DNA of 43,638 nt from Octopus sinensis (taxonomy: Eukaryota), in the NCBI RefSeq assembly GCF_006345805.1, contig NW_021832717.1, forward strand, positions 1 through 43,638, given 5' to 3'. Both the position numbers and the translations under genes were made by a program. Positions 1 to 43,638 of this stretch are shown piece by piece (the first letter of the stretch is position 1; every line of letters begins with the position of its first letter). Below the pieces are notes generated by a model. It was not told the DNA's origin. It saw only the letters and a list, made by a program, of their open reading frames with translations, and did not search any database.

Positions 1-1203
1 TCTTTAAAAAACTACCATGATAAATTATTATATACATTTATGAGCTTTAGCTCATCTTAGCAGCTCTAACAAACAACTTGCAGTAACCCAAATCTATTCT
101 CGATGCCTGCCTTACTACTACACTATTCCATTCACAATTCCAGCAACGAGTCACCACCCGGTTACAATTCCCAACTCCACCCATTCATTCACAATTTCAA
201 CGACGTTCGCCTCCACAGCGTACATATAAGCCTCAACATATACACCGGAGATTCACTTTCACATCCGTGCGGATGGGTGAGAGTATACATTGAGTGTAGT
301 GATGGGGCTCCCATTACTATACACATTGTACCTGTGTGGTAGTCTCCATGTGTATATTCACGCACGGGTATAAATGCAGGGGTACAAGCGCACGTCATGT
401 GCATGTACCCCCTCACATGTACATATGCATGCTATTTGGGCTCGATATGTGCAACAATGTAATCGCGCCCGCTACATGCATATGGGCGAGTTGCACAATC
501 AAAATACGACACACGTGTGTGTGTGCGTTCCCTGGTTGTGAATTCACCCATCTGGGTGTGTGAGTGGGTGTAAGCGTATTGCTGTGGATGTCGAGCTTGA
601 TACGTATGTATATGAGTGTGTATTGGGGGGTTGTACGTATTTATTGTGTGCATGTGCTTCACGCACGTGCGTCCATGTATGGATGAAATATTGGGATTGC
701 TATGTGGGTGTAAAATTGGGTATGGAGGGGGGAGTTTTGTCATTGTATTGGTGTGGGTTTCATTTGTGTGAAGGTGGTTAGTTGGTGATTTTTGGTATGT
801 TCTGTATATTTGGGTTAGTTATGTATTATTCTAGTGTGTATAATTGTATACATATGATTGGTGTGAGTGGGATTACACACATTTTTGGGGATGTATGTGT
901 TTACACTCAATGTATACTCTCACCCATCCGCACGGATGTGAAAGTGAATCTCCGTTGTATATGTTGAGGCTTATATGTAGCGCTGTGGAGGCGAACGTCG
1001 TTGAAATTGTGAATGAATGGGTGGAGTTGGGAATTGTAAACGGGTGGTGGACTAGCGTTGCTTGGAATTGTGAATGGAATAGTGTAGTAGTAAGGCAGGC
1101 ATCGAGAATAGATTTGGGTTACTGCAAGTTGTTGTTAGAGCTGCTAAGATGAGCTAAAACTCATAAATGTATATAATAATTTATCATGGTAGTTTTTTAA
1201 AGA
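1..1203. repeat. Long inverted repeat (arms 1-298 and 902-1203, ~600 bp spacer); left arm probably continues beyond the window
   Basis: 1-298 (tctttaaaaaactaccatgataaatt...gtatacattgagtgta) is a near-identical reverse complement of 902-1203 (tacactcaatgtatac...atcatggtagttttttaaaga). Confidence 0.9.
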
Positions 1204-3451
1204 ATCCATTCATAATAAATTTTTTTTTAAGTAGTGTTGGTTTGCCACGTGGATATAGTTTTTAGTTCCATTTATTCTATTTCTCCATTCATAATTTTAA
1301 ATGACGTTTACTTTCCATGGCGCGTATTCTTTTTTTACATAAGTTATATTCTATGGTAACGTAATTTTGGTTTGATTTTTTTAACGGCTAAGAATTTAAT
1401 TTCACTTCATAATTTGAAACTGACTTGTAAGTATGTATTTTATTTCTCCTTATGTCATATTGTTATTTTTGATATTCTGGTTAATTACGATGTATTTAAT
1501 GTTGTTTTTCATAGGAGTGTTTATGTATATGAGATTGTGTGTGAGTTTTTAGTTGTATAATTTATTTATCTGTATGAGTGTGGGTGTGTAAATATTGTTG
1601 TATATATCGAGTTTAGTGAGTATGTATATGCGTATATGTGAGGGAGTATATGTATCTGTTGTGTGTGTGTGTTTTGCGTGTGTGTGTGTTTGTGTGTGAA
1701 TGTGTATATGGGTTTGTTATTTAGGTTTTGGGATGTATGTGTTAATTGTCTGTGTGGGGAGGGAGTGGGTTTTTGGTGTATATTGAGGTTTATAAGTAGT
1801 ATAGGTATGTGTATAAGTCGTGGTCTGTGGTTTACGTGTGTGTATTTGTGTGTGAATGTTTAGGTTAGGGGGATTGCTATATAGGTTTGTTATAGAGTTA
1901 GCAAAGGGAGATTTTATCGTTATATGTTTTTAAGAGTTTTGGTTTATCATGGTTTTTTTAGGGAATTCGTGGTAATTTGTCTATTTCGATGTTGGTTGTT
2001 TATTACATTGTTTCATTCATAATTTTTGAGTGGTGTTCGTTTTGCCACGTGAATATTATTTTTAATTCCATTTATTCCATTTCTCCATTCATTATTTTAA
2101 AAGATGTTCGTTTCCAGAGCGGTTATACTTTTTATACATATGTTAAGTTCCTTGGTAAAGTAATTTTGTTTGGTGTATATGTGAGGCTTATATGTACTTG
2201 TGGGTGTGTGTGAGTGGGGTGGGTGTTTGTATTGTTATGGGTGTGTGGTTACGTGTGTGTATTGTGTGTGAATGTTTAGGTTAGGGGGATTGCTATATAA
2301 GTATGTTATAGTGTTTAGTAAAGGGAGGTTTTATCATTATGTTTTGTGAGTTTTAGCTTATCATGGTAGTTTTATAAAAGAATCCATTCATAATTTTTGT
2401 GTTTATTTGTCTGTGGGGGTTGAGTGGGTTTTTGGAGTATATGTTGAGGTTTATATGTATGTATAGGTATGTGTAAGTGGTGTGGGTATTGTATATGTCG
2501 TGGGTGTGTGGTTTACGTGTGTGTATTTGTGTGTGAATGTTTAGGTTAGGGGGATTGCTATATAGGTATGTTATAGAGTTTAGTAAAGGGAGATTTTATC
2601 ATTATATGTTTTTATGAGTTTTGGTTTATCATGGTAGGTTTGTTAAGGAATTCGTAGTAATTTGTGTCTATTTGCGATGTCTGTTGTTTTATTGCATTGT
2701 TTCATTCATAATTTTTAAGTAGTGTTCGTTTTACCAAGTGAATATAATTTTTAATTCCATTTATTCCATTTCTCCGTTCATAATTTTAAGTGATGTCCGT
2801 TTTCTAGAGCGTGAATGTGGGTTGTATGTGTGTGTGTGTGGGAGTATGAATAAGTATTGTGTTGAAGTATTTAGCTATTTTATTTATTTATAGTTGCCTA
2901 GACGTTTTTATGTGTATGTATAGGGATATATATATAGGTGTGTGATTTAGTGTATGTAGTTAGATATGGTTATATATAATTAGGTATATGTGTATGGGTG
3001 TATATATAGTTTATTATTATATTATTATTATTTTTTGTTTTGTTTTATATTTTATATTTTATATTTTATATTAATTGTTGATAGGTTTATTTTAGTTTAT
3101 ATATTGTTTATATATTGATTATATATGGATTATATATAGGTTATATATGGATTATATATTTATATTTTTTCATTCATACTTTAATTATTTTAAAATTATT
3201 AATTTTATATTTTAAAATATTGATATTTTAGATTGGAAGTCCACCTGAAGATTGTCGATCAGACAAGAAACAATTGTAGTGGCGGTTTTTTTGACTATTT
3301 ATTAAAATTTTATGTATTGATTAAGTCTTTCCTTGTTGTTTTGCAAAATAGTGGTTTTGTCTCTAATATATTTTATAATATTTTACTATAAAATTGGATT
3401 TAATCCTAAATCCTAATCCCTGTAAATTTGGATTTATTCCCTAATATTTAT

Positions 3452-3455
<4 letters not shown>
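1204..3455 (+). mobile_element. Non-coding PLE-type 3' remnant: degenerate internal direct repeats, a hammerhead motif, then (TA)n
   Basis: Block ttcataat...agtgtt..tttgccacgtg..ttccatttattc recurs at ~1209, ~2016 and ~2705; block ggtttacgtgtgtgtatttgtgtgtgaatgtttaggttaggggg recurs at ~1829, ~2247 and ~2510; HHR at 3241-3282. PLE origin is inferred from the HHR and layout. Confidence 0.5.
3241..3282 (+). ncRNA. Minimal type I hammerhead ribozyme, canonical core
   Basis: ccac-CTGAAGA-ttgtc(gatca)gacaa-GAAA-caattg-TA-gtgg: stem I ccac/gtgg, 5-bp stem II, palindromic stem III acaattgt, GUA cleavage triplet. Confidence 0.85.
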
Positions 3456-3497
<42 letters not shown>

Positions 3498-3759
3498 TAT
3501 AATTATAATAAAGGGTTTTTTGCAACAAGTTGCTTTAACCACATACCGAAAATATTAGAAATAGCAGTCAAAGGGCTACTATTACTATTACTACAAAAAT
3601 AATTCTCCACAAACAACAGTATTTGTAACTCATATATGGTAAAATAAGAAAGGAAAACAACGAACCCACACAGTCTGCTGGATTAATTATGGACGATCGT
3701 TTCTGGATTAGAATCGTAAAGTTCATTTCCTTCTCAACATAATATTTCCCATAAATCTA

Positions 3760-3837
<78 letters not shown>

Positions 3838-4061
3838 ATATGTATGTATGTATGTATGTATTTATGTATATATATATATACAAATTGAGATAGGGGTTGT
3901 AAATGCAACCCTCCATAGGATAATATATATCCAATATACTGCTAGTGAAGTACCCAACAAAGTTAATACATAAATGTTAATGATTGCGATGCAATCAATT
4001 CATTTACTGTATTATATGGGCAAAGGTGAAATGAATTTACCACAAATTCTTATCTTGTATA

Positions 4062-4134
<73 letters not shown>

Positions 4135-4400
4135 AGTCAGTTATGAGGATGTAATTTCCTCGTTAGGGATTTTAATATCCGGATATCAACTGGTTTTATC
4201 GATTTATAATATGAGAGAAAATCCACAATATATAGGGATAAACCGTACAATATTGTATTATGTTAATATAAGAAAATGGGGAAGAAATATAATGGATACT
4301 TATTTAGTTTAATTTGTATCATGTTGAAAACATATCAAACAATGTTATGCACATAAGATTAAAGGATCAAGACCATCATGGAACCTGAGCATAAAAAGTG

Positions 4401-4512
4401 CCTACACATGTTTCAATCCGGCCACTAGGCGAACAGTGCTTCGAATCATCACGACGATTTGAAGCATGTTAGATGTAAAAGAACCCCACATTATGTACGG
4501 ATTTCATCAGGG
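4401..4512 (-). ncRNA. Hammerhead-like motif with a long stem II insertion
   Basis: Minus strand: cc-CTGATGA-aatccg-(77 nt)-cggatt-GAAA-catgtg-TA-gg. Stem I is only 2 bp. Confidence 0.55.
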
Positions 4513-4565
4513 GTGTCTATTTAAAAGACGAATGCTTATATATTGGTGGTAAATAACGAAATAAA

Positions 4566-4939
4566 TGGATGGAAGCACTCCGTCGGTTACGACGACGAGG
4601 GTTCCGGTTGATCCGAATCAACGGTACAGCCTGCTCGTGAAATTAACGTGTAAGTGGCTGAGCACTCCACAGACACGTGTACCCTTAACGTAGTTCTCGG
4701 GGATATTCAGCGTGACACAGAGAGTGACAAGGCCAGCCCTTTGAAATACAGGTACTACAGAAACAGGAAGTAAGAGTGAGAGAAAGTTGTGGCGAAAGAG
4801 TACAGCAGGAATCGCCACCATCTCCTGCCGGAGCCTCGTGGACCTTTAGGTGTTTTCGCTCAATAAACACTCACAACGCCCGGTCTGGGAATCGAAACCG
4901 CGAGTCCGCTGCCCTAACCACTGGGCCATTGCGACTCCA
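4566..4939 (-). mobile_element. tRNA-derived SINE
   Basis: Minus strand starts ggagtcgcaaTGGCCCAGTGGttagggcagcggactcgcggTTTCGATTCCcagaccggg: Pol III A- and B-box-like motifs with an apparent deletion between them, then a non-tRNA body. Confidence 0.8.
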
Positions 4940-5024
4940 TGTACGAAGTAAATAAGATGACTGAGGACAGTATTTTCAAATATCCAAATAACGTAAACAA
5001 TAAGTTGTTAGAAAAGACAGGACA

Positions 5025-7042
5025 CTTCTTAGAAGAAGTAAACTATAATTCTTCTTAGAAGCAAGTAAACTATAATTCTTCTTAGAAGCAAGTAAACTAT
5101 AATTCTTCTTAGAAGCAAGTAAACTATAATTCTTCTTAGAAGCAAGTAAACTATAATTCTTCTTGGAAGCAAGTAAACTATAATTCTTCTTAGAAGCAAG
5201 TACACTATAATTCTTCTTAGAAGCAAGTAAACTATAATTCTTCTTAGAAGCAAGTAAACTATAATTCTTCTTAGAAGCAAGTACATTATAATTCTTCTTA
5301 GAAGCAAGTACACTATAATTCTTCTTAGAAGCAAGTAAACTATAATTCTTCTTATAAGCAAGTAAACTATAATTCTTCTTGGAAGCAAGTAAACTATAAT
5401 TCTTCTTAGAAGCAAGTAAACTATAATTCTTCTTGGAAGCAAGTACACTATAATTCTTCTTAGAAGCAAGTAAACTATAATTCTTCTTAGAAGCAAGTAC
5501 ACTATAATTCTTCTTAGAAGCAAGTACACTATAATTCTTCTTAGAAGCAACTAAACTATAATTCTTCTTAGAAGCAAGTAAACTATAATTCTTCTTGGAA
5601 GCAAGTAAACTATATTTCTTCTTAGAAGCAAGTAAACTATAATTCTTCTTCGAAGCAAGTAAACTATAATTCTTCTTAGAAGCAAGTAAACTATAATTCT
5701 TCTTAGAAGCAAGTAAACTATAATTCTTCTTGGAAGCAAGTAAACTATAATTCTTCTTAGAAGCAAGTACACTATAATTCTTCTTAGAAGCAAGTAAACA
5801 AAATTATTCTTAGAAGCAAGTAAACTATAATTCTTCTTGGAAGCAAGTAAACTATAATTCTTCTTGGAAGCAAGTAAACTATAATTCTTCTTAGAAGCAC
5901 GTAAACTATAATTCTTCTTAGAAGCAAGTAAACTATAATTCTTCTTGGAAGCAAGTAAACTATAATTCTTCTTAGAAGCAAGTACACTATAATTCTTCTT
6001 AGAAGCAAGTAACCTATAATTCTTCTTAGAAGCAAGTAAACTATAATTCTTCTTAGAAGCAAGTACACTATAATTCTTCTTGGAAGCAAGTAAACTATAA
6101 TTCTTCTTAGAAGCAAGTAAACTATAATTCTTCTTAGAAGCAGTAAACTATAATCTTCTTGGAAGCAAGTAACCTATAATTCTTCTTAGAAGCAAGTAAA
6201 CTATTTCTTCTTAGAAGCAAGTACACTATAATTCTTCTTGGAAGCAAGTAAACTATAATTCTTCTTAGAAGCAAGTAAACTATAATTCTTCTTGGAAGCA
6301 AGTAACCTATAATTATTCTTGGAAGCAAGTAAACTATAATTCTTCTTAGAAGCAAGTAAACTATAATTCTTCTTGGAAGCAAGTAAACTATAATTCTTCT
6401 TAGAAGCAAGTAAACTATAATTCTTCTTGGAAGCAAGTAATCTATAATTCTTCTTAGAAGCAAGTAAACTATAATTCTTCTTATAAACAAGTAAACTATA
6501 ATTCTTCTTGGAAGCAAGTACACTATAATTCTTCTTAGAAGCAAGTAAACTATAATTCTTCTTGGAAGCAAGTAAACTATAATTCTTCTTAGAAGCAAGT
6601 AAACTATAATTCTTCTTAGAAGCAAGTAAACTATAATTCTACTTAGAAGCAAGTAAACTAAATTCTTCTTGGAAGCAAGTAAACTATAATTCTTCTTAGA
6701 AGCAAGTAAACTATAATCTTCTTAGAAGCAAGTAAACTATAATTATTCTTAGAAGCAAGTAAACTATAATTCTTCTTGGAAGCAAGTAAACTATAATTCT
6801 TCTTAGAAGCAAGTAAACTATAATTCTTCTTTCAAGCAAGTAAACTATAATATTTCTTACTAGCAAGTAAACTATAATTCTTGTTGGAAGCAAGTAAACT
6901 ATAATTCTTCTTGGAAGCAAGTAAACTATAATTTTCTTAGAAGCAAGTAAACTATAATTCTTCTTGGAAGCAAGTAAACTATAATTCTTCTTAGAAGCAA
7001 GTACACTATAATTCTTCTTAGAAGCAAGTAAACTATAATTCT
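5025..7042. repeat. 27-bp minisatellite, ~75 copies
   Basis: Unit cttcttagaagcaagtaaactataatt with recurrent variants (ttggaag, gtacac); it produces the spurious LLLRRIIVY ORFs. Confidence 0.97.
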
Positions 7043-7257
7043 ACCACTACTACTGCTGCTGCCCCTTTTCCTCCTTCTTCTACTACTACTACTACTTTTC
7101 CTCCTTCTTTCTCTACTACTACTACTACTACTACTATCTTGACTAACATCTTTGCTACTACAATTAATTCGATTAACTACAACACTAAAAGCACCATCAC
7201 CACCACCACCACCATCACCAACGGTACTATCAAAGGTTGTGCCATATATATATATAT

Positions 7258-7289
<32 letters not shown>

Positions 7290-7643
7290 CTTGTTAGTAT
7301 GGTATAGATATGTATGTTGATACATTTATTTATTTATGTATTATAAGTCATATTTTAAATATGCTAAATATTTTAATGTTATACACTGGCATACGCAGCG
7401 TAACACATGCATATACGCAGAGTCGTACAATATTATGTATATGTCAATGTATGCGTGTATGAATGGATGCATATATGAGAGTATATGCGTACATATGTGC
7501 ATGTGAGCATCTCTCTATATATGTACACTGATAATATAATATATTAATTAATTATATATATATATATATATTAATTAATTATATATTAAATATTTATATC
7601 TATACAGATATATATATATATATATATATCGTATATATATATG

Positions 7644-7743
<100 letters not shown>

Positions 7744-7806
7744 TATATATATATATATATATATCTATATAATATATATATAATAATATATATATATATA
7801 TATATA

Positions 7807-8010
7807 TGTTACATATTATATCTGTGTGTTTGCGAATGCCAAACTACTCCATACTCTGGCACTATTTGTTAGTGAACAATACAAACTGTGTGTTAAGTAA
7901 ACAATGTATCACTACACTAATGTCGTCCGTAACGTCAATAAATACGTTAAATAATAACAATGGTTTTCAACTGGTTGTCCTTCCCAATACAACAAACCAC
8001 ACGCATAACA
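7807..8010 (+). repeat. 5' LTR (204 bp)
   Basis: Direct repeat of 10572-10789 with TG...CA termini. Confidence 0.93.
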
Positions 8011-8023
8011 TGGTGGCAGCGGT
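8011..8023 (+). promoter_or_regulatory. Primer-binding site, tRNA-Leu type
   Basis: TGGTGGCAGCGGT directly after the 5' LTR, complementary to a tRNA 3' end (...ACCGCUGCCACCA). Confidence 0.8.
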
Positions 8024-8133
8024 AAACAATTAATCCGGAATTGTGCTTTTAAAACAAAACAGGAACACAACGAACGTGGAATTAGCAAACAAAACATCGC
8101 TACACTTCGGACAACATAAACAAAGAATCCAAG

Positions 8134-8886
8134 ATGGCGACCCCCGTCGCCGTACAGATGAACTGGGATTCTAGTGATGTCGTTGAAGAATTTAAAAAAT
8201 TCAAACAAAAAGCTCAACTAGCTTTCAAAAGTTTCCTGAAAGGCACAACTGACGATGAAAAGGTAAGTTACATCCTTTTATGGTCAGGTAATAAAGGAAT
8301 AGACCTATACAATAGCTGGGATATGTCAGAATCAGACTGCAATGACCCAGATACACTTCTTGAAAAATTTGAGAGGCACTTAGAGCCCAGGTCAAACCAC
8401 AGAATTCAGAGATACGAATTCCAGGGCCTGAAACAAGCCCCACAAGAAACAATAGACAATTTCCTGTCAAGGCTGAAAAATGTTGCAGAGAAATGCAATT
8501 CAAAGACAGGGAGGAGAGAATTGTAGACCAATTAATATGGGGGTGTGCCCACAAAGAAGTGCAAAAATCCCCTCATAGGTAAGGACGCTCTCCAGTTGGT
8601 AGAAGCAGTAGACACTGCAAGAGCATTTGAAGCCACTACCAAAACAAATGGCCTCACTAAGCTTACAAGCAAGCCACTAGATAGCAGTGTAGATGTTGTA
8701 TCCAGGCACAGGACACAAACCCACAACCAAAGAACTTGCCGGTACTGTGGTACAGAGCATGAATTTAATGACCGAAAAAAATGTCCTGCATTCGGTACAC
8801 ACTGCAAAGGATGTGGAAAACTGGAAAAAATGTGTAGAATAACAAAATCCCAGAGATATAAGCCCCCACTGGAAAAAAATGTGTAG
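8134..8886 (+). pseudogene. gag: gag, frameshifted, with zinc-knuckle motifs
   Basis: ORFs 8134-8526 and 8545-8886; capsid-like QETIDNFLSRLKNVAEKC; CRYCGTEH..C and a degenerate CKGCGK knuckle; 48-bp tandem duplication at 8821-8916. Confidence 0.8.
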
Positions 8887-9420
8887 AATAACAAAATCCC
8901 AAAGATATAAGCCCCAAGTTTCAAAGAGGAGCAGAAATAGAAGGGATATACATGCACAACAACAGGAACAAAGCACCTCAGAGGAGGAATTCTTAGCAAT
9001 CGGCATAATAGATGTGCATGAGAAGGGAAAGGACGACCGAAGGGAAGAAGATGAGGCATACACGACAATGAAAATTCAAAAGAAGGCCGGAAGGAAAAGA
9101 ACAAACATAGACTTAAGGCTGAAGATAGACACTGGGGCCCAGAGTGATATCTTGCCTGTCGGCTTATACAAAAAGATGTTCCCAGAAAATATGACAGAAG
9201 AGGATAGGGTCAGGAAAGGAATCCTCACACCAAGTGATGTGTCCTCACTGCGTACGGAGGTACCAGAATCCCACAACTGGGGGGAAAACAACAATAAAGG
9301 GAACCAATCGAGTGTACATTTTATGTCACAAGAACAGGAGGAGGCCAGCAATTCTTGGACTCGATACCTGCAGGAGGTTAAATATTGTGTCGGTCAATAC
9401 TGAAGTGAAAGCAGCACCAA
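8879..9420 (+). pseudogene. Retropepsin-like aspartic protease remnant
   Basis: LKIDTGAQSDILP (DTG catalytic motif); AILGLDTCRRLNIV follows in another frame. Confidence 0.8.
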
Positions 9421-9639
9421 GCAGGATTGTAAGTGATATGCCTATCAAAAATCGACCACCAATCACAAACAAAGGAGATGGAAGGACTAAGCAAAGCAGA
9501 AAGGTCCACCACATTGTAAATGTGACAACCAATAAGAGCATGTTACAAAGACATAGAAAAGTACAAAACCTCACAACAAAAGAAAAAAACATAGAAAAGT
9601 ACAAAACCTCACAAAAAAAAGGAGGAAATGATATCTGGT

Positions 9640-10470
9640 GACATCCCAAGAAGGCCATGGCAAACTATTGGAGTAGATCTATTCACAGAAGGCCAAGAAT
9701 GGTATTTAATAAGGCCTGCTACTACTCCAAATTTCCATTTGTGAGAAAAGTGAAAGACCTGACAAGCAAAACAATCACTACAGTGGCCCGAGGACTCCTA
9801 GCAGAGCAAGGAATACCAGAGCAGATCATATGTGACAATGGAACCCAGTTCACGTCACAAGAATTCAAAAAGCTAGCGATGAGTATGGGTTCAATATTGC
9901 AACTTCATCTCCACACTGCCCCAAAGGTCATGGGTTTATAGAAAGACAGGTGCAGACATTGAAGAGAACACTAGTCAAATGCCGGAAGACTAGGAAGACC
10001 CACACCTGGCACTTCTGTCCCTACGAGCGACTCCACTGAGAGCTAATATGAAATCCCCAGCAGAATTGCTGAATGGCAGGAAGTATAAAACTACCCTGCC
10101 AACTAAGATTCAACCTCCTATTGACCAGAAAGAAACAAGGGCCAAGCTAGCAGCCACTCAAGAACAAGCACAGAGGCATTGCAACAAACATGCACATTTA
10201 CCTGAGATGCTTGGAGGACAACATGTGCATACTCAAGATCCCATAACTAAAACATGGATCCCAGCAAAGGTTGTCAGTAGAGCTGAAACTCCAAGATCAA
10301 ATAAGATAGAAACAGAATCTGGTAGGCAGCTGAAACAACAGGGCCCACATCCGCCCAACACCAGAGCTGCCGAGGAAAAACGTGTACAACACACCTCAGA
10401 CACCGGTGCGAAGCAGAAGATCCACCAGATGAGGAGAAAGAACATTCTGCCACCGGTTCGATACCGCTAA
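9640..10470 (+). pseudogene. Integrase core and C-terminal remnant, frameshifted
   Basis: YYSKFP, EQGIPEQIICDNGTQFTSQEFKK, SPAELLNGRK and WIPAKV...TPRS motifs typical of Ty3/Gypsy integrases. Confidence 0.85.
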
Positions 10471-10571
10471 AGAAAAAGAAAAGACATGATGAAAATCCAT
10501 GGAGCAAGGGAGACTACTCATAGTTGTCTTCACTGCCAAGAGACCCCCTTTTTTTTTTCAAGAAGAAGGGA

Positions 10572-10789
10572 TGTTAACATATTCATATCTGTGTGTTGCG
10601 GAATGCCAAACTACTCCATACTCTTGGCACTATTGTTAGTTGAACAATACAAACTGTGTGTTAAGTAAACAATGTATCACTACACTAATGTCGTCCGTAT
10701 AATCAAGCAACGTCAATAAATACGTTAAATAATAACAATGGTTTTCAACTGGTTGTCCTCCCAATACAACAAACACACGACGCGTAACA
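10572..10789 (+). repeat. 3' LTR (218 bp)
   Basis: Direct repeat of 7807-8010, preceded by the PPT. Confidence 0.93.
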
Positions 10790-10798
10790 ATATATATA

Positions 10799-10855
<57 letters not shown>

Positions 10856-10856
<1 letters not shown>

Positions 10857-11867
10857 TAAGGTATGTAGAAAAATACAACATGGACAAGAACGTATAACTC
10901 ATAGAAGACGATACAATAAACAAGGACAGGACATTCGAACCCCTCAGTCTTCAGTCAAGAACCGGATCATCGTAGTAATTTCGGCTGATTAATCTTGAGA
11001 TTACTAGATCACGGCCAGCCCTCCAAGAAAAACTAAGCTGGAAGCGTAGATTTCTGGAAGAAGGATCGAATGCATACGAACAGTAAAAGGGACAGATATA
11101 AAAAAAAAAAAAAAAACAAAAAAAAAATGGAATACAGAGCATTAACAGGTGAAAACAACAAGTGTCTTACGACTGATAACAAGCAAACAAATTTTTTCTC
11201 TGGCGCATTGGAAAAAGCCTTTATAGCGGCGGACGAGGAACAACGATGTTAACACGACGAAAGTCAGGAGCTGAAAGGCAGATTTCGGCCAACAGTCACG
11301 TGACAGAGAAGAGGGAAAAGAAAAAGAAGAGAGAGAGAGAGAAAAGGGGGGGACAAAACGCAACAAAGAGAGAGAAGAGAGAGAAAGAAGGAATCAGAGA
11401 GGAGAGGGATGGGTTGTCGAAGAATGACCTGAGTGCAGAGCGAGACAAAGAAATAGGAGGGTAGTGGAAGACTAGACCAAAGGATCAGAAGAGAAGATGA
11501 ATAGAGAGAAAGTAAAAATGAGAGAGAGAGAGGGAGACAAACAGAGAGTCGTACCAATTATTAAGAATATGTGTTCACATTAATGATAAAGGGGGTACGG
11601 GGCGCCTGGAATATATGTTAAGGTATGTAGAAAAATACAACATGGACAAGAACGTATAACTCATAGAAGACGATACAATAAACAAGGACAGGACATTCGA
11701 ACCCCTCAGTCTTCAGTCAAGAACCGGATCATCGTAGTAATTTCGGCTGATTAATCTTGAGATTACTAGATCACGGCCAGCCCTCCAAGAAAAACTAAGC
11801 TGGAAGCGTAGATTTCCTGGAAGAAGGATCGAATGCATACGAACACCAGGACAGTAAAAGGGACAGA

Positions 11868-11901
<34 letters not shown>

Positions 11902-12584
11902 AATAATGGAATACAGAAGCATTAACGGTGAAAACAACAAGTGTCTTACGACTGATAACAAGCAAACAAATTTTTTCTCTGGCGCATTGGAAAAAGCCTT
12001 TATAGCGGCGGACGAGGAACAACGATGTTAACACGACGAAAGTCAGGAGCTGAAAGGCAGATTTCGGCCAACAGTCACGTGACAGAGAAGAGGAAAAGAA
12101 AAGAAAGAGAGAGAGAGAGAAAAGGGGGACAAAACGCAACAAAGAGAGAGAAGAGAGAGAAAGAAGGAATCAGAGAGGAGAAGGGATGGGTGTCGAAGAA
12201 TGACCTGTGAGTGCAGAGCGAGAAAAGAAATAGGAGGGTAGTGGAAGACTAGACCAAAGGATCAGAAGAGAAGATGAATAGAGCGAAAGTAAAAATGAGA
12301 GAGAGAGGGAGAGGACAAACAGAGAGTCGTACCAATTATTAAGAATATGTGTTCACATTAATGATAAAGGGGGTACGGGGCGCCTGGAATATATGTTAAG
12401 GTATGTAGAAAAATACAACATGGACAAGAACGTATAACTCATAGAAGACGATACAATAAACAAGGACAGGACATTCGAACCCCTCAGTCTTCAGCAAGAA
12501 CCGATCATCGTAGTAATTTCGGCTGATTAATCTTGAGATTACTAGATCACGGCCAGCCCTCCAAGAAAAACTAAGCTGGAAGCG
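10856..12584. repeat. Head-to-tail array of a ~770-bp non-coding unit (10856-11617, 11618-12395, partial 12396-12584)
   Basis: ttaaggtatgtagaaaaatacaacatggacaagaacg starts each unit; copies are nearly identical; (TA)n on both flanks. Confidence 0.92.
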
Positions 12585-12682
12585 TATATATATATATAAC
12601 AATTGCAGCGTGGAAGGTTGGTATATAAGCCATTTAAGAAACACACAAAAGCCGTTCGATTCACTTCAACATTTAAGTTTAA

Positions 12683-12730
12683 TTGTCAAAATATTTTCGT
12701 CGCTAAAATCCGCGACCTGTTCACTGACAA
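12683..12730 (-). ncRNA. Variant hammerhead (G3:C8 core) in the 3' pLTR
   Basis: Minus strand: ttgtca-GTGAACA-g-gtcgc(ggatttta)gcgac-GAAA-atat-TT-tgacaa. Confidence 0.7.
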
Positions 12731-13720
12731 AGTCCGTGCTGCCTAAGAAAGTAACATTTAGTTCGTCATATATATGTACGTATGTATGTGTGTATGTATG
12801 CATACATGTGTGTATGTATGTACGTATGCATGTACGCACATACGCCTGTGTATGCATGTATGTATGTATGTATGTAGGTATGTATGTATGTATGTATGTA
12901 TGTATATATGTATGTGTGTGTATATGCACGCATACATACACTCTATAAAATATAAAGCTATAAACCTGTAGCGATGGATGGACGTAGAGTGACCACTCAT
13001 CACAACGCTATCAAATTTCAACTTCCTACGGCCGAAGCTAGAAAGTGAATTTATGACACTTGCTCCCAAAACTATACCCTAAAATCTATTATCAGATTTT
13101 TATCTCTATATCACAGAACTAAAGTTTTACTATTGTGCGTATGTATGTATGTGCGTATGTATGTATGTATGTATGTATGTATGTATGTATGTATGTGTGT
13201 ATGTATGTGTGTATGTACATACGTACGCATGTGCGTATATATGTGTACGCGCTCGTATGCATGTGCCCATGTATGTGTGTGCGTACATGTACGTGCGTAT
13301 GTACGTGTGTATGCCCATACGTAGGTATGTATGTATGTTTGTATTCATGTGCTACGTATGTATGTGAGTGTCTAGGAGAATGGGCAGATGTGTCTGTGAG
13401 AGTGTGTACATGTGTATGTGTATGTGAACGTATGTCCGTGTACTGGCATGTGTCCGTTCAAGTTGTGTACATGACTGTTACTTTGCTGAAGGTTGTATAC
13501 ATATTTACATATATGTTTGTATAGACGCACACATATATATATGTGTGTGGGTGTGTGTTTGTTCCTCTCATCATCGTCTAACCGTGAATGGATACAACGC
13601 CTAGGTGCAACTGTTCGTATCAAACAACGTCTGTTCATACCGTTGTATATAACTGCACATACGCAATGCAACCTGTATGTAAGGACTTCAGGTGAAAGGG
13701 AGAGAGAGAGAGAGGGGTGG

Positions 13721-16141
13721 TTATAGAATAGTCCTTCTGAATGGGATCTGGATGTTATTCCATTCGGACTTTCGGTTGAGAGTAGGTTTGTATTCTTGTA
13801 TACAAACAGCTTCTGTGACCTGTCTCAACATTGCATCGGTGGGATGTGTTGATAGGATGTTCAACTTAAGCTCCCCTAAGGATCCCTTGCGGCAGTCTAC
13901 AGCATGTTGGTAGAAGATGGAGTTTGGCTTCCTTTCAATGTAGTTTTCCAGGTGTTCTTTGAACCTATCATTGATGCTTCTAGAGGTCTCACCTATGTAC
14001 GACTCTGGGTTAGCCGCGCAAGCTCCCTCCTGGCACTTAATCTGGTATACAGTGCCCTTGGTTTTACAATTTACATGTGGATTTGTCGAACATACTGCAC
14101 AATTACTTTGACAGGTGATTCTATCAAATGGATATGATCTGCATAATGCCGATTTGATAGTCCTACCTGTCTTTTCTACAACTTTAACTTTTAGGCCCGT
14201 AGTGCGCAGGACTTTCTTGAATGCCTTACTTAGCTCGTTCTTAGGTGTGGCGTCAACGAACATCACTCCGTGAAATCTGTTATCGTACCAAGTAACGTTT
14301 CTCATCTTTTTGTTGGTGTCCCTCTCTAACCTATTCCAGAACTTGTTGCGGTACAGGGGGCATATACCGTTTTCGTCGTTCCTTAGAATGCGTTCGAATC
14401 TAGCTTTCGCTCCTTTGTACACCCTGACTCTATCGTCTTGTGTGTATCCGGAGCGTTGCATTCGGAATATGTAGTGCTGGATGTGTTGTTGTCGTTCTTG
14501 TGGTTGGCATAGTGGTGATACATTCCTCATTACTCTAACTAAGTCTGCCACTAGGATGTTGAATTTGGCAGTATCCGACATAGCTGAGTCACTACGGATT
14601 ACTAGTGGATTAGCCATCGGTTTCTGATAGTGTGAGTGGAGTATACATGGTTTAATGGTACCATTAACCATAGCATCTTCCATCCATAGCTCAGTATCTA
14701 GGACAGGTAATCGTTTACTGGGGTGTTTAGAGGGGTAGTCTATGGTAAGTTTTATACTGCTGTGGATAGAGTCAGCTATGTGTTGTATAGATGTCATCAC
14801 CTGTTCTTCACTTGGTAGAGGGCCCATAACTGTGTCTGTATTATATTTCACAACAAGGTTAATGTCGTCGACGTAACGAGAGTACATAGCCAAGTGGATG
14901 TTACGGTTTGCTAGGCACTGTTTAAAACGCTTGTCCCACCATACCATGAAGAGGTTAGCAACGTCTCCGGCGATCCCCACTCCAATAGCACCGCCTTTCG
15001 TTTGCTTATACAGTTTGTTGTCAAATTTAAAAATATGTGTTTTTAGCGTAAATCTCAGGCTGACACCGATAGCATGTGCGATGGTGGTTCTAATATCGTG
15101 TGCACTTGAGGGTGGGTGGTCCGGCTTTGTCCATCCTTGCCAGCGCTCACAGTGAGTCTTCCTGTAAGCTGAGGTAATGGTAGGTGGTCTACCGCGTTTG
15201 TTACGGGTGGGACAAGCATATAGAAGGTTATTGCGCGACAGGTATTCATTGGTACACGTCAGGGCCAGGAAGAGCCCTAGTTCATATACATCCACATTCT
15301 TAAATATCATACCACTCTCACTAACTATTTCTATACATTTATCGACAGCAAAGTCTATATCGATGGAGGGGTATAGTGATACCACATCCATGCTACCCAC
15401 GATGTGGTTCTTGAGGTCACACGTGTTGTTGCATTCGTGGATCCTGCTAAGGAGGTCCTCAGTACTGTCACATACATCCGCAGATAGTTCTATTAACGGT
15501 CGTAGGAATTGTGAGAGAAAGTATGATATTTTGTGGTTGTTTGCATTGTTGGCACCACAAACGGGTCGGGTGGGTGGCCCAAGTATATGGTCCGTGTGGC
15601 TCTTATGATCTTTGCGAAGGCCATATAGGGGTGGGATTTCGTTGTTGGTGGTTAAAAAGTTGTTAGCTGTGCGCTTCTCCGACTGGAAAATTATACTCCA
15701 CATCCCCATGTGAGCATTGACGATCTTTTCGTTCTCGATATATTCGAGTGTTGTGGTTTCTGTCATGTCTCTGATGTGTGGTTGCATGTTCGAGATGTAA
15801 TTAGGTATGTTGTCAACAGACATCCTACCTGATTTGTCAGTCGGGAAACATACAATCTCTCTGTTTTTGATGCGTCTTTTTAATATGTTAAGGCCTTTCT
15901 TAATTTTGATGTTAAGGTCGTGGGTCTTATTTACTGATCGTTCTTGTATATGCCTTTGGGTGTAATTGGAGAAGGCTGATAGAATCTTGGCTTTAGTAAG
16001 TGTAAACTTCGCTTCCAAAGCAGCGTCAGTATAGGGTGTCATGCATACTCTTTTGTTGAAGGGTAAGTTGGTAGGGTAGACCCTTTTCATGTCGAATGAC
16101 ATGTCACGTTTATCATAAAAGCAACGGTTATAGTCAGGCAT
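13721..16141 (-). CDS. PLE reverse transcriptase / GIY-YIG endonuclease (806-aa open part; N-terminus likely extends to 16683 across two frameshifts)
   Basis: PTDKSGR, LYGLRKDHK, PTRPVCG, SMDVVSLYPSI, QTKGGAIG, RYVDD, LPVLD; Cys-rich linker CQSNCAVC; VYQIKC...YIGETSR...RFKEH...EAVCI...LNRKSE. Confidence 0.93.
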   Translation of the reverse strand: MPDYNRCFYDKRDMSFDMKRVYPTNLPFNKRVCMTPYTDAALEAKFTLTKAKILSAFSNYTQRHIQERSVNKTHDLNIKIKKGLNILKRRIKNREIVCFPTDKSGRMSVDNIPNYISNMQPHIRDMTETTTLEYIENEKIVNAHMGMWSIIFQSEKRTANNFLTTNNEIPPLYGLRKDHKSHTDHILGPPTRPVCGANNANNHKISYFLSQFLRPLIELSADVCDSTEDLLSRIHECNNTCDLKNHIVGSMDVVSLYPSIDIDFAVDKCIEIVSESGMIFKNVDVYELGLFLALTCTNEYLSRNNLLYACPTRNKRGRPPTITSAYRKTHCERWQGWTKPDHPPSSAHDIRTTIAHAIGVSLRFTLKTHIFKFDNKLYKQTKGGAIGVGIAGDVANLFMVWWDKRFKQCLANRNIHLAMYSRYVDDINLVVKYNTDTVMGPLPSEEQVMTSIQHIADSIHSSIKLTIDYPSKHPSKRLPVLDTELWMEDAMVNGTIKPCILHSHYQKPMANPLVIRSDSAMSDTAKFNILVADLVRVMRNVSPLCQPQERQQHIQHYIFRMQRSGYTQDDRVRVYKGAKARFERILRNDENGICPLYRNKFWNRLERDTNKKMRNVTWYDNRFHGVMFVDATPKNELSKAFKKVLRTTGLKVKVVEKTGRTIKSALCRSYPFDRITCQSNCAVCSTNPHVNCKTKGTVYQIKCQEGACAANPESYIGETSRSINDRFKEHLENYIERKPNSIFYQHAVDCRKGSLGELKLNILSTHPTDAMLRQVTEAVCIQEYKPTLNRKSEWNNIQIPFRRTIL

Positions 16142-16683
16142 GTATTATCGATTCAGTTTTGACAAACTGTTTAGTTGTTTTTTGGTTGTATGGTAGTTGT
16201 ATCGTCCATGTCAGTTTCTCTTCAAAGTGTTGTACGCACCTGTTCCATACAGAGTTACTTTCACGACGGAGTAGTTCTTTCAACTGTTTGAATTCTTGAT
16301 TAGTAAGTAAGTCCTTCACTTTAGCGAGGGCATCTCGCTTTTCCTTGTCTTTAGTGGCAAGGACTTTAGTATAGCTCGGACTTCAGGTTCGTCATTAAAA
16401 TGCGTTTTAGTCTCGACGCTTGTCCCTTCTTCAGGTTCAGTGCTTCGACTGTATTGTAAATCCTTTTCGGGTAAACCTTCAGTGAGATGCAGTGTCTAAT
16501 GAAATGAAGCTGTTGCTTAGCTGTTATTCTTCTCAAGCAACAAGTAACGGCTGTCCTCAGAGTTTTGGTAGCCTGGCTCAAGCTTTCGGAATTACGGAGA
16601 TGTACTCGCATAGCAAGTAATTTGATCTGAGATCGTGTGCTGAAACGAAAACAATTGCAGCGTGGAAGGTGTTTATAAGCCAT
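16134..16683 (-). pseudogene. Frameshifted N-terminal part of the PLE ORF
   Basis: ATG at 16683 within pLTR sequence; frame 16683-16366 shifts by 1 nt near 16370 into TKVLATKDKEKRDALAKVKDLL..., which overlaps the 806-aa ORF start. Confidence 0.6.
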
Positions 16684-17163
16684 TTAAGAAACACACAAAA
16701 GCCGTTCGATTCACTTCAACATTTAAGTAAAACTTTAGTTCTGTGATATAGAGATAAAAATCTGATAATAGATTTTAGGGTATAGTTTTGGGAGCAAGTG
16801 TCATAAATTCACTTTCTAGCTTCGGTCGTAGGAAGTTGAAATTTGATAGCGTTGTGATGAGTGGTCACTCTACGTCCATCCATCGCTACAGGTTTATAGC
16901 TTTATATTTTATAGAGTGTATGTGCGTGCATATACACACACATACATATATGTATGTATGTATGTATGTAAATACATACATACATACATACATACATACA
17001 TACATACATACATACATACATACATACATACATACATGCATACACAGGCGTATGTGCGTACATGCATACGTACATACATACACACATGTATGCATACATA
17101 CACACATACATACGTACATATATATGACAAACTAAATGTTACTTTCTTAGATGCAGCACGGAC

Positions 17164-17213
17164 TTTGTCAGTGAACAGGTCGCGGATTTTAGCGACGAAA
17201 ATATTTTGACAAA
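17164..17213 (+). ncRNA. Variant hammerhead (G3:C8 core) in the inverted pLTR
   Basis: tttgtca-GTGAACA-g-gtcgc(ggatttta)gcgac-GAAA-atat-TT-tgacaaa: 7-bp stem I, 5-bp stem II, palindromic aatatt. Confidence 0.72.
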
Positions 17214-17564
17214 TTAAACTTAAATGTTGAAGTGAATCGAACGGCTTTTGTGTGTTTCTTAACACCTTCCACGCTGCAATTGTTTTCGTTTCAGCACACG
17301 ATCTCAGATCAAATTACTTGCTATGCGAGTACATCTCCGTAATATATATATATATATATATGTATGTATATATATATATATGCATATATGTATGCATATA
17401 TATATATATATATGCCACATATATATATGTAAGTATATATGTACATATAATAAGTATGTATACAAACACACGCATATATGTGCGCATATACATGTGTGTA
17501 TGTTGATGTATATAAAGGTAGAAAGACGTACACATATACATCCATATATATGTTTGTGTCTTTG

Positions 17565-17604
<40 letters not shown>

Positions 17605-17619
17605 CATCCATCTATCCAA

Positions 17620-17681
<62 letters not shown>

Positions 17682-18001
17682 CTATCTATCTATCTATTTA
17701 TCCATCCAAACACACACACACACACATATATATATACATACACATATATACACATACACATTTGTATGGATGTATATGTACTCATTCACATTTTCACTTC
17801 AACTATTAAATAGTAAATGCTGTCGCGCACAGTCACAAGTAGAAGACCATGTCGACACAGATATCGAGGCAAATTAAAGCTACATATACGTGAAATACAG
17901 CCATCATGGGCTATCATAAATGTACGAAAATATGAGCATGTATACACACAGCTTATCCATCCATGCATCCATGCATCCATGCATCCATATATATATATAT
18001 A

Positions 18002-18397
18002 CTAGCAGTATCGCCCGGCGTTGCTCGGATTTGTAAGGGAAATAACTATATAAGCATTTTTAGAGAGTTATAGCCAAAAAATAGCAAAAAAATGCATTAA
18101 AAATTGAAAAAAAATCAAGGTAAATTTTTTTTTTAAATCGTTGACACATCATAGATATTTTTAGAGAGTTACTTCCCTTATATAAAAGCGAAAAAATGCA
18201 TTAAAATGGAAAAATATGATGGTAAATTTTTTTTAAATCGTAGACTCATCGTAGACGCGCGCTAATACCCAGAAGGGCTCGATATGAATCACGACTATAA
18301 GATACCCGCTTTTGGTTAAACTGCACCGCAAAATGTGGGAGTAGTTACGAATCTAAATCGTAGGAGACAGACACACAACTTCACTCTTATATAAAGA
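18002..18397 (-). mobile_element. Non-autonomous Helitron, family A
   Basis: Minus strand A|TC...hairpin ccgagcaacgccgg...CTAG|T; homologous to 19563-19958 and 25981-26375. Confidence 0.85.
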
Positions 18398-18599
18398 TGC
18401 TTTTTTTTTTTCAGTCATAGAGTTAGATTTATGAAGGTCTTCAGTAGAAAATCCTTCGAATTCTGACTCGCTGCTTGATATAATGAAATTCGTATCCATT
18501 TTTTGTCAGAATTACAAATTTTGAAAACACAATAGGAACAAATTTCGGAAAAAAATCTCCCATAATTCACGGAATTAAAATTACACTTCGATTTTTGTA

Positions 18600-18728
18600 C
18601 AAAACTGTATTTGAAGTGTTTACGAAGTATAATACGTGTTTTCACGAATGTACTAAAGAGATTTACTCTGATATTCTCATTTAAATATGAATAAGTAAAT
18701 TCGGGCGGTTTGGTAACGAAAGGGTTAA
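18600..18728. mobile_element. Possible piggyBac-like terminus; partner end not seen, left boundary approximate
   Basis: ...ttggtaacgaaaGGG|TTAA at 18709-18728. Confidence 0.35.
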
Positions 18729-18798
18729 ACGGATGCATACATAACTATATATAAGTGTCATCTGTTTATACATAAACACTGTTTCATACTTTCAGTTT

Positions 18799-19244
18799 AG
18801 TCTTCCTCAAATCACTCTGTCGCTATTTACTCTCTTCCAAGAACATTTTCACTCACTCTTATCTCTTAGCTTGCCATACATTTTACTCATGTATCTATCA
18901 GCGTGATAGACAGAAACAAATATTACATCGCCATCGCATTCTATTGTCTACCTGTCAACACACACACAGTGAATTAGTTTCAATTTATTCGTTGCACACT
19001 GTGTGTGTGCGTTTGCGTGTGCTGTAAACCAGACTAAGAAAAGCATTTGACATACACACCAGAATGTGAGTTTTCTGTAAATTTTGCTTAATTGGAGTTT
19101 AAATTTTAAAAACTGGACCTGGCATGACCCGATGCATTCTACTCTTAAAAATGCTAGGTAAATTGTAATTGAAGAAATCCTATATTGTAGATTTCTATAA
19201 GTGACAAAGGGAGGCAGATAAAATCTGCCTTTTATAATAAGAGA
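18799..19244 (-). mobile_element. Dispersed repeat, probable Helitron 5' segment (family B), copy 1
   Basis: Highly similar to 21037-21474; minus strand starts A|TCTCTTATTATAAAAGGCAG with hairpin ggcagat/atctgcc; no 3' CTAG end seen. Confidence 0.6.
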
Positions 19245-19562
19245 TACTCGCTAATTGTAAATATTGACATTTGCAAATATCTCATCTGATTTCCTTCAAA
19301 CCGGACACGTTTCCCTCAGATTTATATAGACGGAATTTACGAGACATCAAACCTCATGTCATTCGAAGTATGAAGTGAGAATTCAGGAAAAAAAAAAGTT
19401 CGAGGTTAAAAAATTTTTTTTTTAATGAATATGAATTTGTTGTATAGTGCTCAGGTGCACTAAAACTAAAAAAAAAAAAGGACACGCGATAAAAGACCAC
19501 AGGAAATTTCCAATTAAATCGCCGATTTAACGAACCTGTTTTTGTTTCATTTTATTTTAAGA

Positions 19563-19958
19563 CTAGCAGTATTGCCCGGCGTTGCTCGGGTTTGTAAGGG
19601 AAATAATTATATAAGCATTTTTAGAGATGTAAAGTATAATAGCCATCTCAATATGGCTAACCACAAAGGGGGAGGGGTGTTACTGTAGCTTTTTACGTTC
19701 TGAGATTTAATAATAAATTTTAGAGAGTTACTTCCCTTATATATGTCAAAAATGGATTAAAAATGGGAAAAATTGATGGTAAATTTTTTTTTTAAATCGT
19801 AGACTCATCGTAGATGCGCGCTAATACTCAGACGGGCTCGATATGAATTACGACTATAAGATACTCGGTTTTGGTTAAACTGCACCGCAAAATGTGGGAG
19901 TAGTTAGGAATCTAAATCGTAGGAGTCAGACACACAACCTCACTTTTATATATAAAGA
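19563..19958 (-). mobile_element. Non-autonomous Helitron, family A
   Basis: Same TC/CTAG termini, AT target and hairpin (cccggcgttgctcggg). Confidence 0.85.
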
Positions 19959-20052
19959 TTTCCTCTATTTACATAATATTGAGGTCTCTTTCTTTCTTTT
20001 GTTATCTTACTGTTTTTACCAATATACATATATATATATAAATATATATATA

Positions 20053-20370
20053 GTTACAGAGATGTACTTGCATAGCAAGTGACTTGATCTGAGATCGTGT
20101 GCTGGAACGAAAACAGTTGCAGCGTTGAAGGTGTTTATAAGCCATTTAAGAAACACACAAAACCGTTAGATTCACTTCAACATTTAAATTTAATTTGCCA
20201 AAATATTTCGTCGCTTTGAGACCGCGACCTGTTAGCACGATATTTTTGTCAGTGAACAGGTCGCGGTCTCAAAGCGAGGAAAATTTGGCAAATTAAATTT
20301 AAATGTTGAAGTGAATCTAACGGTTTTGTTGTGTTTCTTAAATGGCTTACAAACACCTTCCACGCTGCAA
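20053..20370. mobile_element. Foldback made of two inverted pLTR ends of the same PLE family
   Basis: Arms 20117-20233 and 20255-20370 are reverse complements, homologous to 16590-16728 and 17156-17280; (TA)n flanks. Confidence 0.88.
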
Positions 20371-20454
20371 TATATATATACACACATATATATATATGTA
20401 TTTATGTATGTATGTGTGTATAGTGTATGCATGTATGTGTGTGGTGTGGTGTGT

Positions 20455-20680
20455 GTCTGCGTGTCTGTGCTTGTGATTGTCCTCCACCACTGCTTGACAA
20501 CGAATGTTGGTTTGTTTACATCCCTGTCACCTAGTGGTTTGACAAAGGAAACAGATAGAATAAGTACAATGCTTACAAAAATAAAACTGGAGTTGATTCA
20601 TTAAACTACAATTCTTCAAGGCATTGCCCCAGCATGGCCACAGACCAATGGCTGGAAAAAGCAGAAGAATAAAAGAATAC
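20455..20680 (+). mobile_element. SINE 3' half (family of 23635-24030)
   Basis: gcttgacaac..tggtttgtttaca..gatagaataagtac..ccagcatggccacag..aagaataaaagaa. Confidence 0.7.
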
Positions 20681-20725
20681 ATTCTCTGCTTTGGTCTTAT
20701 GTTCAAGGCATGAGAAGGCCTAACA

Positions 20726-21000
20726 GACCTGGTAGAAACAGCAGCCAAATCTCCCTCAAATCACACCTTACTGTCTTATGTATGTATATATATATGAGCC
20801 AATGAGGGGGACCTCTACATGGTAGCTAGACCTGGTAGAAATAGCAGCCAAATTTCCCCCAAATCACACCTTACTGTCTTATCTATGTATATATGTATGT
20901 ATGAGCCTATGAGGGAGACCCCTACATGGCAGCTAGACATGGTAGAAATAGCAGCCAAATCTCCCTCAAATCACACCTTACTGTCTTATGTATGTATATA
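20726..21000. repeat. ~105-bp tandem repeat, ~2.6 copies
   Basis: agac(c/a)tggtagaaa(c/t)agcagccaaat..tcacaccttactgtctta at 20726, 20828 and 20935. Confidence 0.85.
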
Positions 21001-21036
21001 TATATATATACAAGCCACTACGGTTATTTAATGTAA

Positions 21037-21471
21037 AGTCTTCCTCAAATCAATCTCTCGCTATTTACTCTCTTCCAAGAACATTTTCACTCACTCTTAT
21101 CTCTTAGCTTCCCATACATTTTACTCATGTATCATCAGCATCATAGACAGAAACAAATATTACATCGCCATCGCATTCTATTGTCTACCTGTCAAACACA
21201 GTGAATTAGTTTCAGTTTATTCGTTGCACACTGTGTGTGTGCGTTTGCGTGTGCTGTAACCCAAACTAAGAAAAGCATTTGACATATACACCACAATGTG
21301 AGTTTTCTCTAAATTTTGCTTAATTGGGGTTGAAATTTTAAAAACCGGACCTGGCAAAACCCGATGCATTCTACTCTTAAAAATGCTAGGTAAATTGTAA
21401 TTGAAGAAATCCTATATTGTAGATTTCTATAAGTGACAAAGGGAGGCAGATAAAATCTGCCTTTTATAATA

Positions 21472-21474
<3 letters not shown>
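21037..21474 (-). mobile_element. Dispersed repeat, probable Helitron 5' segment (family B), copy 2
   Basis: Direct repeat of 18799-19244. Confidence 0.6.
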
Positions 21475-21546
<72 letters not shown>

Positions 21547-21819
21547 GAAAAAAAACTACCTTTTATCAATTCAGAATGAACAATTAAATTACACCATCTA
21601 GAAAATTACATATAGTAGAAATATTAAAATTAAAATAACAATAAAATATCAATGATTATGTAAATTGCAAAAAAATAATAATAAAAACGTATATAATTTG
21701 TAGAATAACGACACGTGTTTCGTGGCTATATTTAAGAAATGATTATAGTAGTAGAGAAATCACTACTTGTAAGTTTGGATTTTATTTCTCAAATAATAAT
21801 TATAATATATATATAACGT

Positions 21820-21879
<60 letters not shown>

Positions 21880-22606
21880 CACTGGGGAATAGGGCTTTGC
21901 TGTCTGATGTTGGAAACCTGTTTCCTACTAATTCTGGGGTGCTGATTCGAAAAATGAAATCCATTTTGCTCTATTACGTCAAGATTTTTCACAAACTTAG
22001 ATGTCCATTTTTCAACATTTCTGGTATTTTCACCCTTTCTAAGGATAGCTTTGACTTCATCAAATGCGAACCCATGTATGGAGCTTGACATAACTTGGAA
22101 AATATAGTTTTTCAATGTCATTTAAAGTAAGTACAGCTGCAAAAGTGAAAACAAAAGTCATGATTTAAGTATCTTCAGTAAATAAAATGTACCAAACTTG
22201 AGCAACTTTGCACTGTTTTCAACCTAACCAGTTTCAAATGTCATAACGATGATAGAAATGTCCTTTATACAATTAAATGTTAAGAAACAACATATTTTGT
22301 GGTTCTCGACACCATACATGTCTCACATTTGCAGAATTTATCTGCAGACATGCGCACGCTCTGCTTAATCTAGTGTGACTATCGTTGCAAACTTTTGAGA
22401 TATGTTTTGTTGCACTTTTAAACCATTTCTTATGAAAACTGGTATTTTGAACGTGCCCTTAATGTTTTGATTGTGAGGTCACATGGGTCAAGGTCACCTT
22501 TCGTTAAGCAAGGTCAAAGAACTGTAAAAGGAACTTCATCGTATGTATGCTCTTTATGGAACTTTGCCAACACAAATCTGCATTTGGTTACTTTATAGCT
22601 GTTGAC

Positions 22607-22892
22607 CAGTGGCGGACTGGCCTTATTGTCAGCTTACCCGATGGCAAGTGGGCCCCTGCGCCATTAGAATCCATATATGGGGCCCGTGTTAGTATCTAAG
22701 GAGCCCATCCCCTCAAGTTTGAGAGTTTCTTTTCACTCCTGCAAGAATGCATTAATTCTTTCAGCCTGGCTGTGTTTGTAGACAGTTGAAAAGAATGATT
22801 AAAAAAAAAATTAAATGATAGCATTGTAATTGTGGGTGACCCCCCCCCTTAGTCTCCTGGTAACCAATATTTTTAGACCCTGTCCGTCACTG
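22607..22892. mobile_element. hAT-type MITE
   Basis: TIRs cagtggcggactgg / cctgtccgtcactg; 8-bp flanks ctgttgac / cagttgat (6/8 match, degenerate TSD). Confidence 0.7.
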
Positions 22893-23634
22893 CAGTTGAT
22901 TATACTGAAAATGCTTTTCCCAGGTGACAACTGGCTTGAATATATTTTGTGTTTCAGAAATATAGCCAGTTGTAGGAGAAGGGAATGTAAAAACAGCTCC
23001 GAAGTTTTCTGCTTATTTCTGGATTAGGCAGTGAAACAAAATCACAGATTTTGTGGAGAAAGCTTACCTTACTTCCTTAAGCATGAAACTGGGTGACAAG
23101 ACAAAACCTGGGTGCCCCACATAGTGTGCAAGACAAGTGTTGAAACACTGAGACAGCGACTGCTTCAAATACTTAAGCAAAAATTTTCCAGCTTTGTCTC
23201 GTGAGAAAATTAAGGTTGGGGTGTTTGATGGGCCACATATTAGCTATTTCAGGACGAGCTATTTTTGGAGACCATGTTTGGCATTGAAAAAAAGCATGGA
23301 ATGTTTTTGTTGCAGTTGTAACTGATTTCCTGAGAAACAGGAAGACATCAAATTATGCAGACTCTGTTAACCAGTTTATATATATACGTATATATATATA
23401 TAATACTGGGGTACAGGGTTTTGTTGTCTGATGTTGGAAACCTGTTTCCTACTAATTCTGGGGTACTAATTCTGATTTGAAAAAAGAAATCCATTTTGCT
23501 CTATTACGTCAAGAATTTCCACAAACTTAGATGTCCTTTTTTCAACAATTCTGGTATTTTCACCCTTTCTAAGGATGGCTTTGACTTCATCAAATGCGAA
23601 CCCATGTATGGAGTATGACATAACTTGGAATATA

Positions 23635-24030
23635 TGGTAAGTAGCTTGCTTACGAACCACATGGTTCCGGGTTTAGTCCCACTGCGTGGCACCTTGGGCA
23701 AGTGCCTTTTACTATAGTCTCGGGCCGACCAAAGCCTTGTGAGTGGATTTGGTAGACGGAAACTGAAAGAGGCCTGTCGTATATATGTATATATATATAT
23801 GTATATATGTGTATGTATATGTTTGTGTGTCTGTTTGTCCCCCTAGCATTGCTTGACAACCGATGCTGGTGTGTTTACGTCCCCGTCAATTAGCGGTTCG
23901 GCAAAAGAGACCGATAGAATAAGTACTGGGCTTACAAAGAATAAGTCCCGGGGTAGAGCTGCTCGATCAAAGGCGGTGCTCCAGCATGGCCGCAGTCAAA
24001 TGACTGAAACAAGTAAAAGAGTAAAAGAGT
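23635..24030 (+). mobile_element. tRNA-derived SINE with internal microsatellite
   Basis: tggtaagtagcttgct..ggtttagtccc (B-box-like), body, (TA/TG)n linker and gtaaaaga-repeat tail; several homologues in the window. Confidence 0.85.
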
Positions 24031-24043
24031 ATATATATATATA

Positions 24044-24083
<40 letters not shown>

Positions 24084-24093
24084 TATATATATA

Positions 24094-25275
24094 CTAGCTG
24101 AAGGTGACCCGCTCTACGCGCGGGTAGAGTGTGGGTGTTGACTTTCTGTTGCTTCCTTTCAGCACGTAAAAAGCACCATCCGAACGTGGCCGATTGCAGC
24201 ACTGCCTTGAATTGCTTCTGTGCCGGTGGCACGTAAAAAGCACCAACTGATCGTTTCCACTGCGAGCCCCCCTGGCACCAGTGCCGGCGGCACGAAAAGA
24301 GCACTCACTACACTCACAGAGTGGTTGGCGTTAGGAAGGTCATCCACCTGCAGAAACACTGCCAGATCAGACTGGAGCCTGGTGCAACCTCCTGGCTTCC
24401 GAGACCCCGGTCACACTGCCCAACCCGTGCTAGCACGGAAAACGGACGTTAAACGATGATGATGATGATGATTCTCCGTATTTGTTTCTCTCCTCCCGTT
24501 CTCTCTCACTTTCCCACTCTTTACTTTTCTTTTCTCTCGGACTCTCCCTCGCTTTCTCTTACTCTCTATCTTTATCTATCTCCCTCCCATTTATAAACAA
24601 CAGAAGATCTTGAGTTTGTTGAGAAATAAAATATTTAGAAAGATCAATCAGAAATATGAGGCAGTGGCAATGGAAAGGTCTGCTTCAAGGCAGACAGCAA
24701 AACGCTAAATTTAAAAGGGACAGACGAACTTGCGAGCTGAATAAAAATAATAAAATATTGGAAACCAAAGTTTGAAGGGATAGAATCTGAGGATAGTAGA
24801 GTCACCATGGCTGGCGGACAGCAACGTAGTGACAGTTTAACGGCTGGCGTAAAATTTTGAACTTGATGTAAAGAAAATTCGTAACACCAAGTTTGAAGTG
24901 ATTCTTTCTCACGACAGTAGACTCACCATGGCAAGCATTCAAAACTTCTTTATCATGGACGGCAACACATTGACGATTAAAAGGCTGGCGCAAATTTTTT
25001 AGCTTGATGTACAGAGAATTCCTAAACACCCGCCTTGAAATTTTAATCCCCTTCCAGCCCCATTTAGACCCCTTTCACATTTTAGTTAATATAACCCGAT
25101 TTCATTCGGGTCTACTGGGGCCACATTTTATAAGATGAGGAATTTTGTCCTAGAGGTGACGCCTTTCATTTGAGGAACAAAATAGTTGTCATGCAAACTT
25201 GTAGCACCTTTAACATAGGTGTGCATATTTTCAGCTGAATCGACCGACTACGTAATGCACACATTATATATATAT
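24094..25275 (-). mobile_element. Probable non-autonomous Helitron (family C); 5' boundary approximate
   Basis: Minus-strand 3' end acccgcgcgtagagcgggt-caccttcag-CTAG|T (hairpin plus CTAG); internal direct repeat at 24796-24888 / 24917-25030. Confidence 0.55.
24158..24472 (+). mobile_element. Non-LTR retroposon 3' end (RTE-like) with (GAT)n tail
   Basis: ggttggcgttaggaagg..catcca..cggacgttaaac followed by (gat)6. Confidence 0.65.
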
Positions 25276-25464
25276 GTGTATATATATATATATATTATGG
25301 TGTGTGTGTGTTGTGTGTGGTGTGCACGCATTATATATACAAATGTATACAAATGAGATATATCTGTATAAATTAAATTAGAGATAAAACCACTAATAGG
25401 CAAATCAAGAGTGAAAAACCAAAAAACAAAAACATAAAAAAAGAAAATATACATAGAAAATATA

Positions 25465-26375
25465 TCTATATATATAAAACTGTAGTCGTGTGAGTGTCTG
25501 TCCCCTTCGATTTAGATTCCTAACTACTCCCACATTTCGCGGTGCAGTTTAACCAAATTCGGGTATCTTATAGTCGTGATTCATATCGAGCCCGTCTGGG
25601 TATTAGCGCGCGTCTACGATGAGTCAACGATTTTTAAAATAATTTAACATAATTTTTTATTCCATTTTAATGCATATTTTTTCGTGTGTCGATGGCGGCG
25701 GAGTTGGCATCCACGCTCACGCCTGCACCTGTTTGCTTCTCCCCCTTCTTCCCTCCCTCGTGAAGCTGTGGGGAAGGGAGTGTAAGGAAATCAACGTCGT
25801 AATGCGTTGTGAAGGAGACCAGCGTTCTTTTAGAACAACGACTTCATGGCTTGAAGGGGCCAAAACAGAAATCGCTAAAAAAGCTGAACAGATCCACAAA
25901 AACGGCAAAACCGCCACAAGGGGCAGGTTTCCTGTGCAAACAATTTGCACAACCGAATGTTTTAGTTGTTGTTGCACAAATCTTTATATATAAAAGTAAG
26001 GTTGTGTGTCTGTCTCCTACGATTGAGATTCCTAACTACTCCCACATTTTGCGGTGCATGTAAACCAAAACCGGGTATCTTATAGTCGTGATTCATATCG
26101 AGCCCTTCTATGTATTAGCGCGCGTCTACGATGAGTCTACGATTTAAAAAAAATTTACCATCATTTTTTATTCCATTTTAATGCATTTTTCGCTATTTAT
26201 AAGGGAAGTAACTCTCTAAAAATGTCTACGATGAATCAACGATTTTTAAAAAATACTATCATTTTTTATTCCATTTTTAAAGCATTTTTTTGCTATTTTT
26301 TTTGCTAAACTCACTAAAAATGCTTATATAGTTATTTCCCTTACAAACCCGAGCAACGCCGGGCGATACTGCTAG
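25465..26375 (+). mobile_element. Composite Helitron family A: extra 5' end (25465), ~300-bp unique segment, then a complete copy 25981-26375
   Basis: A|TCTATATATATAAAAC at 25465 and A|TCTTTATATATAAAAG at 25981 each begin the same ~200-bp block; single hairpin-CTAG|T end at 26375. Confidence 0.8.
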
Positions 26376-26728
26376 TAAAATATAAAATTGAAAACTTTAA
26401 ATTATTTAAATTGAAAATAATTATTAAATTATATTTATAATTTGTTTAAAAATATATATAACTATGAAAAAGTATGAAAAAGTTTAATATACATAAATAC
26501 AGATATATTCACTTTGTATATATACATATTTATATATAGAACACACACACACACACACATACACTATATATACATATTTATATATAGAACACACACACAC
26601 ATACATTATATATACATATTTATATATAGAACACACACACACACACACACACATACATTATATATACATTTGTTGCAGTTGTATCTGATTTCCTGTGAAA
26701 CAGGAAGACATCAAATTATGAAGATCTT

Positions 26729-27004
26729 GTGCAAACCCTGTTAACCAGTTTTCGAGCACTGCGCTGCAACATGAGTGTAAATGTGCATTTCCTGCACAGT
26801 CGTCTGGACTACTTCCTTGGAAATCATAAGGCAATAAGTGATGAGAAAGGTGAAAGGTTCCACCAAGATATCGAGAACATGGGGACTAAGTATCAAGGCC
26901 GGTGGAACACCAACGTGATGCTGTCTTACTACGGGTCACCGCAAAGGGACTGTCATGATGCAATTCATTCACATAAAGCAGCAAAGAGCATGTTCATTCC
27001 TTGA
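26729..27004 (+). pseudogene. Transposase C-terminal fragment (Chapaev3-like)
   Basis: CNMSVNVHFLHSRLDYF..AISDEKGERFHQDIENMGTKYQGRW. Confidence 0.75.
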
Positions 27005-27391
27005 ATAACAGAAACTCCAGTTTGACAGAAATATCTATTCTAAGACGTGTTATTAAACATTTGTGCAATATATTTGTTAAACAATAAAAAGTGCCAGTTT
27101 TATTTTTGTAAGTTTCTTATTTCAGTATTGCATTTAATGACAAAATTGACATTTTTGACTAAAAAAAAAAAATGAATTCTTGTTTACAAAAAACTTCACA
27201 TGATAGAAAGTTTCTGGGGACATTTCTGAACCTAATACCGTCAAATTAGCGAGGATTAATTGTAAAAAGCAAGACAACTAAAAAATGTTTGAAATATTTC
27301 CCAGTGTAATCTATCTACCTACATAGCTATATGTACGCACATACATGCATACATATTGTGTCTCTGTACATATGTATATATATATACATAT

Positions 27392-27458
<67 letters not shown>

Positions 27459-27512
27459 CTATCTTCACACACACACACATATATACACATACATATATAC
27501 ATACATATATAT

Positions 27513-27569
<57 letters not shown>

Positions 27570-27954
27570 ATATTATATATTTATACACACACACACATGG
27601 GGCGTATGCTTTTATCTATATCTATATCTATATCTATCTATCATCTATCTATCTATCTATCTCTCTCTATATATAAATATTCACATATGAATATATACAT
27701 ATATATTTGCATACGTACATACACACATATATATATACACACATGTATAGACTCCAAAGCATTCAGGCTTATCTACACAGACAAATGAACAATTTTATAT
27801 ACCTGCATCTATACACTCACAGAATATTACACCTATACATATGCACAGGAATGTGCACATACATATGTATATATTGAACATATACACATAAAAAAATATA
27901 CATAGACACATACAGACACACACACACACACACTCACACACATACACATACTGG

Positions 27955-28338
27955 TACTCTTTTCTTGTTTCAGTTATTTGACTGTGGCTTTAGTCAAGCA
28001 AATCGAGTCCAGGACTTATTCTTTGGAAGCCTAGTACTAATTCTATCGGTCTGTTTTGCCGAACCAGCATCGGTTGTCAAGCGATGTTGGGGGGGGGGAC
28101 AAACACAGACACATAAACATACACACATATGTGTGTGTGTCTGTGTGTGTGTGCGTTTGCACACACACACACAGACACACACACATACACACGCACGCAC
28201 ACACACACATACACGTACACACACACACACATACACACACATATACATATATACGACGAGCTTCTTTCAGTTTCCGTCTACCAAATCCACTCACAAGGCT
28301 TTGGTCGGCCCGAGGCTCTAGTAGAAGACACTTGCCCA
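27955..28338 (-). mobile_element. SINE (family of 23635-24030), 5'-truncated
   Basis: Reverse-complement homology, including tttccgtctaccaaatccactcacaaggctttggtcggcccgagg. Confidence 0.8.
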
Positions 28339-28721
28339 GTTTTACCCCACTTGGGGTAATTTATCCCGGTTCGCCGATCCCTGTTTTAAAGAAAAAAAAC
28401 CTCTAATATTATTCTCTTAGAAAATTTTTTATGATTTAGAAATTTTGACTTTTGATTACCTTTTTAAACTTTTTTTTTAGTCAATGATTTGCGATCATAC
28501 TGCGATACCACATTCAAAGTAATAATCCAACAAGTTGATACCACATTCAAAGTAATAATCCAACAAGTTGATCCCAGTACTTTTTTTTCTAAGCCTGTGT
28601 TATATAGTGAAACTGCATACCCCCTCTTGGTAAAAAGTGTTAGGAAGGAGCCATTATAAATAGACCAGCAACTGGTCATCAAACGAGGGTCGAGAGTCGA
28701 AGAGTTGAGAGTCGACAGTTC

Positions 28722-29112
28722 TCATCATCATCATTGTTCGACCGTGGTCGAGACAATGGAATTTACTATGTTACGCCAGACTTCACGGTTCATCATAGCA
28801 TTACGGAGGCCCTGTTGCTGGATGCCTTTATCCCTGGAGATTACATCAGGGTAGGAGAGTGTGCACCCTTTGGTATCGCGAACAGATGGCTTCCAGAGGA
28901 CAAGAGTAGAAATTACCTCGTTTTCAGCTCTACAACAATGTCCAGCAAACTGGACTCTTCTACCTTTCACAAGAGATGATACAGGTGATAGTTTCCCATA
29001 TATTTGTACTTTGGTTGGATGACGTTTCCACGAGAGATTTTGAGCTCTCATAAGGAGGCGAGTGTAAGTTCCATCCAACCGCCTCTCAAGCTTCTTTGAT
29101 AACGTCCAGGTT
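28722..29112 (-). mobile_element. 5'-truncated LINE (RTE-related) 3' end with (TGA)n tail
   Basis: WTLSKKLERRLDGTYTRLL..RRVQFAGHCCR..NREVWR is typical of the C-terminus of RTE-group ORF2; the stop runs into tgatgatga. Confidence 0.8.
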
Positions 29113-29266
29113 TGTTATCTCCGAGTTTGTTTAATTTGTTAATTAGTTAATTTCACTTGTCATATTCTTACCATTCTCTAAAGAAAAAATATTTAATTAA
29201 TATTTTTTCTATAAGAAATTTTCGTGACTTAGAATTTTACTTACACTTTTGGTTATTTTAAAAATT

Positions 29267-29660
29267 TACTCCCAGTGATTGAACTGCGGCCTTGCTGGGG
29301 CACCGCCTCGAATTGTTTAGTGGAACAAATAGATCCTTGCAAGTAATTTTTCTTCTAAGCGTGATACTTATTTTATTAGATATCTTGTTGCCGAACCGCT
29401 AAGTTACGGGGACGTAAAGAAAACTAACACAGGTTGTCAAGCGATATTCACACACACTCACACACACATACATACACTGACACAAACACACATATATGAC
29501 GAGCTTCCTCACAGTTTTCGACAACGAAATCTACCCACAAGCCATTGGTCAGTCTGGGGCTGTCGTAGAAGACAATTGTCAATGATGCCACGCATTGGAA
29601 CTGAACCCAAGACCACGTAATTGCAAACCAATTTCTTAACCACGCAGCTATAACTGCGTC
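29267..29660 (-). mobile_element. Diverged SINE (family of 23635-24030)
   Basis: gccgaaccgctaagttacggggacgtaa..ggttgtcaagcg..ggaactgaaccc..aaccac. Confidence 0.75.
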
Positions 29661-29851
29661 TATGATAAGATAAAATTTCTACGAATTCTTTTCACTATTT
29701 TACAGAATTTACTATTTTTTATTGTAATTTTTTTTAAATGTCTTTCCGTGACTTTACTTTTTACGTGGTTTTGAGTGTGCTCGTATGTGTGTATATGTGT
29801 GCATTGGTGTGTATACACATATACGCATGTGTGAGTGTGTAACTGTGTTGT

Positions 29852-29911
<60 letters not shown>

Positions 29912-30710
29912 CGTGTGTGTGTGTGTGAGTGAGTGTGTGTGTTATTCATATATATATATATATATATATATGATTTATTCGTGGATTTGGGTATCAGATC
30001 CGATATTATTTATGATTAAAATTATATTTCACAATATAATATAGAAAAAAAAAGTGACATTAAATGAGATATTCAAACTGGCTTTTCTTTTAATAATTTC
30101 GCAATGACTAGGCAGCCATTTTTTTTTCAATAACGTATATCGTTCGCATGTTTTAATTTTCCTGTTTCTGAATATAGGGGCAGATGGAATTAAATCTTTG
30201 GCCTGGGGATACGGAACAGACACAGAAAAATGAACATGACGAAGATGTTTAAATAAATGAAGCTGAATTACACAAAAATATCATGCAGAAACACTAAATA
30301 TATTAATACAACACAACCACGAAGGTTATTCCTCTACTCGTTTTTCTATCACTCTCTTCTTGATCGTCATGTCTGGATTTGACAAGCGCAGTAAAGTGTT
30401 GGGAAAGGAAAATACCAAATGACACCACATGACAAAATCAAAGGTATCACCAAGCTGGCTATCTGATGTTTGCTTTGTCAAGTTCATCCCAGGCCTAATC
30501 GATGAAGAGATTTGCGGCGAGATTTATATTTATTGAAATAAATAAATTGAGTTTTGAGGCCTGTGCCTGTTGTAATTGAACTACCGGATGCAGTATATAC
30601 ATTTAACCGTTATTTAAACGTAATGTTATAAACTTCAGTTGAGAAAGGATTAAGAGATATGATGGAAGAAAAAGGTAGTTATTTTGAATTACATATATAT
30701 TAATATGTAA

Positions 30711-30905
30711 AATATAGGGAGAGTTTACGAAAAAACAACAACAAAAAACGAAGACAGGTTGTGTACAAAACAAACAGATGTATTAGTATAACGCTCAGGA
30801 ATAGAAAAAGTCTTTTACGTTTCGAGCCTACGCTCTTCCACAGAAAGGAACACAGAAAAAACAAGGAGAAAAAATGTGTATAGTGGCTAACGATCTATCA
30901 TGGCG
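30711..30905 (-). mobile_element. ~200-bp solo pLTR-like element with HHR-like motif (30812-30847)
   Basis: Inverted homologue of 32531-32735; minus strand cttt-CTGTGGA-a-gagc(gtag)gctc-GAAA-cg-TA-aaag. Confidence 0.7.
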
Positions 30906-30910
30906 ACTAT

Positions 30911-31121
30911 GGCAGTGAGCTGGTAGAACAGTTAGCATGCTGAGCAAAATGCTTGGCGGCATTTCGTCCATCTTTATGCTCTGAGTTCAAATTCCACTGT
31001 GGTCGACTTTGCCTTTCAACCTTCGAGGTCGATAAAATAAGTTCAGGCTCAATACTGGGGTAGATGTAATTGACTTACCGCGTTCCTCGATATTGCTGGC
31101 CTTGTGTCAAAATTTGAAACC
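30911..31121 (+). mobile_element. tRNA-derived SINE (family of 41809-42040)
   Basis: ggcagtgagctggtagaa..gagttcaaattcc (B box)..ggtcgactttgcctttc..gtcgataaaataag. Confidence 0.8.
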
Positions 31122-31809
31122 AATATATATAAAATATTATCAATAAATATAACAACGAATCTGTAAATTTGCGTTAATCAAATCCTAAAACCTTCTGTTT
31201 TATGATAAAATGAATAATGAGTAAGTATATATACTGCACTCAATAGATGTATCTCTGAGTATGTAGGATAAATGATTCTTTGGTTATCAAGTAAGTATAT
31301 AAAATTGTGTACAAATATCAAAGAAAAAATGGTTCATAAAATCTTTAATCATATTATTCCGAGTATAGACATTATGTACTAAATATATTTTTATGTGAAC
31401 GAGTGAGAGAAAGAGAGAGAGAGAGATATGGGAATGAAATAGAGAACGAGAAAAGCATTAAAACTGTTGATATCAATTAAATCAACTTCGCATTAGCGAC
31501 GCCAAATAGAAGGCACCAAATCGGTTCATATCTCCACATGAGAAACTTTGACAGACACTGTGACACATGAATAAATGAAACTGCTTTAAAGGCAATTAAA
31601 AGCAAGGACTTAAAAATGAAATCTACTATTATCGCTGGATATTCAATAACTCTAGACATATATAACGACGTTATTGAAACACCGGGAAAATCACTTATTT
31701 TGGATAAACGACAAAGCAATACTATGACGGTCCCTCCATAGAACCGAATCCGCAGCCTTTTCCTTTCCGTCTTTTCCTCAACTTTTTCCTCTTCTTTATA
31801 TTTCCTAAT

Positions 31810-31845
31810 TTTTCTGAAGAAGGATTTACGTCTGAAACGTCAAGA
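31810..31845 (+). ncRNA. Degenerate minimal hammerhead-like motif
   Basis: tttt-CTGAAGA-agg(atttacg)tct-GAAA-cg-TC-aaga; canonical core, weak stems. Confidence 0.45.
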
Positions 31846-32530
31846 GCATTTCGCTGTTTTTTAAATCGTTAAACTAATGCAACATTTGTCAAAACCTGTC
31901 TCTCCCGCGTTGTCTTCTTTTTGCTCATTGTCTAATGTATGTATGCTTGTAAGCATGTATATATTTATGAGCGCGCGCGCGTGTATGTATGTCATTATTC
32001 AGTTTCATTTCAAGATAACTCGCCAATAGAGAAAGGTCTGGTTTCTAACCTAGATCCTAGACTCCTTCATTGGAATTTCAACATCAACAAGGCATTTTTG
32101 CATGTACGTATGTATGCATGCATGCATGTATGTATGTATGCATGTATGTATGTATGTATGTATGTATGTATGTATGTATGTATGTATGTATGTATGCATG
32201 TGTGTATGTATGTATGTTTACATGCATGTATGTATATGTGCAGATTTGTATATTTTGTTTTATGTATATAGTCTCATGCACACAGCTGCATATCTAGATA
32301 TATTCTTAAATGATGACTTGGATCTATAGTCTTCGAATCAGCTTTCTTCTTTCTGGTATTGAGAAGCCTAATTTCCCAAGTTGGGTATCTAGGCAGTGTG
32401 TTATATATCCCAGTGCCCCAATAATTACATATGTATATATGTATATATGAATGTAATAATATAAATGATATATAAATATATGCATACATATATACATACA
32501 TATATATACATACCTACATATGAAGTCAGA

Positions 32531-32735
32531 CGCCATGATAGATCGTTAGCTACTACACACATTTTTTTCTCTCCTTGTTTCCTTGTTTTTTTCTGTGTAT
32601 CTTTCTGTAGAAGAGCGTAGGCTCGAAACGTAAAAAATACTTTTTCTATTCCTGAGCGCTATACTAATACATCTGTTTGTTTGTACACCACCTGCCTTCG
32701 TCTTTTGTTTATTTTCGTAAACCTTCCCTTTATAT
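32531..32735 (+). mobile_element. ~200-bp solo pLTR-like element with HHR-like motif (32601-32636)
   Basis: cttt-CTGTAGA-a-gagc(gtag)gctc-GAAA-cg-TA-aaaa; the element ends in (TA)n. Confidence 0.7.
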
Positions 32736-33461
32736 ATACATGCATATAAAAAAAACGTTGAACACAATGAAAAACGAAAACACATAAAAACAAAAACATA
32801 GAAAACGAACAATTTTTTGAACAACGAAAGAAACAGAGAAACGAAACAGGCAACATAAAGAATATTCCCCTTCTTCAGTTGTCCCTGTTTCATCTACTCC
32901 ACCTTTCGAAATGAATGTATGTATGAATGTATGTTTGCGTGTGCGTGTGTGCGTGTGTATGTGCGTCTGTATGTGAGTGTGTGTGTGTGTGTGTGTGCGT
33001 GCGTGTATGTATATACGCATTTATGCATATAAAACGCTGAAAGAAATGAAGGTGGCGGCATTACGATCGTTTCTGCAGCTGGGGGAATAATTATAGCACT
33101 CAACATGGATTATATAAATTAATAAAGAATATATAATTATATGACAAATGAACATACCACCAATCATCTGTTGAAAACTCGTAACAAAAGCGATGGCTCA
33201 TGTTGATAAATATAATACCACCGCCTTTAACCGTTTGATCTAATGATCAACGACTATTATAACTGGTACGTTTGCCAGATTTTCACGCTGCTTAGTGATA
33301 ACTTTTATATCACTGTTATTTAATTTTATATATGTATGTTTGTATGTATGTATGTATGTATGTATGTATGTATGTATGTACGTACATACGTATGCATGTA
33401 TGTATGCGTGTTCATGTATATATATATAAGTTCACATGTATGCACATACGTATATGTAAGC

Positions 33462-33582
<121 letters not shown>

Positions 33583-33687
33583 ATATATATATATATGCAT
33601 ATATATATATATATCCATTTATATATATTTATTTATACACACGCACATATATATGTATATATGCATATATATACACACACACACAAC

Positions 33688-33746
<59 letters not shown>

Positions 33747-34245
33747 ATATATGTATTACATATATGCAAATATATATGGATAGATAGATAGGTATAGAAA
33801 GTGTGTATATTTATATGTAAGTAAATATATAGACATGTATATACTCACTCACACACATATGTACTCATATATATGTGAATGTATGTATTAGAAAGACTGA
33901 ACGCGCAAAACATGAATTACTTTAGAGCATGGAATTTATAATTCAAACATAATTACCGAGTTCTTAGAATGAAAGAGGGATTAAGAAATAGTACATAATG
34001 TCTCTTGCAGTTGTTTCCAGAGCAGCTGTGGAAATGAGCCAAAATTCCCATATAAGCCAATTATACCGTCTTCAGTGAGGAAGAATTAAGGAATATCCTT
34101 AAGAAAGGATATAAGTAGTTACCATTTTCACCATCGAAGGATTAGGGAGTATCATTCATTAAAGGTAACTGTAGTTATCAATGTATGTTGGTATACATGG
34201 TATACATACATGTACATAGATATACATACATACATACATACATAT

Positions 34246-34293
<48 letters not shown>

Positions 34294-34299
34294 TATATA

Positions 34300-34505
34300 G
34301 TTAATCCAAACAAGAAAACACAAAAAACACAACAACGCGAGGACGTGGAACAAATAAAGTACTATTGGACGCTCAGGAAAGAAGGAAAGAAGGAGGGTTT
34401 AACGTTTCGAGCGGAGCTCTTCGTCGGAAACATAGGAGAAGGAAAGATCCAGACAAGGGAAGGCAGAGGAAAAAAATCGCCAACGGTACACACGAGGTCA
34501 CATTT
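34300..34505 (-). mobile_element. Solo pLTR-like element with HHR-like motif (34397-34431)
   Basis: Minus strand gttt-CCGACGA-a-gagc(tcc)gctc-GAAA-cg-TT-aaac; shares the downstream ttcctgagcg motif with the 30.8/32.6 kb elements; (TA)n flanks. Confidence 0.65.
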
Positions 34506-34528
34506 GTATACATATGTATATATATATT

Positions 34529-35396
34529 TTGGGTCATCCCATAAGTAATGCGGTCTTTTCAATTGCATGAAATAAAAGTCGGAGGGGGATGGGGTAAATT
34601 GCCTGCATCAACTTGCTATAAAAGCAGGTAGTAATTTTACCTTTACCTTGTCCTTATTCTTAGTGCAAGTTTTGAAGATTGCAGTTCGATTTTAATAGTT
34701 ATTTTTTCAAAGCTATAATGGAAGTGACAAAGGAGCAAATTCGGCATATTTATGCAGTATATAAGCCAGTGCCAACCGTGGTTCCAGAAATTCCAAGCTG
34801 CAAACGACAGCCTGGAGGACGAGCGTCACACCAGGAAGATCTGTAGAGCTCGACGAGGACGTGCTGGTGGAACAAAATCCCATCGCAACTGTTGAGGAAC
34901 TACCAGGGAAGCTTGGATTTGGTCATTCAACAAGTCATTCAAATCAGCGCTGGAAGAAAAACGACCATCTGTGGTTTTAAGACGAAAGGTGTTCTTCCAT
35001 CAAGATAATTCTTGGACACATATAGCAAGGGTGACATTCAAAAGGTTGGTGCAGTTTGAAAGGGAAACGATTCCCCACCCACCATATTCGCCGGGCGTTG
35101 CCCTACCTGATTATCATTTATTCCGAAGTCTTCAAAAACATTTGGACGGAAAAAATATAAATTCTGTAGACGAGGTCAGAACAGTACTTTACTCTTTTTA
35201 CACTTTTTCTTGTTTCAGTCATTTGACAGCGGCCATGCTGGAGCACCGCCTTTAGTCGAGCACAGTGACCCCAGAAATTATTCTTTGTAAGCCTAGTACT
35301 TATTCTATCGGTCTCTTTTGCCGAACCGCTAAGTTACGGGGATGTAAACACACCACCATCGGTTATCAAGCGATGTCGGGGGGAAAAACACAGACA

Positions 35397-35433
<37 letters not shown>

Positions 35434-35798
35434 ACACACACACATATATATATACATATATACGACAGGCTTCTTTCAGCTTCCGTCTACCAAATCCTCT
35501 CACAAGGCTTTGGTCGCCCCGAGGCTATAGCAGAAGACACTTGCCCAAGATGCCATGCAGTGGGACTGAACCCGGAACCATGTGGTTGGTAAGCAAGCTA
35601 CTTACCACACAGCCACTCCTGCAGAAGAATTTTTCGTGACGGAGAAGTGAATTTTGGAAGAAATGCTTTGCAAGCTTACCGGAGAGGATGGAAGAATATT
35701 GTAGAAAATGAGGTAGAATATGTTTTAGATTGAAAAAGAACTTTGTTCATCTTAAATTTGAAAAATAAAAGAAGTATACAAAAACAGCATGGATGACC
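34529..35798 (+). mobile_element. Decayed mariner transposon, interrupted by a SINE
   Basis: Left TIR gggtcatcccataagtaatgcggt, deleted right TIR (acagcat..ggatgacc); MEVTKEQIRHI at 34718, WFQKF..SLEDE, FHQDNSWTH..HPPYSPGVALPDYHLFRSL. Confidence 0.88.
35186..35620 (-). mobile_element. Full-length SINE (family of 23635-24030) inserted in the mariner
   Basis: Minus strand gcaggagtggctgtgtggtaag (A box)..ggttcagtccc (B box)..tail. Confidence 0.88.
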
Positions 35799-36107
35799 AT
35801 GGCATTGTACCTACACAGTTAACCTCCGAGGCACAAGTCCGGGCAAGGTTGATTACGGAAGACCAACAGTCACCCATGCATACCAACACCCTCTCCACAC
35901 CACCAATGTTATCCAAGGGAAAGGCAAAGGCCGATACAGCCTGGCACCAGTGACGTCGCAACTCATTTCAACAGCTGAGTGGACTGGAGCAATGTGAAAT
36001 AAAGTGTCTTGTTCAGGAACACAACACACAGTCCTGTCTGGGCATCGAATATATTACCTCTTGATTGTGAGTTTGACGCTCTAACCACTGAGTCATGCGC
36101 CTTCACT
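35799..36107 (-). mobile_element. tRNA-derived SINE, further family
   Basis: Minus strand gaaggcgcatgactcagtggttagagcg..ttcgatgccc..tgttgtgttcctgaacaagacactttatttcac. Confidence 0.75.
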
Positions 36108-36109
36108 CA

Positions 36110-36131
36110 CGCACACACAGACACACACACA

Positions 36132-36176
<45 letters not shown>

Positions 36177-36253
36177 ACACATACATACATACATATATAT
36201 ATATATACATACATACATACATACATACATACATACATACATACATACATACA

Positions 36254-36285
<32 letters not shown>

Positions 36286-36330
36286 CATACATGCATACAT
36301 ACATACATAAATACATATATATATATATAT

Positions 36331-36363
<33 letters not shown>

Positions 36364-36387
36364 TATATACATACATACATACATACA

Positions 36388-36423
<36 letters not shown>

Positions 36424-36484
36424 TATATACATACATACATATACATACATGCATACATACATACATAAATACATATATATATAT

Positions 36485-36517
<33 letters not shown>

Positions 36518-36559
36518 TATACATACATACATACATACATACATACATGCATGCATACA

Positions 36560-36590
<31 letters not shown>

Positions 36591-37136
36591 GGTATACTGT
36601 GCTTCGTATATTCCACCCTAGTGTCATCTTGATAGCATGCACTGCTCTCTCATACATACATGCATACGTACACATACGTATGTATAAATGCATTCAGACA
36701 TACGTGCATACGTGTACATGCGCGCATACACACACACACACATACATACATACATAAATACATACATACATACACATGCACACGCATACATACATACGTG
36801 CATATGCACAAATATCCATCAATGCACATGTACATAGATGCACTTATACACATGCACAAATGCACACTTATGTTGAGATTCGCAGACCTTTATTTCCTCC
36901 CACTCTTCCTCACCATTTCTCTCCCTCTCATTCGCTCTCCTTCGTTTCCTCTCTTCCTCCCCCTCTCTCTATGTACGTACACTAAGGAAATAAGAGTGTT
37001 CCGTCGCCTAAAATCATATCTTTTATTGAAAAGATTCGCGCGCGCAAGCATTTGGCAGCGTATGCCTTTCCGTATGCGTGCGTATGCGCATGTGTTCATG
37101 TATGTGTGTATGTACGTATACACACACACACACACA

Positions 37137-37191
<55 letters not shown>

Positions 37192-37539
37192 ATGCATATA
37201 TATATATCTAATACACACACATATATATGCATATATATATATACATGCATATATATATATACATATATGTATATATATATATATTTATATAGACATGTAT
37301 AGATACATATGTATATATATAAATATGGATATATATATACATATGTATATATATATAAATATGGATATATATATACATATGTATATATATATAGTACATG
37401 CATATATATATGCGTGTATATTTGTGTGCATGTATATAGATATATGCTCATGCATACATGTATTATATATATATATATATATATAATATATATATATATA
37501 CATATATATATATGCATATATAAATATACATACATATAC

Positions 37540-37575
<36 letters not shown>

Positions 37576-37664
37576 TATATATATATGCATATATAAATAT
37601 ACATACATATACGTATATTATATATATATATATATATTCATTTATATATATATATCTATCTATC

Positions 37665-37704
<40 letters not shown>

Positions 37705-38406
37705 ATATACATTTATATATCCATATATAAATCACTGATAGCGAGATAACGAGATAACAGACTATCAGTTATTAAACAAATGCGCTTTTCAATAATACAA
37801 TTCAAGATATTTCGCATTCACAAAAATTGTTTATTGTTATTGTTAACGTTAGCGTCATCACTATTCTTAGTGTTGTTGTTGTTGTTGTTGTTATTGTTAT
37901 TGATGTTGTTATTGTTTGTTTTTGTTGTTGTTGTTGTAAGTAGTAGGTCTGTTATTGAATACGTCAAACTAATTATATTCGACGCAGCTCTCTTTGGCGA
38001 AGAAGAATGGCAAGATACATTATAAGACAATGAAACCCGCTGACTACTTACTTTTGCTTATAGTTTAGAGTTTGTGTTGGAATAGATTGGGAATAAAGAT
38101 AGATTAGATACGCATTGCACACACACACACACACACATAATATATTATATATATATTAATATATGTGTGTGTGTGTATATATATATATTAATATATATAT
38201 GTGTATATGCATATATGTATATATATATATATATGCTTATATGTATATATGAGTATATATATACATATAAAAACATATACATATACACACAGACACACAC
38301 TCACGCGCACACACATACAAACGTATGTACGGGCCTATGTTTGTACTTAAATACGTATGTATGAGAATATATGTATGTTCATGCTTGTGTGTGTGTGTGT
38401 GTTTGT

Positions 38407-38444
<38 letters not shown>

Positions 38445-38564
38445 CGTCTTTGTATAGATGCCCTACGCACACATACGTGTATATGTATATATATATCTAT
38501 ATATACATATATATATATATATAATATAATATAATATATATTAATATATATAAATATACATTAC

Positions 38565-38628
<64 letters not shown>

Positions 38629-38830
38629 CATGTTTGTATTCATATTCACATGTACGTGTTACATATACATATACGCACACCACATACAGATATATATACA
38701 TGTATGTATACGTATGCATATATGCATTCATATGCACGCAAACATATATGTACTGAATGATAAAAACATACACATCTGTATGCATATAACTCAGGATTGA
38801 ATTTATTCGCTTACCCGCACACAAACACAA

Positions 38831-38869
<39 letters not shown>

Positions 38870-38900
38870 ACACATATATACACACACTCATATACCCATA
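36110..38900. repeat. Compound microsatellite region ((TA)n, (CATA)n, (CA)n, (TTG)n); similar tracts at 7540-7806, 17344-17760, 27310-27950 and 33330-33800
   Basis: Directly visible simple repeats. Confidence 0.95.
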
Positions 38901-39168
38901 TTCACGCATGCATATATTAAGCGAAACACAAACAGACACAAGTATAAAGAGACAAAGATGGTTGCGTTTACATTTATATATAAATACAGATTCATGTCTC
39001 AACTCACCTTTCTTTATAAACACGCACACACACATACAATCACACTTATTTAAACACTGAATACATTGACCGATGAACCAGTAAGGAAGGAGAAGATAGA
39101 CTAAATAGAGAAAGAGAGCAGTAGACAAATGCTCATCTCAACACACATTTGACATAAACAGCGAAGCG

Positions 39169-40071
39169 AGCTACCTTCCTACATATAGATGCTCGGGAGA
39201 ACCGTCTCGCCACACGTCCGCGACCACCTACATCACGTTTAACAACCAAAAGTCAAGATTCCTTTCCAAGCTACCTTCCTACATATAGATGCTCGGGAGA
39301 ACCGTCTCGCCACACTCGTCCGCGACCACCTACATCACATTTAACACAACACCAAAAGTCAAGCTTCCTTTCCAAGCTACCTTCCTACATATAGATGCTC
39401 GGGAGAACCGTCTCGCCACACGTCGCGACCACCTACATCACGTTTAACAACCAAAGTCCAGCTTCCTTTCCAAGCTACCTTCCTACATATAGATGCTCGG
39501 GAGAACCGTCTCGCCACACGTCCGCGACACCTACATCACATTTAACAACCAAAAGTCAAGCTTCCTTTCCAGCTACCTTCCTACATATAGATGCTCGGGA
39601 GAACCGTCTCGCCACACGTCCGCGACCACCTACATCACGTTTAACAACCAAAAGTCAAGCTTCCTTTCCAAGCTACCTTCCTACATATAGATGCTCGGGA
39701 GAACCGTCTCGCCACACGTCCGCGACCACCTACATCACGTTTAACAACCAAAAGTCAAGCTTCCTTTGCAAGCTACCTTCCTACATATAGATGCTCGGGA
39801 GAACCGTCTCGCCACACGTCCGCGACCACCTACATCACGTTTAACAACCAAAAGTCAAGCTTCCTTTCCAAGCTACCTTCCTACATATAGATGCTCGGGA
39901 GAACCGTCTCGCCACACGTCCGCGACCACCTACATCACATTTAACAACCAAAAGTCAAGCTTCCTTTCCAAGCTACCTTCCTACATATAGATGCTCGGGA
40001 GAACCGTCTCGCCACACGTCCGCGACCACCTACATCACATTTAACAACCAAAAGTCAAGCTTCCTTTCCAA
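39169..40071. repeat. 100-bp tandem satellite, 9 copies
   Basis: Unit agctaccttcctacatatagatgctcgggagaaccgtctcgccacacgtccgcgaccacctacatcac(g/a)tttaacaaccaaaagtcaagcttcctttcca; exact 100-bp period from 39601 to 40001. Confidence 0.97.
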
Positions 40072-40290
40072 TCGTCATTGTTAATAGGTCTCGGAATATA
40101 AATATAAGCTGGTATATATACTGCTATCGCATTCACAGAATTAACATCACGTGGCCTGGGCTGACCAATGGAGGCCTAAGATCTAGAAACCATCATGAGT
40201 TTGTCTCAAATCCGCCACTATTCTAATGTCTAATAAGACGAGCCTGTCCTCGCACCCACAAAACTTTAAGTCATTTGATGTTGAGTAGGC

Positions 40291-40371
40291 AAAGTTGACC
40301 TCAGCGGAATTTGAACTCAGAACGGCAAGACGTACGAAATGCCGCCAAACATTCTGCTAGCACCCCGCCTT
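40291..40371 (-). mobile_element. SINE 5' fragment (family of 41809-42040)
   Basis: aaagttgacctcagcggaatttgaactcagaacg..gaaat..ccgcctt. Confidence 0.6.
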
Positions 40372-40445
40372 ATTCTGGTTTAAAACAAAAAATATTAAAA
40401 ATTGACTGAAGCGTTCAAACTTTAAATGGAAAGGCTATTATTACA

Positions 40446-40502
<57 letters not shown>

Positions 40503-40708
40503 GCTACACGGAATGAGAGTGAAGAGAATTTGGTTTCTTTGTGAGAATATTAAATTTCCGTTGGTCAGTTCAGGTCACGGTGATACTTCAGGCATTCCGC
40601 GAGAGCACTTTTGTTCATTACATAATCCACGTAGTTGAACAGACGAAACGTTGGCTTCATTAACATTCCGTGGGGAATGATGTTTCAATGACAGTAGCAT
40701 GTTACATA

Positions 40709-40914
40709 CCGCATTTTACGGCATACTAGTTGACGTAGTACGTAGCAATAAAATATAGCATAAACAATTAAACATGATCGCAATCTTTCCAAATCCTGTT
40801 GCATTTCAAGCGGGATTTTTGGTTCTCCAAAATCTTTTGGGTGTATAAGTCGACATACCTATTTGGCTGTAAATTTTAGTTTGAAAAATTCGACTTATAT
40901 GCCGGAAAACACAG
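40709..40914. mobile_element. Tc1/mariner (Tc2/pogo-like) MITE
   Basis: TA|ccgcattttacggcata ... tatgccggaaaacacag|TA; internal tataagtcg / cgacttata motifs. Confidence 0.7.
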
Positions 40915-41094
40915 TATCAGTTTGCGTAATATGTTGGTGTGAATTAACTAGAGACGAGTGTTTGTAGAACTCAAGATAGGTCGGTTTCTCTATTGATGAT
41001 TACTGCAGCTTATTGGTGTATATGCAGTTTTCTTGGCGGTAGAGATTCATTTTCAAACATCAGGTGTGTTAAGAAGGACCTTGTCATGAGTACC

Positions 41095-41700
41095 CTATCC
41101 CCAAACACAAGGAGAGTTAGAAAGAGAAGCATTATCTGGATTACCCCTTCATTCAACGTAGATGTTTCTAGTGACGTCTCACGAAGCTCCTTGACGCTAA
41201 TTAGAAAGCATATCTCAAGAACCCATAATTATCAAAAACCTTATTACATCGCTTCTAAAATTATATACCACAACAGACTCAAATACACACAAACACAGTC
41301 GCGACCTCACACCCCAATCTGTAAATGCCGAAATTCACCAACTAACCAAACAGAAAGCTTTGTCTATTAAATCCTCTGGTCTCTAGAGCAACTCTCACAC
41401 TATACAGTAGAATATCGAGATGCTAGACGAGCATAAATGCCAAGGATTTGAAGGGAAGGTTATGTAAAATATACCATCTTTCAGGTGTAGAGATGGGGAA
41501 ATATCTACTTCTTTATCTCGCTTACTCTGGAAACTCTGGATCAAAGAAACGACTTACCTATTGGATTATCCTAACTCATATGGGGGTCGTACTCGTCACG
41601 TGTGTCTAAATGAAAAACTGCACATAATCCAACAGCCTGCAATATCTTTCAATCGGAAAATCGTCCTTTCCAATGTCATTAAAATACGCCCTGTTAATAA
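41095..41700 (+). pseudogene. Decayed PLE C-terminus (linker plus GIY-YIG), a different lineage from the 806-aa element
   Basis: RKRSIIWITPSFNVDVSSDVSRSSLTLIRKH, CKCRN..ESFVY, STSLSRLLWKL and CLNEKLHII remnants across stops and frameshifts. Confidence 0.65.
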
Positions 41701-41808
41701 AGTGTAAACTGCTGGCCGCTAACAATCCGAAAATACCTCATTAAACTCAGATGATATTTAATTCCTGTTGCCCCGACTGAGATTATTCCCAATCAGCGTA
41801 CTAGTACC

Positions 41809-42040
41809 TATTTTTTTACTACCCACAAGGAGCTAAAGACAGAGGGGATAAACAAGGACAGGCAGACGGATTAAGTCGATTACATCGACCCCAGTGCGTA
41901 ACTGGTACTTAATTTATCGACCTCGAAAGGATGAAGAGCAAAGTCGACCTCGGCGGAATTTGAACTCAGAACGTAGCCGCAGATGAAATACCGATAAGCA
42001 TTTCGCCCGGCGTGCTAACGTTTCTGCCAGCTCGCCGCCT
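41809..42040 (-). mobile_element. Full-length tRNA-derived SINE with 10-bp TSD
   Basis: Minus strand ggcggcgagctggcagaaacgttagc..gagttcaaattcc; TSD tactagtacc at 41799-41808 and 42041-42050. Confidence 0.9.
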
Positions 42041-42380
42041 TACTAGTACCGTACTCGACCATAATCTGACTGCGTCAATACCCCACAACTATGCTCAACA
42101 TGAAAATAGATATGTATCATGATCTTATCCAAATGGTTATCTCACCATGTAGCATCTGTCATAGCAGTGATGTCATTCTTCACAGTATGTCGACTAATTG
42201 ACGTCAGCATCCTTTCTTTACAACAACGTGGATGACATAATGAAAAAATTGCTATCACTCACCTGCTACGGTATCCAAGTGACCTGAACTGATCAACGGG
42301 GTGTAAATATTCCCGTTTAGAATCCATTTCAAAGTATCTTTCAAATTCTCTCCTTGTGAGCTCGACGCCCTAACCACTGA

Positions 42381-42416
<36 letters not shown>

Positions 42417-42598
42417 AATATTCTATATTTATAAACATAATTACAGTTAGGGGTCAGCTAATTGCTTCACCACGCACCGAATTTAGAAATAGGGGTTAAA
42501 ATTCCTTTTCTGCTACCGTAAAGATCTCCCAGATAGTAACACACTTTATTTACGTAGGCAAAAAGAAAAAAAATAACGAATCCACACGACTCAGATTA

Positions 42599-42666
42599 GC
42601 TACATACGCGTTTCGGGATTAAAGTGAAGTTATATTTACTAACTTATTTCACCTCATCAATGCAGC
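42599..42666 (-). ncRNA. Hammerhead motif (U3 variant) in a PLE-type remnant (~42420-42855)
   Basis: Minus strand gctgca-TTGATGA-gg...cc-GAAA-cgcg-TA-tgtagc: 6-bp stem I (one G:U), palindromic stem III acgcgt. Confidence 0.65.
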
Positions 42667-42859
42667 ATTTCAAATATAAATTTGAGAGTGCCAGGATTAA
42701 ATATGTAGGCGATCAAGCGCCATCGCATAACTGGTATCCAGCTAACACTTACAAAAAATATACAGCCGAATGTGAACACATATTCATCCTTAATACCCAC
42801 GTGTATGTTACGAGAAATCTAACAGAAACTGCAGTTTTCGATCAGGAGTAAATATCTAT

Positions 42860-42905
<46 letters not shown>

Positions 42906-43638
42906 ACAATGACGGACGCTAGTCATATCGGCTCCAAGTAAGTTGGCCACTTTTACTACATGTTATAAACCTCCTTGTTGTCAAATATTTTGTTTAATCG
43001 TTGTGCAATTCATTCACTAAAAAAACCTGAGAATTATTCACGTAGAATTCCGCCCCTGTATGGCGAAATTACAAAAAAACTTTCAAAACTTTCGTGGGTT
43101 TTTTAGTCATTTTTCATTTTGAAAATGGCAACTAGAAACCACGTGGCTAGCCCGCCAGTCATGCAGAACGGTAGCAAAACACTATTGCTACCACTAGCTG
43201 CTAAACATCGCAGCGTGAACACCGCTGTCACCACCATCACCGCCCACCAACACAACAACAACAAACAAATCTAACGTCGCATTCACCATCGCCGCGACCA
43301 AAGACATTAACTTAGATTTCCCTCACTCCCCCACCACTTGTTGATGATAAAGGGACAGAGAAAGGGATTTCAAAAATGAATACAAACGAAAACATGAATG
43401 CCAGCACCACCACCATCACCACCAACAACAACAACAACGAAATTGGCACAAAGCCGCCTACCAAAGACAACACCGCCAACACCAACACCACTACTACGAC
43501 GTCAAATGCTACATCCAAGCCTTCTGCCCTCTGCTGCTAATACCGCCAACACCAACACCACTACATGACTTCAATTAACACTTCTACTGCCAAATTCAAA
43601 ACGAATTTTGCGGACGTAACAAAACAAAAAAGAACAAT

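What the first reader, a model, noticed from the sequence alone, without database searches (positions are those of the whole stretch)
17164..17213. Penelope pLTR carries a hammerhead with a G3:C8 core swap and an extra nucleotide after A9
Seen: stem I tttgtca/tgacaaa, core GUGAACA instead of CUGANGA, one extra G, stem II gtcgc/gcgac, GAAA and palindromic stem III aatatt; the same motif lies at 12683-12730 (-). The diverged copy at ~20245-20290 keeps GTGAACAG, changes loop II (ggatttta to ggtctcaaa) and turns a stem I U:A into U:G, which suggests selection on structure. Known: C3:G8 pairs in the active hammerhead fold and the C3G/G8C double swap partly rescues activity; an extra nucleotide between A9 and G10.1 occurs in the CChMVd viroid HHR; PLEs carry minimal HHRs with palindromic stem III thought to act as dimers. 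Inference: a natural variant ribozyme that CUGANGA descriptors would miss. I cannot confirm it is undescribed.
Basis: partly seen in the sequence, partly recalled or inferred. Interest (0 to 1): 0.85.

Follow-up and report, generated by a model that had tools for sequence, protein, structure and literature searches.

The report
Swapped-core hammerhead in octopus Penelope element
Thousands of copies of a Penelope-type jumping gene, likely from an octopus, carry a small hammerhead RNA motif whose core C-G pair is flipped to G-C while related families keep C-G or U-A, so it is likely a natural version of a known laboratory rescue mutant and is predicted, but not yet tested, to cut itself slowly.

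Summary
The motif is real: a type I hammerhead fold at 17164-17213 (z -3.4) in the pseudo-LTR of a C-terminal GIY-YIG Penelope-like element. A pattern for it matches 5,238 genome places (control 0). The extra base after A9 is ordinary; it is a published hallmark of Penelope hammerheads. The G3:C8 swap is the unusual part, and the comparisons support it. An older sister family keeps G3:C8 (12 of 17 copies found without fixing the core; none has C3) while its loop II, N7 and stem III palindrome differ. Related families carry C3:G8, U3·G8 or U3:A8 in the same architecture. The swap looks like a single evolutionary event. No copy begins at the predicted cut site (0 of 93), so reverse-transcribed templates were mostly uncut; cleavage is untested. 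I found no natural G3:C8 hammerhead in ten literature searches, but the largest variant survey (Lünse 2017) could not be read. This scan earlier noted an unresolved G3:C8-like motif in another genome. Verdict: new variant of a known kind.

The parts
17164..17213 (+). Type I minimal hammerhead motif with G3:C8 core, in the inverted pLTR piece (antisense to the ORF)
17171..17178 (+). Core G3 U4 G5 A6 A7 C8 A9 plus the extra G between 9 and 10.1
   Evidence: extra base known from PMC4209133
17200..17206 (+). A15.1-U16.1 six-base palindrome (predicted dimer stem III) and U17; predicted cut after 17206
   Evidence: cut site inferred from hammerhead numbering
16726..17343 (+). Inverted, 5'-truncated pLTR copy next to the element's 5' end
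   Evidence: 16726-17284 inverted to 13131-12598; 17218-17343 inverted to 16728-16591
16591..16726 (-). Direct 5' pLTR remnant: starts downstream of the hammerhead and holds the ORF start ATG at 16683
16147..16683 (-). N-terminal part of the ORF; one 1-nt gap and about 245 nt missing relative to near-intact copy L077, so this copy is broken
13721..16144 (-). 807-aa open frame: PLE reverse transcriptase, CX3CxxC linker and C-terminal GIY-YIG endonuclease
   Evidence: GIY-YIG E 1.7e-5 on the C-terminal 159 aa
12598..13720 (-). 3' untranslated part and 3' pLTR
12680..12732 (-). Sense-strand G3:C8 hammerhead in the 3' pLTR, about 50 nt upstream of the repeated ATG
20245..20292 (+). Damaged hammerhead copy (other loop II subfamily; C11.1 changed, stem III shortened)
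20192..20240 (-). Inverted partner copy truncated inside the core; with the previous part it forms a fold-back insert of about 20022-20370

Best explanation
This is the pLTR hammerhead motif of an abundant Penelope-like retrotransposon family in which the core 3:8 pair is G:C instead of C:G, likely kept by selection and predicted to self-cleave only slowly, as a dimer or with help from the element's protein. Shown: the fold, the copy number, the pLTR position, G3:C8 in families A and D, and C:G, U·G or U:A at the same positions in related families. Inferred: one double change on the stem lineage of A and D; dimer formation through the palindromic stem III; weak activity, because G3 can also pair with U17 and lengthen stem I into an inactive form. 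Also inferred: a weak or protein-gated ribozyme suits the element, because the cut site lies just upstream of the reverse-transcription start sites and efficient early cleavage would truncate the template.
For: Fold and counts. Family A keeps G3 in 61 of 62 and C8 in 58 of 63 informative copies, from 93 copies chosen by a downstream anchor. Its seven sites with >=30% minor allele all lie in flanks or loop II, none in the 42 structural positions (my hand Fisher p about 0.02). Old sister family D differs at 25 of 91 majority flank columns. It keeps G3:C8 in 12 of 17 copies found with the core left open, with G3 in 15 and no C3, while N7, loop II and the palindrome (4 nt instead of 6, still palindromic) differ. 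Relatives: family B C3:G8 in 4 of 4; family F U3:A8 in 3 of 3; family C U·G 8, C:G 5, U:A 1 of 14; metagenome relatives L128 U3:A8 and L130 C3:G8. The 3:8 columns pair in 22 of 22 rows and 44 of 47 rows. The C3G/G8C double mutant partly rescues cleavage, also in a PLE hammerhead, and that hammerhead needs protein (PMC11167929; PMC8495972). Predicted G3·U17 pairing is 0.67, against 0.98 with C17 and 0 with C3.
Against: No cleavage data. 0 of 93 copies begin at 17199-17210; 45 of 93 begin at 17143-17157, upstream of the motif. G3:C8 appears to have arisen once, so it is one compensatory event; aligned rows are related, and rows were hand-picked, several D rows by a pattern that demanded G3 and C8. 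Rare mutations hit the core about as often as the flanks, as expected of dead copies, so copy-level conservation says nothing. 173 copies are G3·G8, and C8-to-G is as common as C8-to-T (43 vs 42 of the first 100 of 252 rows), which I cannot explain. Families B and L128 carry C at position 9, so core constraint in this clade may be loose. The RT tree is the quick version only, and families C and D were placed by pLTR similarity, not by RT.
Confidence: 0.68

Rival explanations
1. The fold is conserved but no longer cuts. It serves as a structural signal near the RNA 5' end or ORF start (protein binding, reverse-transcription or translation control), and the 3:8 pair is kept for shape only.
For: No copy starts at the cut site (0 of 93). 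In the PAc element, hammerhead mutants do not affect insertion in vitro and no RNA-seq reads ended at the site (PMC11167929). The open-core monomer fold has predicted probability 0.027. Relatives tolerate C9 and U3·G8.
Against: U4, G5, A6, G12-A14, A15.1 and U16.1, which matter for catalysis, are kept across families A, B, D and F. A tertiary 3:8 pair that covaries is a mark of the active conformation (PMC3088659). The double swap is active in vitro.
Confidence: 0.22
2. G3 and C8 are two unselected changes fixed by drift in one master element and then amplified; their complementarity is coincidence.
For: Only one origin is seen. G3·G8 copies are common (173), and a basal family-A element, L084, has G3·G8.
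Against: That the only changes among about 11 conserved core positions fall on the two paired ones and stay complementary has a rough prior near 1 in 165 (my estimate). The pair persisted through the A-D split while N7, loop II and stem III changed. An independent U:A state exists in family F.
Confidence: 0.08
3. A chance hammerhead look-alike inside a repeat.
For: No Rfam hammerhead hit.
Against: Homologous position and architecture in families with canonical cores. A model built without families D and F finds both.
Confidence: 0.02

Closest known systems
Minimal type I hammerheads of metazoan Penelope-like element pLTRs (Cervera & De la Pena 2014, PMC4209133; parts 1-2 of 4 of the text and passages of supplement file 2 seen)
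   Same: pLTR location, extra nucleotide between 9 and 10.1, G10.1:C11.1, small palindromic stem III, thousands of solo copies, inverted pairs close together; natural U3:A8 variant reported in Schistosoma PLEs.
   Different: G3:C8 is not in the text parts read or among the supplement passages searched; activity is untested here.
Engineered C3G/G8C double mutant (PAc hammerhead, PMC11167929, passages and section 3 part 1 seen; review PMC8495972, passages; PMC3884650, passages)
   Same: Same core pair; partly restores cleavage; G3:C8 activity depends on N17 context.
   Different: Those are laboratory mutants; here the pair is the wild type of two natural families.
Natural U3:A8 core covariation (Perreault 2011, PMC3088659, passages seen)
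   Same: Natural compensatory change at the same tertiary pair.
   Different: U3:A8 keeps pyrimidine-3/purine-8 and needs two transitions; G3:C8 inverts it and needs two transversions.
C-terminal EN+ PLE clades with a CX2-5CxxC linker, Nematis or Neptune (Craig 2021, PMC8557442; passages, section 11 and supplement passages seen)
   Same: RT plus C-terminal GIY-YIG, CX3CxxC linker, pLTRs, inverted 5'-truncated copy, (TA)n neighbourhood.
   Different: Clade not placed by tree against named references; DKS replaces DKG (DKG); not Naiad (N-terminal EN) and lacks the Hydra CxCX5C linker.

Membership tests
Type I hammerhead ribozyme | Stems I and II around the core in type I order | tested here: met
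   (stem pair probabilities 0.87-1.0 except the outermost, 0.4)
Type I hammerhead ribozyme | Literal CUGANGA core | tested here: not met
   core is GUGAACA; only 1 genome match with C3/G8 and this stem II, from family C
Type I hammerhead ribozyme | Watson-Crick pair between positions 3 and 8 | tested here: met
   G:C in A and D; covaries with C:G and U:A in relatives
Type I hammerhead ribozyme | U4 G5 A6 A9, G12 A13 A14, A15.1:U16.1 and H17 | tested here: met
Type I hammerhead ribozyme | Site-specific self-cleavage after H17 | not testable with these tools
   only assembled contigs were available
Type I hammerhead ribozyme | Match to an Rfam hammerhead model | tested here: not met
   no hammerhead family at E<=10 in 17130-17260
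PLE minimal hammerhead | Lies in the pLTR near the ORF start | tested here: met
PLE minimal hammerhead | Extra base between 9 and 10.1, G10.1:C11.1, palindromic stem III | tested here: met
PLE minimal hammerhead | Activity as a dimer | not testable with these tools
   the palindrome can duplex in silico, -3.8 kcal/mol over 10 nt; not a test of activity
EN+ Penelope-like element | RT with C-terminal GIY-YIG endonuclease | tested here: met
   (GIY-YIG above cut-off on the C-terminal piece; RT shown through homologs and the YVDD motif, no Pfam RT hit on the window protein itself)
EN+ Penelope-like element | pLTRs with adjacent inverted 5'-truncated copy | tested here: met
Nematis or Neptune clade | Placement by RT phylogeny with named references | not tested
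   only the linker motif was compared by eye

The most novel reading that the evidence does not exclude
This is the first natural G3:C8 hammerhead family, and the swap is a tuning device. With U17 it creates a competing G3·U17 pair that keeps the ribozyme off until dimerisation or the element's protein switches it on. One octopus PLE clade samples G:C, C:G, U:A and U·G at the 3:8 pair, and core-swapped motifs like this could hide in PLE groups now described as lacking hammerheads because CUGANGA descriptors were used.
Probability: 0.25. Interest if true: 0.72.

Novelty: new variant of a known kind. Interest (0 to 1): 0.52.

Why it matters
The C3:G8 pair is a key feature of the active hammerhead structure. 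Its G:C inversion was, in the papers I could read, known only as an engineered rescue mutant. Finding it as the wild type of a family with more than 5,000 copies, beside sister families with C:G and U:A, gives natural covariation evidence that PLE hammerheads are held in the catalytic conformation. That bears on the open question of whether they do anything for the element. It supplies a ready set of natural constructs with near-identical stems for kinetic comparison. It also shows that CUGANGA descriptors and Rfam undercount PLE ribozymes.

Tried and rejected
Rfam scan of the whole window: the 150 listed of 376 matches were microsatellite noise; the targeted scan found no hammerhead. Pfam gave nothing on the whole ORF. 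A C3:G8 subfamily inside family A was sought and not found. A second G3:C8 family with a different stem II was sought; the 100 listed of 596 rows were mostly CpG-decayed family A, but a few led to family D. Expression and cleavage: no RNA holder was listed. Guessed-RNA runs are contigs only, showed no end pile-ups and no intron joint, and cannot show cleavage. One search listed no variant at >=1% in 17164-17180 in four runs of four coded organisms, but it under-reports variants (CpG decay about 2% there, against about 10%), so I do not count it as evidence of conservation. The higher divergence of G3·G8 copies (2.0 vs 0.46 mismatches in 18 nt) is expected of any mutant class and was not used. 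Of 20 metagenome loci, 4 showed a plausible hammerhead (L128, L130, L142, L146); L142 and L146 have long, unreliable tree branches. The careful RT tree did not finish. Naiad and Hydra assignments were rejected on domain order and linker motif. Papers not held: Lünse 2017, two papers asked for by recalled DOI (Przybilski & Hammann 2007; Arkhipova 2017) and one recalled PMC id. PMC6155905, PMC7229834, PMC10085705 and PMC6765202 (passages only) had no G3:C8 mention in the terms searched; of bioRxiv 10.64898/2026.07.22.740005 I read part 1 of 5.

Full report
Observation. The window holds at 17164-17213(+) a 7-bp stem I, the core GUGAACA, one extra G, a 5-bp stem II with an 8-nt loop, GAA, a six-base palindrome from A15.1 to U16.1, and U17 at 17206. 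The minimum-energy fold forms stems I and II (-14.7 kcal/mol, z -3.40; 1 of 200 shuffles as good). The same motif lies at 12683-12730(-). A covariance model finds four copies in the window and no others (the first copy is in its training set). The copy at 20192-20240(-) is cut inside the core. No Rfam hammerhead model hits the motif at E<=10.

Context. An 807-aa frame at 13721-16144(-) has 135 homologs at E<=1e-20, the best named one from Octopus vulgaris at 55%. [quoted passage not shown] The ORF starts at 16683 inside the pLTR; this copy has a 1-nt gap and lacks about 245 nt relative to a near-intact copy. The flagged motif lies in the inverted pLTR piece 16726-17343, the usual arrangement of these elements. 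The 12683 copy is the sense one in the 3' pLTR. The family is young and large: RT copies at 95-100% identity exist, the hammerhead pattern matches 5,238 places with control 0, and a 25-base anchor at the ATG matches 5,395.

The extra base is ordinary. Cervera and De la Pena list a nucleotide between 9 and 10.1, G10.1:C11.1 and a palindromic stem III as recurrent features of metazoan PLE hammerheads, and report natural U3:A8 (PMC4209133).

The swap within family A. Among 93 distinct copies chosen by the downstream anchor (from the first 100 listed places of 5,395, of which 97 were fetched), G3 is present in 61 of 62 and C8 in 58 of 63 informative copies. Rare changes hit the core about as often as the flanks, as expected for dead copies. 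The seven sites with a minor allele of 30% or more, which mark amplifying subfamilies, lie in flanks (5) and loop II (2), and none in the 42 structural positions (hand-computed one-sided Fisher p about 0.02). Genome-wide, 113 matches lack G3 and 252 keep G3 but lack C8; no compensated subfamily appears among the listed rows. One anomaly counts against a simple picture. 173 matches are G3·G8, and C8-to-G is as frequent as C8-to-T (43 and 42 of the first 100 rows), whereas G3-to-C is about 19 of 100 rows. I cannot say whether this is a mutation hotspot or a lineage.

The swap between families. Family D is an old sister of A: 25 of 91 majority flank columns differ, and mean A-D identity is 59%. 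Found with the core left open, it has G3 in 15 of 17, C8 in 13 of 17, both in 12 of 17, and never C3. Its N7 is C, its loop II differs, and its stem III palindrome is four bases instead of six. Family B (about 62% RT identity) has C3:G8 with C at 9 in 4 of 4 copies and an A:U for G:C change in stem II. Family F has U3:A8 in 3 of 3. Family C, with nearly the same stems I and II as A, has U·G in 8, C:G in 5 and U:A in 1 of 14 aligned copies (14 of 20 fetched loci were aligned). Metagenome relatives show U3:A8 (L128) and C3:G8 (L130). In a quick RT tree, A is sister to B+F (SH-aLRT 100), with L128 and L130 outside. C and D were placed by pLTR and N-terminal similarity only. The 3:8 columns pair in 22 of 22 and 44 of 47 rows, above all 500 shuffles for the whole structure. 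The rows are related and hand-picked, so this is support, not a probability. The economical reading is a pyrimidine-3/purine-8 ancestor and one double change to G3:C8 before A and D split.

Mechanism. The C3G/G8C double mutant partly restores cleavage, also in the PAc element, whose hammerhead cleaves only with protein and is not needed for insertion in vitro (PMC11167929; PMC8495972). In silico, G3 pairs with U17 with probability 0.67 and extends stem I; with C17 this rises to 0.98, and with C3 it is 0. U17 dominates families A, B, C and D, so the swap arose in a permissive background; this is inference, in line with the N17 dependence mentioned in PMC3884650. Among the 93 copies, 45 begin at 17143-17157, just upstream of the motif, and none at 17199-17210. 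Copied RNAs were therefore mostly uncut, and the cluster may mark the RNA 5' end. I conclude that it is most likely a slow ribozyme, dimer- or protein-dependent. The main rival is a conserved but non-cutting fold.

Novelty. Ten full-text searches and passages of eleven papers showed natural U3:A8 and a U3·G8 row, but no natural G3:C8. Lünse 2017, the large survey of PLE-linked variants (content recalled), could not be read. Supplement file 1 of PMC4209133 was not searchable, and the hammerhead file of PMC8557442 was not seen, so absence from print is not established.

Verdict. Observation confirmed; interpretation partly supported; new variant of a known kind; interest 0.52.

Noticed in passing
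genome-wide, family A; L084:6502-6555: C8-to-G changes are unusually common: 173 G3·G8 matches, spread over all loop II subtypes, and a basal family-A element has G3·G8. Hotspot, RT error or old lineage is unresolved.
   Followed up: partly
L086:8406-8455, L128:2489-2538: Family B and a distant metagenome relative have C instead of A at core position 9, another unusual hammerhead core state in this clade.
   Followed up: no
window 17128-17152 and 12740-12770: Just upstream of the hammerhead, most copies show a branch-point-like motif, a pyrimidine tract and AG, resembling a 3' splice site as in D. virilis Penelope; 45 of 93 copies start within 17143-17157, several preceded by GAG. No spliced joint was seen in contigs.
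   Followed up: partly
window 18799-21478: A composite repeat bounded by about 450-nt direct repeats (95%) carries the fold-back PLE insert at 20022-20370 as a passenger; the same junction occurs in 12 distinct contexts among fetched loci.
   Followed up: partly
window 17283 and 17343: Copies end at two 3' points about 60 nt apart, probably the two reverse-transcription start sites that define the PLE tail; longer than the 30-40 nt usually cited.
   Followed up: partly
window 4884-7040: Long 27-nt tandem satellite, 67 offsets listed.
   Followed up: no
window 39064-40171: Tandem array of about 100-nt units.
   Followed up: no
window 8086-10470: Broken frames resembling gag/pol pieces of an LTR retroelement (resemblance recalled, not tested); observed only.
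   Followed up: no
L085 near 6885 and 7618: A canonical CUGAUGA hammerhead without the extra base, present as an inverted pair, from an unrelated repeat.
   Followed up: no
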